Shown here in pieces: positions 1 to 64,000 of a DNA stretch of 64,000 bases; position 1 is the stretch's first letter, and every line of letters starts with the position of its first letter. This stretch comes from Escherichia phage vB_EcoM-pEB20: sequence record OP114733. One strand, given 5' to 3'. Under the pieces are notes generated by a model. The model was not told the DNA's origin, did not search any database, and was given only the letters and a program-made list of their open reading frames with translations. The position numbers were made by a program, and so were the translations under genes.

Positions 1-1
1 G

Positions 2-238
2 TTAGGATTTATAGGGAACACTGGTGGATTCACAGACCAATGGCAGGACTTACGATATACTCAAGCCTTTGCATCCATTGCATCATTTTGTACTATAGTC
101 TATTTTTACTACGATTTTATAAACCATAACAAGAAAAATAAAAAGGTTTACGCTTCTCAAATGATTAGTTATAATGAACTCCTAGCTAGACGTGAAAATG
201 AAACAATCGAAAACTTTATTAAGGAATGTAGAAAATGA
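2..238 (+). CDS. 5'-truncated hydrophobic protein; C-terminus ENFIKECRK shared with ORF 2387..2692 (paralog)
   Basis: Open frame from window edge to TGA 236-238; ATGA overlap with next start; C-terminal motif match to 2387..2692. Confidence 0.4.
   Translation, partial: LGFIGNTGGFTDQWQDLRYTQAFASIASFCTIVYFYYDFINHNKKNKKVYASQMISYNELLARRENETIENFIKECRK
146..175 (+). promoter_or_regulatory. sigma70-type early promoter (GTTTAC -35, TATAAT -10) embedded in 3' end of upstream CDS
   Basis: GTTTAC at 146-151, 17-18 nt spacer, TATAAT about 170-175, upstream of ATG 235. Confidence 0.45.
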
Positions 239-540
239 GTAAGATTATTGAAATTAAAGTACCAGAGTTTAATGATGCCAAATCCGCTTCAGATGCAATT
301 TATAAACTTCTGAATCAAGCTGAACGTATCGAAGAAGAAGCAACAAAGATCGCAGACCAATATGCCGTATCATTTTCTGTAGGTGATTATGGTAGCGGTC
401 GTACTTATTATCCTAAGGGTGAAATCGTATCCCAGTGGATGAAAGATGAAATTGAAAATAATGGTGGCGATGTTAAGCGTGAAGGTAATGGTTACGTTAT
501 TACTGAAGGTGCTTGGGTTTCGTCTTCTGCGTTGTGCTAA
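235..540 (+). CDS. small acidic protein, member 1 of tandem paralog trio with conserved C-terminal GxWVxSSxxC
   Basis: ORF track; ends ...GAWVSSSALC; two paralogs immediately downstream. Confidence 0.6.
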   Translation: MSKIIEIKVPEFNDAKSASDAIYKLLNQAERIEEEATKIADQYAVSFSVGDYGSGRTYYPKGEIVSQWMKDEIENNGGDVKREGNGYVITEGAWVSSSALC

Positions 541-549
541 GGAATCATT

Positions 550-822
550 ATGTCTAAAGAACAAACCGAACTGGCTGAAGCTGTAGCAAAAATCTATGCA
601 GCTATTGAGGCTGCCAAAGAAATTGCTGATAAACAAAACACAACATTCGACTTGTACCCAGCTTATGGTATGGGTGGAACCTATCATTCACCCGGACATC
701 TTAAAGCCGATCTTGAACGTTGTACAAAAAACGGCTATGCTGAATGGGCTGACGTTTACCAATACGACTACAACCTGAGCCTTGAAGATGGCGGTTGGGT
801 TGCATCTTCTCACACTTGCTAA
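550..822 (+). CDS. paralog 2 of GxWVxSSxxC family
   Basis: ORF track; ends ...GGWVASSHTC. Confidence 0.6.
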   Translation: MSKEQTELAEAVAKIYAAIEAAKEIADKQNTTFDLYPAYGMGGTYHSPGHLKADLERCTKNGYAEWADVYQYDYNLSLEDGGWVASSHTC

Positions 823-831
823 GGAAACAAT

Positions 832-1029
832 ATGTCTCGTGAATTAGATTGTGCTGTACGTACGGCAGTAGCTGCTCTGGAAAACCTGTTCCAAATTGCA
901 ACAGAAGAACGCGAAGAAGTTACATTATGGATTGAAGATAACGCAGGTCTGAATCTCCAGGACGCGATCTCATTATCCCACAATAGTATCACTGTTCAAG
1001 GCTGGGTATCATCTAGTTATTCTTGCTAA
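832..1029 (+). CDS. paralog 3 of GxWVxSSxxC family
   Basis: ORF track; ends ...QGWVSSSYSC. Confidence 0.6.
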   Translation: MSRELDCAVRTAVAALENLFQIATEEREEVTLWIEDNAGLNLQDAISLSHNSITVQGWVSSSYSC

Positions 1030-1033
1030 AACA

Positions 1034-1063
1034 GTTTACAACAAGATAGGGCTATGTTATAGT
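1034..1063 (+). promoter_or_regulatory. early promoter inside imperfect inverted repeat (PeSL-like cassette)
   Basis: GTTTAC 1034-1039; -10 TATAGT near 1058; arms GATAGG/CCTATC flank the -10. Confidence 0.5.
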
Positions 1064-1091
1064 AGTCCTATCAAAACAAATGGAGTCCACA

Positions 1092-1331
1092 ATGATTTAT
1101 TACGAAAGTATCGGAACCAAAGTGGTTGGTAAAACCATTACTCGTGAAAAGTTTGCAAAGATATTCGATATGCGTTATAAAAAATCTGAACACAAAGGCA
1201 TCCGATTCGAAGATGCGCACTGTACAATTTGCCCTTATAATGAAGACATAAACGGTACAATCGTTCCATTGGTAGAGGCTTCACATGATGACCTCTGGGA
1301 TGAATATGATATCGCATGTCGTGAAATTTAA
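1092..1331 (+). CDS. hypothetical protein
   Basis: ORF 1080..1331; second in-frame ATG (M5) follows GGAG RBS in right arm of cassette. Confidence 0.5.
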   Translation: MIYYESIGTKVVGKTITREKFAKIFDMRYKKSEHKGIRFEDAHCTICPYNEDINGTIVPLVEASHDDLWDEYDIACREI

Positions 1332-1359
1332 GTTAATGAATTAATCCGAGGAAAATATT

Positions 1360-2316
1360 ATGATGTTGGTTATTGGTTCTCGTGCACTTCACTATCACGG
1401 TCTTATTGATTCTAGCGCTATTAAAAATAGTGATTGGGACTTTATTGCGGACCAATGTTCTTGGAATGCATTCAAAAATCAAATGATGGGTGTATATGTT
1501 CACCAAGATAACCCTGATGTCCAAGTTTTCAAATGCTTCCATAATGGACGCGAAACTCATTTTGAAGCATATATTGTTCCGGCAATCACTAATGTCCGTG
1601 AATTAGTCGGTGAACTCACTCCTGAAGATTTCACGTCTTCTTATGACCTTTTAAAATACGCCAAGAAAAATTTGACTAAAGACCGTTTGAACGGGTTTTA
1701 CTGGGCAACTCCTGAGATATGTCTTGCAATTAAGATGTCTCATCGTTTCAAGAAAAATAATCCATTCTTTTTAAAGACTATGAACCATATTCAGTATCTT
1801 CGTGGTAAAGGTGTTACACTGGACGATGAACTTACTGAAATTATGCTGAAACGCCAGAAAGAAACCTTGAATTATGCTCACCCAGTTCTTGACACTTCTA
1901 AAAGTGCGTTCTTTAAAGATGACATCTATACATATGACCATGATACTATTCATGAAGCCATTGCACTAACAGACCGTCCAGCGTATACATTTTACATGAA
2001 AGATGGTTCTGAAGTCATGACCTCACGCGAGAAGTTCGAATCATTACCAGAAATGGTCAAATTGGCTGGTGTATACGAAGAATCATGTGTACTAGCGTTA
2101 GAACGTTCTCAGATTCCTAATAACTTTGAAATCCATCCACGTGATAGTTTTATGATGGCTCTTGAAAAGGTCTGTACTTCAATCACATCAGGTTGGTTCC
2201 GTGAATACGCCTGGGAAAACCACAGCAAAGTAGTAAGTATGTACCAAAGCTTAGGACATGACGATTACGTCAAACGTTTCAAACAAAATTTCCATATGGT
2301 AAAACCTTTCAAATAA
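1360..2316 (+). CDS. nucleotidyltransferase-fold protein (GS-x13-DxD motif near N-terminus)
   Basis: IGSRALHYHGLIDSSAIKNSDWDF resembles Pol-beta superfamily hG[GS]x9-13Dh[DE]h motif. Confidence 0.55.
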   Translation: MMLVIGSRALHYHGLIDSSAIKNSDWDFIADQCSWNAFKNQMMGVYVHQDNPDVQVFKCFHNGRETHFEAYIVPAITNVRELVGELTPEDFTSSYDLLKYAKKNLTKDRLNGFYWATPEICLAIKMSHRFKKNNPFFLKTMNHIQYLRGKGVTLDDELTEIMLKRQKETLNYAHPVLDTSKSAFFKDDIYTYDHDTIHEAIALTDRPAYTFYMKDGSEVMTSREKFESLPEMVKLAGVYEESCVLALERSQIPNNFEIHPRDSFMMALEKVCTSITSGWFREYAWENHSKVVSMYQSLGHDDYVKRFKQNFHMVKPFK

Positions 2317-2328
2317 TTTCGCAAAACT

Positions 2329-2366
2329 GTTTACATCTTGATAGGACTATGTTATAGTAGTCCTAT
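2329..2366 (+). promoter_or_regulatory. early promoter in perfect 9-bp inverted repeat (PeSL-like)
   Basis: GTTTAC 2329-2334; arms ATAGGACTA 2341-2349 and TAGTCCTAT 2358-2366 flank -10. Confidence 0.55.
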
Positions 2367-2386
2367 TAAAACATGAGGAGAATATT

Positions 2387-2692
2387 ATGAAATTAGGCGA
2401 AACCAACCGAATTGGTCTTTTAACAATATTTGTATCACTTTTTTACGCAGCTCTTTCTGTTGCAGTATTACAAAAGGCTTACAGTATGGATGGTGTTCCT
2501 GGTTTTGTATTCTTATCGCCGTTTTTGCTATTCGTTGGAGCATTGTTATTATATGCCACGACTAGTTTCGACCATAATGTCTGGGTCAATTATAAATGTA
2601 AATTGTCTGAAGAAGAACACGCAGAAGCTCGTAAAAAAGCTATTGAATCTACCAATCTAGAAAATTTCATTAAAGAATGTCGAGGAAAATAA
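2387..2692 (+). CDS. small membrane protein (2 predicted TM helices)
   Basis: ORF track; hydrophobic N-terminal half; C-terminus ENFIKECRGK. Confidence 0.6.
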   Translation: MKLGETNRIGLLTIFVSLFYAALSVAVLQKAYSMDGVPGFVFLSPFLLFVGALLLYATTSFDHNVWVNYKCKLSEEEHAEARKKAIESTNLENFIKECRGK

Positions 2693-2693
2693 T

Positions 2694-3380
2694 ATGAATA
2701 GTTCTAAAGTGTTTAATAGTCAAGCTCGTGCAGTAGGTGGTTTTGCTCATGCGATTAAAAATGACCAGATTAAAAACGAGCCTATGTTCTTTAACTGCGA
2801 TTTGAATTTTGCTTTTGATAATGGCGGCCCAATTACTCGTAGCTTTATCCAAAATCTTCCTGACGATTGGAAAGACTCGGATGTAGTATTTGATTCACGA
2901 GTCCACATGTTGATGCCTGGTTGGTATCCTGCTATCCCAGGTTATCACCATGACGATGTACCACGCCCGGATATTCCGGTTGGTCAACATTTTATTACTG
3001 CAGGACAACCTGACTATGACAACCCTCGTTACCATTCTGAACATATTCTTGGTCTTGTTAACGCTGATGTGTGTCCTACTCATTTTGCAACAGGAACTGC
3101 AGAGTTCAGTCAGATTCCTGATGGCGAACTTATCTATCGCCAGTGGCACAAAGAAGTCCTCGAAAAAATTGAAAAAGGTGAACTAGAGAAATGGGAAGCT
3201 CCAGACCGTACTCTTCTTCAGTTTGATTGGCAAACATGGCACACTGGCTCTCATGCAATTAGTAATGGATGGCGTTGGTTCGGACGTGTATCTCGTAATA
3301 CAGACCGAGTTAAAAAGATTACCAATGAAATTCGTGTCAATGCTCAAGTTTATCTGGAATTCCCTATGGAAGGCTGGTAA
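2694..3380 (+). CDS. hypothetical protein, His-rich (possible metal-dependent enzyme)
   Basis: ORF track; motifs YHHDD, HFATG, WHTGSH. Confidence 0.55.
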   Translation: MNSSKVFNSQARAVGGFAHAIKNDQIKNEPMFFNCDLNFAFDNGGPITRSFIQNLPDDWKDSDVVFDSRVHMLMPGWYPAIPGYHHDDVPRPDIPVGQHFITAGQPDYDNPRYHSEHILGLVNADVCPTHFATGTAEFSQIPDGELIYRQWHKEVLEKIEKGELEKWEAPDRTLLQFDWQTWHTGSHAISNGWRWFGRVSRNTDRVKKITNEIRVNAQVYLEFPMEGW

Positions 3381-3871
3381 TGATTAACAAAACATATTGG
3401 TCTAATATTGACGACGGCAATGAAGGTATTTCGTACTATTCAGTGGATTGGACAGGATGTCCATCCTACTTAGTGAAACATATTTGCCAAGAATTTAAAA
3501 TCGACCAGCCAGCAGGTATTATTGTGAACAGATACATTAATGGATATCAACCTATCGATGAAGTAATACGAACAACTCAAGCTGAGCTTGAAAAGTTTTT
3601 CAATAAGTGCCAATGGATAACAGGATGGATTATATTTGTACCGTCGGTATGGTTTTTTAGTACTAAGGTGAGTTCTTTCGGTTTTGTTGATATTACTGCT
3701 ATCTTATTAGCATCTAGTATCATAAGTGTTGTTGGTGGCATCATTGGCGGCGGTGCCGCCGCTATCATTATTAATCTTATTAAAAGTAGTTTACAAGAAC
3801 GTAAAGACAAGATAAAAGCCAAGAATAATGAAGTTGAACGTTTTATTACCGAATGCAGGAATTTGAGATGA
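3380..3871 (+). CDS. membrane protein with Gly-rich TM segment
   Basis: ORF track; IISVVGGIIGGGAAAIIINLI hydrophobic stretch. Confidence 0.55.
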   Translation: MINKTYWSNIDDGNEGISYYSVDWTGCPSYLVKHICQEFKIDQPAGIIVNRYINGYQPIDEVIRTTQAELEKFFNKCQWITGWIIFVPSVWFFSTKVSSFGFVDITAILLASSIISVVGGIIGGGAAAIIINLIKSSLQERKDKIKAKNNEVERFITECRNLR

Positions 3872-4104
3872 GTATAGCAATTTACATTAAATCAGAATCA
3901 TGTGATAGTTATCTGTACACATACGATAAAGATGTGTCAGAAGAAAAAATCAAAGACGACCTTAATATGGACCTTGATATGTTCTGTCCTATTGCAGATT
4001 ACAAACTTGCGGTCTCTAATAGTGAAAGTCCATCTAAAGAAACGCGCATTGAAGAATTTATGTCCGAATTAATGGCCAAATCATGGGACCGAGATGATGA
4101 GTAA
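3868..4104 (+). CDS. hypothetical acidic protein
   Basis: ORF 3853..4104; M6 start gives ATGA overlap with upstream stop. Confidence 0.5.
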   Translation: MSIAIYIKSESCDSYLYTYDKDVSEEKIKDDLNMDLDMFCPIADYKLAVSNSESPSKETRIEEFMSELMAKSWDRDDE

Positions 4105-4552
4105 GAAAAATAAAGTGAAAGAACTATCAGCCGGTATTATTTTCCTTACCGAAGATAAAGAATTATTCATGGGGCGTGTAACTGGTTCTCGTCCTAAAGG
4201 TTCTTTAGCTCATCGGTGGGATATTCCTAAAGGACGTGTCGAGCCCGGTGAATCTCCTATTGAAGCCGCTATTCGCGAATGCGAAGAAGAAACTGGGTTT
4301 ACACAATATGACCCTGCCTTCCTGAAAGACCTAGGTGAACATCATTACTCAGACAATAAGAATATTCATCTGTTCCTATATACCATCCCTGTAGAGCACG
4401 AGCAATTCAGAAACAGTGTTTGTAATTCCTATCATACATTCCCAGACGGACGACAGATTCCTGAATTTGATGCATTCGCTTTAATTAAACCTTCTCAATG
4501 GGAATATGTAATGGGCAAATCATTATATAGGGTGCTCACTACCCTCCTATAA
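4094..4552 (+). CDS. nudE: Nudix hydrolase (T4 e.1/NudE-like)
   Basis: Nudix box GRVEPGESPIEAAIRECEEETG; sits immediately upstream of lysozyme as in T4. Confidence 0.85.
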   Translation: MMSKKNKVKELSAGIIFLTEDKELFMGRVTGSRPKGSLAHRWDIPKGRVEPGESPIEAAIRECEEETGFTQYDPAFLKDLGEHHYSDNKNIHLFLYTIPVEHEQFRNSVCNSYHTFPDGRQIPEFDAFALIKPSQWEYVMGKSLYRVLTTLL

Positions 4553-4553
4553 G

Positions 4554-4562
4554 TAATAAATA
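4554..4562 (+). promoter_or_regulatory. candidate late promoter (TAATAAATA, one mismatch to T4 late TATAAATA)
   Basis: Sequence at 4554-4562 just upstream of hairpin and e start codon. Confidence 0.4.
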
Positions 4563-4584
4563 CCTCCTATAAACATGGGAGGTA
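4561..4584 (+). promoter_or_regulatory. RBS-sequestering hairpin of lysozyme gene
   Basis: TACCTCC 4561-4567 pairs with GGAGGTA 4578-4584, which contains the SD GGGAGG. Confidence 0.55.
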
Positions 4585-4586
4585 TT

Positions 4587-5075
4587 ATGAATATATTTGA
4601 AATGCTTCGTAATGACGAAGGTCTTAGACTGACTTTATACAAAGACACTGAAGGCTTTTGGACGATTGGCATCGGCCATTTAGTAACAAAGAACCCGTCT
4701 TTAGCCGTAGCTAAAGCTGAACTTGACAGAATGATCGGTCGTAAATGCAACGGTACAATTACCCTTGATGAGGCTGAAAAGCTATTTAATGAAGACGTTG
4801 ATAAAGCCGTCCGCGGAATCTTGGGTAATGCTAAACTTAAACCGGTATATGATTCTTTAGATGCGGTTCGTCGATGCGCATTGGTTAATATGGTCTTCCA
4901 AATGGGTGTATCAGGCGTCGCCGGTTTTACTAATTCTCTTCGTATGCTTCAACAGAAACGTTGGGATGAAGCGGCAGTAAATCTAGCCCAATCTAAATGG
5001 TATCGTCAGACACCTAATCGTGCGAAACGCGTAATCTCAACATTTAAAACAGGAACTTGGAAAGCGTATATATGA
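4587..5075 (+). CDS. e: endolysin, T4 lysozyme (gp e)
   Basis: [31 protein letters not shown] nearly identical to T4 lysozyme as recalled; 162 aa. Confidence 0.95.
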
Positions 5076-5353
5076 AAACATATAGTGAATTTTTATCAGA
5101 ATCTATTCTTAACGAAGCTACTGACACATTTGCAACTAAGCTAGGTGCAGCTTTGGTTGAAGCTGAAAGTCTATTAGCACGTATTTCTGAACTTGCTAGT
5201 AAGATAGATACTCGCAAATTTGAACGTACCAGCGATATCGCTAAGCTTGAAGCCTTGTTACGTATGTGCGATAAACCGGAAGAAATCGCTAAGAACGGCT
5301 CGCTAATGAAACAACGTCTTGAAAAATATATTTCAGGCGCTTCGGAAAAATAG
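5072..5353 (+). CDS. internal-protein-like with capsid targeting sequence [10 protein letters not shown]
   Basis: N-terminal CTS-like decapeptide typical of T4 IPI/IPII/IPIII; ATGA overlap with e. Confidence 0.6.
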
Positions 5354-5411
5354 TGTTTACTTCCTCCAAGGACTTTGATACTATACATTCATCAACTACT
5401 TGGAGGAAATT

Positions 5412-5825
5412 ATGACCCGTATCAATTTAACACTTGTTTCTGAACTGTCCGACCAACATCTTATGGCTGAGTATCGTGAATTACCACGCGTATTTGGTGC
5501 AGTCCGTAAACATGTTCAAAACGGTAAACGTGTAAAGGATTTTAAAATCTCTCCAACATTTATCTTAGGCACAGGTCACGTAACATTCTTTTACGACAAA
5601 CTCGAATTTTTACGTTTACGACAAATCGAGCTAATCGCTGAATGCTTGAAACGTGGTTTCAAAATCAAGGACACGACTGTCCAGGATATTTCCGACATCC
5701 CTGCCGAATTTCGTAATAATTATGTCCCGTCCGAAGCGTCCATTGCGATAAGTCAAGCACGCTTAGATGAAAAAATTGCTCAACGTCCGACTTGGTACAA
5801 ATACTATGGTAAATCAATTTACTAA
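5412..5825 (+). CDS. denV: endonuclease V, pyrimidine-dimer DNA glycosylase
   Basis: [24 protein letters not shown].. near-identical to T4 EndoV as recalled. Confidence 0.9.
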
Positions 5826-5832
5826 GGAAAAA

Positions 5833-6093
5833 ATGAAAATGTATCAAGAATTTATCACTGAAGCAGATGCCAAAGGTCCTAAATTTAAAGTTAAAGCTTT
5901 CATTGGTGATGCGGAAGACTTTGGCTCATTAAAACGTAATGGGTATTCTTTCTTAGGTGGCAATGGTAAAGAAATCAACACCTATGCAAAACGTAGTGAA
6001 ATTGCTTATGTTGTAGCAAGCCCTAAAGTAGATGTTGACGATATTGGATACGATTTTAACAACTTCGGAATTATTTCTGGCGGTAAAGATTAA
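5833..6093 (+). CDS. internal-protein-like with CTS MKMYQEFITE
   Basis: Start taken at M23 of ORF 5767 (after denV stop, AAGGAAA RBS). Confidence 0.6.
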   Translation: MKMYQEFITEADAKGPKFKVKAFIGDAEDFGSLKRNGYSFLGGNGKEINTYAKRSEIAYVVASPKVDVDDIGYDFNNFGIISGGKD

Positions 6094-6157
6094 ATTGTTT
6101 ACGCTTAAGTATTAATATGGTATAATTACTCTATCAAAACAAACAAGGAAACAAAAA

Positions 6158-6472
6158 ATGAAAACGTATAAAGAATTTATTGCAGAATCCGCCAACCAAC
6201 GCGTTGAAGGTGGTTATATTTGGATTGAACAAGTTGAGCCACCGAGCCGCACTTCTACAGGTAAATGGAAAATTACTGTTGACGGTCCTGGCGGTAAACG
6301 TAGGACTCTTAAAGAAATTAACGGGTACTATGAAGAAGCTCTTTCGGATGCAGGAACTTACATGATGCAAATCATGATTAAAAACCCTGAAAACCGTTTT
6401 GCAGCTAAAGTCTTCCGCCGTATTGGTAATAAACTTTATGATGCATACTCTAAAAACTTCCCTAAAGAATAA
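6158..6472 (+). CDS. internal-protein-like with CTS MKTYKEFIAE
   Basis: ORF track; CTS-like N-terminus. Confidence 0.65.
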   Translation: MKTYKEFIAESANQRVEGGYIWIEQVEPPSRTSTGKWKITVDGPGGKRRTLKEINGYYEEALSDAGTYMMQIMIKNPENRFAAKVFRRIGNKLYDAYSKNFPKE

Positions 6473-6497
6473 CATAAATTAAAACAATAGGAACAAA

Positions 6498-6827
6498 ATG
6501 AAAACATATCAGGAGTTTATCACTGAAGTTACATTATCTGCGGAACAGAAAGCTGCTATCGAAGAAGGTAAAAATCCCAAAGTAACATATAAAGTAAATA
6601 GTAAAGGCGTTTTTGATGGCTTGGTTCAAGACCCTGAATTGAAAAAAGCTCTTTCTAAAACTAATGCGTACTTTGCTCCTAAATTTAACACAGCCGGTGT
6701 ACTTATTGGATTGGATGTATTCAACTCTAAAGGTGTTCTATCTAATGCCTTTGGTTATGCCGCTAACAAAATTACCAAAGCCGCATGGGAATCCAATACC
6801 AAACAAGCTCAAAAGCCTAGAGTATAA
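6498..6827 (+). CDS. internal-protein-like with CTS MKTYQEFITE
   Basis: ORF track; CTS-like N-terminus. Confidence 0.65.
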   Translation: MKTYQEFITEVTLSAEQKAAIEEGKNPKVTYKVNSKGVFDGLVQDPELKKALSKTNAYFAPKFNTAGVLIGLDVFNSKGVLSNAFGYAANKITKAAWESNTKQAQKPRV

Positions 6828-6999
6828 TTCTTGCCTAATAAATGGAAACGCAACCTCTCCTCATGAACGTCGAGTCCTCTGAGTGATGTACCTTTTCCAA
6901 CCTGTAATAAGGTCGAGCGCAATGCGGTAATGGGTTTACATAGCGAGTCGAAGGACCTAACATGTGCCACGGAATGGCCCAAACCTTAAGAGAAATAAT

Positions 7000-7539
7000 A
7001 TGAGAACATTTTTAACTGGACCTTATCTATCCCTGATGAATGCTTTTACACACCATTCTGATGCTAGAGTAGAAGAAATTTGTAAGAACGGTTATGTCCC
7101 GCCATTTGAAGACGTACTCAAGCAGTACTGCACACTTCGTTTAGACGGCGGCCGACAATCAGGTAAATCAATTGCTGTGACTAACTTTGCTGCTAATTGG
7201 CTGTATGATGGTGGAACAGTTATTGTTCTTTCTAATACTTCAGCTTATGCTAAAATTTCTGCTGGCAACATTAAAAAAGAATTTTCTCGTTATTCTAGCG
7301 ATGATATTCGATTCCGTTTATTTACTGATTCTGTTCGTAGTTTTATTGGCAATGAAGGTTCTAAATTCCGTGGATTAACGCTTTCTCGTATTCTGTATAT
7401 AATTGACGAGCCTATTAAAGCTCCTGATATGGATAAGATTTACAATGTACATATTAAAACAGTCCAACACTGTTGCAAAAGCAAATATTGCATCGGCGGT
7501 AATGCTCGTCCTCAATTTTTTGTGATTGGAATGCAATGA
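7000..7539 (+). CDS. hypothetical protein with Walker-A-like GGRQSGKS
   Basis: Start at M13 of ORF 6964 after AGAGAAATAAT; P-loop-like motif. Confidence 0.5.
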   Translation: MRTFLTGPYLSLMNAFTHHSDARVEEICKNGYVPPFEDVLKQYCTLRLDGGRQSGKSIAVTNFAANWLYDGGTVIVLSNTSAYAKISAGNIKKEFSRYSSDDIRFRLFTDSVRSFIGNEGSKFRGLTLSRILYIIDEPIKAPDMDKIYNVHIKTVQHCCKSKYCIGGNARPQFFVIGMQ

Positions 7540-7844
7540 TGACAACTATTGAAGTTTTTGAGTATTGTTATAACAGCCCAGTATGCAATAAAAGGGCTCT
7601 TGTAGAAAATTACGAGATTTACCATTTTAAACCTAAACGATACCGTTTGACTAAAGGTCCGTTCGCAGGGCAGCAGGTTCTTTGTACTGCTCCTAATGCA
7701 CGGTTGATGACTAGTATTCCGCATTTCAAAATGGAATTTATTGACGGGCCATTTAAGGGATTAATCACTCAAAGTTTAATGGCGTTTAATTCCGACCCAT
7801 TTTTGATTAAAGAAAAAACTTGGATAAATTTATTTTCTAATTGA
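7536..7844 (+). CDS. hypothetical protein
   Basis: ORF track; overlaps upstream stop. Confidence 0.5.
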   Translation: MMTTIEVFEYCYNSPVCNKRALVENYEIYHFKPKRYRLTKGPFAGQQVLCTAPNARLMTSIPHFKMEFIDGPFKGLITQSLMAFNSDPFLIKEKTWINLFSN

Positions 7845-7850
7845 GGTTAT

Positions 7851-8213
7851 ATGAAAGCATATCAAATTCTTGAAGGTACACATAAAGGCACTATTTATTT
7901 TGAAGATGGTACTCAAGCCCGGATTATTGTCTCTAAAACTTTTAAAGAAGACGCTATTGTAGACCCAGAAATTTTCTACGGTTTGCATGCCCGTGAAATT
8001 GAAATTGAACATCAACCTAAAGTTAAAATTGAAGGTGGTCAACATCTGAATGTTAACGTTCTGCGTCGTGAAACTCTAGAAGATGCAGTTAAGCATCCGG
8101 AAAAATATCCGCAGCTGACCATCCGTGTATCCGGTTATGCAGTTCGCTTTAACTCTCTGACTCCGGAACAGCAGCGCGACGTTATCGCTCGCACCTTTAC
8201 TGAGAGTCTATAA
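7851..8213 (+). CDS. autonomous glycyl-radical cofactor (GrcA/YfiD-like; T4 Y06I-type)
   Basis: C-terminal [29 protein letters not shown] glycyl radical motif, near identical to E. coli GrcA as recalled. Confidence 0.85.
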
Positions 8214-8437
8214 TGGCTAAATTGATTATAGAAGGGTCTGAAGATGTTTTAAAATGTTTTGCCGCCTGGTTTAGTTGCTCAGGCGAGCAATCATTCACTG
8301 AAGCATTTAGAACGGGTGATATTACTGGAAAATATCCGACAACCGATATCACTGTACGTGGATATGGTATTAATGAGCCTATCCAATTGGTCGAATATGA
8401 CCTTGCCACCGATGAGGAAATTCCTTATGTCGATTGA
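8213..8437 (+). CDS. hypothetical protein
   Basis: ORF track. Confidence 0.5.
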   Translation: MAKLIIEGSEDVLKCFAAWFSCSGEQSFTEAFRTGDITGKYPTTDITVRGYGINEPIQLVEYDLATDEEIPYVD

Positions 8438-8693
8438 AGACATCAAAGGCTACAAGCCGCATACCGATGATAAAATCGGTAAAGTGAACGCTATTAAAGA
8501 TGCAGAAGTCCGTCTTGGATTGTTGTTTGATGCTCTGATTGAAGAAGCATATATCTTGAAAGAAAATGAAACAGAGCAACAAACCAAAGAAGATATGGAT
8601 GCAGTGCAGGCTCTTAAGTATGCTAAGCAACATCTAAAAGAAGCCAGCATGTGGGCGTGTCGTGCAGTATTTCGACCTGAGGAAAAATACTAA
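8427..8693 (+). CDS. hypothetical protein
   Basis: Start at M57 of ORF 8259, GAGGAAA RBS 6 nt upstream. Confidence 0.5.
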   Translation: MSIEDIKGYKPHTDDKIGKVNAIKDAEVRLGLLFDALIEEAYILKENETEQQTKEDMDAVQALKYAKQHLKEASMWACRAVFRPEEKY

Positions 8694-8908
8694 TGGCTTC
8701 TACTATTACTGGGTTATTGGACTTTCAAGAAAAGGTCAACAAAATTTGTAGTGAATACTTAAAGTATCTTGAAGAAGACCTTGAAGATTGTAAGGAAGAA
8801 GGCGAAGAAGACTATGCTGACCAGCGTCGACGCCAAATCGAAGAGATGAGGCATTTCGCCAATATAGTATCTAAAGAATCTTGGGCTTTAACTCCATTTT
8901 ATCAATAA
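8693..8908 (+). CDS. hypothetical acidic protein
   Basis: ORF track. Confidence 0.5.
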   Translation: MASTITGLLDFQEKVNKICSEYLKYLEEDLEDCKEEGEEDYADQRRRQIEEMRHFANIVSKESWALTPFYQ

Positions 8909-8912
8909 AGTA

Positions 8913-8960
8913 GTTTACTTCTCCTCTAGTTGTGTTACTATAGACCTGTCAACTAGAGGA
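8913..8960 (+). promoter_or_regulatory. early promoter within 11-bp perfect inverted repeat (PeSL-like); right arm carries SD
   Basis: GTTTAC 8913-8918; arms TCCTCTAGTTG 8922-8932 and CAACTAGAGGA 8950-8960. Confidence 0.6.
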
Positions 8961-8969
8961 GAAATCAAA

Positions 8970-9428
8970 ATGACTATCAATTCAGACGTTTTTATCCGCC
9001 GTAATAAACTCCGTCGAATCTTTGAAACGGAGTTCCGCAAAATAAATGCCGGTATAAAAGATGCTGCAAAGTCTCTTGGACTACCAGGCTTTCATATCAA
9101 GTATTCTCAACATCTCTTAGATCGTGCCATCCAGAGAGAAATAGATGAGAATTACGTTTTTGAATTATTTCATAAAGTAAAAAATCACGTTAAAGAAGTT
9201 GCAGAATTTTTGTCAATGCCGGCACGTCCAGATGTTGATGAAGATTTTGTCGAAGGTGTCGAGTATCGTCCAGGCCGTTTAGAAATAACTGACGGAAATC
9301 TTTGGTTAGGACTTACAGTTTGTCGCGAAAATCCGGCATTCAAAATGAAGACTCTTCAATGCAGAATGGCTATTATTAACAGTAAACGACTACCAGGAAA
9401 AGCTTCTAAAGCAGTGATTAAAATCTAG
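8970..9428 (+). CDS. regB: RegB endoribonuclease (cleaves GGAG in early mRNAs)
   Basis: MTINSDVFIRRNKLRR..YSQHLLDRAIQREIDE..RLPGKASKAVIK resembles T4 RegB as recalled; 152 aa; synteny. Confidence 0.7.
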   Translation: MTINSDVFIRRNKLRRIFETEFRKINAGIKDAAKSLGLPGFHIKYSQHLLDRAIQREIDENYVFELFHKVKNHVKEVAEFLSMPARPDVDEDFVEGVEYRPGRLEITDGNLWLGLTVCRENPAFKMKTLQCRMAIINSKRLPGKASKAVIKI

Positions 9429-9436
9429 AGGTAAAC

Positions 9437-9979
9437 ATGAGAAAAGCACTACTCGCTGGTCTATTTGCTCTTTCATTATCAGCACATAGCTCCGAGCATA
9501 CTTTTAGTAATGTCCAACTCGATAACTTGAATTATGCTTATCAGTTTGGGGAACAGTTTTCTAAGGACGGAAAATTTAAAACGCATGAAAATATGCATAA
9601 GAAAGGACTTGGATACATAATGGCCGCAATACTATGGCAGGAATCATCCGCCGGTATTAATCTTAAAGATAAGAAAGGTCACCATGCGTATGGAATGTTC
9701 CAAAATTATCTACCAACAATGAGGGCAAGAATTAACCAGCTTGGTTATAATATGACTGATGCCCAAATTAAGAAAATGCTATCTAAGCGGTCTAATTCAG
9801 CCAGATGGGCTTATATCGAATTTTCTTATTGGTTAAATATACATAACGGGGATATAAGAAAAGCTATATCCTCATATAATGCGGGATGGAAGACAAGTGC
9901 TGGAAGTAAATATGCTTCTGAAGTCCTAGAAAAGGCTAATTACCTTAAATCAAATAAACTACTGGAAATAAAAGAATGA
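9437..9979 (+). CDS. secreted lytic-transglycosylase-like protein (SLT motif ES...AYGMFQ) with signal peptide
   Basis: N-terminal signal peptide MRKALLAGLFALSLSAHS; QESSAG..AYGMFQ matches SLT catalytic pattern. Confidence 0.6.
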   Translation: MRKALLAGLFALSLSAHSSEHTFSNVQLDNLNYAYQFGEQFSKDGKFKTHENMHKKGLGYIMAAILWQESSAGINLKDKKGHHAYGMFQNYLPTMRARINQLGYNMTDAQIKKMLSKRSNSARWAYIEFSYWLNIHNGDIRKAISSYNAGWKTSAGSKYASEVLEKANYLKSNKLLEIKE

Positions 9980-10323
9980 CCAAAATGTTGGCTTTAATAG
10001 TTGGCTTGGTTTCATTTAACGCTCTTGCTAATACTACATATACTGATGTAACGGAGTATACAAACAGAACGGCGTCTGATTATTGCGGTAAAAGTCAAGA
10101 GTGTAAAGTAGATTTTTCACAAAAATTGTTATATGCGTATAAAGACGGAGAAAAAGATGGGGCGTCTAGTAGGTTCAAGGCGTCTACCTTAATTAAAAGA
10201 TACTATAAAAAATGGCAAATATTAGAATGCTCGGTGGCGGAACCTAAAGATAAGGCAGCATGCAATTCTATGGTGGACCGTCTAGTTGACTCTTATAATA
10301 GAGGACTTGCAGCAAGTGATTAA
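9976..10323 (+). CDS. small secreted protein (signal peptide, 4 Cys)
   Basis: MTKMLALIVGLVSFNALA signal peptide; 115 aa. Confidence 0.55.
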   Translation: MTKMLALIVGLVSFNALANTTYTDVTEYTNRTASDYCGKSQECKVDFSQKLLYAYKDGEKDGASSRFKASTLIKRYYKKWQILECSVAEPKDKAACNSMVDRLVDSYNRGLAASD

Positions 10324-10783
10324 AAACTATATCAAGGGCGATATTGTCGCCCTGTTTTCTAAAGGTAATAATATTGCTCACGGGTGTAATTGTTTTCATA
10401 CAATGGGCGCCGGTGTAGCAGGCCAATTAGCAAAGGCTTATCCAAAAATTTTAGAAGCCGATAAACTTCAAACCGAATTCGGAGACGAGTCTAAACTCGG
10501 GACTTATTCGGTTTATGAAAAATATTTTAAGACCCATAAAGCTTATTGCTTTAATCTTTATACACAGTTTGAGCCGGGACCTAATTTTGAGTACTCTGCT
10601 TTAATGAATTGTATAATAGAATTAAATGAATTCGGAAAGAATAAGATAACAAAGCCTGTAATTTATATGCCAAGAATTGGTGCAGGTATTGGTGGTGGAA
10701 ACTGGGATGTCATCGAAGAGATTTTAGATACGTATTCCACTAAACTAGAAATTGTGATTGTTGATTGGGAACCGTTATTATGA
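10286..10783 (+). CDS. macro-domain protein (ADP-ribose binding/processing, Macro_2-like)
   Basis: AHGCNCFHTMGAGVAGQLAKAYP and PRIGAGIGGGNW motifs; start is non-ATG (TTG 10286 or GTG 10316). Confidence 0.65.
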   Translation: MTLIIEDLQQVIKNYIKGDIVALFSKGNNIAHGCNCFHTMGAGVAGQLAKAYPKILEADKLQTEFGDESKLGTYSVYEKYFKTHKAYCFNLYTQFEPGPNFEYSALMNCIIELNEFGKNKITKPVIYMPRIGAGIGGGNWDVIEEILDTYSTKLEIVIVDWEPLL

Positions 10784-10992
10784 ATATACATTATCCACAT
10801 CCATATGATCCAAAGAATAAGGCAGTAATTATTCGTCAATGGGAACGCATTTGTCGTACTAAATGTCCAATTAATAGTCCACATGATGTAGATAAAGACT
10901 ACATCGGAACATTCGTTGAATATACCTTTATTGATAAGAAAGGCCGTAAACAACATGTAGAAGAATATTGCTTAAAGGTGACATGGCTATGA
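10780..10992 (+). CDS. hypothetical protein
   Basis: M6 of ORF 10765; ATGA overlap. Confidence 0.45.
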   Translation: MNIHYPHPYDPKNKAVIIRQWERICRTKCPINSPHDVDKDYIGTFVEYTFIDKKGRKQHVEEYCLKVTWL

Positions 10993-11195
10993 GTCAAACA
11001 AAAATTCTTACAGGTGCTAAATGCGAAAAATGCGAATGGCCTGTAGTTTTTGCTTTATGCAATGACGAAATGGCTTGTGATTTTGATTATTGGTGTTACT
11101 GTTCGAACAAAGGTTGTAGCAATCATAAAGGTGAAGGGTTTTACTCAGGATTTTACCCTTACCCAGATTTCGTTAAAGAAGGTGAACCTAAATGA
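10989..11195 (+). CDS. Cys-rich small protein (putative zinc binding)
   Basis: CEKCEW..CNDEMACDFDYWCYCSNKGC; ATGA overlap. Confidence 0.5.
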   Translation: MSQTKILTGAKCEKCEWPVVFALCNDEMACDFDYWCYCSNKGCSNHKGEGFYSGFYPYPDFVKEGEPK

Positions 11196-11374
11196 AATTG
11201 ACTAAAGAAGAGAAAGCTAAACTGTTCGAACTTATCCATGACCTATTGGATGAGCAAGCAGCCACCAATGCGTACGATGAATATGCTCCTTTAACAGATG
11301 AAGAATATAATGCATTGATGGAATCATTTGACAGGAAAGAACAAGAACTCATTGACTACGTGAATTCACTATAA
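11192..11374 (+). CDS. hypothetical acidic protein
   Basis: ORF track. Confidence 0.5.
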   Translation: MKLTKEEKAKLFELIHDLLDEQAATNAYDEYAPLTDEEYNALMESFDRKEQELIDYVNSL

Positions 11375-11383
11375 AGGACTCTT

Positions 11384-11965
11384 ATGGCTAGTTTAATTTT
11401 TACCTATGCCGCTATGAACGCTGGTAAGTCTGCTTCATTACTTACTGCCGCACATAACTATAAAGAACGTGGCATGGGTGTATTAGTTCTTAAACCGGCT
11501 ATTGATACTCGCGATTCAAAAGGTGAAATAGTCTCTCGTATTGGTATTCGTCAGGATGCCAATATAATTACAAAAGACATGGATATCTTTGAATTCTATA
11601 AATGGGCTGCAGCACAAAAGGATATTCACTGTGTATTTGTTGACGAAGCTCAGTTCTTAACTACTGAAAAGGTGTATCAACTTAGTCGTATTGTTGACGT
11701 ATACAATGTGCCGGTAATGGCATATGGACTACGAACAGATTTTAAAGGTAATCTATTTGAAGGTTCTCAAGCATTAATGGCTATTGCCGATAAGCTTGTT
11801 GAACTTAAAGGTGTCTGTCATTGTGGTAAAAAGGCCACAATGGTAGCTAGAGTCACGGAAGACGGACTTCCAATTACAGATGGCAGTCAAATTGAAATTG
11901 GTGATACAGATAGATACGTGTCATTATGCCGGAAGCATTGGAACGATTTGACAGGGTTGTTATAA
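11384..11965 (+). CDS. tk: thymidine kinase
   Basis: MASLIFTYAAMNAGKSASLL P-loop; 193 aa as T4 Tk. Confidence 0.9.
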   Translation: MASLIFTYAAMNAGKSASLLTAAHNYKERGMGVLVLKPAIDTRDSKGEIVSRIGIRQDANIITKDMDIFEFYKWAAAQKDIHCVFVDEAQFLTTEKVYQLSRIVDVYNVPVMAYGLRTDFKGNLFEGSQALMAIADKLVELKGVCHCGKKATMVARVTEDGLPITDGSQIEIGDTDRYVSLCRKHWNDLTGLL

Positions 11966-11992
11966 ATACTAATATCTAACCAAGAGGTATAT

Positions 11993-12205
11993 ATGCAGCA
12001 ATTAAACGAAAGACAACTTCGTAATCTTACTGTAACCCAATTGGATGAAATCCGAAGAGAATTAGGACATTCTATTTCTCATTTAAACGAGGATATCCGT
12101 CAAACTGGTTCTAAAGCTGATTATACACGCAAGCGCAAGCTGGAAAAATACCTCACAGATGTTAAGGCCGTCCAAAGGCGAAAAATAAATACTGGCCAAA
12201 ATTAA
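11993..12205 (+). CDS. hypothetical basic protein
   Basis: ORF track. Confidence 0.5.
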
Positions 12206-12217
12206 CAGGAGGCCTAT

Positions 12218-12520
12218 ATGGCCTTAAGAGCGATAGCTGTCATGGCGATGCTGGGGTTTTTTGCAGCAACAACTCCTATCGTTGGTACTGCATATATCGA
12301 CCCATATTTTGATAACTTTATGGAATCAGGGATTAAAAACGTATATACTTTGTTTGAAATTCAAAATGTCGAGAATTCTGAAAAATTCTATAAGTATATG
12401 GCAAAGCATTACAAAAATAGCCCCTGTGATGATGCATTTGAATGTCATGAACAAGGCATAAAAACTGCCAGACAATTTGCTGAGTTCATGAAAATAAAAT
12501 TAGAGCCTACATCTATCTAA
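12218..12520 (+). CDS. rI: lysis-inhibition protein RI (antiholin)
   Basis: MALRAIAVMAMLGFF..DPYFDNFMESGIKNVY resembles T4 RI as recalled; signal-anchor; adjacent to tk. Confidence 0.75.
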   Translation: MALRAIAVMAMLGFFAATTPIVGTAYIDPYFDNFMESGIKNVYTLFEIQNVENSEKFYKYMAKHYKNSPCDDAFECHEQGIKTARQFAEFMKIKLEPTSI

Positions 12521-12526
12521 TTTACT

Positions 12527-12555
12527 AGCCCCTTCCTTATGGTTGGGGCTTTTTG
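12527..12555 (+). terminator. rho-independent terminator after rI
   Basis: AGCCCCTTCC/GGTTGGGGCT stem followed by TTTTT. Confidence 0.6.
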
Positions 12556-12565
12556 GCATCTATCA

Positions 12566-12616
12566 GTTTACTTCTCCTCAGGTTGTGTTATAGTAGTCCT
12601 TACTTACTAGAGGAGA
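12566..12616 (+). promoter_or_regulatory. early promoter in inverted repeat (PeSL-like)
   Basis: GTTTAC 12566-12571; arms TCTCCTC/GAGGAGA. Confidence 0.5.
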
Positions 12617-12621
12617 ACGTT

Positions 12622-12801
12622 ATGACACGTAAAGAAAAGATTTCTAAGTTAATGTTTTTGATTGAAGAGTACGCTAATGCGGTATCTGATTGGGAAAATG
12701 CCCATGGTTGCGAAGATGGAGACATCGACATTAACAGAGCTATGAAAAAGATGGCCGAAGCCCACACCGAATTGCAAATGTATGTTAACGAGATTATGTG
12801 A
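12622..12801 (+). CDS. hypothetical protein
   Basis: M24 of ORF 12553 (upstream part of ORF lies in promoter). Confidence 0.5.
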   Translation: MTRKEKISKLMFLIEEYANAVSDWENAHGCEDGDIDINRAMKKMAEAHTELQMYVNEIM

Positions 12802-12808
12802 GGATATT

Positions 12809-13015
12809 ATGCTTTACGATTATACTGGAAAATCTGAAGACGGTGTACTTGAACTTTTACCTGAAAGCGCTGAAGATGATGATATGGTGGTGATGTTTTG
12901 TAAAAATGGTCCTGGGGATAAGGGATGGATTTATCTTCGCCAAGAAAATGACCTAATTGTTTTGGACCCTAAACAAGTTGAAGAACTTTATCAACATTTA
13001 AAACATAATCGGTAG
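12809..13015 (+). CDS. hypothetical acidic protein
   Basis: M10 of ORF 12782. Confidence 0.5.
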   Translation: MLYDYTGKSEDGVLELLPESAEDDDMVVMFCKNGPGDKGWIYLRQENDLIVLDPKQVEELYQHLKHNR

Positions 13016-13052
13016 TTTACATGCTAATAGGACTATGATATAGTAGTCCTAT
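13015..13052 (+). promoter_or_regulatory. early promoter in inverted repeat (PeSL-like)
   Basis: GTTTAC 13015-13020; AGGACTA/TAGTCCT arms. Confidence 0.5.
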
Positions 13053-13072
13053 CAAATCAATTGGAGAACAAA

Positions 13073-13183
13073 ATGAAACTTTTGCTTATCGCTTATGTTG
13101 TAGTACAATACAATTATCCGATGTTTACTTATAACATGGTAAACGGCATAGTGAATCTTATTGAAACGAGTATGGTAAAATGA
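13073..13183 (+). CDS. possible 36-aa hydrophobic peptide (below ORF-track cutoff)
   Basis: ATG after GGAGAAC RBS of cassette; MKLLLIAYVVVQYNYPMF... Confidence 0.3.
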   Translation: MKLLLIAYVVVQYNYPMFTYNMVNGIVNLIETSMVK

Positions 13184-13295
13184 CCCGTGAACAAGCTAAT
13201 AAATTGATGGACCTTATTTAATTTTTATAGAAATCAGGTTGATGCTCGTCAGAATGATTTGGTGAATTTTGTTGAAACTTTAATTGGTGAATAAT

Positions 13296-13826
13296 ATGAA
13301 AACTGTAATTGAAACGACTGAGTTGTTTGGTGATTTATGTATCGAAAAACGTGGTTATGCGTACGTTCTGACGCAAGAAGATGATGTTGTTACTATTCTT
13401 CCTATGGAACTAGACAAGATTTTGAAACTCAATCCACCCGGCCATGCATCTGTAATTAACATTGATGAAGACCTTCAAGTTCGTTTTTATCACAGTCTTT
13501 ATAGTGGGGTTAATATCGAAACAGAAGATGAATGCCTTTCTATCAATAATTGGAAAACATTCGTCACTAAGGTGAAAGAATTCATAGAATCTGAAACAGC
13601 CAAAAAGGCCAAACTTCAATGGGCTAAATGCCGTAATGCTTTTATTACAAATCAGGACCGCCCTGACTATACAACAGTCCTAGGCGTTAATCCTTCTTAT
13701 GAAGACGGTGATGTCGTAGTTATTCGCCAAATTGATGACCTTCGTCAGCATATCATTACATTAGACAAAGATGAAGCAGTTGCTCTTAAAGCTTATCTCG
13801 ATTCTATTATCCCGACTTTGAAATAA
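13296..13826 (+). CDS. hypothetical protein
   Basis: M5 of ORF 13284. Confidence 0.55.
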   Translation: MKTVIETTELFGDLCIEKRGYAYVLTQEDDVVTILPMELDKILKLNPPGHASVINIDEDLQVRFYHSLYSGVNIETEDECLSINNWKTFVTKVKEFIESETAKKAKLQWAKCRNAFITNQDRPDYTTVLGVNPSYEDGDVVVIRQIDDLRQHIITLDKDEAVALKAYLDSIIPTLK

Positions 13827-13835
13827 GGAATTATT

Positions 13836-14309
13836 ATGATTATCAATGAAAACTCTTGGCATTTTAAAATTTATGCCGCGTTCAATAGTACATGGAATCG
13901 CCCGAAAACGTTGTGTGCTTATTTTTGGAAAACGTTAATCCCAGTATTGGCTGTTTCAATTATTGGATTTGCGATTTTAGCAGCAGTCACAATCATTGGC
14001 CATGAAATTTTAACTAAATTCTTTGTTTTTAGCAGTCTATGGACATTAGTTCCAGCCTCAATTGGTGTAGGCATTTTATTGGTAGCAGTCATGGCTTTTA
14101 TTTCTACCGGGTTGGTAATTGGTCCGTCTTGGTTGTTAGACAAATATAACGACAGAAAATATTATAAAGAAATTGAGCTCATTGCACAAAACCAAGAACG
14201 AATTAAAAATGGACTTGAGCCTATTGAACGTAAGAAATCATTAATAGGCGAATACCTTAAAGCTCGTAAAGAAAAAGTCTGTCCTACTCTTGAATATAAG
14301 GCTAAATGA
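13836..14309 (+). CDS. membrane protein (3-4 TM helices)
   Basis: ORF track; long hydrophobic segments. Confidence 0.55.
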   Translation: MIINENSWHFKIYAAFNSTWNRPKTLCAYFWKTLIPVLAVSIIGFAILAAVTIIGHEILTKFFVFSSLWTLVPASIGVGILLVAVMAFISTGLVIGPSWLLDKYNDRKYYKEIELIAQNQERIKNGLEPIERKKSLIGEYLKARKEKVCPTLEYKAK

Positions 14310-15295
14310 TGAAAACAATTATGAAAGGCTACTTTGGTAGCCACCTTTATGGAACGTCTACCCCAGAATCTGACGTTGATTTTAAAGAAATTTATGTCCC
14401 TCATGCTCGTGATATCTTGACCGGTAACGTTAAAGAACATATGAGCAAGAACACGAATAACACATCTTCTAAGAACACAAAAGACGACGTGGACCATGAG
14501 TTATATAGTCTCAAATATTTCTTTAAACTAGCTGCGGATGGTGAAACTGTCGCATTAGATATGCTTCACACTCCACCAAGTCTAGTAGTTAAATCTGATT
14601 TGCCTGATGTATGGAAGTATATTCAAGATAACAGGTCTCGTTTCTATACCACTAACATGAAATCTTATTTAGGGTATGTCCGTAAGCAAGCTTCTAAATA
14701 TGGTGTCAAGGGTTCTCGACTGGCTGTTCTTCGTCAAGCCCTTAAACGTTCTAATGAATGGGGACAATACTTTGATAACGGTGCAGTAATTCGTTTATCA
14801 CATATGAAGAATGTTCTGCCTGTAGGTGAATTTGCTTCATGGGTTGAAATCGAAAACGAGAAAACAGGTAAGCAAACATTCTATAATCTGTTAGACCGTA
14901 AATTCCAAGACACGTTAACCAATAAAGAGTTCAATGCCATCCTGGTTAAACTGGAAGAGAACTATGGTGAACGTGCTCGTAAGGCAGAAGCTAACGAAGG
15001 TATTGACTGGAAAGCATTGAGTCATGCATGTCGTGGTGGACTTCAATTATTGGAAATTTACAAAACCGGCGACCTGGTTTACCCACTTCAGGATGCTCCA
15101 TTTATTCTCGATGTTAAGCTTGGTAAACATACGTTTAAAACTGTACAAGAATTCCTAGAAGATATCGTTGACCAAGTTGAACATGCGTCAGAACAAGCTG
15201 CCAAGAATGGTATGCAACAAAAAGTAGATATGAGTTTCTGGGATGATTTCCTTGAGCAGGTCTATCTCGAAAATCATAATTCTTACTATAAATAA
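14306..15295 (+). CDS. nucleotidyltransferase-fold protein (YFGSHLYGTSTPESDVDF)
   Basis: Classic GS...DxD minimal NTase motif near N-terminus. Confidence 0.6.
   Translation: MMKTIMKGYFGSHLYGTSTPESDVDFKEIYVPHARDILTGNVKEHMSKNTNNTSSKNTKDDVDHELYSLKYFFKLAADGETVALDMLHTPPSLVVKSDLPDVWKYIQDNRSRFYTTNMKSYLGYVRKQASKYGVKGSRLAVLRQALKRSNEWGQYFDNGAVIRLSHMKNVLPVGEFASWVEIENEKTGKQTFYNLLDRKFQDTLTNKEFNAILVKLEENYGERARKAEANEGIDWKALSHACRGGLQLLEIYKTGDLVYPLQDAPFILDVKLGKHTFKTVQEFLEDIVDQVEHASEQAAKNGMQQKVDMSFWDDFLEQVYLENHNSYYK
15287..15294 (+). promoter_or_regulatory. candidate late promoter TATAAATA
   Basis: Exact TATAAATA 33 nt upstream of ATG 15327. Confidence 0.4.
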
Positions 15296-15326
15296 ATAGA
15301 TAAATAACCATTAACTTGAGGTAAAT

Positions 15327-15608
15327 ATGAAAAAATTAGTAATTGGTTTATTCGCAGTAATGATGGCATTCTCTGTTGGTGCTACCACGGGTTCAGCCAG
15401 CGGTAGTGCAGGAACTGGTGGTAACCAGTCTTCTGGGCCTTCCAACGGTTCGGTAAATGCATCACATTCTCAGGGTATTGAGAATATCAAATCAAGCTAT
15501 ATTAATAGCACGGCCGGACAAGCAACTGAAGCATGGTCAAAGGGTCGAGTAGTTACACGCTCCGTATTCTGTGATATGCCTAATTATGTTGCTAAGTGCG
15601 ATAAGTAA
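15327..15608 (+). CDS. secreted Gly/Ser-rich small protein with signal peptide
   Basis: MKKLVIGLFAVMMAFSVGA signal peptide; GSASGSAGTGG low complexity. Confidence 0.55.
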   Translation: MKKLVIGLFAVMMAFSVGATTGSASGSAGTGGNQSSGPSNGSVNASHSQGIENIKSSYINSTAGQATEAWSKGRVVTRSVFCDMPNYVAKCDK

Positions 15609-15612
15609 ATGT

Positions 15613-15633
15613 GGGGACCTTCGGGTCCCTTTA
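15613..15633 (+). terminator. stem-loop terminator with UUCG tetraloop
   Basis: GGGACC-TTCG-GGTCCC then T-rich. Confidence 0.5.
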
Positions 15634-15726
15634 GGGGGTTAAAATATTTTTAAAAAGTGGTGTACATGCTTTTAGGATATGTTATTATAGACCTATCGAA
15701 ACGAAATGAGTAAATTGGAGAATAAA

Positions 15727-16707
15727 ATGTTCAACGTTCAAATCAAAAAAGGTATCTATCGTAATAACGAAATCTCTGGTTCTTATGTTGCCACAAAGAC
15801 CTGGTTCCCGGCAAAGCTTAATCCTGAATGTTCCCACTTAGGTGATGGTAAAATTTTCGTTATGATTGATGGTTCTGAACGTGGAGTATGGGTCTTCAAA
15901 TCAGACATCGTAATGGAAGGAGTTGAGACGTCACCGGTTGCAGTTGTTGAAAGCACTGAAGATATGAAAACTCGTATCAACAAACGCTTTAAAGTAATGA
16001 ACATGATGACGAATGGTATTATCGATGGCAAAATTCGTTCACTCATTATTTCAGGTGCAGCCGGTATCGGTAAGACGTATTCTCTGGATAAAGCACTTAA
16101 TAGTGCTAATGATAACGGTTTCATCAAATACAAAAGCATTAATGGTAAAATCTCTGGTATTGGCCTTTACGAACAACTTTGGCTCAACCGTGATGCAGAC
16201 AGCGTTCTCTTAATCGACGACGTTGATGTATTCTCAGATATGGATATCTTGAACCTTCTTAAAGCAGCATTAGATACCGGTGATAAACGCAAAGTTTGTT
16301 GGAGCACTGCGTCATCTTATCTTGATGATAAGGGTATTGATAAAGAATTTGAGTTTGAAGGTACTATCGTTTTCATTACAAACGTTGATATTGATAAAGA
16401 GTTAGAACGCGGTTCGAAACTTGCTCCGCACCTTCAAGCTTTAGTATCTCGTTCAGTGTATCTCGACCTTGGAGTACACTCTAATGAAGAGATTATGGTT
16501 CGAGTTGAAGATGTAATATTATCTACTGACATGATGCAGAAACGTGGCTTGACTGATGCTGAAACGTACAAAGCATTGTCCTGGATGAAGGCTAACGTAT
16601 CTCGTCTTCGCAATGTATCATTACGTACGGCTCTTTATGTAGCAGATTTTATTTCAACTGATAAAGATGGTTGGGAGGAAATCTCTGAAGTAACTTTACT
16701 GAAATAA
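15727..16707 (+). CDS. AAA+/P-loop ATPase (Walker A GAAGIGKT, Walker B LLIDDVD)
   Basis: M8 of ORF 15706 after GGAGAAT RBS; Walker motifs. Confidence 0.6.
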   Translation: MFNVQIKKGIYRNNEISGSYVATKTWFPAKLNPECSHLGDGKIFVMIDGSERGVWVFKSDIVMEGVETSPVAVVESTEDMKTRINKRFKVMNMMTNGIIDGKIRSLIISGAAGIGKTYSLDKALNSANDNGFIKYKSINGKISGIGLYEQLWLNRDADSVLLIDDVDVFSDMDILNLLKAALDTGDKRKVCWSTASSYLDDKGIDKEFEFEGTIVFITNVDIDKELERGSKLAPHLQALVSRSVYLDLGVHSNEEIMVRVEDVILSTDMMQKRGLTDAETYKALSWMKANVSRLRNVSLRTALYVADFISTDKDGWEEISEVTLLK

Positions 16708-16845
16708 GCTTATAGGAAGTTCTGAGGTAACAAAAGCCATAAAGATGAATAATCATATGGCTTACCTCAAAGAAGGACACCAGGAACCTACTGAGGGCAT
16801 AGAAATATTTAAAAATAATGATGTACAAATCAAAGAGGATATGTT

Positions 16846-17133
16846 ATGGATTTTATGCAAAAAATTAAAGCCGCAGTCGAACTGTATGCTCATCGTATGG
16901 TTAGTTCTACAATGCAATATAGCGAGGAGGTTCGCCAGGACTCTTCCTTGAAAGGAAAAACTAAAGCCTTAATTACCTTAGATCGTTTGCAAAAGAATGC
17001 CATAGAGATGCTCCAGTACGACAAGGGTGTATATAAGAAAGAACAGGAAGAGAAACTTAAATCTGAAAAATTACAAAAAATCCCGAAGTCTGTTTGGTTC
17101 AGTGGAAAAAATACCGAAAAAAGTTTCTTTTAG
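16846..17133 (+). CDS. hypothetical protein
   Basis: ORF track; AAAGAGGA RBS 6 nt upstream. Confidence 0.5.
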   Translation: MDFMQKIKAAVELYAHRMVSSTMQYSEEVRQDSSLKGKTKALITLDRLQKNAIEMLQYDKGVYKKEQEEKLKSEKLQKIPKSVWFSGKNTEKSFF

Positions 17134-17135
17134 TT

Positions 17136-17170
17136 GTTTACAAGGTCTATGGTTATGTTATTATAGACCT
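17136..17170 (+). promoter_or_regulatory. early promoter in inverted repeat (PeSL-like)
   Basis: GTTTAC 17136-17141; AGGTCTAT/ATAGACCT arms. Confidence 0.5.
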
Positions 17171-17191
17171 ATCAACTACTGGAGGTAAAAC

Positions 17192-17719
17192 ATGAACGCT
17201 AAAGATATTTTCAACCTGGTAAATTATAACGACGGTAAATTTAAATCTGAAGCACAAAGCAAGTTCTTTAATGACGTTGCTTATGGTAACGAGATTACCG
17301 TGGACGGAGGTCAGATTTTCAAATCTCGCTGGAATTGGATTGTTATCATCGATTCAGTTGGAATTGTGGAAGTCTACAAAAACACTAACAAAAAACGTAC
17401 ATTATTCTGGTCTCGTGAAACTAACGAGCAGTACAAAAAGGATAAAGCATCTCGTTTATCCAAAGTAACCCAGGAAGATATCGAGTTTATCAAGAAAGAT
17501 ATCGAGATGTACGAAAATTTAATCGCTGAAGACCAGGCAGTACTCGATAAGTTTGATGAAATTAAAGCTTCTCGTGAAATCCCTGACTTCATGAAAGAAT
17601 CAGTAAACGAACGATACGCTCTCACTTCAGAACGTATTGCAAACTATACAAAACAGAAAGCAGAACGTATTAGTACTCTTCGGAAATTTGAAGAACGTTT
17701 AAAGACGGTTCACGCATAA
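17192..17719 (+). CDS. hypothetical protein
   Basis: ORF track. Confidence 0.55.
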   Translation: MNAKDIFNLVNYNDGKFKSEAQSKFFNDVAYGNEITVDGGQIFKSRWNWIVIIDSVGIVEVYKNTNKKRTLFWSRETNEQYKKDKASRLSKVTQEDIEFIKKDIEMYENLIAEDQAVLDKFDEIKASREIPDFMKESVNERYALTSERIANYTKQKAERISTLRKFEERLKTVHA

Positions 17720-17781
17720 ACGCTTTACCCAAGGACGGGTTATAATGGTTCTGAGTTCCAATTCAATCTGAGGAAATAGTT

Positions 17782-18777
17782 ATGAGCATTACATCTGATG
17801 CGGTAAAACATGAAATTAACGGTTTATGTGCTTCACAGATTAAAGTGTGGTTTAAAGACCATAATGATCGCAGAGCACTTAATTATGAACAAATTGCTAT
17901 CCAAGTTCATCAATTACTGGTTAGTAAATTTGATTTTCATATGCCGTCTGAAATCTATACTAATCTGCCGCGAGCACTTATTAAAGCGTGTAAAGGTTAT
18001 GGAAAATCAATGGCTGATGGAATCTTCAGCGCGCTGAATAAACTTAACGTTCTGTCGATGATTAACTCTAACAACATCCTTCGTAATCTAGGACGTACTG
18101 ATTTGTTCGGTCGTGAACAGGGTAAAATGCCTTTGAAATGGATTGTTGCTCATCTTAACGAGAACCAAACACGTTTTATGGCCGTAACAGCACGCTTACA
18201 AATGGGCCTAGATCGTCAGATGAACTTTAAAACTCATCCACGTTATTCAGGTTCAACTGACTTTTATAAATGTGAGCTTCAAAAGGTTGCAGGTAAAACT
18301 GTCTTAGTAGTTCGTGTAACGTTTGAAGGACGACGTCAAGGATATTTTGACATAATCGGCTCCGGGCTTAAACATTGTGGATTTATCGACGAAGTTGATA
18401 TCAAGCGAGACGGCATTGGATACCGTATTGGATATGTTTGTACTCTTAAAGAAGAGATTTCAGGACCAGCACCAGGACTAAAAGACGTTAGATATAAAGA
18501 CGAGCTCATTGAAGAAATAAAAGAAGTTGAATATGATATCAACCAAGAAGATGCTCTTAAAGACCTTATTGACGAACTAAACCAAGACTTTATTCCGGTT
18601 CAGAAATTTGAATCAAAACATGCTGAGCAAATCAAATACTTTGAAGCTTTGATTAACGAACTTAATGTAACTATTCAACAGACCGACGATGAAATCTCAC
18701 GATTAGCAGGCTTAAATGGTAAAAATAAAACAGAACGAGCTAATCTTATTCAAGTAGTAAAACTTCTTAAGGAATGA
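17782..18777 (+). CDS. hypothetical protein with C-terminal coiled coil
   Basis: ORF track; own promoter. Confidence 0.55.
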   Translation: MSITSDAVKHEINGLCASQIKVWFKDHNDRRALNYEQIAIQVHQLLVSKFDFHMPSEIYTNLPRALIKACKGYGKSMADGIFSALNKLNVLSMINSNNILRNLGRTDLFGREQGKMPLKWIVAHLNENQTRFMAVTARLQMGLDRQMNFKTHPRYSGSTDFYKCELQKVAGKTVLVVRVTFEGRRQGYFDIIGSGLKHCGFIDEVDIKRDGIGYRIGYVCTLKEEISGPAPGLKDVRYKDELIEEIKEVEYDINQEDALKDLIDELNQDFIPVQKFESKHAEQIKYFEALINELNVTIQQTDDEISRLAGLNGKNKTERANLIQVVKLLKE

Positions 18778-18832
18778 TGTACAACCAAGGAAGGTTGGAG
18801 TATAATAAATTTTTCAACATGAGGAATATAAA

Positions 18833-19768
18833 ATGGCTTCTATTACACGTAGAGAACTTATCAAAGAATTTACCTCGAACGCATATACCCCAGGACCTAA
18901 TCCTATCCGTATGCCTGTAAAGACTCCTGAAGAGATTGAGGAAATCTGTTCATATTATGGGATTAATTCTCGTAAGTTTACTCAATTTGAATGCGTTACT
19001 AACACACCCGTTAAAGAGTTCATTAAAAATGGTGAGTTCAGCCGTTTATTAGCCAAACAGAAACTTCGTAATTTTTGTATCGGCGGTTACGGACAATATT
19101 TCGCTAAGCAGTTCCGGAATAACCTTAACAATCTGATGGCCATTGCTTCTCGTATTCGTCCTCAAGCAATTAACATGAAACATTTGAAATATACTTACGA
19201 TAAGTTGGAAATCATGGTTATCAGTGAGAATGAGTTCACTCTCACGTATAAACCTAAGAATGATAACGTTGCTCGTGTATTCCACCAAGCGTTGGAAGTG
19301 TTAGGTGATAATATTCACCAGATTAAAGCAATTTATTCTCGTGAGCTTAATATTATCAACCCTATCAAGAATAAGGGCCATATCGCTATCCAGGCTCGTG
19401 TATCTATTGGTAAAAAGGTTCCTGCGCCATGGTGGCACAAAGACTCTGAATACTATCAAAATCTTAAAAAGGAAAATGCAACGTTCGAAGCGTCAATTAC
19501 TGCAACACCAATTGGCCATGCTGAAGTTCTAGGTGCATATTCTACTGCTCCATCTATACACATTTCACCGTCGACTAAACTGGAAATCTCTAACGGTCTT
19601 CTTCCTGCCGAAGATTACCATTATAATCAAATCAAGGCCACTGTAGACCAACTATCCGTTGAACTTGACAAAGCACAAGCTAAGCTTCGTGATGCTCAAC
19701 AAGTAGTTACCAAGCTCCAGTTGCAGTACTCTAAACTTTTTAACGCAATGAATGCGTTAAAATCATAA
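18833..19768 (+). CDS. hypothetical protein with C-terminal coiled coil
   Basis: ORF track; own promoter. Confidence 0.55.
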   Translation: MASITRRELIKEFTSNAYTPGPNPIRMPVKTPEEIEEICSYYGINSRKFTQFECVTNTPVKEFIKNGEFSRLLAKQKLRNFCIGGYGQYFAKQFRNNLNNLMAIASRIRPQAINMKHLKYTYDKLEIMVISENEFTLTYKPKNDNVARVFHQALEVLGDNIHQIKAIYSRELNIINPIKNKGHIAIQARVSIGKKVPAPWWHKDSEYYQNLKKENATFEASITATPIGHAEVLGAYSTAPSIHISPSTKLEISNGLLPAEDYHYNQIKATVDQLSVELDKAQAKLRDAQQVVTKLQLQYSKLFNAMNALKS

Positions 19769-19772
19769 ATCA

Positions 19773-19802
19773 GTTTACAACCAAGGATGGTTGGAGTATA
19801 AT
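19773..19802 (+). promoter_or_regulatory. early promoter with spacer hairpin CAACCA-AGGA-TGGTTG
   Basis: GTTTAC 19773-19778; 6-bp stem in spacer; TATAAT 19797-19802. Confidence 0.55.
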
Positions 19803-19830
19803 GAATTTATCTTAACGAGAGGAAAATATT

Positions 19831-20781
19831 ATGACACGTTCACATTACATTGAATACTTTGCAGGTCTTATCGCTAACGTTCATGCCCAACGTGCTTCTG
19901 GTGCACTAGGATTTGATGTTCCACACCGAGATGTAGTAAGTGGTATTCTTCGCGATTTTGGTACATACACAGGCCAAGAAAATCATATCTGTAAAGATAC
20001 TCAGAATGCGTATTCTCATTCATTAGGGACGCTGCTTCAATGGTTCAAACGTTCTCGTTTATTATCTTCTACTGTAGCTCGCGATAACATTAAAAACTTT
20101 ATGAAACCGAGCTTTATTAAATCTGTGACATCTAAAACTGATTTGGTTGAATTCACTATTGTTAATGATGTTAAAAAGACTCATTTGGCTGATTGGTTAT
20201 CTACCATTCCTGAAACTAAATTTGCTGATAAATTTGCTTGTGAATTCAATAAACAAGTGAATATGCTTTTTAAACATTCTCGTAAATTATTCACTGGCGG
20301 TGATGGCCGTACAAATAAAGTTCATGTTAAAGATTGGGTTACTGCAGTATTCAAACCAACTGGTAATGGTAACGCATCATTATCAATTGATATCCAGGTT
20401 CCTTATTACTACTCACGTAATCTCGGTACCATGAAAGCCGAAGAAATTAATAAGCACAACAAAACTATTCGTTCGTTGTCTTATAAACTTATTACATTGT
20501 TAGAGACTATGGATGTTGTTGAAACGTTCGACGAATCCGAAGATAACGGTTCAATGTTATATAGTTCTCGTACCCGAATTAAGTTGAAGAACCCTAACGA
20601 GTATAAACTTAAGACTATTAAAGAACCTAAAGTAGAAAAGGTTGATATCATGGCTGAAGAACGTGAATATCTCAAATCTCGTCTGAAAGAAGTCGAAGCC
20701 CAGATTGCAGAACAAACTAAATCGTTAAAAGCTCTGAATGCGAAAGCGGATGGTTTACGAAATGCCATTGAGGTGTTATAA
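19831..20781 (+). CDS. hypothetical protein with C-terminal coiled coil
   Basis: ORF track. Confidence 0.55.
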   Translation: MTRSHYIEYFAGLIANVHAQRASGALGFDVPHRDVVSGILRDFGTYTGQENHICKDTQNAYSHSLGTLLQWFKRSRLLSSTVARDNIKNFMKPSFIKSVTSKTDLVEFTIVNDVKKTHLADWLSTIPETKFADKFACEFNKQVNMLFKHSRKLFTGGDGRTNKVHVKDWVTAVFKPTGNGNASLSIDIQVPYYYSRNLGTMKAEEINKHNKTIRSLSYKLITLLETMDVVETFDESEDNGSMLYSSRTRIKLKNPNEYKLKTIKEPKVEKVDIMAEEREYLKSRLKEVEAQIAEQTKSLKALNAKADGLRNAIEVL

Positions 20782-21086
20782 TGAGCCTACGTCTTTTAGA
20801 GGATATTGATATGAGCACTAATCATGACTTGGTTAAGTTTATTGACGATAGTTCAAAGATTGAATTTGTTCAGCGAGATAAAATCCACGGTGAAGAAGAG
20901 TTCGTTCCTCCGGCATGGAACGAAATAATGAAAATGGTTGAACGACGTGAAAATGCTGCCAAATCGGCAGCAAAACATCCATGCCCGGAATGTGGAACTA
21001 TCCAAGTCCAACTGGTTAACTGGACCACTGATAACTTGAAATTGAAATGCCGTAAATGCTTCCACAAATTTGAGAGAACATTATAA
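20781..21086 (+). CDS. zinc-ribbon protein
   Basis: CPECG...CRKC pair. Confidence 0.5.
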   Translation: MSLRLLEDIDMSTNHDLVKFIDDSSKIEFVQRDKIHGEEEFVPPAWNEIMKMVERRENAAKSAAKHPCPECGTIQVQLVNWTTDNLKLKCRKCFHKFERTL

Positions 21087-21499
21087 TGAGATATAGCCTT
21101 CGTTGTTTTATCGCAGCTTTAGTTTTTGCTATTATTCCATTCATTTGGAACAGCCAGAATACTTACATGGAAACTAAAGTAATTCCTGTGGAGGTAGTGG
21201 AATTAATCTCAGGCCAATCTACAGGAAAATATTCTAAATTAGAATTTATTGCAGTCTATAAAGATGAGCAAGGACGAGTTTTTGACAGGCGTGTATCACC
21301 GTCGTTTTATACGCTTCTGAATAAAGGTGATACGATAGCTATAGAAATTCGTGAGATGGATATCAAACAAACTACTAAAGATAACTTGATTTGGTTCTTT
21401 GGTACGGTGTTGTTGGTTTCTATCTGTATCACAGGTTTTATTACATGTATTGTATTTGGCATTGCATATTTAATCGATGAAAGGAAAAATAATGTTTAA
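21086..21499 (+). CDS. membrane protein (N- and C-terminal TM helices)
   Basis: ORF track. Confidence 0.5.
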   Translation: MRYSLRCFIAALVFAIIPFIWNSQNTYMETKVIPVEVVELISGQSTGKYSKLEFIAVYKDEQGRVFDRRVSPSFYTLLNKGDTIAIEIREMDIKQTTKDNLIWFFGTVLLVSICITGFITCIVFGIAYLIDERKNNV

Positions 21500-21755
21500 A
21501 GTGTACGGGTATGACTCTACTATTCATAAATGCATTTATTGTGATAATGCGAAACGATTGCTGACTGTTAAGAAACAGCCGTTCGAATTCATTAACGTGA
21601 TGCCAGAAAAAGGTGTTTTTGATGATGAGAAAATTGCTGAGCTTCTGGTTAAGCTTGGACGTGAATCACAAGTCGGATTGACTATGCCTCAAGTGTTTGC
21701 TCCTGACGGAAGTCACATTGGTGGATTTGATCAACTGCGAGAATATTTTAAATGA
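21492..21755 (+). CDS. nrdC: phage thioredoxin/glutaredoxin NrdC
   Basis: MFKVYGYDSTIHKCIYCDNAKRLL...GGFDQLREYFK resembles T4 NrdC as recalled. Confidence 0.9.
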   Translation: MFKVYGYDSTIHKCIYCDNAKRLLTVKKQPFEFINVMPEKGVFDDEKIAELLVKLGRESQVGLTMPQVFAPDGSHIGGFDQLREYFK

Positions 21756-21967
21756 TGCTTGAAGGAACTGATTATATCCATGACTACCGCGGAAGCGCGG
21801 TATATGTAGGTGATGAAGTTGCAGTTTATTATGGGTATGGAACTTTGATGACAGCCAAGGTTATTCAAATTAAAAATAATCGTGCTAAACTCGAAGTTTA
21901 TTATTCTAATGGCGAAAAGTCTATTTCTAAATGGAAATACGGCGATTGCATGGTCAAACTGGGGTAA
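21752..21967 (+). CDS. hypothetical protein
   Basis: ORF track; ATGA overlap. Confidence 0.5.
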   Translation: MMLEGTDYIHDYRGSAVYVGDEVAVYYGYGTLMTAKVIQIKNNRAKLEVYYSNGEKSISKWKYGDCMVKLG

Positions 21968-21969
21968 AT

Positions 21970-22140
21970 ATGATTTACGATATTAGTGCAGCAAGAGCTC
22001 CATCAATGGTTACTATTCCTGTTGAAGAATTAGATCGTCTTCAGAAAATTGAAGAGCTTCTTTGGGAAATTGAATCTGATTTGCCATCTGGGCTAGAATC
22101 CTGGATTGATTATGAAGAACTTAATAAGCTCCGCGGTTAA
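21970..22140 (+). CDS. hypothetical protein
   Basis: M14 of ORF 21931. Confidence 0.45.
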   Translation: MIYDISAARAPSMVTIPVEELDRLQKIEELLWEIESDLPSGLESWIDYEELNKLRG

Positions 22141-22268
22141 ACCATGGTATTCGGCTCGATGGGAGACGGTCGAGCCAGACGTCGAAACAGTTTACAACGA
22201 CGAAGAAACGTGTTATGATGAACCTTCAATAAATGAATTAATTGATATGGAAATGGGAAGAGATTATT

Positions 22269-22439
22269 ATGCAAGTTAAATTATTGTACCGTTTATTAAA
22301 AAATGGCAAGCATGATTGGTATTTGCTTATTAAAACCGATCCGAATTTTTTCTCTGGACAACCATTTACAGTTCGTCCTACTAAACGTCAGCTTCGCAAA
22401 GCTAAACGTTCTCATCGTAACTTTTATAGAGAATATTGA
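22269..22439 (+). CDS. small basic protein
   Basis: M10 of ORF 22242 after GGGAAGAG. Confidence 0.45.
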   Translation: MQVKLLYRLLKNGKHDWYLLIKTDPNFFSGQPFTVRPTKRQLRKAKRSHRNFYREY

Positions 22440-22440
22440 T

Positions 22441-22866
22441 ATGAATATTTCTGAAACTCGCGGTAAATGGTTCAAGATTGTTAAAGAAGATGAAGAACTA
22501 CAAGTCAAGTTTCCTGAATTAAAGAAAGGAACAATCATCAAGGTAATTGGTACTACGACCGAAGATGGTTATGGCGACCATGGCATTATTGAAGTGATGT
22601 TGAACACTGGTGAGAAACTTTGCATCTATGACCGTGATACTTCTCTTTGGTGCTTCTGGGAATCACATTCAATAGATGAACTCGAAGAAATTGATTCGGC
22701 TGATATTGCGGATGTGCTAGGTAGTAAACTTGGCGAATTCGAAGGTGAACGTATTTCTTATGCATTAGCTAAATTAGCCGGACAAGAAAATAACGACGGC
22801 TATGAAGGTAACCTGATGCAAGCAGCCGCAGAATACATTGAATATTTAGAAAGACGTTTAAGTTAA
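22441..22866 (+). CDS. hypothetical acidic protein
   Basis: M47 of ORF 22303. Confidence 0.5.
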   Translation: MNISETRGKWFKIVKEDEELQVKFPELKKGTIIKVIGTTTEDGYGDHGIIEVMLNTGEKLCIYDRDTSLWCFWESHSIDELEEIDSADIADVLGSKLGEFEGERISYALAKLAGQENNDGYEGNLMQAAAEYIEYLERRLS

Positions 22867-22872
22867 TAAATA
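22864..22872 (+). promoter_or_regulatory. candidate late promoter TAATAAATA upstream of gene 49
   Basis: Same motif as upstream of e. Confidence 0.4.
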
Positions 22873-22896
22873 CCCTTATCTATTTAAGGTAAGGGT
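22872..22896 (+). promoter_or_regulatory. RBS-sequestering hairpin of gene 49
   Basis: ACCCTTA 22872-22878 pairs with TAAGGGT 22890-22896, which contains the SD. Confidence 0.5.
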
Positions 22897-22901
22897 TTAT
22901 C

Positions 22902-23375
22902 ATGTTATTATCAGGCGCAAAATATAAAGAAGAAAAACAAAAATTTTATGATGCACAGAACGGTAAGTGTCCTATTTGCCACCGTGAATTAGACCCTGAT
23001 GTTCAAGGTAACCATCTTGACCACGACCACGAATTAAACGGGCCAAAAGCAGGTAGAGTTCGTGGGTTACTCTGTTCTCTGTGCAACGCAGCAGAAGGTC
23101 AAATGAAGCATAAGTTCAACCGTTCCGGTCTTAAAGGTCGTGATGTCAACTACCTAGAATGGCTTGAAGCTCTTCTTGCTTATTTGAAACAAGATTATTC
23201 TGATAATAATATCCATCCTAATTTTGTTCCAGACAAAACTAAAGAGTTCTCAAGACTAGGTAAAGAGGAAATGATGGCCGAGATGCTTCAAAGAGGATTT
23301 GAATATAATGAATCTGATACTAAAACACAATTAATAGCTTCATTCAAAAAGCAGCTTAGAAAGAGTTTAAAATGA
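22902..23375 (+). CDS. 49: endonuclease VII (Holliday junction resolvase)
   Basis: MLLSGAKYKEEKQKFYDAQNGKCPICHRELDPDVQGNHLDHDHE... resembles T4 gp49 as recalled; 157 aa. Confidence 0.9.
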   Translation: MLLSGAKYKEEKQKFYDAQNGKCPICHRELDPDVQGNHLDHDHELNGPKAGRVRGLLCSLCNAAEGQMKHKFNRSGLKGRDVNYLEWLEALLAYLKQDYSDNNIHPNFVPDKTKEFSRLGKEEMMAEMLQRGFEYNESDTKTQLIASFKKQLRKSLK

Positions 23376-25189
23376 AAATTGAAAAAGAAATTGAAGGATT
23401 AATTCATAAAACTAATAAAGATCTTTTGAACGAGAACGCTAATAAAGATTCTCGTGTTTTTCCAACTCAACGGGACCTTATGGCTGGTATTGTGTCTAAG
23501 CACATTGCCAAAAATATGGTCCCGTCTTTTATTATGAATGCGCATGAAAGCGGAATCATTCACATGCATGATATTGATTATTCTCCTGCTCTTCCGTTTA
23601 CCAATTGCTGTTTAGTCGATTTAAAGGGGATGCTTGAGAATGGATTTAAATTAGGCAATGCTCAAATTGAAACGCCTAAATCTATTGGTGTTGCTACTGC
23701 AATTATGGCACAAATTACTGCACAAGTTGCTTCACACCAGTATGGCGGAACTACATTTGCGAATGTCGATAAAGTTCTTTCTCCTTATGTTAAACGCACA
23801 TACGCTAAACATGTTGAAGATGCAGAAAAATGGCAAATCGCTGATGCGTTGAATTATGCTCAATCCAAAACAGAAAAAGATGTCTATGACGCGTTCCAAG
23901 CTTATGAATATGAAGTAAATACTCTCTTTAGTTCAAACGGACAAACGCCTTTTGTAACAATTACATTTGGTATGGGAACTGACTGGACTGAACGAATGAT
24001 TCAGAAGGCAATTCTTAAAAACCGCATTAAAGGTCTTGGTCGTGATGGAATAACTCCTATTTTTCCTAAACTTGTTATGTTTGTTGAAGAAGGTGTTAAT
24101 CTTTATAAAGATGATCCAAACTATGATATTAAACAACTTGCGTTAGAATGTGCAAGCAAAAGAATGTATCCTGACATTATTTCGGTTAAGAATAATAAAG
24201 CTATTACCGGTTCTTCAGTTCCAGTTTCTCCAATGGGTTGCCGTAGTTTCTTGAGCGTATGGAAAGATTCGACTGGTAATGAAATTCTTGATGGACGTAA
24301 TAATCTTGGTGTTGTAACACTGAATCTTCCTCGTATCGCATTAGATTCTTATATTGGAACACAGTTCAATGAACAGAAATTTATCGAATTGTTTAATGAA
24401 CGAATGGATCTGTGTTTTGAAGCTTTGATGTGTAGAATTAGTTCCTTAAAAGGAGTTAAAGCGACTGTTGCTCCTATTCTTTACCAAGAAGGTGCATTCG
24501 GGGTTCGTCTTAAACCTGATGACGATATAATTGAGTTATTTAAAAACGGTAGAAGTTCAGTGTCTTTGGGATACATTGGTATTCACGAATTGAATATTCT
24601 TGTCGGTCGTGATATTGGACAAGAAATTTTAACTAAAATGAATGCTCATCTTAAACAGTGGACTGAAAGAACTGGTTTTGCTTTTAGTTTATATTCTACT
24701 CCTGCTGAAAACCTTTGTTATCGCTTCTGTAAACTCGATACAGAAAAATATGGAAGTGTAAAGGATGTTACCGATAAAGGCTGGTACACTAATAGTTTCC
24801 ATGTTTCAGTAGAAGAAAATATTACTCCGTTTGAAAAGATTTCTCGTGAAGCGCCATATCATTTCATTGCGACAGGTGGTCACATTTCTTATGTTGAACT
24901 TCCAGATATGAAAAACAATTTAAAGGGACTTGAGGCTGTCTGGGATTATGCTGCACAACATTTAGATTATTTTGGTGTTAATATGCCAGTGGATAAATGT
25001 TTTACATGCGGAAGTACTCATGAAATGACTCCCACTGAAAACGGATTTGTTTGTTCAGTTTGTGGAGAAACTGATCCTAAAAAGATGAACACAATAAGAA
25101 GAACATGTGGTTATTTGGGAAATCCGAACGAACGCGGATTTAATCTCGGTAAAAATAAAGAAATCATGCATAGGGTTAAACACCAATGA
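23372..25189 (+). CDS. nrdD: anaerobic ribonucleoside-triphosphate reductase
   Basis: 605 aa; C-terminal glycyl radical site RTCGYLG; Cys cluster CFTCG...CSVCG; uninterrupted ORF. Confidence 0.9.
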   Translation: MKIEKEIEGLIHKTNKDLLNENANKDSRVFPTQRDLMAGIVSKHIAKNMVPSFIMNAHESGIIHMHDIDYSPALPFTNCCLVDLKGMLENGFKLGNAQIETPKSIGVATAIMAQITAQVASHQYGGTTFANVDKVLSPYVKRTYAKHVEDAEKWQIADALNYAQSKTEKDVYDAFQAYEYEVNTLFSSNGQTPFVTITFGMGTDWTERMIQKAILKNRIKGLGRDGITPIFPKLVMFVEEGVNLYKDDPNYDIKQLALECASKRMYPDIISVKNNKAITGSSVPVSPMGCRSFLSVWKDSTGNEILDGRNNLGVVTLNLPRIALDSYIGTQFNEQKFIELFNERMDLCFEALMCRISSLKGVKATVAPILYQEGAFGVRLKPDDDIIELFKNGRSSVSLGYIGIHELNILVGRDIGQEILTKMNAHLKQWTERTGFAFSLYSTPAENLCYRFCKLDTEKYGSVKDVTDKGWYTNSFHVSVEENITPFEKISREAPYHFIATGGHISYVELPDMKNNLKGLEAVWDYAAQHLDYFGVNMPVDKCFTCGSTHEMTPTENGFVCSVCGETDPKKMNTIRRTCGYLGNPNERGFNLGKNKEIMHRVKHQ

Positions 25190-25656
25190 ATTATGATAGA
25201 TTTTATCCTTGCGATTTTGTGAATGGCCCTGGCTGCAGGGTCGTTCTTTTCGTTACAGGTTGTTTGCATAAATGCGAAGGGTGTTATAATAAATCAACAT
25301 GGAATGCTAGAAATGGTATTCCATTCACTGGAGAGACACTAGAACAATTGATTGAATGTTTGAATAATGATTATATAGAAGGATTAACTATAACCGGAGG
25401 AGACCCTCTCTATCCTGATAATCGAGATGTTATTCATTGCATTGTTCAAACAGTAAAACATCTTTATCCCAATAAAAGCATTTGGTTGTGGACAGGATAT
25501 AAGTTTGAAGATATTAAACAACTAGAAATGCTTAAATATGTTGATGTTATTATTGATGGGAAGTATGAGAAAAATCTTCCGACTAAAAAGCTGTGGCGAG
25601 GATCAGATAATCAGCGACTTTGGTCAAATACCGATGGGGTGTGGAAACATGATTAA
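25186..25656 (+). CDS. nrdG: anaerobic RNR activating enzyme (radical SAM)
   Basis: GCLHKCEGC CxxxCxxC motif; follows nrdD. Confidence 0.85.
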   Translation: MNYDRFYPCDFVNGPGCRVVLFVTGCLHKCEGCYNKSTWNARNGIPFTGETLEQLIECLNNDYIEGLTITGGDPLYPDNRDVIHCIVQTVKHLYPNKSIWLWTGYKFEDIKQLEMLKYVDVIIDGKYEKNLPTKKLWRGSDNQRLWSNTDGVWKHD

Positions 25657-25766
25657 ATTGAATTACATTATGGATACTATAAATGATATGATTTTTCGTT
25701 TTGGTCCAGAATTTTATTCGCAATATAGTTTAGTGCTTATCAATGCTTAGTTAATTAAGGGCAAAT

Positions 25767-25982
25767 ATGTATAAATTTCGTAAAGGTTTAGCTGATTTTC
25801 TTACAACTGTAACGTTCTTTTTGTTTATGGCAGTTGGAGCTATTTTTCTTATTCCTTTTACTGTTGTATTTTTCGTGATTAGTTTAATTTCTCCGGAAAA
25901 GGGTTTATCCTCCAGCGAATTCAATGAACGTTTGGACAAAATTACTAATAAACTGAATTCTGTTCTTGATAAAAAGGCTTAA
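25767..25982 (+). CDS. small membrane protein
   Basis: ORF track; hydrophobic core. Confidence 0.5.
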   Translation: MYKFRKGLADFLTTVTFFLFMAVGAIFLIPFTVVFFVISLISPEKGLSSSEFNERLDKITNKLNSVLDKKA

Positions 25983-25984
25983 TT

Positions 25985-26302
25985 ATGATTAGTTTTGAGC
26001 GGTATGTAGTAGAGAGTTGGAATGGTTTTGATATGTTCGGTAATGACTATTATTTCTATGAATGTAGTCTGAACCCAAGCTTCTGGGCTGGACGTGAACA
26101 AGACCTCGAAGAAATCAACGCTCGTGCCGATTTGTTAGGTGAACTGCCTACGGTTTATTTTACCTTTGATGAATCCGGCTTCGTTATCCAGGTTTATTTT
26201 CCTGAAGAAAACTCTGGTGAGGATTCTGTTAATCCTCCTTATTGGGCTTACCAAGGAATTATTTCTCGTGGAACAAAACTCGAACTTAAAGAACAAGATT
26301 GA
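25985..26302 (+). CDS. hypothetical protein
   Basis: ORF track. Confidence 0.5.
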   Translation: MISFERYVVESWNGFDMFGNDYYFYECSLNPSFWAGREQDLEEINARADLLGELPTVYFTFDESGFVIQVYFPEENSGEDSVNPPYWAYQGIISRGTKLELKEQD

Positions 26303-26591
26303 AATTTATGGCATCCCTGAAGAAGTTGGACGTTGTCCAGGATGTTATACTGTTACAAAACTTTTAAAGGAGCTCAATGCTCCTTATACATTTTATAAAG
26401 TCCTCACTAATAATGGTAAGATTGAATATGACCGTCCTTTAATCGTATCTCTTGCTAAACGTGCAGGATTCACTTCACTTAATATTCGTTATCCTGTCAT
26501 ATTTTTAAATGATAAGAAACAAAAGAATATTGCAGAGTTTAAAAAGTCCTTGATTTCATTAGGATATGACTCTGATATCATAGAAGATTGA
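26298..26591 (+). CDS. glutaredoxin-like protein (CPGC active site); no in-frame ATG start
   Basis: IEIYGIPEEVGRCPGCYTVTKLL redoxin fold pattern; start uncertain (ATT 26298 or frameshift from upstream ORF). Confidence 0.4.
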   Translation: MEIYGIPEEVGRCPGCYTVTKLLKELNAPYTFYKVLTNNGKIEYDRPLIVSLAKRAGFTSLNIRYPVIFLNDKKQKNIAEFKKSLISLGYDSDIIED

Positions 26592-26616
26592 CCAGGTGCC
26601 GCCTGGTCTTCTTTAT
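26590..26616 (+). terminator. rho-independent terminator
   Basis: GACCAGG-TGCCG-CCTGGTC then T-rich. Confidence 0.55.
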
Positions 26617-26757
26617 CTCATTTCTAATATAATCCATTGGAATCTTCACTTCACTATCTCCTTGTGCCCCTCTCAAATCAAAAATATTTCATAAAACCAG
26701 TTTACATCCTCGATAGATATGTTAAGATTAACACCATCTACTATAGAGGAAAATAAA

Positions 26758-27006
26758 ATGATTAGTTTAGATTCAAAGAAAGTTGTTCTAACCCTTAAAG
26801 TTAATGACGAGCGTCTGGTATTCGTTACCATTTCCGATTTGCATGTTGAAATTGCTAATGGCGTTCGTACTTATCAAGCAAATAAAACTCATTGGGATTA
26901 TATCCCAATGTTGACGCTTACTCAGCGTTTAGAATCAATCGGTCTTAAAGACCTTTCAGTAAGTGAAGTGAATTTTATCAAACGCGTTGTATCAATCAAC
27001 CTCTGA
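26758..27006 (+). CDS. hypothetical protein
   Basis: M14 of ORF 26719 after AGAGGAAAATAAA. Confidence 0.5.
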   Translation: MISLDSKKVVLTLKVNDERLVFVTISDLHVEIANGVRTYQANKTHWDYIPMLTLTQRLESIGLKDLSVSEVNFIKRVVSINL

Positions 27007-27013
27007 GGTACTT

Positions 27014-27307
27014 ATGGGTAAAACATATCGTCGTAAAGATTTGAAAGTTCGCGATTACGACTATTTTGGTAAGCGTAAAGCTCCTGACGGTGTTAGCCAC
27101 AAAGACATGGTTGAAAACATTTTCCGCTCAGATAAATGGAAACGTATGAAAGGCGTTGATTCTGAAGTCAAGAACGAAATGAATCGACAACTCCGCAAAG
27201 AAGTTCGTAAGTTGAAAAAAGATGTTTACAGTAAAGAAGATTATGATTATAATACTTCTCATACTGAAGCCAAACGTAAAGCTAACGAATGTTATCGTTA
27301 CAGTTGA
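27014..27307 (+). CDS. hypothetical basic protein
   Basis: M10 of ORF 26987. Confidence 0.5.
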   Translation: MGKTYRRKDLKVRDYDYFGKRKAPDGVSHKDMVENIFRSDKWKRMKGVDSEVKNEMNRQLRKEVRKLKKDVYSKEDYDYNTSHTEAKRKANECYRYS

Positions 27308-27314
27308 GGAAATT

Positions 27315-27449
27315 ATGAATATCAAACGAATGCTTTTTAAGCAGGGATTATATACTTTAAATGTTAATCCAAAGGGTGATACAACTAAATGGTCTGTAAA
27401 TGACTGGATTAAGTTCATCGATGAAAATGGGGCCTGGAACACAAAATGA
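27315..27449 (+). CDS. hypothetical small protein
   Basis: M32 of ORF 27222. Confidence 0.4.
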   Translation: MNIKRMLFKQGLYTLNVNPKGDTTKWSVNDWIKFIDENGAWNTK

Positions 27450-27646
27450 ATCCTGAATCTATGTTATCGCAAAAGCTTCGTGAAGAACGTGCCGAATTCT
27501 TTGCCAATATGAAACTCAACGGCGTTGAGGATGAAGACTTCTTACGCTGGTTCTGGATTTACAAATACAAAGAATGCCAACATGCCGTGCTATTGACTTG
27601 CGCAGTTATGTACGAAGGCTGGAAAGGCGCTAAAAAGTTCGGTTAA
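27446..27646 (+). CDS. hypothetical protein
   Basis: ORF track. Confidence 0.5.
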   Translation: MNPESMLSQKLREERAEFFANMKLNGVEDEDFLRWFWIYKYKECQHAVLLTCAVMYEGWKGAKKFG

Positions 27647-27709
27647 TAATGTACAACGATAGGAAGATAATAACATGACTTCCTATCGTCTTAAAATGAG
27701 GAAAATATC

Positions 27710-27949
27710 ATGGCCCAAGAATTAGATTTTATCAAATTCAAAAAACACCTCGACGTTAAAATTGGGGATTCAATTGTTAGGATTGAGTATGACATTTTAA
27801 CAGATGCTATTACTGTTAGTTGTGATGGAAATAGTTTCAGCTTCGATACAACCGAAAACAAATACCCAATCTATAAAGGCATCTTTGATATGGGTGTTGA
27901 TATTACTCCACGTGATACAAATTACTTACTTTTCATGCTTAAAAAATAA
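27710..27949 (+). CDS. hypothetical protein
   Basis: ORF track. Confidence 0.5.
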   Translation: MAQELDFIKFKKHLDVKIGDSIVRIEYDILTDAITVSCDGNSFSFDTTENKYPIYKGIFDMGVDITPRDTNYLLFMLKK

Positions 27950-28015
27950 TATACAAACTCTTGAGAGATGAGTATAATGCTCTCGTTGGATAATAAAATA
28001 ACCGAGGAAAATAAT

Positions 28016-28348
28016 ATGTCTACTAAAATCAAAAACGTAGTTAATTCTTTCGCTTTCGATAAAGTTGTTGCTCTTCTGGAATCCGGCAATATTGTTACTC
28101 CTCAAGTTCTTGACGCGTGGGAATTCCGTCTTTATGAAATCATGCAAAAACACGACCAGAAAATTGGACGTAATTCTATTCGTGAAATTCTAGTACAATA
28201 TATTCTTTCTGAATTTGGCGTTGCTGCATTTGGTGTTGAATCTAAAGCTTATCAGAAACATGAAATCTCTGAAAAGACTATCCGTCGTATGAAAAATCAA
28301 CGTAAGAAAAAATTCGTTGACCTGAAAATTGTTAAGGCGGCAAAATGA
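28016..28348 (+). CDS. hypothetical protein
   Basis: M17 of ORF 27968. Confidence 0.5.
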   Translation: MSTKIKNVVNSFAFDKVVALLESGNIVTPQVLDAWEFRLYEIMQKHDQKIGRNSIREILVQYILSEFGVAAFGVESKAYQKHEISEKTIRRMKNQRKKKFVDLKIVKAAK

Positions 28349-28572
28349 GCGTATTAACAGAAACTTTGATTAATGACCTGCGTCTAGCTGGTTACGAAGT
28401 TGGTACAAATAGCCTAGGTCTTCCTCAGATTGAAGGTCCTGGATTTATTCTAGAATATGAATTCAAACAATGGTGGTTATATGCTACGGTTGATGATGCG
28501 ATGAATATTGATTTCGTCGACCAATTTGATTCGCTGGATGCTGCTCTTGAAGCAGCAAAGGAACTAGAATGA
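28345..28572 (+). CDS. hypothetical acidic protein
   Basis: ORF track. Confidence 0.5.
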   Translation: MSVLTETLINDLRLAGYEVGTNSLGLPQIEGPGFILEYEFKQWWLYATVDDAMNIDFVDQFDSLDAALEAAKELE

Positions 28573-28838
28573 AATTAACTCGAATCAGTATAACTGAAGA
28601 AAAGCTGGGCGAATTTTATGTTGACGAATACATGAAAGTTACGTATTTTCCATTCGTTAAAGGTGTTGGTTTTTGGGAAACTCATGTATCTCAATTAAAC
28701 GAAGGCGACTATAACGAAACACATGAGAACTTTTTAGATTTTCTTTATAATGCCGGTCTTACTGAGCTTTATATCGATATCCATGAGTTCAAACGTTTAA
28801 TGGAAAAAGTGTTTCAGGCTTATTGTTTGCTCCGATAG
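28569..28838 (+). CDS. hypothetical protein
   Basis: ORF track. Confidence 0.5.
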   Translation: MKLTRISITEEKLGEFYVDEYMKVTYFPFVKGVGFWETHVSQLNEGDYNETHENFLDFLYNAGLTELYIDIHEFKRLMEKVFQAYCLLR

Positions 28839-28910
28839 TATCTCGTGCTTTAAGATAGGTCTCTAAATATTATGATATAATAGACCTATGAATTGAGCCA
28901 AGAGGTACTT

Positions 28911-29468
28911 ATGACTGAACAAAAACCTAAAAATAACTATGTGAATAATAAAGAGCTTCTCGCCGCTATAATCGAGTGGAAAAAGGAGCTCTTAAATAAT
29001 AAAGACCCAAACAAAATTATTCGTCAGAATGATACCATCGGTTTAGCAATTATGCTTATCGCCGAAGGCCTGTCCAAACGTTTCAACTTTTCAGGATATA
29101 CCCAGTCTTGGAAGCAGGAGATGATTGCAGATGGGATTGAAGCCTCTATTAAGGGACTTCATAATTTCGACGAAACTAAGTACAATAACCCACATGCATA
29201 CATAACTCGAGCTTGTTTTAATGCTTTTGTCCAACGTATCAAAAAAGAACGTAAGGAAGTTGCAAAGAAATACAGTTACTTCGTTCATAATGTCTACGAC
29301 AGTCATGACGATGATATGGTAGCGTTGGTAGATGAAACGTTTATTCAAGACATCTACGATAAAATGACGCATTATGAAGAATCCGCTTATAAAGCTCCTG
29401 GGGCTGAAAAGAAGGAAGTTGTTAGCGATTCGCCTAGTTTGGATTTTTTATATGAGGATGACAATTGA
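28911..29468 (+). CDS. 55: late-transcription sigma factor gp55
   Basis: [50 protein letters not shown] resembles T4 gp55 as recalled; 185 aa. Confidence 0.9.
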
Positions 29469-29667
29469 CATCTCTAACTACTTAGAAGAACCTTTTGACG
29501 AAGCAATCCCTTATTTGGTAAAACTGTTGGGTCGGGAATTTAAAATTAATTTTGACATCGACCCTTTGAACCCACATGACGTGTCATTTTCGATAAATGG
29601 GACTCCGGTTGAGTATGAGTTCTGTATTGAAGAGGATGGACGTTTTTATTTTAATTTAATGAGATAA
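29452..29667 (+). CDS. hypothetical protein
   Basis: M27 of ORF 29374. Confidence 0.45.
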
Positions 29668-29668
29668 T

Positions 29669-29992
29669 ATGACTACCGAGATTATTGAAAATAAAGAAGC
29701 AGAAGATGCAGTAGCTAAAATGCTACAAGAAATCCAAAAGAAAAATGAAGCTGAAGCACGTAAAAAATCCGAAAAGATTCTTAAAAAGAATCGTTTTGAA
29801 CTAAACCGTCTTTATGCTCATGCTCAAGAAGCAGCAATTCAAAACAACTTCGAAGCTTACGAATATGCTATTAAGAAATCTCGGGATATTCTACGACAAC
29901 CATATAATGACAAGTTAATTAAAATCCAGTGGGTTACTACTCGTCAGGCTATTGAGGACATCATTAATGGCGCTAGTTCAAACAAAGTTTAA
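29669..29992 (+). CDS. hypothetical protein
   Basis: ORF track. Confidence 0.5.
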   Translation: MTTEIIENKEAEDAVAKMLQEIQKKNEAEARKKSEKILKKNRFELNRLYAHAQEAAIQNNFEAYEYAIKKSRDILRQPYNDKLIKIQWVTTRQAIEDIINGASSNKV

Positions 29993-30173
29993 ACGTCTGA
30001 AGCTGAACGCAGGGTTCACCCTTAAATTGGGAGGTCCTCTTTGTGTTAAAATTTCTGAAAAGGAATATCACGATGGTTCTATTACAGAAATTTGTCCGCC
30101 TATTGTAAAGGCAGACCCAAAACAACTTGTGTGGGTTGATTCATTTCAAGTTAAGAAATGGTGGAAACGATGA
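29967..30173 (+). CDS. hypothetical protein
   Basis: M6 of ORF 29952. Confidence 0.45.
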   Translation: MALVQTKFKRLKLNAGFTLKLGGPLCVKISEKEYHDGSITEICPPIVKADPKQLVWVDSFQVKKWWKR

Positions 30174-30212
30174 GAGAAATTGATTTAGGCATTTTCTGAG
30201 AGGTGCTTATGC

Positions 30213-30386
30213 ATGACGAACATCCCGACTTCTGAAAATTTCGATAAAATCCGTAAAGGCAAAGCAGAAAGAATGAGACGTTTTAAAGAGTCTTATGATA
30301 AAGCTAAAGCCGAAGGAACTATTACGTACAAGCCCATTCGATTTAAAAGTTCAAATGAGCCTCTGTACGGTGTACTATGTGGATAG
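30213..30386 (+). CDS. 57-aa basic protein at the position of T4 alpha-gt (below ORF-track cutoff)
   Basis: ATG after GAGAGGTG RBS; followed immediately by terminator. Confidence 0.4.
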   Translation: MTNIPTSENFDKIRKGKAERMRRFKESYDKAKAEGTITYKPIRFKSSNEPLYGVLCG

Positions 30387-30409
30387 GAACTCTTCGGAGT
30401 TCCTTTTTT
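30386..30409 (+). terminator. rho-independent terminator (UUCG tetraloop)
   Basis: GGAACTC-TTCG-GAGTTCC-TTTTTT. Confidence 0.7.
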
Positions 30410-30432
30410 GCTTTATAAACGGATGATAGAAT
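30409..30432 (+). promoter_or_regulatory. candidate MotA-type middle promoter for gene 47
   Basis: TGCTTTA box 30409-30415, about 11 nt, then TAGAAT. Confidence 0.3.
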
Positions 30433-30455
30433 GAATTAACTAATGAGGAAATAAT

Positions 30456-31475
30456 ATGAAAATTTTGCACTTAGGCGACTTCCATATCGGAGTCAAACAA
30501 GACGACCCATGGGTTCAAGATATTCAACGTGATGGTATTCGTCAAGCAATTGAATACTCTAAGAAACACGGGATTAAAACTTGGATTCAGTACGGTGATT
30601 GGTTTGACGTCCGTAAAGCAATAACACATCGTACAATGGAATTCAATCGTGAAATCGTTGATATGATTTCTAAAGCAGACATTCACGTTCATGTCACGAT
30701 AGGAAACCATGACATGGCGTTTAAGAATACAATAACACCTAACACTGTTTCTGAATTGTTAACTCAATTTGAAAACTTTACTATTTACGAGCATCCGACT
30801 ACTGTAGATTTTGATGGATGTCTGATTGATATCGTTCCATGGATGTGTGAAGAAAATACAGGTGAAATCTTAGAGCACATCAAGACTTCTTCTGCCGCAT
30901 ATTGTGTTGGTCACTGGGAATTAAATGGCTTCTATTTCTATAAAGGAATGAAGTCTCATGGGCTTGAACCTGATTTCTTAAAGACCTATAAACAAGTCTG
31001 GTCCGGCCACTTCCACACAATCTCTGAAGCTGCTAACGTCAAATATATTGGGACACCATGGACCCTTACTGCAGGCGATGAGAACGACCCACGCGGATTC
31101 TGGGTATTTGACACTGATGTTGAACATATGGAATTTATTCCTAATGAAACAACATGGCATCGACGAATCACTTATCCGTTTAAAGGCAAAATTAATTATT
31201 CTGATTATACTAATCTAGCCGTACGTGTTATAGTATCAGAAATTGATTCAGAGTTGACTAAGTTTGAATCTGAACTTGAAAAAGTAGTTCACTCTCTTCG
31301 TATGGTTTCTAAAGTTGATAACAGTGTTGAATCTGATGATGACCAGGAAATCGAGATTAAATCACTTCAAGATATCATTAAAGAATATATTGACGCGATT
31401 CCAGATATCTCAGACGAAGACAGAGAAGCGCTGGTCAAATATTCCAACGAACTTTATATTGAGGCAACACAATGA
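30456..31475 (+). CDS. 47: recombination nuclease subunit gp47 (Mre11-like)
   Basis: HLGDFH and GNHD phosphoesterase motifs; 339 aa; synteny with 46. Confidence 0.9.
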   Translation: MKILHLGDFHIGVKQDDPWVQDIQRDGIRQAIEYSKKHGIKTWIQYGDWFDVRKAITHRTMEFNREIVDMISKADIHVHVTIGNHDMAFKNTITPNTVSELLTQFENFTIYEHPTTVDFDGCLIDIVPWMCEENTGEILEHIKTSSAAYCVGHWELNGFYFYKGMKSHGLEPDFLKTYKQVWSGHFHTISEAANVKYIGTPWTLTAGDENDPRGFWVFDTDVEHMEFIPNETTWHRRITYPFKGKINYSDYTNLAVRVIVSEIDSELTKFESELEKVVHSLRMVSKVDNSVESDDDQEIEIKSLQDIIKEYIDAIPDISDEDREALVKYSNELYIEATQ

Positions 31476-31729
31476 CTTTAGATGAATTTAACAATGCTGG
31501 GCTCGGGCTTGAAGTTGAAATGGACGTTAAAGATGATGATGGATTCGAGAACACTATCAAGTATTGGATTGAACCATTACGTGTTGAAGGCAATGAAGTT
31601 AAAGCAGTTCATGTTTGTACCGACTGGGCTATTGAATTTAGCTTTAATATAATGGACAATGATACTCCTGGCTCTATTCTTAAAATGGCTGAAGCGTGTA
31701 TCGAGGATGCGTATAATGACGAAGACTGA
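31472..31729 (+). CDS. hypothetical acidic protein
   Basis: ORF track. Confidence 0.5.
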   Translation: MTLDEFNNAGLGLEVEMDVKDDDGFENTIKYWIEPLRVEGNEVKAVHVCTDWAIEFSFNIMDNDTPGSILKMAEACIEDAYNDED

Positions 31730-31955
31730 TTATGAAATCCATCGTCATGAATTTAGTATTGGTGACGGTTATATTGGTATTGTTGAATGGACTGAGAATT
31801 ACGAGGAATCAACTCCTCGTTTCTTTGGAACAATGTATGTTACCTGTGAGTATGCACCAGGTGTTGTTATGTATGCAGAACTAGATGAGTATTTTGCTGA
31901 TAGAGATGACATGTTAAAATATGTAGAGGACTTCATTCGAAGAGAATACATATGA
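31716..31955 (+). CDS. hypothetical protein
   Basis: M20 of ORF 31659 after GAGGA RBS. Confidence 0.45.
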   Translation: MTKTDYEIHRHEFSIGDGYIGIVEWTENYEESTPRFFGTMYVTCEYAPGVVMYAELDEYFADRDDMLKYVEDFIRREYI

Positions 31956-33640
31956 AATCATTTAAATTAAATCGTGTTCGTTATCAAAACATCATGTCGG
32001 TAGGTGGGAATCCTATTGATATCCAATTAGATAAAGTCCAAAAGACATTAATCACTGGTAAAAATGGCGGTGGTAAATCTACGATGTTAGAAGCCATTAC
32101 TTTCGGACTTTTCGGTAAACCATTTCGTGATGTTAAGAAAGGACAAATCATTAATAGCACGAACAAGAAAGAGCTCTTAGTTGAGCTTTGGATGGAATTC
32201 GATGATAAAAAATACTTCATTAAACGTGGCCAAAAGCCCAATATTTTCGAAATCTCCGTTGACGGTGTTCGTCTTGATGAATCTGCCAGCAGTCGTGACT
32301 TCCAAGAAGAATTTGAACGTAGCATCGGAATGTCATACGCGTCTTTTAAACAAATCGTTGTGCTTGGGACGGCAGGGTATACCCCTTTCATGGCTCTTAG
32401 CACCCCTGCTCGTAGAAAACTTGTCGAAGACCTTTTAGAAGTAGGCACACTCGCTGAAATGGATAAAATCAATAAGTCTCAAGTTCGAGAACTTAATTCC
32501 CAGGGACAAGTTCTCGATGCCAAGAAAGATGGTGTTATCCAACAAATTAAGATTTATAATGAGAATATCGAACGTCAAAAGAAATTATCTGGTGATAATG
32601 TAGCGCGTCTACAGAATATGTATGACGACCTAGCCAAAGAAGCTCGTTCATTAAAAGCAGAAATCGAAGAAGCTAATGAGCGACTACTTAATATCGTTCT
32701 TGATGAAGACCCTACTGAGGCATTCAACAAGATAGGACAAGAAGCATTCTTGATTAAATCTAAAATCGACTCATATAACAAAGTTATTAAGATGTATCAT
32801 GATGGCGGTACATGTCCTACTTGTGCATCACAGTTGCACCAGGGTGATCCTATTGTCTCTAAGATTACCGATAAGCTTCATGAATGTAATCACTCATTCG
32901 AGCAACTTACCTGTCACAGAGATAATCTGAGTGTCCTAGTGGACGAATATAGAGCTAATGTTAAGACTAAACAGGACCTTGCATCTGATATTCGTACCAA
33001 GAAACAAGCAATGATTGCCACTATTGATAAAGCTAAGAAAGTTAAAGCTGCAATAGAACAAGCCTCAGCAGAATTTATCGACCATGCCGATGAGATAGCT
33101 TTGCTTCAAAAAGAACTTGATAAAATCATTAAAACAAAATCGGATATCGTTCTTGAAAAATACCATCGTGGTATTATCACAGATATGTTAAAAGATTCTG
33201 GTATTAAAGGTGCTATCATTAAAAAATATGTGCCTCTGTTTAATAAGCAGATTAACCATTATCTTAAAATCATGGAAGCTGATTACGTGTTTTCTATTGA
33301 TGAAGAATTCAATGAATCTATAAAATCACGTGGTCGTGAAGAGTTCAGTTATGCTTCATTTAGTCAAGGTGAAAAAGCACGTATCGATATTGCACTGTTG
33401 TTTACATGGCGAGATATTGCTGAAAAGGTCTCTGGTGTTAGAATCAATACATTAATTATGGACGAAGTCATGGATTCCGCGACTGATTCTGAAGGTATTA
33501 AAGCTATTTCAACAATTCTTAACTCTCTAACCGATGCAAACGTGTTTATAATTAGTCACAGAGACCATGACCCACAAGCTTATGGACAACATCTTCAAAT
33601 GAGCAAAGTTGGACGATTTACTGTAATGACTGTTTCATAA
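31952..33640 (+). CDS. 46: recombination ATPase gp46 (Rad50/SbcC-like)
   Basis: Walker A GKNGGGKST, central coiled coil with CPTC zinc hook, C-terminal Walker B LIMDE; 562 aa. Confidence 0.9.
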   Translation: MKSFKLNRVRYQNIMSVGGNPIDIQLDKVQKTLITGKNGGGKSTMLEAITFGLFGKPFRDVKKGQIINSTNKKELLVELWMEFDDKKYFIKRGQKPNIFEISVDGVRLDESASSRDFQEEFERSIGMSYASFKQIVVLGTAGYTPFMALSTPARRKLVEDLLEVGTLAEMDKINKSQVRELNSQGQVLDAKKDGVIQQIKIYNENIERQKKLSGDNVARLQNMYDDLAKEARSLKAEIEEANERLLNIVLDEDPTEAFNKIGQEAFLIKSKIDSYNKVIKMYHDGGTCPTCASQLHQGDPIVSKITDKLHECNHSFEQLTCHRDNLSVLVDEYRANVKTKQDLASDIRTKKQAMIATIDKAKKVKAAIEQASAEFIDHADEIALLQKELDKIIKTKSDIVLEKYHRGIITDMLKDSGIKGAIIKKYVPLFNKQINHYLKIMEADYVFSIDEEFNESIKSRGREEFSYASFSQGEKARIDIALLFTWRDIAEKVSGVRINTLIMDEVMDSATDSEGIKAISTILNSLTDANVFIISHRDHDPQAYGQHLQMSKVGRFTVMTVS

Positions 33641-33694
33641 ACGCTTTAACACGATGTGGTTATAATGACCACATCAAATTAAATGGAGAACAAC

Positions 33695-33883
33695 ATGGAG
33701 TATTCAACCGGACAACATCTTCTTGTTGTCCCTGAAATTAAAAAATATGTTTTGACCAATACGTTTTCAGGTGAAGAACATATTGTTACTGAACAAATGC
33801 TCAAATCTGCTTTTAAAGATGAGTATAATAAAATAATGTCTAATCGCAATTCCGCATGGACAGTTACCGACTTCTACGAATAA
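33695..33883 (+). CDS. hypothetical protein (T4 45.2 position)
   Basis: M5 of ORF 33683. Confidence 0.5.
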   Translation: MEYSTGQHLLVVPEIKKYVLTNTFSGEEHIVTEQMLKSAFKDEYNKIMSNRNSAWTVTDFYE

Positions 33884-33895
33884 GAGAGAAATAAT

Positions 33896-34312
33896 ATGTT
33901 TACTACTGCTAAAGGTTTCACTGCTGCTGATCTGAAAGTTACTTCTATCCGTACTGACGCTAACCCACATAACCATAATCGTGTTCGTAAAGCATGGGTC
34001 CTGCATTGTGATGACGCAAGTGCTAAAAAGCTTCAATCTCTTCCACAAGAAACTCGTTTCATGATTTATGGCTTTATTGATAACGATGTGTCTGATATGT
34101 GGATTCATTTGATGCGTAAGCACTATAAAGATTCTATCGAAGCAGGTGCTAAAATCGTTCTTGATAAAGACGGTTCTGAACGCCTTGAAGATTTTTACTG
34201 TGTTGATGCCGACGAACAACTAATTGCAGCTGGCGAAATTGTTGCTTCTAAAATTCCAGAATATATTGAATCACTGCCTGAAGCTATTAAAAAGCAGATG
34301 GTTGCTGCATAA
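33896..34312 (+). CDS. rpbA: RNA polymerase binding protein RpbA-like
   Basis: Position between 46 and 45 as in T4; size; weak sequence recall. Confidence 0.55.
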   Translation: MFTTAKGFTAADLKVTSIRTDANPHNHNRVRKAWVLHCDDASAKKLQSLPQETRFMIYGFIDNDVSDMWIHLMRKHYKDSIEAGAKIVLDKDGSERLEDFYCVDADEQLIAAGEIVASKIPEYIESLPEAIKKQMVAA

Positions 34313-34354
34313 TAAATTTGTTATAAACTTTGAATTGTCTTGAAAGGAAATAAA

Positions 34355-35041
34355 ATGAAACTGTCTAAAGATACTATCGCTATTCTGAAAAACTTCGCTT
34401 CTATTAACTCTGGCATCCTGCTGAGTCAAGGTAAATTTATTATGACTCGTGCAGTTAATGGCACCACTTACGCAGAAGCAAATATCTCTGATGAAATTGA
34501 TTTTGACGTAGCACTTTATGATTTGAATAGCTTCTTAAGCATTTTGAGTCTAGTGTCTGATGATGCTGAAATTTCAATGCACACCGATGGCAATATTAAA
34601 ATTGCAGATACACGTTCTACTGTTTATTGGCCTGCCGCAGACAAGAGCACTATCGTGTTCCCGAATAAGCCAATTCAGTTCCCAGTAGCTTCCGTTATTA
34701 CTGAAATTAAAGCTGAAGACCTCCAACAATTGCTCCGAGTTTCACGTGGACTGCAGATTGATACAATTGCTATTACAAATAAAGATGGTAAAATTGTTAT
34801 CAATGGCTATAATAAAGTTGAAGATTCTGGACTAACTCGTCCTAAGTATTCTTTGACTCTTACCGATTATGATGGTTCTAACAACTTTAACTTCGTAATC
34901 AATATGGCTAATATGAAAATCCAGCCAGGTAACTATAAAGTAATGTTGTGGGGAGCTGGTGATAAAGTTGCAGCCAAGTTTGAAAGCTCTCAAGTAAGTT
35001 ATGTTATTGCGATGGAAGCCGATTCTACTCACGACTTCTAA
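34355..35041 (+). CDS. 45: sliding clamp gp45
   Basis: 228 aa from M6 of ORF 34340; MKLSKDTIAILKNFASINSGILL as T4/RB69 gp45. Confidence 0.9.
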   Translation: MKLSKDTIAILKNFASINSGILLSQGKFIMTRAVNGTTYAEANISDEIDFDVALYDLNSFLSILSLVSDDAEISMHTDGNIKIADTRSTVYWPAADKSTIVFPNKPIQFPVASVITEIKAEDLQQLLRVSRGLQIDTIAITNKDGKIVINGYNKVEDSGLTRPKYSLTLTDYDGSNNFNFVINMANMKIQPGNYKVMLWGAGDKVAAKFESSQVSYVIAMEADSTHDF

Positions 35042-35116
35042 GTCAAAGCTTTACGTTTATTGTGATACGATTATGGAGGAGAAATCCTCCAGTTTAATGA
35101 TAATGAGGAAAATTAC

Positions 35117-36079
35117 ATGATTACTATCAATTCCAAAGAACACATTCTAGAACAGAAATATCGTCCTTCTTCCATTGACGAATGTATTCTGCCTGCGTAT
35201 GACCATGAAACATTCAAGTCTTTAGTATCTAAAGGAAAACTTCCTCATATTATTTTACACTCTCCATCTCCTGGTACCGGTAAAACAACCGTGGCAAAAG
35301 CATTATGTAACGATATCAACGCTGAAATGATGTTCGTCAACGGTTCTGATTGTAAAATTGATTTTGTACGTGGTCCGTTAACTGCATTCGCTCGTTCAGT
35401 CTCAATGGAAGGCAAGCCGAAAGTTATCGTTATCGATGAATTTGACCGTAGTGGCCTTGCTGAATCACAACGGCACCTTCGTACGTTTATGGAAGAATTC
35501 TCTAGTAACTGTTCTATTATTATTACTGCCAACAACATCGATGGAATTATCGAACCGTTACGTAGTCGTTGTCGAGTTATCGAATTCGGACGTCCAACCG
35601 AAGAAGATAAAATCTCAATGATGAAGAAAATGATTCATCGCATGGTTGAAATCTGTAAGAACGAAAATATCGAAATCGCTGATATGAAAGTTGTTGCAGC
35701 TCTGGTTAAAAAGAACTTCCCAGACTTTCGTCGTACAATTGGCCAATTAGACCAGTACTCGTCTAAAGGTGTTCTTGATGCGGGTATTTTGTCGATTGTA
35801 ACCAATGATCGTGGCACGGTAGATGATGTCATAGAAGCAATGAAAAATAAAGATATCAAACAGCTTCGTGCATTAGCTCCAAAATATGCCGCTGATTATT
35901 CATGGTTCATCGATAAATTAGTTTCTGAGTGTTATGACAAAGTTGCACCGGGTAAAAGTATTATTTCGCTTTACGAAATTGCAGGCGAAAATAATAAGTT
36001 TCATGGGCTAGCTAGTAATATTGAATTACATGTTATGTATATGCTTCTTCAATTGACTTGTGAATTGACTTGGAAATAA
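35117..36079 (+). CDS. 44: clamp loader large subunit gp44 (AAA+)
   Basis: Walker [11 protein letters not shown]; 320 aa; synteny. Confidence 0.9.
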
Positions 36080-36080
36080 T

Positions 36081-36644
36081 ATGAACTTATTTGATGATGA
36101 CGTCCAACTTAACGAGCACCAAATCGCATGGAAGTCTAATGACGCTGATGCGATTCAAAAATGTGCTGATATGTTTAAAGAAAAACCTGAGAATGAATTC
36201 TTTAAAATCATTAATGCTATTAATGAAAAGAAATCTATGTCAATTGCTCAGGTTGACTACTCAAAATTTATGGTTGAGAACTCATTATCCCAGTTCCCGG
36301 AATGTATGCCTGCAGTTTACATGATGAACTTGGTCGGCTCTGAATTAAGCGATGAAGCACACTTCAACTACATGATGGCCGCCATTCCGCGTGGTCGTCG
36401 ATTCTCTAAATGGGCTAAACTAGTTGAAGACACTTCAGAGTTACTAGTTATCAAACTGTTGATGAAACATTACATAATCAACATGAATGATGCCACCGAG
36501 TATAAGCGGCTCCTTGAAAAAAATAACAAGTTGCCAATAGTCCTTAAAGAACTGAAGGCCATGGTCACTGATGAGTTTCTCAAAGAAGTTACAAAAAATG
36601 TGAAAGAACAAAAACAATTTAAAAAATTAGCATTGGAATGGTAA
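36081..36644 (+). CDS. 62: clamp loader small subunit gp62
   Basis: 187 aa; between 44 and regA. Confidence 0.85.
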
Positions 36645-36646
36645 AA

Positions 36647-37015
36647 ATGATTGAAATTAAATTGAAGAACCCTGAAGATTTTCTGAAAGTCAAAGAGACT
36701 TTGACCCGTATGGGCATCGCTAATAACAAGGATAAAGTCCTTTATCAGTCCTGTCATATCCTCCAAAAGCAAGGTAAATATTACATCGTCCACTTTAAAG
36801 AAATGCTGCGAATGGACGGACGTCAGGTTGATATTGATGGTGAAGACTATCAGCGACGTGATTCGATTGCTCAGTTGCTTGAAGACTGGGGATTGATTGT
36901 TATTGAAGACTCTGCTCGTGAAGATCTGTTTGGCCTGACTAATAACTTCCGTGTTATCTCTTTTAAACAGAAAGATGACTGGACTTTGAAAGCAAAATAT
37001 ACAATTGGTAATTAA
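36647..37015 (+). CDS. regA: translational repressor RegA
   Basis: MIEIKLKNPEDFLKVKETLTRMGIANNKDKVLYQSCHILQK resembles T4 RegA as recalled. Confidence 0.9.
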   Translation: MIEIKLKNPEDFLKVKETLTRMGIANNKDKVLYQSCHILQKQGKYYIVHFKEMLRMDGRQVDIDGEDYQRRDSIAQLLEDWGLIVIEDSAREDLFGLTNNFRVISFKQKDDWTLKAKYTIGN

Positions 37016-37018
37016 AGC

Positions 37019-37038
37019 AATGGGACTTCGGTCCCATT
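37019..37038 (+). promoter_or_regulatory. 8-bp stem / UUCG-loop hairpin between regA and gene 43 (terminator or part of gp43 operator)
   Basis: AATGGGAC-TTCG-GTCCCATT, no U-run; 59 nt upstream of gp43 ATG. Confidence 0.4.
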
Positions 37039-37096
37039 TGGAGTATAATAAGTTCATCAACAAACAAAAGACAATAACTCGTCTAAAGGAAATTAA

Positions 37097-39808
37097 ATGA
37101 AAGAATTTTACTTAACGGTTGAACAGATTGGTGATTCAATTTTTGAACGTTACATCGATTCTAATGGCCGTGAACGTACTCGTGAAGTAGAATATAAACC
37201 ATCACTGTTTGCTCATTGTCCAGAAAGTCAGGCTACAAAATATTTCGATATCTACGGTAAGCCGTGTACTCGTAAGTTGTTCGCTAATATGCGTGATGCC
37301 TCCCAATGGATTAAACGCATGGAAGATATCGGACTTGAAGCACTTGGCATGGACGATTTCAAATTGGCGTATTTGTCTGACACTTATAACTATGAAATCA
37401 AATACGACCATACAAAAATTCGTGTGGCTAACTTCGACATCGAAGTAACATCTCCGGACGGGTTCCCTGAGCCGTCACAAGCAAAACATCCGATTGATGC
37501 TATCACCCATTATGACTCAATTGACGACAGGTTCTACGTATTTGATCTATTGAATTCTCCATATGGTAATGTAGAAGAATGGTCTATTGAAATCGCTGCT
37601 AAGCTTCAAGAACAAGGTGGTGATGAAGTTCCATCTGAAATTATCGATAAAATCATTTATATGCCGTTCGATAGCGAAAAAGAATTGTTGATGGAATATC
37701 TCAACTTCTGGCAACAGAAAACTCCTGTCATTTTGACTGGATGGAACGTTGAGTCATTTGATATTCCATATGTGTATAACCGAATCAAGAATATTTTTGG
37801 CGAATCTACTGCGAAACGTTTATCACCACATCGTAAAACTCGTGTTAAAGTTATCGAAAACATGTATGGTTCTCGTGAAATCATTACATTGTTCGGTATC
37901 TCTGTTCTTGATTACATTGACCTTTACAAAAAATTCTCTTTTACCAATCAACCGTCGTATTCTCTGGATTACATTTCAGAATTTGAATTGAACGTTGGTA
38001 AACTGAAATATGACGGCCCTATTTCTAAGCTTCGTGAAAGCAATCACCAACGATATATTTCTTATAACATTATCGACGTGTATCGTGTATTGCAAATTGA
38101 TGCTAAGCGTCAGTTCATCAACTTGAGCTTGGACATGGGTTATTATGCTAAGATACAGATTCAATCTGTGTTCAGCCCAATTAAAACATGGGATGCCATT
38201 ATTTTTAATAGCCTTAAAGAGCAGAACAAGGTGATTCCACAAGGTCGTTCTCACCCGGTTCAACCTTATCCTGGCGCTTTTGTTAAGGAACCTATTCCAA
38301 ATCGATACAAATATGTAATGAGTTTCGACCTTACATCTCTGTATCCAAGTATTATTCGCCAAGTGAATATTAGCCCGGAAACAATAGCAGGAACGTTTAA
38401 AGTAGCTCCACTGCATGATTATATTAACGCTGTTGCTGAACGTCCTTCAGATGTGTACAGTTGTTCTCCTAACGGCATGATGTATTATAAAGACCGTGAT
38501 GGTGTAGTTCCAACTGAAATCACTAAGGTCTTTAATCAACGTAAAGAACATAAAGGTTACATGCTTGCAGCTCAACGTAATGGTGAAATAATTAAAGAGG
38601 CATTGCATAATCCTAATCTTTCTGTTGACGAACCATTAGATGTTGATTATCGTTTCGACTTCAGCGATGAGATTAAAGAAAAGATTAAAAAGTTGTCTGC
38701 TAAATCTCTTAATGAAATGTTGTTTAGAGCTCAACGTACTGAAGTTGCAGGTATGACTGCACAAATTAACCGTAAATTGCTCATCAACTCACTTTATGGT
38801 GCACTTGGAAACGTTTGGTTCCGTTATTATGATTTGCGTAATGCTACTGCAATCACAACATTCGGGCAAATGGCTTTACAGTGGATTGAACGTAAAGTTA
38901 ATGAATATCTGAATGAGGTTTGTGGTACAGAAGGCGAAGCTTTCGTTCTATATGGTGATACAGACTCCATTTACGTATCTGCAGATAAAATTATTGATAA
39001 GGTTGGTGAATCTAAATTCCGTGATACCAACCATTGGGTAGACTTCTTAGATAAGTTCGCTCGTGAACGTATGGAACCAGCTATTGATAGAGGTTTCCGT
39101 GAAATGTGTGAATACATGAACAATAAACAACACTTAATGTTCATGGACCGAGAAGCTATCGCTGGGCCTCCGCTCGGTTCTAAAGGTATTGGTGGATTCT
39201 GGACTGGTAAGAAACGTTATGCATTAAACGTGTGGGATATGGAAGGTACTCGTTACGCTGAGCCTAAACTCAAAATCATGGGTCTCGAAACACAGAAATC
39301 TTCGACTCCTAAAGCAGTACAGAAAGCTCTTAAGGAATGTATTCGTCGTATGCTTCAAGAAGGTGAAGAATCATTACAAGAATATTTTAAAGAGTTTGAA
39401 AAAGAATTCCGTCAATTGAATTATATTAGCATCGCGTCGGTATCTTCTGCGAATAACATTGCTAAATATGACGTCGGTGGATTCCCTGGCCCCAAATGTC
39501 CGTTCCATATTCGTGGAATTCTGACATATAACCGGGCTATCAAAGGTAATATTGATGCTCCACAAGTTGTAGAAGGTGAAAAAGTATATGTTCTGCCTTT
39601 ACGTGAAGGAAACCCATTCGGTGATAAATGTATCGCATGGCCTTCTGGTACTGAAATCACAGATTTAATTAAAGACGACGTACTTCATTGGATGGACTAC
39701 ACTGTTCTCCTTGAGAAGACATTTATTAAACCACTTGAAGGATTCACATCAGCAGCGAAACTCGATTACGAGAAGAAAGCATCTCTGTTCGATATGTTCG
39801 ATTTTTGA
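37097..39808 (+). CDS. 43: DNA polymerase gp43 (family B)
   Basis: 903 aa; exo motifs FDIEV and YGDTDS; matches RB69 gp43 as recalled. Confidence 0.97.
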   Translation: MKEFYLTVEQIGDSIFERYIDSNGRERTREVEYKPSLFAHCPESQATKYFDIYGKPCTRKLFANMRDASQWIKRMEDIGLEALGMDDFKLAYLSDTYNYEIKYDHTKIRVANFDIEVTSPDGFPEPSQAKHPIDAITHYDSIDDRFYVFDLLNSPYGNVEEWSIEIAAKLQEQGGDEVPSEIIDKIIYMPFDSEKELLMEYLNFWQQKTPVILTGWNVESFDIPYVYNRIKNIFGESTAKRLSPHRKTRVKVIENMYGSREIITLFGISVLDYIDLYKKFSFTNQPSYSLDYISEFELNVGKLKYDGPISKLRESNHQRYISYNIIDVYRVLQIDAKRQFINLSLDMGYYAKIQIQSVFSPIKTWDAIIFNSLKEQNKVIPQGRSHPVQPYPGAFVKEPIPNRYKYVMSFDLTSLYPSIIRQVNISPETIAGTFKVAPLHDYINAVAERPSDVYSCSPNGMMYYKDRDGVVPTEITKVFNQRKEHKGYMLAAQRNGEIIKEALHNPNLSVDEPLDVDYRFDFSDEIKEKIKKLSAKSLNEMLFRAQRTEVAGMTAQINRKLLINSLYGALGNVWFRYYDLRNATAITTFGQMALQWIERKVNEYLNEVCGTEGEAFVLYGDTDSIYVSADKIIDKVGESKFRDTNHWVDFLDKFARERMEPAIDRGFREMCEYMNNKQHLMFMDREAIAGPPLGSKGIGGFWTGKKRYALNVWDMEGTRYAEPKLKIMGLETQKSSTPKAVQKALKECIRRMLQEGEESLQEYFKEFEKEFRQLNYISIASVSSANNIAKYDVGGFPGPKCPFHIRGILTYNRAIKGNIDAPQVVEGEKVYVLPLREGNPFGDKCIAWPSGTEITDLIKDDVLHWMDYTVLLEKTFIKPLEGFTSAAKLDYEKKASLFDMFDF

Positions 39809-39848
39809 TATAATGTCATGGACGGTAAACTAATTAAATGAGAGAAAT

Positions 39849-40484
39849 ATGAAAACTACTCCTATTACTATCGCTATTGACGCAATTATAAAACAAGCTT
39901 CTTCTTTGGCCGCTATGGCCAAAGTAATTAGTCAAAACCCTGCTCGTTATAATGCTATTCTAGAAACTCTTCGACGCCCTGGACTTAGTAATTATGAAAG
40001 CCGGGTAATTATTACAGGTGTTGGTAAGAATGCTAATATCGCAACTAAAGCTTCCGAGACTTTTGCTTCACTCGGTATCCCGAGTATGTACTTGAACACT
40101 GGGCATTATTCTCACGGTGATGCAGGATTCATTGCGCCTAATGATGTGTTGATTCATATTAGTCGTTCTGGTAAAACTGAAGAAATGATAGGCGTGGCTA
40201 AGCATCTTAAAATGATTCGTCCGAATGTCAAACAGATTCTGTTGCATTGTAACCCAGACATTCCACAAGAAAATGAAGCCCTTTTTGATTACTCTTTCTG
40301 TACAGGCATCGCGGTAGAGGTTGATGAGAATTCTCTGGCTCCGACTATGTCCACTACATTGTTGTTAGCGCTTATCGATACGTTTGCTATCAACCTTTCG
40401 TCTGAGCGTGGATTTACCTCTAATGACTTCCTTAAGTTCCATCCAGGCGGTGCACTAGGTGCCATGTTACGAGGCGAACAATGA
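39849..40484 (+). CDS. SIS-domain sugar-phosphate isomerase (KdsD/GutQ-like arabinose-5-phosphate isomerase core, no CBS domains)
   Basis: VIITGVGKNANIATK, HGDAGF, LAPTMSTT, FHPGGALGAML match KdsD SIS domain pattern. Confidence 0.7.
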   Translation: MKTTPITIAIDAIIKQASSLAAMAKVISQNPARYNAILETLRRPGLSNYESRVIITGVGKNANIATKASETFASLGIPSMYLNTGHYSHGDAGFIAPNDVLIHISRSGKTEEMIGVAKHLKMIRPNVKQILLHCNPDIPQENEALFDYSFCTGIAVEVDENSLAPTMSTTLLLALIDTFAINLSSERGFTSNDFLKFHPGGALGAMLRGEQ

Positions 40485-40624
40485 AAGCAATAACAATAGG
40501 ACTTTTACTATTGATGCTTGTCATGACTATCTACTGGAGCTTAACGGCTCCAGTAATGATTCCAACACTTGTAATTGGATGGATTATGATTGGACTACAA
40601 GCAAAGTATGAATGCTTTAACTAG
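40481..40624 (+). CDS. 47-aa two-TM membrane peptide (below ORF-track cutoff)
   Basis: ATGA overlap with SIS gene stop. Confidence 0.35.
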   Translation: MKAITIGLLLLMLVMTIYWSLTAPVMIPTLVIGWIMIGLQAKYECFN

Positions 40625-40665
40625 AATAGTGTACAATACTCCTACTTACCAATGAGGACTTCAAC

Positions 40666-42351
40666 ATGAAAAAAGCTGTTATTCTTGGTGCTGGACTGGC
40701 AACTCGTTTGTATCCAATAACGCACCATATTCCTAAGGTGCTTGTTAACTATAAACAAGACACTATTCTAAGCAATTTGTATACAATTTATTCTGACCTT
40801 GGCGCAGATGAAATTATTGTAGTAGTTCATTCAAAATTTGCTGAAACTGTTCGAGCTTATTGTGAGCAAGAAGGGTTCAATGTGACTATTCGTACAGTTG
40901 ATGAAGCGTATGGTTCTGCTTATGCTCTTGCTAAATTACACAAAGATTTAGACGGCCATAATGTAATTGTTAACTGGTGTGATATTATTCCTGATTTTGG
41001 TTCATGGTCTTGGAATGTTAACGCAATCTATGTTAAGGGTGACGAATGTCGATATAATTTCGACGGTGAAAATATCACTAACGTAGGTTCAACAGGTGGT
41101 AATGTTGTAGGAATTTATCAGTTCAAAGACTGGGAATTCTATATGGGTTCTACTGATGAGGAAATTCATGAATACTGCAAAGGACGTGATTTCGTAGAAT
41201 TCCTTTACGGCAGCGCATTCAATAAATCAGAGCTTATGAATCTAATTGATTTAGGTGATATGCCTAAACTTGAAAAAGCTCATGAAGTTCGTGAACTTAA
41301 TCGTAGTTTTAATGCAGTTGAAATTGGTGAAGAAACTGTAACTAAATTCGCATTAACCGAACAGGGTCGAGCTCTTCAGAAAGATGAGATTTCATGGTAT
41401 CTTAAAGTGAAATCAGATTCAGTTCCTCAGTTAGTTTCGGTAAATGAAAATAATTTTGAAATGGAACGTATTAAAGGTAAGCCGGCATTTGAATATATTA
41501 AATCCAAATCAAGTCTTGCTCGTCCACAAATTGTTGATGCAATTTTAGATGCACTGAAATTCAGCACAGACACTTATTTTGTAAGTCCTGAAACTGTTCG
41601 TCGTGATTTCACTAAAGAGTTCTATACGAAAGTTATTGATCGTTGTGAAAGCATTCAACCATTGATTGATTCATTTGGTAAAATCACACATGTGAACTAC
41701 ACTAAGATTGGACGTCTGAAGCCAATGCTGAAACAAGCTTTAGAACACCTTATTCGTTATCATAACCGTTCTCAGGGACAGTACTCTGTTATTCATGGTG
41801 ACCCGAACTTCAGTAATACTATGATTACTGATAACGGCGAAGTCAAGTTTATAGACCCTCGTGGATATTTTGGCGAAACCAAGATTTATGGGCCAAAATT
41901 GTATGATGAAGCTAAAGTGCTTTATGCTGTTTCAGGATATGATGAATTCAATGCTAATCCGACCTGGGGACAGTTTACTATTGATGAAACAACTTGTAAT
42001 GTGACTATTAACATCAATCCATTAGTTTACAAATATGGAAAGATGAGTTCGTTTAACGAGTATCATCATTTGGCTGTAGCAATTATCTGGATTGCATTAG
42101 GTGGTTATTTCAAGAATAATCCACTTAAAGCGGTAGCCGCATATTATAAAGGTATGGAACTTCTGACTAAGCAATTACGTAACATGGGCCGTGTACTTCA
42201 GGACGGCTCTATTAGTTATGACGTAGCAGAACCTGTAACGGCTACTCTGATTACAAAAAATCCTGGTAAATGGGTACTAACTGATAAAGAAACCGGTGTT
42301 TCCTATCGTCCAATCGGTGGCGATATCACTCATCAATGGGAACGAATTTAA
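40666..42351 (+). CDS. bifunctional sugar-1-phosphate nucleotidyltransferase (N) / sugar kinase of APH-ChoK fold (C)
   Basis: N-terminal GAGLATRLYPIT (RmlA-like); C-terminal HGDPNFSN...IDPRG (Brenner motif plus metal-binding Asp). Confidence 0.7.
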   Translation: MKKAVILGAGLATRLYPITHHIPKVLVNYKQDTILSNLYTIYSDLGADEIIVVVHSKFAETVRAYCEQEGFNVTIRTVDEAYGSAYALAKLHKDLDGHNVIVNWCDIIPDFGSWSWNVNAIYVKGDECRYNFDGENITNVGSTGGNVVGIYQFKDWEFYMGSTDEEIHEYCKGRDFVEFLYGSAFNKSELMNLIDLGDMPKLEKAHEVRELNRSFNAVEIGEETVTKFALTEQGRALQKDEISWYLKVKSDSVPQLVSVNENNFEMERIKGKPAFEYIKSKSSLARPQIVDAILDALKFSTDTYFVSPETVRRDFTKEFYTKVIDRCESIQPLIDSFGKITHVNYTKIGRLKPMLKQALEHLIRYHNRSQGQYSVIHGDPNFSNTMITDNGEVKFIDPRGYFGETKIYGPKLYDEAKVLYAVSGYDEFNANPTWGQFTIDETTCNVTININPLVYKYGKMSSFNEYHHLAVAIIWIALGGYFKNNPLKAVAAYYKGMELLTKQLRNMGRVLQDGSISYDVAEPVTATLITKNPGKWVLTDKETGVSYRPIGGDITHQWERI

Positions 42352-42716
42352 TGCAACTATGCTTCGATGTCGATGATTGTATAACCGAATGGAATAACAA
42401 TCGTGATTACGCTAATTTTAAACCGGACCTAGAAATGGTGGCAGCCATTAATGCCTTGTATGACGCAGGGCATACCATCACGCTTTACACTGCTCGTGGT
42501 ATGAAGTCTGTAGGTCCTGGACGTATTGCTGTAGATATCCTACCAGGTCTGTTACAGAACTTAGCTAACATTGGTTTGAAGTATCATAATTTGCTAACAC
42601 ATAAACCAGTATATGATTGGATTATCGACGACAAAGCTATGCGTCCTGACGAATTCAAAGCTCTTATGAATAAAGGCGAATTCGAAACATTTAAATCATA
42701 TAAACCAAATCTATAA
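42351..42716 (+). CDS. small HAD-superfamily phosphatase
   Basis: N-terminal FDVDDCIT (DxD motif I), ITLYTARG, WIIDDKAM; TAATG coupling to upstream gene. Confidence 0.6.
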   Translation: MQLCFDVDDCITEWNNNRDYANFKPDLEMVAAINALYDAGHTITLYTARGMKSVGPGRIAVDILPGLLQNLANIGLKYHNLLTHKPVYDWIIDDKAMRPDEFKALMNKGEFETFKSYKPNL

Positions 42717-42762
42717 TAATTTAAGTAAGACCTGCAAAAACCGTCGCATCAATTAACGCGAG

Positions 42763-43932
42763 ATGCAAAAAATGAATACTTTTAAAATTGGAACGAATTT
42801 CGATTTAGCTCTTCTTGATAAAATCGTAGAGCTCAATAAAACTTATCCTAATAGCTTGATAAATGAAGTATACGGCTCTACAAGAGAAATGGCTTTTGTA
42901 GCAGCCAGACCTGATTTTAGGCTTCCTGACGTTGACAAAAAGATGTTAGAAGACTACGTTAAACGTTGTAACGAATTAGGTATTTGCTTTAACTATACAC
43001 TCAACACGATAAATCCTGGTTCAAAAAGAGAACTAGTTGAGTGGAAGAAGAAAGCTATTCAGGATTATGTTCAGTATCTTTGGTCAATAGGCGTATGGCG
43101 TATTACTATCGCTAACCCTGTTGTTATGGAAATTGTTCGTGAAGTCAATAAAGACATTGAGATTGAAGTTTCAACAATTCTACATGTCGATGCTGTAACT
43201 CAAATCAAATACTTGCATGACCAGTATAATATCAAAAAGGTCTGCTGTGGAATTCATAAGAACCGTTCAGTTTCTTTCCTGAAGCGTGCAGCAGAGTTTT
43301 GCAATAAGAACAATATAATATTTGAAGTTCTTGTAAATGAGTTCTGTTCTAATGCTGGTAAAGGGTATACAACACATTGTAGCTATCGTGACTCTTGCTA
43401 TATTTTCCATAGTACTGATGTTACAGCTGATGATGCTAAATCCTTAAACGGATATCCTATGCAGCACTGTATTAAAGCTCGTGATACAGACCCATTTAAC
43501 TGGTTGAGAACTCGTTTTGTTCGTCCTCAAGATTTGAAACTTTATAATGATATTGGTATCACTCAATTTAAAGTTTCAGGACGTACAGGTAGCACAGACT
43601 ACATTTTGAAAGTTCTTGAAGCATACGCTTCTGAAAAGTTTGAAGGTAATTTGTTAGAACTGTGGAAGCCTTTAGAGACTATTTTCACTCTTGAAAACGA
43701 AACTGAGTTTTCACATACGGTAAATATTGAAACCTCTTTGTTAGACGGCTTTTTAGAAAAAAGGTGGTTCAGACATCCAGATTTCGATTGTGCTAATGAA
43801 ATCTGCGGGACGACGTGTACATATTGTGAAAGATATTATAAACGTCAGTTATCTAAAAATGGGTTATCAGAAAACTCTATATCTATTATTGATATAACTA
43901 ACTCTGATGACGCTTTGAGGTACCCGGAATGA
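42763..43932 (+). CDS. Cys-rich enzyme of unknown function (C-terminal CX4CX3CX2C); candidate Fe-S protein or transferase
   Basis: ORF track; CANEICGTTCTYC near C-terminus. Confidence 0.55.
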   Translation: MQKMNTFKIGTNFDLALLDKIVELNKTYPNSLINEVYGSTREMAFVAARPDFRLPDVDKKMLEDYVKRCNELGICFNYTLNTINPGSKRELVEWKKKAIQDYVQYLWSIGVWRITIANPVVMEIVREVNKDIEIEVSTILHVDAVTQIKYLHDQYNIKKVCCGIHKNRSVSFLKRAAEFCNKNNIIFEVLVNEFCSNAGKGYTTHCSYRDSCYIFHSTDVTADDAKSLNGYPMQHCIKARDTDPFNWLRTRFVRPQDLKLYNDIGITQFKVSGRTGSTDYILKVLEAYASEKFEGNLLELWKPLETIFTLENETEFSHTVNIETSLLDGFLEKRWFRHPDFDCANEICGTTCTYCERYYKRQLSKNGLSENSISIIDITNSDDALRYPE

Positions 43933-44168
43933 TTTCTAGAAAAACTTTTAACCACCAACTTAATGAAGAGATTTTGACTATAAAACTGAACACTAACGAA
44001 CAAATTCTTAAAAAGGCCCTGATGGGCCTGTTTGAAACTAAAGCGGCTAAAGTGATTAAAGAACCTGTTCAATTGGAATACTACGCTGATGCATTTCTTC
44101 ATAGTGTTCTTGGAAGTATCGATGCTGAAGCTTTACGTTATATCAACATTGTCAAGAAATTCAAATAA
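43929..44168 (+). CDS. hypothetical protein
   Basis: ORF track. Confidence 0.5.
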   Translation: MISRKTFNHQLNEEILTIKLNTNEQILKKALMGLFETKAAKVIKEPVQLEYYADAFLHSVLGSIDAEALRYINIVKKFK

Positions 44169-44210
44169 GCTTTACGAATTGAGTATATAATAAATTGTAT
44201 TGAGGTAAAC

Positions 44211-44927
44211 ATGGGAAAACATAACACAATGAAATATATCAAAGCCGCAGATTTTCAAACCGCATTTAAAGCAGTCAATCGTGAAATTTTAGAAAACCCG
44301 GAATTCGTAACTGATTCTCGTATTGGACGTTGTAATGAAATTGGGTCTATGACAGTAGTTGTTGACACTCCATCATCATTCAAAATGACCGACCCACGTA
44401 TTAACCGCATCTCTTATGAATATGCCGAAGACTTCTGGAAGTTTATGATTTCTGGTGGTACCAACGCAGAAGAAGCGTTTAAGGCATATCCTAATGTCGC
44501 TAAATTTATTTCTAAACCAAAATCAGATGTTTTGCCGGCGAACTTCAACACTTTCTATGGTCCTCGCATTGCGGCCCAATTACCAGCTCTTCTAAAAGAA
44601 CTTAAAGAGAAGCCTAACTCTCGAAGAGTTGTGTTCCAAATTCTAGAAAGTTCTGATCAGGCTTTGCTTGATTCAGACGAAACGCTTGAATATCCATGTA
44701 CTGACTCAGTGACTTATTATATTCGTGATGGTAAGCTTTATACCCACTGTCATATGCGTTCTCAGAACTGTGCTGTTGTTATGCAGTTGGATTTTTATCT
44801 CCAAGGAAAATTACTTCATTATATCGCTAACGAATGCGGTGTAGAAGTTGGTGATTATACTCATACCATGGTAAGTGCCCATGTGTTTGAACGTGATTTT
44901 GATTATGTTAAAGGATTCCTTGACTAA
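44211..44927 (+). CDS. 42: thymidylate-synthase-fold pyrimidine hydroxymethylase (gp42-like dCMP hydroxymethylase)
   Basis: NSRR..PCTDSVTYYIRDGKL..HMRSQN pattern parallels T4 gp42 active-site region as recalled; position between 43 and uvsX. Confidence 0.6.
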   Translation: MGKHNTMKYIKAADFQTAFKAVNREILENPEFVTDSRIGRCNEIGSMTVVVDTPSSFKMTDPRINRISYEYAEDFWKFMISGGTNAEEAFKAYPNVAKFISKPKSDVLPANFNTFYGPRIAAQLPALLKELKEKPNSRRVVFQILESSDQALLDSDETLEYPCTDSVTYYIRDGKLYTHCHMRSQNCAVVMQLDFYLQGKLLHYIANECGVEVGDYTHTMVSAHVFERDFDYVKGFLD

Positions 44928-45826
44928 TGGCTATTTTCCGCGTACCTATCTTGAGTATGCGGTCTTATGAAACTGGACAGTATGCTATCCTTAAGGATGG
45001 CAACTTCCAACTTCATTTGCACCGTGCTAATCCGGGTGATGTGATTACATATCCACGTAATGCATCTGATATTAAAGAATGCGAACGTCTTTTCCCAGAA
45101 TTTAAGTTTGTTCCGTTATGGTATAAAGATAACGCATATAATACTCGTAAATATTTCTGGTCTGAAAATGAATTTGTAGTTGATTCGTTGATTGCTTATT
45201 ATGATTGTGATTTTCTCATCACGGATATCACTGGATATGATGGTGCTTTTGACGTAGAATTCAATTTCAATATCACTGCAGACCCTAATAAACCACGTTT
45301 TTATATTGACGAATTCTTAAAAACTGATATGTTGTCGGTTAATCGTTCACTTCAAACTACTGTGTTGAATGAACGTCAAAAAGAAGTGCTGGTTAACGCA
45401 GGTGCAGATGGTAATAAGATTATCGTAACGCAGAAAGTTATACGTCCTTCCATCATGCAGCGTCTTGTAGGTGATTTGGCTCCTATTCATCTAGATGGTA
45501 TTTTTCATCCATTTCGAATTAGTGACCCGTGCTATCGTTTTGAACAAGTGGTTGAATGTGCAATTCAATTAGGCCAACCGCTTTATATAACCGATCCAAA
45601 TAATAGCTTCGACAGAAATAAGTATCCTGAAGAAGCACTGATTCGAATTTTTAAACCAACTAAAACTGAGTACTATCAAATTCTTAAAGGACGTCCGAAG
45701 ATTCAATATTTCGAAAATCCTGAAGAAGTATTCCATCCAGGTCTTGGTGAGTTCATCTACTTTAACGCTTTAATTTCTTCGCCGTATAATATACCTAAAT
45801 ATGAAGATGTCGTAATCGAGGAATAA
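44927..45826 (+). CDS. hypothetical 299-aa protein at beta-gt position; candidate DNA glycosyltransferase
   Basis: ORF track; no motif recognised; synteny only. Confidence 0.5.
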   Translation: MAIFRVPILSMRSYETGQYAILKDGNFQLHLHRANPGDVITYPRNASDIKECERLFPEFKFVPLWYKDNAYNTRKYFWSENEFVVDSLIAYYDCDFLITDITGYDGAFDVEFNFNITADPNKPRFYIDEFLKTDMLSVNRSLQTTVLNERQKEVLVNAGADGNKIIVTQKVIRPSIMQRLVGDLAPIHLDGIFHPFRISDPCYRFEQVVECAIQLGQPLYITDPNNSFDRNKYPEEALIRIFKPTKTEYYQILKGRPKIQYFENPEEVFHPGLGEFIYFNALISSPYNIPKYEDVVIEE

Positions 45827-45827
45827 A

Positions 45828-46376
45828 ATGGCTAAAATTATTTTAGTAGATGGCCCGGATAATGCTGGTAAAACAACTTTCATTAATGACATAATGGAAA
45901 TTAGTGAAAGATATGTAAAGATTGATTTCCCTAAACGAACAGTTGATGGGCGTTTCGATGTTAAGTCTCGAAATGAAGTTGGCTGTTTCGAAACGATGTT
46001 GAATTATTTAGACCCTACTAAGATTTATCTGTTAGACCGTGGATATATTAGTAACTGGGTTTATGGACGTATTCGACAAGATGCGGACTCGATTCTTGAC
46101 GTTTATGAACAGGACTATGTTCGTCTTTGCCAAAACCATGATGTGTTCACAATTATTTTAACACGTAACGAAATGACTGAAAGTTTTGAAGACGACCTTA
46201 TTACTTTGTCTTCACTCAGTTTCAATACAGTCATTTCACATTTTGAAGAGTTTGCAATTCATAACAAAATCCAAACGTATCAATTACTTAATCATGATGG
46301 TGCTAACAAAGTTATAGGATTTAATGCAAGCGAACGTAATTATTTGATTACAGAAATTATCAAATGGGCTCGTTAA
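45828..46376 (+). CDS. P-loop (deoxy)nucleotide/nucleoside kinase-like
   Basis: Walker A GPDNAGKTT; LLDRGYISNWVYG resembles dNK/TMPK DR motif. Confidence 0.6.
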   Translation: MAKIILVDGPDNAGKTTFINDIMEISERYVKIDFPKRTVDGRFDVKSRNEVGCFETMLNYLDPTKIYLLDRGYISNWVYGRIRQDADSILDVYEQDYVRLCQNHDVFTIILTRNEMTESFEDDLITLSSLSFNTVISHFEEFAIHNKIQTYQLLNHDGANKVIGFNASERNYLITEIIKWAR

Positions 46377-46474
46377 GAGCCATTTAAAGTTTTAAATGCT
46401 GTATAACCCTTAGTATATAATCATCTTATCTTTTAAACATGAGTAAAATATAATGATGCCTATGGAAAAATACA

Positions 46475-47647
46475 ATGTCTGATTTAAAATCTCGTCTGAT
46501 TAAAGCTTCTACTTCTAAAATGACTGCGGACTTGACTAAGTCTAAGCTGTTTAATAATCGCGATGAAGTCCCTACTCGTATTCCGATGTTGAATATTGCA
46601 TTAGGCGGTGCACTGAATGCCGGGTTGCAATCAGGCTTAACTATTTTTGCTGCTCCTTCTAAACACTTTAAAACGTTGTTTGGACTGACCATGGTTGCAG
46701 CGTATATGAAGAAATATAAAGATGCAATCTGTTTGTTTTATGACTCAGAATTCGGTGCTTCAGAATCTTATTTTCGTTCAATGGGTGTTGATTTAGACCG
46801 TGTAGTTCATACTCCTATTCAATCTGTCGAACAACTTAAAGTTGATATGACTAATCAGCTAGATGCAATCGAACGTGGCGAGAAAGTTATTATCTTTATT
46901 GACTCAATCGGTAACACTGCATCTAAGAAAGAAACCGAAGATGCTTTGAACGAGAAAGTTGTAGGCGATATGTCTCGTGCTAAGGCACTTAAATCTTTAT
47001 TTCGTATCGTAACGCCTTATCTGACTATTAAAGATATTCCGTGCGTTGCAATTAACCACACTGCTATGGAAATTGGTGGATTATATCCTAAAGAGATTAT
47101 GGGTGGTGGTACAGGTATTCTTTATTCAGCCAACACCGTATTCTTTATCTCTAAACGTCAGGTTAAAGAAGGTACAGAATTGACCGGTTATGACTTCACG
47201 TTGAAAGCAGAAAAATCTCGTACAGTTAAAGAGAAATCTACTTTCCCAATCACGGTTAATTTTGATGGCGGTATTGACCCATTCAGTGGCTTGTTAGAAA
47301 TGGCAACTGAAATTGGTTTTGTAGTTAAGCCTAAAGCCGGTTGGTATGCTCGTGAATTCCTTGACGAAGAAACAGGTGAAATGATTCGTGAAGAGAAATC
47401 GTGGCGTGCTAAAGCTACTGATTGTGTAGAATTCTGGGGACCTTTGTTTAAACATAAGCCTTTCCGTGACGCAATTGAAATGAAATATAAGCTAGGCGCT
47501 ATCTCGTCTATTAAAGAAGTTGATGACGCTGTTAACGACCTTATTAATTGCAAAGCAACAACTAAAGTTCCGGTTAAAGCTTCTGATGCTCCATCTGCAG
47601 CAGATATTGAAAACGACCTGGACGAAATGGAAAATTTTGATGAATAA
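46475..47647 (+). CDS. uvsX: recombinase UvsX (RecA-like)
   Basis: MSDLKSRLIKASTSKMTA...; 390 aa; resembles T4 UvsX as recalled. Confidence 0.95.
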   Translation: MSDLKSRLIKASTSKMTADLTKSKLFNNRDEVPTRIPMLNIALGGALNAGLQSGLTIFAAPSKHFKTLFGLTMVAAYMKKYKDAICLFYDSEFGASESYFRSMGVDLDRVVHTPIQSVEQLKVDMTNQLDAIERGEKVIIFIDSIGNTASKKETEDALNEKVVGDMSRAKALKSLFRIVTPYLTIKDIPCVAINHTAMEIGGLYPKEIMGGGTGILYSANTVFFISKRQVKEGTELTGYDFTLKAEKSRTVKEKSTFPITVNFDGGIDPFSGLLEMATEIGFVVKPKAGWYAREFLDEETGEMIREEKSWRAKATDCVEFWGPLFKHKPFRDAIEMKYKLGAISSIKEVDDAVNDLINCKATTKVPVKASDAPSAADIENDLDEMENFDE

Positions 47648-47981
47648 TCTCGATGATTTAAATCTAGAAATCGTTGATGAATCCCCTTCTTCGGAAGGGG
47701 AAGACATTCGCAAAGAACGAGTGTTTAATGAATCTCTTAAAATTGTCCGTTCAGCAATGGAAAATGTCATTCAAGAGATTCTGATTACACTTGAAGACGG
47801 TTCCCATCATATAGTCTATATTACAAAACTAGACTGGGTTGATGGTAAAATCGTAATGGACTTTGCAGTTCTTGACCAGGACAGAAAAGCAGAACTTGCA
47901 CCACACGTTGAAAAATGTGTTACAATGCAAGTACAACAAGCTTTTAATGAACGGACCAAGAAAAAATTTAAATTCTTTTAA
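47640..47981 (+). CDS. gp40-like protein (by synteny)
   Basis: M41 of ORF 47520; 113 aa between uvsX and 41. Confidence 0.5.
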   Translation: MNNLDDLNLEIVDESPSSEGEDIRKERVFNESLKIVRSAMENVIQEILITLEDGSHHIVYITKLDWVDGKIVMDFAVLDQDRKAELAPHVEKCVTMQVQQAFNERTKKKFKFF

Positions 47982-47990
47982 GGAGTTATC

Positions 47991-49433
47991 GTGGTAGAAA
48001 TTATTTTGTCTCATCTAGTATATGACCAGGCTTATTTTTCTAAGGTCTGGCCTTATATGGATTCTGAGTATTTTGAGCGTGGACCGGCAAAAAATGTCTT
48101 TAAAATTATAAAGAGCCACGTTAACGAATATAATGCAATGCCATCTATCAATGCGTTAAAGGTGGCTTTAGATAACAGTTCTTTAACTGAAGCCGAATAT
48201 AAAGGAACTTCAGACCTAATTGAAAAATTGGCTGATACTCCTGAAGACCACGAATGGTTGGTTAAAGAAACCGAGAAATATGTCCAGCAAAAAGCGATGT
48301 ATAATGCTACGTCCAAAATCATTGAGATTCAGTCTAATGCTGAACTACCTCCAGAACAACGTAACAAGAAAATGCCTGACGTAGGAGCTATTCCTGATAT
48401 TATGCGTCAAGCACTTTCAATTTCGTTCGATAGTTATGTTGGACATGACTGGATGGAAGACTACGAAGCACGCTGGCTTTCTTATCTAAATAAAGCACGT
48501 AAGGTCCCGTTCAAATTAAACATTTTGAATAAAATCACTAAAGGTGGTGCTGAAACCGGTACACTGAATGTTTTAATGGCCGGTGTTAACGTTGGTAAAT
48601 CTTTAGGCCTTTGTTCACTTGCTGCAGATTATCTTCAAACAGGTCATAACGTTCTTTATATTTCTATGGAAATGGCTGAAGAAGTTTGTGCTAAGCGTAT
48701 CGATGCAAACATGCTTGACGTATCACTTGATGATATTGATGATGGTAACGTATCTTATGCTGAATATAAAGCCAAGATGGAAAAATGGCGTTCAAAATCC
48801 ACATTAGGACGTTTAGTAGTTAAACAGTATCCTACTGGTGGAGCTAATGCTAATACATTTCGTGCATTGCTTAATGAGTTAAAACTTAAGAAGAACTTTG
48901 TACCATCTGTAATCATGGTTGATTACTTAGGTATTTGTGGGTCTTGTCGTATCAGAGTTTACACTGAAAATAGCTACACATTAGTTAAAGCTATCGCAGA
49001 AGAACTTCGTGCATTAGCAGTAGAATCTGAAACAGTTCTATGGACTGCAGCTCAAGTAGGACGTGCAGCATGGGATGCTTCAGACATGAACATGAGTGAT
49101 ATCGCAGAATCAGCAGGTTTACCAGCAACGGCAGATTTCATGTTGGCCGTAATTGAAACCGAAGAACTTGCACAAGCTGAACAACAACTTATCAAACAAA
49201 TCAAATCACGATATGGCGATAAGAATAAGTGGAATAAATTCCTGATGGGTGTACGTAAAGGCAACCAGAAATGGGTTGAGATTGAGCAAGAAGGCATGAA
49301 CACACCTAACACAGTAAATGAAAACGCAGGTGCTCAGATGCGTCAGGCAGAGGTGAATCGTACGGAACGCGTAGGTAAAGCCAAAGCAACACGTGCTGAC
49401 CTAGATAGCTTAGCCAATGAGTTAAAATTTTAA
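47991..49433 (+). CDS. 41: replicative DNA helicase gp41 (DnaB-like)
   Basis: Walker A GVNVGKS; 480 aa; start in ORF track is GTG after AAGGAG. Confidence 0.9.
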   Translation: MVEIILSHLVYDQAYFSKVWPYMDSEYFERGPAKNVFKIIKSHVNEYNAMPSINALKVALDNSSLTEAEYKGTSDLIEKLADTPEDHEWLVKETEKYVQQKAMYNATSKIIEIQSNAELPPEQRNKKMPDVGAIPDIMRQALSISFDSYVGHDWMEDYEARWLSYLNKARKVPFKLNILNKITKGGAETGTLNVLMAGVNVGKSLGLCSLAADYLQTGHNVLYISMEMAEEVCAKRIDANMLDVSLDDIDDGNVSYAEYKAKMEKWRSKSTLGRLVVKQYPTGGANANTFRALLNELKLKKNFVPSVIMVDYLGICGSCRIRVYTENSYTLVKAIAEELRALAVESETVLWTAAQVGRAAWDASDMNMSDIAESAGLPATADFMLAVIETEELAQAEQQLIKQIKSRYGDKNKWNKFLMGVRKGNQKWVEIEQEGMNTPNTVNENAGAQMRQAEVNRTERVGKAKATRADLDSLANELKF

Positions 49434-49436
49434 TAA

Positions 49437-49458
49437 AAAGGAGACTTCGGTCTCCTTT
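49437..49458 (+). terminator. rho-independent terminator (UUCG tetraloop)
   Basis: AAAGGAGAC-TTCG-GTCTCCTTT. Confidence 0.6.
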
Positions 49459-49521
49459 CGGGGTTTACATCTTCCTCTAGGCATGATATGATGAACTTAC
49501 ACCAACCAAGAGGAAAACATT

Positions 49522-49896
49522 ATGAATATGTCTCAAGCAATTTTTACTGCAATCACCGAAAACACAACTGTTGAAGTAGTTTCTCCGCTGGCAACCTACG
49601 TTATTCTTGCTCCTAAAACTATTGTATCTCGTATGGAAAACATGGGCAAACGTATCGTACAAATTGTTGGAGCCGGAAATCAAAAACTTGATTATCTGCG
49701 AACCATCAAAGCTTATGAACATTTCCAACTCGAAAAAGGTTCTCCTATCCAGGTAGAACTCGTAAATGGTGATATCGTTCGAGCAATGTTCCATCATTTC
49801 TATGCATTGAATGACCCATCTAAAGCAGTTCGTTTAATTGCATACGACGCAAACCAAAACGAAATCAACGCGGATATATCTAAATTACGTTTTTAA
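49522..49896 (+). CDS. hypothetical protein
   Basis: ORF track. Confidence 0.55.
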   Translation: MNMSQAIFTAITENTTVEVVSPLATYVILAPKTIVSRMENMGKRIVQIVGAGNQKLDYLRTIKAYEHFQLEKGSPIQVELVNGDIVRAMFHHFYALNDPSKAVRLIAYDANQNEINADISKLRF

Positions 49897-49945
49897 GTTT
49901 ACTTCTCCAGTAGTTGTGTTATTATAGACCTATCAACTACTGGAG
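49897..49945 (+). promoter_or_regulatory. early promoter in 12-bp perfect inverted repeat (PeSL-like)
   Basis: GTTTAC 49897-49902; arms CTCCAGTAGTTG 49905-49916 and CAACTACTGGAG 49934-49945. Confidence 0.6.
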
Positions 49946-49951
49946 AACAAA

Positions 49952-50269
49952 ATGAAAACCATCGATTGTAAAGCAGAATTTAAGATTTTTTATCACGGTT
50001 CAAGTAGTTCAGCTAACATCGAAAACATGCTTTGTCCTCCTGAAGAAACAGGAGTTCTGTCTGAAACTGGACGTAAGAAAAACTTGGATCGTGTATTCTT
50101 TACTGAAGATATCGGTTTAGCAAAGATTTATGCAGGACGAGCAGCCCGCTCTTATGGAGGTGAACCACGTCTCTATCGAGTAATTTCTCCGGTAGATGTA
50201 GTTCAAATGAATGATACTAAAGGCGCTACAGTTTATCACGCTGAATGGGCCTTCTGTGAGGAAATATGA
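49952..50269 (+). CDS. hypothetical protein
   Basis: ORF track. Confidence 0.55.
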   Translation: MKTIDCKAEFKIFYHGSSSSANIENMLCPPEETGVLSETGRKKNLDRVFFTEDIGLAKIYAGRAARSYGGEPRLYRVISPVDVVQMNDTKGATVYHAEWAFCEEI

Positions 50270-50454
50270 GCAAATTAACTAAAGTTACTTTTATCGGTTG
50301 GTTTAAAAGCGGTGAGATGTTCACTAAAGATATCATGTTATCAGGTGATCGCGAAGAAATCGAGTGGGTTGCGGTACAACTTGCTGAAGTGAACAAAGCA
50401 TTAGTTAAAGCATTTGTTAATGACGAGAAAGTTTTCGAAGCAGATTTTCGATAA
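50266..50454 (+). CDS. dmd: Dmd antitoxin (inhibitor of RnlA/LsoA toxins)
   Basis: VTFIGWFKSGEMFTKDI..AEVNKALVKAF resembles T4 Dmd as recalled; about 60 aa. Confidence 0.8.
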   Translation: MSKLTKVTFIGWFKSGEMFTKDIMLSGDREEIEWVAVQLAEVNKALVKAFVNDEKVFEADFR

Positions 50455-50525
50455 TTTTAAAATAACTGTTTACAAGCCCCACATACTGTGTTACTATCTT
50501 TCTATCAACTACAGAGGAAATTGAA

Positions 50526-50894
50526 ATGAAAAAATTAATCGCTTTAGCAATGGTATTTGGATTAACCGGATGTGGTGCCCATGGCTTTATCCCTAATAAC
50601 GTTGGCCAACTGATTTACAATCCGAATGTTAAACAGTACGACCACCCTAAAGTTGAAGTGGAAGACCCGGTTACTGTAGGTAATCGAATGATTCAAGCTG
50701 ATGCCCATGCTCAACGTTATCGTGACTCTGATACTGTAGCATTGTCAAAAGAACAACGCGTTAAAGAACATTGCTTACAGGCTACTGAAATCGCATTCAT
50801 TCGCTATGTTGAAACAACTGGTAAAGAGCCTACCCAGAAACAAATCGCGAATAACTACGTACAGTGTATTGAACGTTTAAACAAATTTAATTAA
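50526..50894 (+). CDS. predicted lipoprotein
   Basis: Signal peptide with lipobox LTGC. Confidence 0.55.
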   Translation: MKKLIALAMVFGLTGCGAHGFIPNNVGQLIYNPNVKQYDHPKVEVEDPVTVGNRMIQADAHAQRYRDSDTVALSKEQRVKEHCLQATEIAFIRYVETTGKEPTQKQIANNYVQCIERLNKFN

Positions 50895-50955
50895 TTGGTT
50901 TACACCAAAGTTAAAATAAGATACTATAAACATAACAAATCAAGAGGAAATTAAC

Positions 50956-51204
50956 ATGGAATTATTCGTAGCTAGTTCAGTAGCAGTTTTAATCGCAGGT
51001 ATTGGTTCAATCATCATTTACATGTTGCCTTGGGTAATCGCACTTATTCGTGGTACAAAAAGCACAACAGCAATCTTCTTTGTATCTTTACTCTTTAACT
51101 GGACGATGATTGGTTGGATTGGAACTTTAATTTGGTCTATCGTTGCCGAAAAGAAATCTGCTCAGCAGCCTCAACAAGTAATTATTATTCGCGAAAAAGA
51201 ATAA
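50956..51204 (+). CDS. superinfection-immunity-family small membrane protein
   Basis: MLPWVIALIRGTKSTTAIFFVSLLFNWTMIGWIGTLIWSIV resembles Imm_superinfect family pattern. Confidence 0.55.
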   Translation: MELFVASSVAVLIAGIGSIIIYMLPWVIALIRGTKSTTAIFFVSLLFNWTMIGWIGTLIWSIVAEKKSAQQPQQVIIIREKE

Positions 51205-51208
51205 ACTT

Positions 51209-51243
51209 GTTTACATTATAGATGGACTATAGTATAGTAGTCC
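51209..51243 (+). promoter_or_regulatory. early promoter in inverted repeat (PeSL-like)
   Basis: GTTTAC 51209-51214; GGACTA/TAGTCC arms. Confidence 0.5.
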
Positions 51244-51267
51244 TATCAAATCAACTAAGGAGTTAAA

Positions 51268-51561
51268 ATGAAAAAGTTATCATTGGCAGCAATCTTACTT
51301 GCAGTATCATGTGCACCAGCTCCAGTTACGGCAGGTTATGATAAAGACCTCTGTGAGTGGTCAATGACTGCAAATCAAGAAGATGTTGAACAACAAATCT
51401 TCTCTGATATCATGAACATCACTAAAAGAGACCGTCCTAATATGGTTAATAAAGTTGTTGAACAACTTAAGTCTGGCGGTATCATGCAGTACAACTATGT
51501 TTTGTATTGTGACCCTAATTTCGATAACAAAGATATCGTAACCGAAATCACAGGTGAATAA
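51268..51561 (+). CDS. sp: spackle periplasmic protein (inhibitor of gp5 lysozyme)
   Basis: Signal peptide; GYDKDLCEWSMTA and MQYNYVLYCD resemble T4 Sp as recalled; 97 aa. Confidence 0.8.
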   Translation: MKKLSLAAILLAVSCAPAPVTAGYDKDLCEWSMTANQEDVEQQIFSDIMNITKRDRPNMVNKVVEQLKSGGIMQYNYVLYCDPNFDNKDIVTEITGE

Positions 51562-51562
51562 T

Positions 51563-52213
51563 ATGATTTATTATATGCACAAAAACGCGCCATTTAAATA
51601 TGGTAAATTTCCTAATGCACAATGTTATAATATAACGCCGAATGAAAATAATAATGGATACCATATTGGTGTAATTTTTGTAATTGTTAAAGATAATGAA
51701 ATCGTTGCCTGGGCAGATTTTAAAGGTACAACATATGATGTTAATCCGGTGCCTTTCACATATTACAATATAATGGATTTGGCATATGATTATAATTGGT
51801 TTAATCATGACACGTTGGCTCATATTGAAGGTGTAGGATTTGACATCTCTTATTCTAGCTATTCATTATGTCCTATGAGCCGAGCTCACGGTAAAGATGC
51901 ATCATATCTTTCAATTCGGAAACGTGTAAACTTCAAACGTAGTACAGAGTATGTTGGTGGACTCTTTGTTAAAGATAATAAAATAACCCGTATTAGTTAT
52001 CCTTTAAGTGTAGGTCAAAAAGATGTTGATGTTGATTTGGACTTAACTGAAAATAACATTAATCGCATTGCTTCTGTATATTTTGATATCGATGAAAAAA
52101 TTGTAGTGTGTGGATACGAATTACCACCTGAAGAAAAGGCTGAAGCAATTGAAGTCGAATTAGAAATTTCTGTTGATGACCAAATATTTAATGCATTTAT
52201 GAATCGAGGTTAA
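51563..52213 (+). CDS. hypothetical protein
   Basis: M4 of ORF 51554. Confidence 0.5.
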   Translation: MIYYMHKNAPFKYGKFPNAQCYNITPNENNNGYHIGVIFVIVKDNEIVAWADFKGTTYDVNPVPFTYYNIMDLAYDYNWFNHDTLAHIEGVGFDISYSSYSLCPMSRAHGKDASYLSIRKRVNFKRSTEYVGGLFVKDNKITRISYPLSVGQKDVDVDLDLTENNINRIASVYFDIDEKIVVCGYELPPEEKAEAIEVELEISVDDQIFNAFMNRG

Positions 52214-52214
52214 A

Positions 52215-52412
52215 ATGACTACTGCAATTTGCACTGGTTCTAAAATTAGTGTTTTTACAAGTTTTGAAGATTATGAAGTTGTTTCAAAACACCAATGCCA
52301 TATTAGCGTAAAAGCTAATGATGGTGTAATTTGGAATATTCCACAGTATGAAGGCACTACATATGAAGTCACAGATATAAATGGTGATAAAGCGATCTTT
52401 GTGATTGATTAA
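52215..52412 (+). CDS. hypothetical protein
   Basis: ORF track. Confidence 0.5.
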   Translation: MTTAICTGSKISVFTSFEDYEVVSKHQCHISVKANDGVIWNIPQYEGTTYEVTDINGDKAIFVID

Positions 52413-52431
52413 ATATACTCAGGAGGTACCT

Positions 52432-52899
52432 ATGGGTATTATTAACACTGCAATAGATTCTGTTTATGCATATAAGTTTATTCGACTAATGCAAAAACCT
52501 TTTACTGAATGGAAAGCATACGAAGCCAAAATCATCGATGAACGTGGAAGTGTTCTTAAACGTCCTTCCACTCCTGAAGAGAAAGCGGCTTATACACCTT
52601 TTCATGCTTCAGTTCGTTCAATGAAGCGAATGATGAGCACTGTTCCAGGTCTTAATGGAATGGCCTCAATGATGTCTGCTTGGAGTGCTGTAGCTTCACG
52701 CTATAACATTACGGAAGAACAACAGAAAGAAATATTTAAAGAACTCCCTTTATTTGAGGATATGGTTGCTGGCGATTCAGGTGGCAGCCCTCAAGCTATT
52801 GCATCAGGAACAACTACAGGTGCAGTCGTAAATAAAGGTCCAGAACAAATTCCTTCCAAGAAAAGAAAGCGAATTAAAGTAAATATTAACAAGTTGTGA
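52432..52899 (+). CDS. hypothetical protein
   Basis: M10 of ORF 52405 after CAGGAGG RBS. Confidence 0.5.
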   Translation: MGIINTAIDSVYAYKFIRLMQKPFTEWKAYEAKIIDERGSVLKRPSTPEEKAAYTPFHASVRSMKRMMSTVPGLNGMASMMSAWSAVASRYNITEEQQKEIFKELPLFEDMVAGDSGGSPQAIASGTTTGAVVNKGPEQIPSKKRKRIKVNINKL

Positions 52900-52938
52900 T
52901 ATGATGGCCTTATTAATTTAAGGCCTCTGGAGAATACT

Positions 52939-53961
52939 ATGGCTGAATGGATAGATAATGAATTTGCTTATCGTGCGTTTTCTCACCTACCTCGTTTTAG
53001 ACAAATCAATAATTCAAGCACATTTAAATTAACGTTTCGTTGTCCAGTTTGTGGCGACTCTCAGACAGATGCAATGAAAGCCCGCGGATGGTATTATGGC
53101 GGTACTCCTGGTAATGTACATTGCTATAACTGCCAATACCACAATACAATTTCCGGATACTTAAAAGAGTATGATGAAGAGCTTTATCGCGAATATCTAA
53201 TGGAAGTTCGTAAAGAAAAGGCTAGAATGGAACCAAAGATTGAAAAGGTTCCTGAACATAAACCAGAACCGGAGAAAAAGACTATAAATTCTTTGCCGTC
53301 TTGTTCTCGTCTAGACAAGTTGCCTGAAGAGCATCCTATTGTGAAATATGTTAAGTCTCGGTGTATTCCTAAAGAATCGTGGAACAGATTATGGTTCACA
53401 TTGGAATGGCCTAAATTGGTCAACAAGATTCAACCTGGCACATATAAGAAAGAGATTCCCGAACCACGTTTAGTTATTCCTATTTTTAATAAAGATGGGA
53501 AGGCCGAGTCATTCCAAGGACGTGCACTTCGTAAAGATGCTCCTCAGAAATATATCACTATTAAAGCGTTTGAGTCTGCAACAAAAATTTATGGTGTTGA
53601 ACGTGTTAAGGAAGGAGACGTCTGGGTAATGGAAGGCCCTATTGATAGTTTATTCATACCAAACGCAATCGCTATTACAGGCGGCTCAATAGATTTAGAT
53701 GTGGTACCATTTAAAGAACGTCGGGTATGGGTAATGGATAATGAACCTAGGCATCCAGATACTATAGCTCGCATGAAGCGATTAGTTGATGCAGGCGAAC
53801 GTGTCATGTTCTGGGACCGAGCTCCGTGGAGTTCAAAGGATGTGAATGATATGGTAATGAAAGAAAATGCAACACCACAAGAAATTTTAGAATATATGAA
53901 ACAGAATATTTCAAGTGGGTTGCATGCTAAAATGAGATTATCTCGTTATTCGAAGATTTAA
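52939..53961 (+). CDS. 61: DNA primase gp61
   Basis: Zinc ribbon CPVCGDS...CYNC, Toprim-like core; 340 aa; synteny. Confidence 0.9.
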   Translation: MAEWIDNEFAYRAFSHLPRFRQINNSSTFKLTFRCPVCGDSQTDAMKARGWYYGGTPGNVHCYNCQYHNTISGYLKEYDEELYREYLMEVRKEKARMEPKIEKVPEHKPEPEKKTINSLPSCSRLDKLPEEHPIVKYVKSRCIPKESWNRLWFTLEWPKLVNKIQPGTYKKEIPEPRLVIPIFNKDGKAESFQGRALRKDAPQKYITIKAFESATKIYGVERVKEGDVWVMEGPIDSLFIPNAIAITGGSIDLDVVPFKERRVWVMDNEPRHPDTIARMKRLVDAGERVMFWDRAPWSSKDVNDMVMKENATPQEILEYMKQNISSGLHAKMRLSRYSKI

Positions 53962-54155
53962 ACCAGTCCTACAATAGCAAAGGCCAAATCAACTACAGTA
54001 TCCAATGGAACAGAAGGAACTATAATACCATGGGCAACTAACAATGGTGCAATCCCGAAGTTCCATGAAATAATGCCACCTACAACTATTGCAGCGATAG
54101 CAGTTTTCTTTTTATTGCCTTTAATAGCGTTGATTAACGATGGAAGTTTAAACAT
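53958..54155 (-). CDS. small membrane protein on minus strand (convergent with primase); probable late gene
   Basis: Only minus-strand ORF lying in a + strand gap; AAGGAG RBS 7 nt upstream on minus strand; TAATAAATA-like motif upstream. Confidence 0.6.
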   Translation of the reverse strand: MFKLPSLINAIKGNKKKTAIAAIVVGGIISWNFGIAPLLVAHGIIVPSVPLDTVVDLAFAIVGLV

Positions 54156-54245
54156 AATAATCTCCTTAGTTACCTATTATTTATTACGCTTTATAAAATT
54201 AATGTTAGAATTAAACTCTCTTATACTGAATTGAAAGGAAAAATA

Positions 54246-54767
54246 ATGGCGCACTTTAACGAATGTTCACAACTTATTTCTGGTGTTGATAAAGCAGAAG
54301 AAGCTTATTTTAATGCTCTGATTCACGAAGATAAAGACCCACTGCAGGTAATGCTTGATATGCAGAAATCTTTACAGGTTCGTCTGGCAAATGACAAGCC
54401 TGAACATAACAAACATCCTGATGAATTGGCTACTGCTGGTGATGTTGTTGATTGGCTGCGTAATCAGAAAGATTATATTGATGACGAATTCCGTGAACTA
54501 CTGACTTCACTTGGTGGTATGTCCAATGGTGAAAAAGCCGCTAGCTCTGTGTGGAAGCCATGGAAAGCACAACATGCCGAATATCGTAATCGTCGTATCG
54601 ATGAACTGTCTCCTGAAGACCAGCTTGAAATTAAATTTGAGATGATTGATATCCTCCACTTTGTTCTGAATATGTTCCAAGGTCTGGGTCTTTCTGCTGA
54701 AGAAATCTTTAAACTTTACTACTTGAAAAACCAACACAACTTTGAACGCCAGAATAATGGTTACTGA
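54246..54767 (+). CDS. 56: dCTP pyrophosphatase (dCTPase/dUTPase) gp56
   Basis: MAHFNEC...DPLQVMLDMQ...LEIKFE..DILHFVLNMF resembles T4 gp56 as recalled. Confidence 0.9.
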   Translation: MAHFNECSQLISGVDKAEEAYFNALIHEDKDPLQVMLDMQKSLQVRLANDKPEHNKHPDELATAGDVVDWLRNQKDYIDDEFRELLTSLGGMSNGEKAASSVWKPWKAQHAEYRNRRIDELSPEDQLEIKFEMIDILHFVLNMFQGLGLSAEEIFKLYYLKNQHNFERQNNGY

Positions 54768-54773
54768 TTAAGT

Positions 54774-54781
54774 TATAAATA
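54774..54781 (+). promoter_or_regulatory. late promoter TATAAATA upstream of soc
   Basis: Exact TATAAATA 32 nt upstream of soc ATG. Confidence 0.6.
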
Positions 54782-54812
54782 CACCTGTAATTAAACAACA
54801 AAGGAGTTAATT

Positions 54813-55049
54813 ATGGGTGGTTATGTAAACATCAAAACCTTTACGCATCCTGCGGGTGAAGGTAAAGAAGTTAAAGGTATGGAAGTTTCTGTACCGTTTG
54901 AGATTTATTCAAACGAACATCGGATTGCAGATTCTCATTACCAAATCTTTCCATCAGAAAAGGCAGCTTATTCTACTGTAGTTTCTGATGCAGCTGACTG
55001 GAAAACTAAGAACGCTGCAATGTTTACCCCTACACCAGTAAGTGGTTAA
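54813..55049 (+). CDS. soc: small outer capsid protein Soc
   Basis: GYVNIKTF and HYQIFPSEKAAYSTV resemble T4 Soc as recalled; 78 aa. Confidence 0.85.
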   Translation: MGGYVNIKTFTHPAGEGKEVKGMEVSVPFEIYSNEHRIADSHYQIFPSEKAAYSTVVSDAADWKTKNAAMFTPTPVSG

Positions 55050-55056
55050 ATAATTT

Positions 55057-55086
55057 AAGGAATCCTTCGGGATTCCTTTTTTTTTT
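55057..55086 (+). terminator. rho-independent terminator (UUCG tetraloop, long U-run)
   Basis: AAGGAATCC-TTCG-GGATTCCTT then run of T. Confidence 0.8.
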
Positions 55087-55153
55087 GTTTCTACAGTTTA
55101 CAACCACTAAAAACTGTGTTAAGATATTCTTACTTACTCAAGAGGAGAACAAT

Positions 55154-55381
55154 ATGTTAAATCGTTGGATTAAACCTAATAACACATTAGGTGCTTTGAT
55201 TGCTCAAGAAGTTTCGTTGAAATACGGTCTTGGATATTACGATGATGTAGTCGTACACTCATTCATGATGGATGTTGAAGACGTCAAATTTAATGCCGAA
55301 ATCCGCTGGGATGATGGTGGTGTTCGTTTTGTTCGAGGAACAATTAATGCTTACGATACTGAAGAAGTTGTTTGCTGTTAA
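55154..55381 (+). CDS. hypothetical protein
   Basis: M24 of ORF 55085 after AGAGGAGAAC. Confidence 0.5.
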   Translation: MLNRWIKPNNTLGALIAQEVSLKYGLGYYDDVVVHSFMMDVEDVKFNAEIRWDDGGVRFVRGTINAYDTEEVVCC

Positions 55382-55394
55382 ACCAGGCGAAGGT

Positions 55395-55595
55395 ATGATG
55401 CCTATTCCTGATACACACGAAAAAAGTTGGGAATATATCGGTGACGGAATGATGGAAGAAGTTGTTCGTCCAAAAACAAAACAGGTTAATGCTTCAAGCT
55501 CTTCAAGTTATAATCATTCATACGTATCGTCTTGGCCTGGTGATTCCGGGTCAAGTTATTCTGATTGTGGTTCAAGCTCAGGGAGCTGCGAATGA
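55395..55595 (+). CDS. hypothetical Ser-rich protein
   Basis: M42 of ORF 55272. Confidence 0.45.
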   Translation: MMPIPDTHEKSWEYIGDGMMEEVVRPKTKQVNASSSSSYNHSYVSSWPGDSGSSYSDCGSSSGSCE

Positions 55596-55771
55596 ACAAG
55601 ATAGTTAAATGGTTTAAAAGCTGGGACGATGGTGTCGGTCCAGAAGATTGGCTGGATGTTCTTGAAGAGAATATGGCTAAAGAATTCCAGAAACATGAAG
55701 AAAAGCTCGTCGAAGATGAAGGCGAACGTATTGTAAAACTTTATATGGGTGAACCATCGAGGAAATTATAA
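55592..55771 (+). CDS. hypothetical protein
   Basis: M10 of ORF 55565. Confidence 0.45.
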   Translation: MNKIVKWFKSWDDGVGPEDWLDVLEENMAKEFQKHEEKLVEDEGERIVKLYMGEPSRKL

Positions 55772-56235
55772 TGGATGCTATGCTATTTAAAATGTATTTG
55801 CTTGAAGCCAAGTCATTTAAACATATACCAGTGGAAGATAAGACTCCACTAGAAATAGCTATTCTCATTAACAAAAGTCTAAATAATCCGCAATATATCG
55901 TAGAAGAATTCTGCAAATTGCAGATTCCTAAAGGTTACAAAATTCGTGTAGAGCGAGTTGGAGCTATTACTCGTTCTAAAAATTCTCCGTTTAGTCTTGA
56001 AGAAGGCATAAAGGACTTAGGTTACGAATCTACGGAAAATGCCGTTTATGTGAATCCTGAAAAGCGTTTAGACTTGTTTGAAAAGCGAGACCATAAGTAT
56101 TTTGCCAAAAAATACTTTATTACATCATTAGCAGATTTAATCCATTTGCAACGAGCTATTTGGAAATTTTTTAAGACAAAAGGTGTAGCGCTAGAAACAT
56201 TCTCCGAGCAGCCTAGTTTTTATTTAGGTGAATAA
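55771..56235 (+). CDS. hypothetical protein
   Basis: ORF track. Confidence 0.5.
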   Translation: MDAMLFKMYLLEAKSFKHIPVEDKTPLEIAILINKSLNNPQYIVEEFCKLQIPKGYKIRVERVGAITRSKNSPFSLEEGIKDLGYESTENAVYVNPEKRLDLFEKRDHKYFAKKYFITSLADLIHLQRAIWKFFKTKGVALETFSEQPSFYLGE

Positions 56236-56236
56236 T

Positions 56237-56416
56237 ATGGACCTTATGAGTATGTTTGACGAGCCTGAAGTTGAGGCTCCTAAAGTGCATCGTAGTGAAC
56301 TTGTTGATGAACTAGATAGTATTATACAACGACACGGCTTTAGTTTACCTGTTGAAGTCCTGAAAGACCTCGCCTCTTATTATGACGACCCTCCACCATG
56401 GAGTCCTTGGAAATGA
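56237..56416 (+). CDS. hypothetical acidic protein
   Basis: M4 of ORF 56228. Confidence 0.45.
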   Translation: MDLMSMFDEPEVEAPKVHRSELVDELDSIIQRHGFSLPVEVLKDLASYYDDPPPWSPWK

Positions 56417-56577
56417 AAGAGAAATTGAAAGAGAAATTCTTACTAGAAATCAAGGAAAAAGACTTTGAGACATGGTATCGAATGGTGAAAGGGTTGACAT
56501 TGCTTTTTAAAGCATCTTTATTCATGTTAGAACAACCTGGTCCTGATGGACCTTTAGTAGGAAAGCTTAAAAAGTAG
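56413..56577 (+). CDS. 54-aa ORF (below cutoff) with tandem 12-nt repeat at 5' end
   Basis: ATGA overlap with upstream stop; stop codon overlaps next -35. Confidence 0.35.
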   Translation: MKEKLKEKFLLEIKEKDFETWYRMVKGLTLLFKASLFMLEQPGPDGPLVGKLKK

Positions 56578-56632
56578 TTTACATTCCCTCCTCTCGTGTT
56601 ATGATAGGCTTATCTTTAAATGGAGGTCTATC

Positions 56633-57214
56633 ATGACATGTCAATCTGAACTTCAAGAACGTGAATACCTAACAAATCTGATTGATAGCAAATTCACCCG
56701 CCAAGAACAAAACATTCTCTGGGCTTGCACCGATTCTAAGGAAGACCCGGATTTCCACTATGAATTAGACCATCTTGTTCGTAAGCATATGACTTCTACA
56801 GTACCAGTAGAACTCTACCGTGGTGTAACTCCAGAAGAAGTAGAACGTCTTTCACTTCTTTCTGTTGGATGCCATTGGTCTCCTGGACGAGTAACATCGT
56901 TCACAACTGATTTCAGTACAGCTCGTCAATTCTCCGGGAGATGGGAATACCAGACGTACACTATTCTTAGTCTCAGGAATGCTCCATTCATTTTTGATTA
57001 CTACCAAAACATGGTTAACATTGTACTCGCCGGAAAGAACCCTAAGCATGTTATGGAAGAAACGCGTGTTGATGTCCTAGATATGATTGAATCTGAACAA
57101 GAGTACATGGTCTCAGGTATCTCTAGATTTGAGATTGTGGAAATTGAAGACTTAGAATATGACCCTTTATCTCGATTATACAAAATCATTCATTTGAAAA
57201 TGTTGAATTTTTAG
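56633..57214 (+). CDS. mono-ADP-ribosyltransferase, ModA/ModB family (first paralog)
   Basis: R-S-E triad: LYRGV, FTTDFST, SEQEYMVSG; about 193 aa. Confidence 0.7.
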   Translation: MTCQSELQEREYLTNLIDSKFTRQEQNILWACTDSKEDPDFHYELDHLVRKHMTSTVPVELYRGVTPEEVERLSLLSVGCHWSPGRVTSFTTDFSTARQFSGRWEYQTYTILSLRNAPFIFDYYQNMVNIVLAGKNPKHVMEETRVDVLDMIESEQEYMVSGISRFEIVEIEDLEYDPLSRLYKIIHLKMLNF

Positions 57215-57271
57215 TGTACAAACTCTTCCGATGATGATACTATACCTTTATCAACCACAGGAGAAACCTAA

Positions 57272-57880
57272 ATGTTTATGCCGTATAACGAGTGTGAAAT
57301 TGAAGAAATGGTTCGTCGTGCTCAAAACCCCGAATATCAAGATGTATTGCAGTACGAAATTGATAGTCAATTCAGCGACATTGAACAAAGTGTACTGTGG
57401 CAGTGTATGGAAAACAAGCCAGACTGTATTCAACAGGAGTTAAGTTCAATCGTTCGTAGAAATTGGACGTCTTCTGTTCCTGAGACAATGTATCGTGGAA
57501 TCTCTAAGAAAACTATGGCCGCACTCGATGATAAAGGCGTTGGTAGTATTATTAAATTTGACAGAGTAATGAGCTTCAGCCCAGTGTTCGGTGTAGCACG
57601 TAACTTTGCTTCGTATAATTTTTACGGAACATTTAATATGTTCTGCATCAAAGATGCACCATTTGCTTTCAACTTCCGTGAACATATGCTTAACATGATT
57701 CTGGCTGCGCCATCTTGTGAGTTCAATGGAGCTTTCCCTGAAGCGACAAGACGGTCTAATGCTAGACTTATATCCGACGAATGTGAATTTATGCTCCCTA
57801 TAGGGACTACACTGCGTGTAGATTCTATTATTCAAGATGGACATTATACAATCTGGAATCTGTCTATTGTCAGTTACTGA
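57272..57880 (+). CDS. mono-ADP-ribosyltransferase, ModA/ModB family (second paralog)
   Basis: MYRGI, SFSPVFG, DECEFMLP; about 202 aa. Confidence 0.7.
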   Translation: MFMPYNECEIEEMVRRAQNPEYQDVLQYEIDSQFSDIEQSVLWQCMENKPDCIQQELSSIVRRNWTSSVPETMYRGISKKTMAALDDKGVGSIIKFDRVMSFSPVFGVARNFASYNFYGTFNMFCIKDAPFAFNFREHMLNMILAAPSCEFNGAFPEATRRSNARLISDECEFMLPIGTTLRVDSIIQDGHYTIWNLSIVSY

Positions 57881-58033
57881 CTGAATTGGAATAACCGGAT
57901 GGAACTCAGAACCATTATAACACATAAAAAATTAAAGCATTTTACGAAAAAAGAGTGTACACTACCTGAGGGCATGATATTATAAGCTTATCAGCTAAAT
58001 GGCCTTAACGTCCGTAAGACAGAGGAAAATATT

Positions 58034-58780
58034 ATGTTATCAAATAATAAAATTAACAAAATCAATCGTCGTCTTGACCACACCAGAGCTTCTGCGAAGA
58101 GACGCTCTAAGGATTTTAACTTAGACTTTAATTACCTTAAAAACATTCTTGATCAAAAGGTCTGCGCTTACTCAGGTGAATCTTTTAATAACTCTGTTGA
58201 AGGTGAGAAATTATCCTTAGAACGTTTTAATAATGATATAGGCTACATTAAAGGTAATGTTATCCCAGTTAAGAAAAAATATAACACGGCTCGTTCTGAT
58301 TTAACACTAGAAGAACTTATTGAGAAACGTGACGCTGTTGCAAGACGTATTGCTAATCCTTCTGCCCGTAAAGTAGATAAACTTAATCTCGACGAGAAGA
58401 AATGGGCCCAAATTAAAAATGTTTATGGTACTATTTTAAAAATCCGAGCAAAACGTGAAAATCGTGTTAAGCATATGGCGAACATGATGAAAAATCAACC
58501 TTTATCTAACGAATCTAAACTTAGAATTGTTGCTTTGAAAGCACGCATTAATGGCTCACATCAAGCAGAAGGCCATGAACTTACTAAACTCAACGTTCTT
58601 CTTAAAGGCTCTGACTGGAAAACTAAAACTAAATTAACTGACGCTGAATCGCTTTTCGATACATATGATAAAGTTATCCAAGGTCTGCAACGTTTTGAAA
58701 AGATTGGTTTCATCGGTAAATTAAAATTGAAACGTGGCTTACCACTTAGCGCATCATTATTCCAACTGATTAAAGGTTAA
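58034..58780 (+). CDS. Srd-like protein (by synteny between mod genes and dda)
   Basis: 248 aa basic protein; position matches T4 srd. Confidence 0.45.
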   Translation: MLSNNKINKINRRLDHTRASAKRRSKDFNLDFNYLKNILDQKVCAYSGESFNNSVEGEKLSLERFNNDIGYIKGNVIPVKKKYNTARSDLTLEELIEKRDAVARRIANPSARKVDKLNLDEKKWAQIKNVYGTILKIRAKRENRVKHMANMMKNQPLSNESKLRIVALKARINGSHQAEGHELTKLNVLLKGSDWKTKTKLTDAESLFDTYDKVIQGLQRFEKIGFIGKLKLKRGLPLSASLFQLIKG

Positions 58781-58782
58781 TT

Positions 58783-59094
58783 ATGGTTTATGTATATGCA
58801 ATAGTTTATCGAGATATGGAAGGATTTACTGTCCCGGTTCCACTTGATGAGCATCGTCCTGCGGTATTTTTTAGAAAGGATATTGCAGATAAAGTTTTCG
58901 ATACTTTGAAAACACAATATAAAACAGATTTAAAAATGGGAGTTCTAAGAATGGTCGAAACTCCGCGTAAGTTCTGGTTTAATAAGCTTGAAATGAAACA
59001 CGTTAAACTAGATGCGGAGACGCAAAGATTGTATCAACGAATTCTGGACACAGGCCGTATTGTTAGTATTCCAATTGCAGGGACTTTACGATGA
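58783..59094 (+). CDS. hypothetical protein
   Basis: ORF track. Confidence 0.5.
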   Translation: MVYVYAIVYRDMEGFTVPVPLDEHRPAVFFRKDIADKVFDTLKTQYKTDLKMGVLRMVETPRKFWFNKLEMKHVKLDAETQRLYQRILDTGRIVSIPIAGTLR

Positions 59095-60404
59095 CATTTG
59101 ATGATTTGACTGAAGGCCAGAAAAACGCCTTCAACGTTGTTATGAACGCTATTAAAGAAAAGAAACATCATGTAACTATTAACGGTCCCGCTGGTACAGG
59201 TAAAACAACCCTTACTAGATTCATCGTTGAAGCTCTTATTTCTGCCGGAGAATCAGGTATTATTTTAGCAGCACCAACACATGCTGCTAAAAAGGTTCTA
59301 AGCAAACTTGCGGGTCAAGAAGCATCGACTATTCATAGTATTCTTAAAATCAACCCGATAACGTATGAAGAAAACGTATTGTTTGAACAGAAAAAGGTTC
59401 CCGACTTAGCCTTGTGTCGTGTACTGTTATTTGATGAAGCGTCAATGTGCGACCGTTCTCTGTTTAAAATAATGTTAGCTAGTATCCCTAAATGGTGTAC
59501 AGTAATTGGAATCGGCGACCGATGCCAGATTCGTCCGGTAGACCCAGGCGAATCAACTGCGTATCTAAGTCCTTTCTTCACTCACAAAGACTTTGTGCAA
59601 TGCAACCTTACAGAAGTTAAACGTAGCAATGCACCAATTATTGATGTTGCGACTGATATTCGTAATGGCAAATGGATTTACGATAAAGTAGTTGATGGGC
59701 ACGGTGTTCATGGATATACAGACCTTAAATCGTATATGATGAACTATTTTAACGTTGTTAAAACTCCTGAAGACCTTTTCGAAAATCGAATGATGGCATT
59801 CACAAATAAGTCGGTGGACAAGTTAAATTCAATTATTCGCCGAAAACTTCTTGAAACAGAAAAACCATTTATTAAAGACGAAGTCATTGTTCTACAAGAG
59901 CCATTTACTAAGACATATAAGCTAGATGGTAAAAATATGACCGAAATGCTTTTCAATAATGGGCAATTCGTTCGTATTCGAGATGCTGTAGAAACGTCTA
60001 CATTCGTTAAAGCACGTGGTGTTTCGGGCGAATATATGATACGATACTGGAATCTTACAGTAGAAACATATGGGGATGATGAAGAATACATCCGCGAAGA
60101 TATAAAGGTTATTTCTTCTGAAGAAGAGCTTTATAAATTCAATTTGTTTTTGGCTAAGACCGCAGAAACATACAAATTCTGGAATAAAGGTGGTAAAGCT
60201 CCATGGAGTGAATTCTGGGATGCTAAACGTATGTTCACTAAGGTGAAGGCACTACCAGTATCAACCTTCCATAAGGCCCAGGGTATGTCTGTTGACACGG
60301 CCTTTGTTTATACACCGTGTATCCATTATGCCGATTCAGAATTAGCTAAACAGTTATTGTATGTCGGCACAACTCGTGGTCGTTTTGACGTCCATTTTAT
60401 TTGA
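59091..60404 (+). CDS. dda: Dda SF1B DNA helicase
   Basis: Walker A GPAGTGKTT; 437 aa; synteny. Confidence 0.85.
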   Translation: MTFDDLTEGQKNAFNVVMNAIKEKKHHVTINGPAGTGKTTLTRFIVEALISAGESGIILAAPTHAAKKVLSKLAGQEASTIHSILKINPITYEENVLFEQKKVPDLALCRVLLFDEASMCDRSLFKIMLASIPKWCTVIGIGDRCQIRPVDPGESTAYLSPFFTHKDFVQCNLTEVKRSNAPIIDVATDIRNGKWIYDKVVDGHGVHGYTDLKSYMMNYFNVVKTPEDLFENRMMAFTNKSVDKLNSIIRRKLLETEKPFIKDEVIVLQEPFTKTYKLDGKNMTEMLFNNGQFVRIRDAVETSTFVKARGVSGEYMIRYWNLTVETYGDDEEYIREDIKVISSEEELYKFNLFLAKTAETYKFWNKGGKAPWSEFWDAKRMFTKVKALPVSTFHKAQGMSVDTAFVYTPCIHYADSELAKQLLYVGTTRGRFDVHFI

Positions 60405-60413
60405 GAGAAAATT

Positions 60414-61091
60414 ATGAGCACTGATGTTATTATAGATTTTGAAACATTCGGCAATACATCAAAAGCGGCTGTTATTGACCTTGCGGTTATTGCATATAAT
60501 TCCGACCCTGAAGTTGTTGAATCATTTGAAGAACTTGTTCAACGAGGTAAGCGAATTAAATTTAATTTAGCTTCTCAGAAAGGGAAGCGAGTTTTCGCTA
60601 AATCCACTATGAAATGGTGGAAAGAACAATCAGCAGAAGCACGTAAAAACCTGGCTCCGTCTGAAGACGATGTCACTACGCTTGAAGGCATTAAAATCTT
60701 TTTAGATTATTGTCGAGCTAATAAAGTTGACCAATGGAAATCACAGATGTGGTGCCGTGGTATGAGCTTTGACTTCCCGATCTTGGTCGATTTGATTCGT
60801 GACCTCTATCGTGATGAAGGTGTTCTTGAACCAGATATTGATACTGATAAATTAGAACCTGTTAAATTCTGGGCTCAACGTGATATTCGTACGGCAATCG
60901 AAGCTTACTCGTTGACACGAGGATTAAGTATGTGTCCATTACCGATGGGTACGCTAAAAGGATTCGTTGCCCATGATAGTATTCATGATTGTGCTAAAGA
61001 TATTTTGATGTTAAAATATGCTCAGCGTTATGCGCTTGGCCTTGAAGATGTCCCTGAGAATCCTGACCCGTTAAGTGTAAAACAGCGATAA
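60414..61091 (+). CDS. dexA: exonuclease A (DEDD-type)
   Basis: IIDFETFG..AVIDLAVIAY..CRGMSFDFPILVDLIRD resembles T4 DexA as recalled. Confidence 0.85.
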   Translation: MSTDVIIDFETFGNTSKAAVIDLAVIAYNSDPEVVESFEELVQRGKRIKFNLASQKGKRVFAKSTMKWWKEQSAEARKNLAPSEDDVTTLEGIKIFLDYCRANKVDQWKSQMWCRGMSFDFPILVDLIRDLYRDEGVLEPDIDTDKLEPVKFWAQRDIRTAIEAYSLTRGLSMCPLPMGTLKGFVAHDSIHDCAKDILMLKYAQRYALGLEDVPENPDPLSVKQR

Positions 61092-61096
61092 AAACA

Positions 61097-61126
61097 GTTT
61101 ACAACCAAGGATGGTTGGAGTATAAT
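61097..61126 (+). promoter_or_regulatory. early promoter with spacer hairpin CAACCA-AGGA-TGGTTG
   Basis: GTTTAC 61097-61102; stem 61102-61107/61112-61117; TATAAT 61121-61126. Confidence 0.55.
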
Positions 61127-61157
61127 TTTTCTATCTTAACCAAACAGGAAAAACATT

Positions 61158-61652
61158 ATGAATATCAATACCATGGCCACTTACATCCTGAAAGACGAAA
61201 AACAAATCAACTGGTACAGTGCTTCAGTGCGAGCTTATGAAAAGTTTTGTGAAATTTTAGGTGCCACTCAAGGTAATAGTTTCACTATTGTTAACTTCAT
61301 CAAACAAGCTGAAGGCCCTTGGTTATTCTTAGAAATTAAAAATTCATACGGTACAATTTCTACTACCGCCCTTCCAAGCACCGACTTTGAACTGTTGATT
61401 GAAGAAGTAGAACCCGTTAAAGACCTCTGTATTGATATGGATATCGCTTGTATGTACGGTACTCTGATTAAGCCTATTGAGCCTACTGATTTGTTGTGTA
61501 AAGCTGTTTCAATTCGACGTCCGTTCGCAGGTCCAGTGAGTGGATGGGTAACTGATCAGTGGATTGAAGATGGTGTTGAACTTCTGAACGTTGTTCACGC
61601 AGGTGATTTTAGTGTAGTTCCACGTAGTGCTGTAGTTAATATCCTTAATTAA
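61158..61652 (+). CDS. paralog family B member 1 (C-terminal DQW[IV]EDG motif)
   Basis: C-terminus ...GWVTDQWIEDGVELLNVVHAGDFSVV. Confidence 0.55.
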   Translation: MNINTMATYILKDEKQINWYSASVRAYEKFCEILGATQGNSFTIVNFIKQAEGPWLFLEIKNSYGTISTTALPSTDFELLIEEVEPVKDLCIDMDIACMYGTLIKPIEPTDLLCKAVSIRRPFAGPVSGWVTDQWIEDGVELLNVVHAGDFSVVPRSAVVNILN

Positions 61653-61712
61653 TGTTGTACATCCAAGGATGGATGGAGTATAATGAATTCAACTTAAACA
61701 AAGAGAGAAATT

Positions 61713-62177
61713 ATGATTACTATTGGTGAAATTAAACGTGTATCGACAGTGTCTCGTTCTAAAGCTGCAGGAAAGCTGGTTGAAGTAGTAGGACTTCGTA
61801 CTAATGGCATGGGCCGTATTAAAGAAGTTAAAGTTCGAATCATTCCTAGTTCTGGAAAAACTGAAACTCAGTTCGCCTATGTAAGTCCTAAATTCTTGGA
61901 AACTCCTGTGAGCGCTCATTTTGCTTCAAGCGATATCGTTGAGCCTACTACACAGTTCAAATGGGCCTTGTGTAAAGGTGTTGAATTCCAGACTGATAAA
62001 GAATTTGACTTCATCGATGAATACGGTTATCCAAGCAAAACTGATACTATGTGTGGCTTCATTAGTGACCAATGGGTAGAAGATGGTAAAAAGCTATACA
62101 ATATTGTATTCTTAGGTGACTTCCGAGTTGTTGAAGAATCTGAAATCACTCGCTATGTGTCTCCTCGTAAAGCTTAA
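61713..62177 (+). CDS. paralog family B member 2
   Basis: ...GFISDQWVEDGKKLYNIVFLGDFRVV; homologous over full length to next ORF. Confidence 0.6.
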   Translation: MITIGEIKRVSTVSRSKAAGKLVEVVGLRTNGMGRIKEVKVRIIPSSGKTETQFAYVSPKFLETPVSAHFASSDIVEPTTQFKWALCKGVEFQTDKEFDFIDEYGYPSKTDTMCGFISDQWVEDGKKLYNIVFLGDFRVVEESEITRYVSPRKA

Positions 62178-62186
62178 GGAATTATT

Positions 62187-62606
62187 ATGAATATTGCAAA
62201 TCTCTCTATTGGTGATTATGTACATGTATCGGATGCTTCTCGCTCTAAAGTTGCTGGGAAGTTGGTTGAAGTTCTTTCTGTGAGTGATCCGGTTTTTGGA
62301 CGTAACGAAGTTAAAGTTCGTGACGCCGATGGTAACATTGGTTACGTTAAAAGCCAGTTCATTGAGCCAGAAGAACGTACGTTCAAATGGAAACTGTGCA
62401 GGTCTGTTTTAGTTGTAAAAGACCATGAATTTACTATTGCTGCTGCAACTGACGGGTCTCCATGGACAACGAATCAAGTTGCTGGTTTTATTTCGGACCA
62501 ATGGGTAGAAGATGGTGTTAAGCTTTATAACATCGTTTTCGCTGGACAGTTCATGGTAGTTCCTGAGTTCCAAATCAAAAAATATTGTCCAGCATCTTTT
62601 GCATAA
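62187..62606 (+). CDS. paralog family B member 3
   Basis: ...GFISDQWVEDGVKLYNIVFAGQFMVV. Confidence 0.6.
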   Translation: MNIANLSIGDYVHVSDASRSKVAGKLVEVLSVSDPVFGRNEVKVRDADGNIGYVKSQFIEPEERTFKWKLCRSVLVVKDHEFTIAAATDGSPWTTNQVAGFISDQWVEDGVKLYNIVFAGQFMVVPEFQIKKYCPASFA

Positions 62607-62610
62607 AGTT

Positions 62611-62660
62611 GTTTACTTCTCCTCTGGTTTTGATATTATAACCGTATCAACCAGAGGAGA
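62611..62660 (+). promoter_or_regulatory. early promoter in 12-bp perfect inverted repeat (PeSL-like)
   Basis: GTTTAC 62611-62616; arms TCTCCTCTGGTT and AACCAGAGGAGA. Confidence 0.6.
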
Positions 62661-62665
62661 ATAAT

Positions 62666-63190
62666 ATGTTAGTTTACCGCGTAGAACGTAGTTTTTGTAC
62701 TCAACGTGAATCATTACCCGGAATTGCTATCGAAGACGGTAAAGCCGTCAGAATTTGGGAAACCTCTTGGAATAAAGAACCTCGCTCGCCATACGGTTGG
62801 TCGGGCACCGACAACTCTGAAGAAACATGGGAGTTCCTTGATAAGCATGGAATACTCTCAGGTAACTTCTACCATCACGGCGACAACTATAATGTCCCTA
62901 ATCGTCCTACAGTAAATGAAGACAAACTCCTTGAACAAAATATCTTAAGATACTATAGAATTGAGCACACATTTGAATTGAACGAAGATTGGGCTCAAGG
63001 GTTCTATTTTGGATTTGAAAGTGTTGATGCGGTTTATGCATGGTTTGACGACCAGGTGGATGTTGAACTCTTGAAAGCTAAAGGATACTATATCGCGGTC
63101 TATGAAGCACCTGATTTCATCCTCGGAAGTTGTCAATTAATGTTTAGACGTTCATTGGCAGAACAAGTTGATTTTATTTTGCTAAAATGA
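62666..63190 (+). CDS. hypothetical protein
   Basis: ORF track. Confidence 0.55.
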   Translation: MLVYRVERSFCTQRESLPGIAIEDGKAVRIWETSWNKEPRSPYGWSGTDNSEETWEFLDKHGILSGNFYHHGDNYNVPNRPTVNEDKLLEQNILRYYRIEHTFELNEDWAQGFYFGFESVDAVYAWFDDQVDVELLKAKGYYIAVYEAPDFILGSCQLMFRRSLAEQVDFILLK

Positions 63191-63247
63191 TGTACAATAA
63201 CTATAGTCTATGATACTATAAACCTATCAAAACAAGAGGAGAATATT

Positions 63248-63475
63248 ATGAAACGTCAAATCATTAAAAACGTAACTACTGATTCAAACATCGATGAGTT
63301 TGAAGATGTTCTGTTTAATCCTGATTTAGTTGTTGTACAGAAAAGCTGGACTGAATTTTTATGCTACACTGAAGTGGTTTACGTTTACGAAAAACTCGGT
63401 GACGAAATGCCTATCTATGGCATCTTCCGTGAAATCACTGAAAACGGTACAACTTATTGGAAGGAAACTTACTAA
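63248..63475 (+). CDS. hypothetical acidic protein
   Basis: ORF track. Confidence 0.5.
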
Positions 63476-63888
63476 TGGCTAATAAATTCCGCGTTAACTC
63501 ATGGTACCAATTTAAAGATAAACGTGCCCAAGAAGAGTTTATTAAAGACCACACCGATAATGGGATTTATGCACGACGTCTTGGCATGGAACCATTTAAA
63601 GTATTAGATGTTGACCATCTTGGTCGTCCTACTAAAATTGTGACATCTACTGGCATGGTTGGATACGCAACAGGCGGTGATATCCTTGATGAAAACTTTA
63701 TCTGGCTCTCCACGAATGAAGCAGAGTTCTTTGTCGAAGTTGGAAATCCGTATCAAGCGTCCGAAGAGCAAGATTCTGGTGAACTTGACGAATTGTCTGA
63801 ATTTCCGGTGATGACGATTACTATCGAAAATAACGACCAGGCGTGGTCTTTGTATAAAATGTTGAAAGCTCACTTTAAGGAACAATAA
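63475..63888 (+). CDS. hypothetical protein
   Basis: M7 of ORF 63457; TAATG coupling. Confidence 0.5.
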
Positions 63889-64000
63889 TGCCGTTATACG
63901 ACTATAAATGCCAATCTGAAGATTGTGGTCATGAATATGAAAAAATTAAAAGAATTTCTGAACGAGAAAACGATGTTTGCCCTGAATGTCATCGTCTGTC
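63888..64000 (+). CDS. 3'-truncated zinc-ribbon protein (CxxC...CxxC)
   Basis: ATG after AAGGAAC; [18 protein letters not shown]...VCPECHRL; runs off window. Confidence 0.45.
   Translation, partial: MPLYDYKCQSEDCGHEYEKIKRISERENDVCPECHRL

Follow-up and report, generated by a model that had tools for sequence, protein, structure and literature searches.

Bacteriophage T4 MotB is one of the few characterized T4 host-takeover proteins that act on the nucleoid. This abundant early protein (PMC7827196) is toxic to E. coli, shows non-specific binding to DNA with or without modification, co-purifies with H-NS and StpA, and doubles burst size (PMC6070864). Its association with H-NS depends on DNA, and no specific site is known for it; it alters the H-NS footprint, and of the 75 host genes that are upregulated about one third belong to the H-NS regulon (PMC7827196). 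T7 gp5.5, T4 Arn, Ler and VirB share the same proposed outcome, namely that H-NS repression is relieved or altered (PMC7827196), and have no sequence or fold relationship to MotB.

MotB and its relative MotB.1 have a conserved C-terminal domain in common and differ in their N-terminal domains (Patterson-West et al. 2021, PMC7827196 section 3.2), and one of the two genes has been suggested to derive from the other by duplication (PMC7827196 section 3.2). An HHpred-based prediction of 2021 assigned the C-terminal domain to the cold-shock-type OB-fold and held that either domain may bind DNA (PMC7827196 section 3.1). [quoted passage not shown] 2025, PMC12152347), while T4 motB.1 deletion and amber mutants had no phenotype and MotB.1 had no effect on an RNA reporter (PMC12152347). 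Phage RB69 was described as having two motB copies, one motB.1 and a 29-aa peptide with the C-terminal core (PMC7827196 section 3.2); the extra motB copy has been annotated since 2003 (RB69ORF010c). In T4-type phages, repeated early promoters combined with a stem-loop (PeSLs), which are mobile regulatory cassettes, are found at the borders of variable ORFs, and those of the PST/T4 pair have the promoter consensus TTTACW-N17-TAYWAT (PMC4122927).

Here we describe a motB.1, motB and second motB copy trio in a T-even-like phage. Earlier publications cover the family, its shared domain and the extra copy, and the trio is a rediscovery of a known family; the significance of the work is small beyond tidying, and what we add is incremental.

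The three-gene array and its genomic setting

Three plus-strand ORFs of 164, 154 and 139 aa (members 1, 2 and 3, in that order) fill positions 61158-62606 of the window, which is the whole 64-kb stretch of DNA analyzed; 61158 is the ATG of member 1 and 62606 the end of the stop codon of member 3. The array and its predicted features are as follows.

61098..61126, plus strand: early-promoter-like cassette upstream of motB.1 (GTTTACA, 17-nt spacer, TATAAT; promoter scan 11/12)
61158..61652, plus strand: member 1, motB.1; 164 aa, pI 4.5; predicted LSm-like N-terminal beta domain (aa 1-85), linker, shared C-terminal domain
61431..61475, plus strand: conserved linker peptide IDMDIACMYGTLIKP, motB.1 aa 92-106 (alignment A3)
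61479..61649, plus strand: shared C-terminal domain of member 1, aa 108-164; core motif from 61554; BLASTP and hhalign matches to members 2 and 3
61656..61684, plus strand: second early-promoter-like cassette, upstream of motB (TGTACA, 17-nt spacer, TATAAT; promoter scan 10/12)
61713..62177, plus strand: member 2, motB; 154 aa, pI 7.7; core motif at 62067
62187..62606, plus strand: member 3, second motB copy, RB69ORF010c orthologue; 139 aa, pI 5.7; core motif at 62496
63475-63888: goF, about 1.8 kb downstream of motB.1

Over the surrounding 5 kb, DNA identity is 97% to Mosigvirus (RB69-like) coliphages such as MM02, JK36, APCEc01 and moha, and to judge from its sequence the window is that of an RB69-like T-even coliphage (Mosigvirus). 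The gene order dda, dexA, motB.1, motB, ORF010c, motB.2, cef, goF is identical in RB69, whose record has motB.1, motB, RB69ORF010c ('similar to motB') and motB.2 at the same positions. The trio thus lies in the early region, downstream of the genes for the Dda helicase and DexA exonuclease and upstream of those for Cef and GoF, with dexA on one side and motB.2/cef on the other. T4, RB3 and JS98 have the same neighborhood but with motB.2 ahead of motB.1: the order is motB.2, motB.1, motB in T4 and JS98 and motB.2, motB.1, motB, ORF010c-like in RB3 (Tequatrovirus). In T4 motB.2 therefore stands between dexA and motB.1, whereas in the window motB.1 directly follows dexA.

All three proteins passed the curated gathering threshold (25 bits) of Pfam PF17613 (motB, modifier of transcription), with 36.2 bits for member 1, where the match is limited to residues 84-159, 136.2 bits for member 2 (E=1.2e-39, full length) and 86.6 bits for member 3 (E=2.2e-24, full length). 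The PHROG 'MotB-like transcriptional regulator' was also matched: members 2 and 3 hit phrog_1671 (E=1.1e-64 and 2.3e-52), and member 1 hit phrog_2333 (PHROG 2333, MotB.1 family) over its full length (E=2.8e-82). The identity of the genes rests on these Pfam and PHROG matches together with the 97% DNA identity and the synteny with RB69. Member 2 has 89% identity to RB69 MotB and about 48-50% to T4 MotB; member 3 is 91% identical to RB69ORF010c (GenBank AY303349, 2003), which has the same length of 139 aa and the same position and shows no substantive difference; member 1 is about 48% identical to T4 MotB.1 along its full length (47.6% by tblastn to a T4 record). Any two of member 2, member 3 and T4 MotB are about 50% identical.

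The three proteins and MotB.2 had no match in NCBIfam or PADLOC scans. An Rfam scan of 60400-64000 returned sub-threshold matches only, Y_RNA at 27.3 bits (threshold 38), which falls within the coding part of motB.1, and Clostridium-PBP at 30.7 bits (threshold 94.4), both of which were taken as chance. Minus-strand ORFs over the genes (e.g. 61689-61919) were without support and were disregarded. The original prediction, made from the letters and ORFs of the window, had not recognized the genes as the named, published MotB family.

That prediction had described a tandem paralog array in which members 2 and 3 are homologous from end to end and member 1 shares the C-terminal module only, and formal pairwise alignment bears out each of these points. 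By BLASTP, members 2 and 3 are 44% identical across 148 columns (E=1e-31), which amounts to full-length homology; member 1 aligns with member 2 only through residues 129-164 (against 115-150; 44% identity, E=2e-10) and with member 3 over 29 residues only (62% identity, E=1e-11), so that sharing is confined to its last 30-60 residues. At the profile level, hhalign related the MotB-type and MotB.1-type C-terminal domains (probability 99.0%, E=2.5e-18, 38 columns) and detected no relationship between the two types of N-terminal domain (probability 2%). Internal duplication, whether between N- and C-terminal domains or between N-terminal domains, was rejected at hhalign probabilities of at most 14%. 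When all six frames of the window were searched, the motif DQW[VI]EDG...L[YL]N[IV]V occurred exactly three times, at the positions listed above, in tandem and in one common reading frame, and an HMM of the module run on the ORFs of the window likewise matched exactly three (E=1e-42, 1e-42 and 5e-26; next E=1.5). The short form, DQW[VI]EDG, is indeed present in all three genes, but the longer pattern that had been attributed to all of them, GF[IV][ST]DQWVEDGxKLYNIVFxGxFxVV, holds for members 2 and 3 and not for member 1, which reads GWVTDQWIEDGVELLNVVHAGDFSVV at that position.

Two promoter-like cassettes flank member 1. The one at 61098-61126 fits the TTTACW-N17-TAYWAT early-promoter consensus reported for PeSLs (PMC4122927) and has a short stem-loop, CAACCA/UGGUUG, between its hexamers. 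A 66-nt direct repeat (D3) relates 61100-61165 to 61658-61723 at 74% identity, and the window has 4 copies of a 22-nt core, CCAAGGATGGWTGGAGTATAAT, where 0 are expected, with an exact match in the 61656-61684 cassette. Neither stem-loop is strong (-6.9 and -9.4 kcal/mol; z -1.6 and -2.5). Because only 9 nt separate the stop codon of member 2 from the start of member 3, and an AAGGA overlaps the motB stop, motB and member 3 are likely co-transcribed and translationally coupled. On read-through transcripts, a hairpin at 62617-62661 may mask the ribosome-binding site of motB.2.

Domain architecture, charge and predicted fold

Members 2 and 3 both carry the signature of MotB proper ('Category 1'), SRSKxAG...EVKVR in the N-terminal and FKW...DQWVEDGxKLYN in the C-terminal domain. 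In member 2 a basic, KOW-like N-terminal domain (aa 1-63) is joined by a disordered linker (aa 64-80) to the shared C-terminal domain (aa 81-154). Member 3 has the same two-domain plan without the IIPSSG insert (6 residues) and without the inter-domain linker (alignment A2, 40 sequences). Both keep the invariant columns G5, S11, S14, R15, S16, A19, G20, V23, E24, V39, K40 and V41 and, further on, Y56, V57, F61, F82, K83, D119-N130 and others. T4 MotB (PF17613, 'Category 1') has in common with them the two-domain plan and the early position upstream of cef; identity to it is only about 48-50% for member 2 and 40-50% for member 3.

Member 1 has the make-up of MotB.1 ('Category 2'): a predicted LSm-like, five-stranded N-terminal domain followed by a C-terminal PTDLLCKAVxIRRPF...GWVTDQWIEDGVELLNVVH. 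It keeps all invariant C-terminal columns (P109-L113, F123, G129-V131, D133-W135, E137, G139, E141-H147 and R156). Assignment to MotB proper was rejected, as member 1 is without the SRSKxAG-type N-terminal domain. Its LSm-like N-terminal and ELLNVVH-type C-terminal domains are common to T4 MotB.1 (Y00E, UniProt P39415, 'Category 2'), to which its model was matched by Foldseek (E=2.3e-9), but member 1 has an extra 20-residue linker with the IDMDIACMYGTLIKP peptide that T4 MotB.1 does not have. In other MotB.1-type proteins this peptide either separates the two domains or precedes the N-terminal one; in member 1 it falls in or beside a low-confidence stretch of the model (residues 89-97, pLDDT <50). 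The N-terminal domain of member 1 would belong with the GoF/Frd.2/MotB.1 LSm-like family (PMC12152347), a likeness that is structural only; GoF and Frd.2 are without a MotB-type C-terminal domain. Against viral predicted structures, Foldseek found nothing significant for the member 1 model beyond MotB.1/MotB relatives.

The members differ in the distribution of charge. The N-terminal domain has a pI of 10.7 in member 2 and 9.75 in T4 MotB and is not basic in member 3 (5.7), while the C-terminal domains of members 1, 2 and 3 have pIs of 5.0, 4.7 and 8.0, respectively. As a whole protein, T4 MotB (pI 9.2) is more basic than member 2, and member 3 is acidic.

The shared C-terminal domain comprises ~55-75 residues around the core G[FW][IV][ST]DQW[VI]EDGx[KE]L[YL]N[IV]V. 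AF2 models of members 1 and 2 (mean pLDDT 81.5 and 81.9) each contain two beta domains and a low-confidence linker, which in member 2 covers residues 66-79 (<50). In the member 1 model the N-terminal domain has strands at 8-11, 42-49, 55-61, 67-73 and 80-82 and a helix at 26-37, and the C-terminal domain has predicted strands at 116-119, 127-137, 140-147 and 150-155, a 3-10 turn at 156-158 and a last strand at 159-163. In both models the C-terminal domain has five strands; strands 3 and 4 are connected by a tight turn, and a 3-10 turn separates strand 4 from strand 5. In a cold-shock-type OB-fold an alpha-helix sits between strands 3 and 4 of a five-stranded barrel; the C-terminal domain has no such helix in the models of members 1 and 2. 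Given this absence and the 3-10 turn, the model of the shared domain is that of an SH3/Tudor-like barrel and not of an OB-fold, a revision that is new here and incremental. Its structural neighbors are Tudor, PWWP, KOW and chromo domains; these SH3-like small beta-barrels are only 10-20% identical to it in sequence, a likeness at the level of fold, and no aromatic cage or methyl-lysine function is implied by it. PDB sequences searched with profiles built from the MotB and MotB.1 alignments gave no significant match (best E=0.41 and 0.53), so sequence search leads to no solved structure.

Distribution, selection and exchange of the genes

Copy number was compared by tblastn of each member against 50,697 phage records. 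Member 2 matched 760 records at 967 places, member 3 matched 768 records at 975 places and member 1 matched 739 records at 768 places. About 207 of the about 768 records, from two genera, have a gene with at least 80% identity to member 3; in the other records the member 3 query matches the single motB alone, at <60% identity. Since 207/768 records have a member-3-like gene, about a quarter of T-even-like genomes carry three genes with the C-terminal domain and most have two. NHEP36 has motB and an ORF010c-like gene without motB.1. Member 1 was matched over most of its length in 308 records; elsewhere, among the matches listed, only residues 103-164 aligned, which points to other N-terminal domains carried on the same predicted C-terminal domain. 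The motB.1/motB pair occurs in T4, JS98, RB3 and RB69 and is ancestral to the T-even-like group.

With a profile of the C-terminal domain, 26 clusters at 50% identity were retrieved among 1.84 billion proteins (representatives), all of them small proteins with a KOW-like or LSm-like N-terminus; no members beyond small phage-type proteins were found among these representatives. A lineage-specific expansion had been proposed for the array, and the family is in fact confined to T-even-like phages; the duplications, however, are old and widely shared and not specific to this genome.

Against orthologues, dN/dS ranged from 0.10 to 0.35 across the members, so that all three are kept by selection; for member 3 it was 0.10-0.20 (versus RB69, RB3 and NHEP36). 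Between members 2 and 3 synonymous sites are saturated (dS about 1.5), also within the 26-codon core, where dN/dS is 0.06; the similarity of the motif has therefore been kept by selection and does not reflect recent gene conversion. To date the duplication, neighbor-joining trees were built from full-length MotB and from the C-terminal domain, the latter with MotB.1 as root. The member-3 lineage was monophyletic with 87-100% bootstrap; as to its place among the RB69-, T4- and JS98-type MotB lineages, a sister grouping of members 2 and 3 received no more than 40-47% support. The motB/ORF010c duplication is old, and purifying selection acts on the extra copy, whose N-terminal domain is no longer basic; this, too, is a new if incremental result.

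Phage RB3 provides a case of exchange. Its flanks are T4-like (dexA 99%, cef 97% and motB.2 91% identity), but its motB is 48% identical to T4 motB and 84% to that of the window, and its ORF010c-like gene is 89% identical to member 3. Between RB3 and the window, dS is 0.5-0.6 for motB/ORF010c versus 2.1 for dexA. Because these two genes are window-like while the flanks are T4-like, the sequences indicate that motB and the second copy probably moved between phage genera as a two-gene cassette, which is likewise new here and incremental. Within Mosigvirus, comparison of the window with RB69 gave a dS of 0.30-0.36 for members 2 and 3 and of 0.06 for dexA, with dN/dS of 0.16-0.19 and 0.03, respectively. 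The only motB on one metagenomic contig is member-2-like in its N-terminal half and member-3-like in its C-terminal half, a chimera that is the expected product of recombination between tandem copies.

Proposed function and competing explanations

The best explanation, to which we give a probability of roughly 80%, is that the locus holds an RB69-like trio of early, non-structural genes in a plastic early region, motB.1, motB and a diverged second motB copy of the RB69ORF010c type, with a mechanism like that of T4 MotB; homology, architecture, copy number, selection and genomic context are observed directly, and every biochemical activity in this proposal we infer by homology. All three products are small two-domain beta proteins with a variable N-terminal domain, a flexible linker and one shared C-terminal barrel. 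By homology to T4 MotB, member 2 would be made within minutes of infection, would coat DNA without sequence preference, most likely via its strongly basic KOW-like N-terminal domain, and would change the seating of H-NS and StpA on DNA, so that H-NS-silenced genes would be de-repressed and phage yield modestly raised. DNA binding is placed mainly in the N-terminal domain of MotB because the positive charge sits there, and because the C-terminal domain of each protein is acidic to neutral the shared barrel may be a common targeting or self-association module and not the main DNA-binding surface. Member 3 has kept the fold without the basic charge or the linker and is probably a partner or variant of MotB that has been sub- or neo-functionalized, and member 1 would couple the same barrel to an LSm-like domain. 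Several points weigh against this explanation: the moderate identity of member 2 to T4 MotB; its lower pI (7.7 versus 9.2), with which DNA binding could be weaker; the published OB-fold assignment of the C-terminal domain, under which either domain may bind DNA (PMC7827196 section 3.1), together with the frequent nucleic-acid binding of SH3/Tudor/PWWP/KOW-like barrels, which make a C-terminal contribution to DNA binding possible; and, for member 1, the T4 motB.1 mutants without phenotype and the lack of a reporter effect (PMC12152347). The suggestion that these are host-interaction genes is borne out broadly, since T4 MotB is an early host-takeover protein that binds DNA, associates with H-NS/StpA and de-represses silenced host genes (PMC6070864, PMC7827196), and as a description of the trio it is only loosely right.

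A tentative alternative, on balance doubtful, is that the shared barrel itself binds nucleic acid in the manner of OB/cold-shock domains, that all three proteins bind DNA or RNA, and that the N-terminal domains modulate specificity. It draws on the HHpred-based assignment, which allowed DNA binding for either domain (PMC7827196 section 3.1), on the fact that this is the most conserved part of the family (D119, Q120, W121, E123, G125, K127, L128, Y129 and N130 are invariant in A2), on the many DNA- or RNA-binding domains among its SH3/Tudor/PWWP/KOW/chromo-like neighbors, which make C-terminal DNA binding possible, and on the hint of RNA in the LSm-like N-terminal domain of MotB.1 (PMC12152347). 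The acidic to about neutral C-terminal domains, the acidity of DQWVEDG itself, the N-terminal location of the positive charge in MotB, the SH3-like predicted topology and the inactivity of MotB.1 on the RNA reporter (PMC12152347) all argue against it. It is unlikely that motB and ORF010c form an arms-race cassette whose divergence and exchange track host silencers (H-NS, StpA, Hha-like variants) or a defense system, with member 3 as a decoy or specialized antagonist. The synonymous divergence of members 2 and 3 within Mosigvirus, 5-6x that of flanking dexA, their higher dN/dS, the window-like pair between the T4-like flanks of RB3 and the chimeric single gene are what such a history could leave behind, but dN/dS is well below 1 with no whole-gene sign of positive selection, PADLOC gave zero matches, and mosaic exchange is normal for every gene of T4-type hyperplastic regions (PMC2839356, PMC4122927).

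Rather less probable still, taken as a joint proposal, is that the shared domain is no DNA-binding OB-fold but a module of SH3/Tudor-like fold for targeting or (hetero)oligomerization, through which unlike N-terminal effectors would reach one common partner (in MotB a basic DNA binder of KOW-like type, in the second copy a KOW-like domain of neutral charge, and in MotB.1 an LSm-like domain), that the trio acts together, for instance as mixed oligomers on H-NS-DNA filaments, and that motB and ORF010c are a co-adapted cassette swapped between genera. That member 3 is a redundant, decaying motB duplicate without a function of its own is very improbable and already largely refuted: it is shorter, without linker and insert, and has lost its basic charge, but it persists as an intact 139-aa ORF at at least 80% identity in about 207 phage records, with low dN/dS, with the invariant family residues retained and with a ribosome-binding site directly after the motB stop. 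The tandem, same-frame arrangement of the motif copies might suggest recent gene conversion, an assembly artefact or chance, a notion already refuted by the saturated synonymous sites, the DNA identity of only 60-71% in the 68-nt core, the presence of the same three genes in hundreds of independent genomes and E-values far below chance.

Under the preferred MotB-like explanation, an acidic SH3-like module, DNA-binding charge in the N-terminal domain and a second, charge-neutral copy that travels with motB in about a quarter of sequenced T-even-like phages could guide domain-level H-NS experiments. A further point concerns the 29-aa RB69 peptide: RB69 motB.1 has two extra T residues, which may be sequencing errors or mark a real pseudogene, and RB69 'ORF012c' is a frameshift fragment of motB.1, a point that is new here, and as such it should leave family classifications.

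motB and its second copy as a pair

The motB gene and the adjacent second copy, of the RB69ORF010c type, behave as a two-gene cassette that has passed between genera. The loci compared were the following:

Window 61713-62606, motB and the second copy
Phage RB3, a Tequatrovirus (L004), 2018-2920
Phage T4 (L002)

In RB3, the flanking genes are T4-like (99% for dexA and 97% for cef), and it is motB and ORF010c that are RB69-like, with 84% and 89% identity, respectively, to the window. Synonymous divergence between RB3 and the window (dS) is 0.5-0.6 for motB and ORF010c versus 2.1 for dexA. Inside Mosigvirus, the synonymous-site divergence of motB and the second copy is 5-6 times that of dexA.

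A single motB gene was found in one metagenomic contig:

Logan contig ERR12931180_13207 (L007), 1373-1894, motB encoding protein P0036

This protein combines an N-terminal half of the motB type with a C-terminal domain of the second-copy type, and its gene lies between motB.1 on one side and cef on the other, which looks like a tandem pair collapsed through recombination. Alternatively, P0036 could be an artefact of chimeric assembly, the contig having been obtained by short-read assembly.

Module rearrangements and the linker peptide of MotB.1

The 43-aa protein P0259 (MKIYRVESSFSILDYEDGVELLNVVHAGDFSVVPRSAVVAILN), retrieved by the C-terminal profile search, consists of the MotB.2 N-terminus fused to the final 28 residues of MotB.1, which suggests that some T4-type phage has lost, by deletion, the junction between motB.2 and motB.1. 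Four MotB.1-type proteins of 245-251 aa (P0150, P0151, P0176 and P0246) carry two tandem LSm-like N-terminal domains followed by the shared C-terminal domain, so that the N-terminal module has itself been duplicated in some phages. Member 1 of the array, MotB.1, additionally contains a conserved linker:

Window 61431-61475, linker peptide IDMDIACMYGTLIKP, aa 92-106 of MotB.1

Versions of this peptide, with the approximate consensus xD[MFT]D[IV]xxMYxTxxxP, are present in many MotB.1-type proteins and in distant family members with KOW-like N-termini; T4 MotB.1 lacks it. The peptide can lie between the domains, precede the N-terminal one or occur two times in the same protein. Its behaviour is that of a short linear motif.

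The motB.1 reading frame in RB69

When RB69 (AY303349 2447-2943) was aligned with the window (61158-61652) and phage moha, two single-T insertions were detected in the RB69 record, one at CCGTTTCG (CCGTTCG in the window and moha) and the other at GGTTGTT (GGTGTT in both). Together they break RB69 motB.1 into a 132-aa ORF and the 29-aa RB69ORF012c, a peptide that has been classed as 'Category 3' (PMC7827196). It follows that the 29-aa peptide is a frameshift fragment of motB.1 and no separate member of the family; the frameshift reflects a sequencing error, or else motB.1 is a pseudogene in RB69. Within the motB.1 coding sequence of the window, a Y_RNA match at 61307-61400 (27.3 bits, E=0.015) fell below the Rfam gathering score of 38 and was rejected as a chance hit.

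Promoter-like repeats and the hairpin preceding motB.2

A 22-nt promoter core (CCAAGGATGGWTGGAGTATAAT) occurs four times in the window, against zero copies expected by chance:

18785-18806, promoter core
19781-19802, promoter core
61105-61126, promoter core
61663-61684, promoter core

Two copies flank motB.1 and two lie near 19 kb; the core is possibly a mobile promoter cassette of the PeSL type. A further element separates the second motB copy from motB.2:

62617-62661, strong hairpin (-24.2 kcal/mol, z=-6.2)

A promoter-like site, TTTACT-16-TATTAT, has its -10 element in the hairpin loop, and the 3' arm includes GAGGAG, the Shine-Dalgarno sequence of motB.2. In this arrangement, of a kind known from other T4 genes, the motB.2 ribosome-binding site would be masked in transcripts reading through from upstream and unmasked in those initiated at the proximal promoter.
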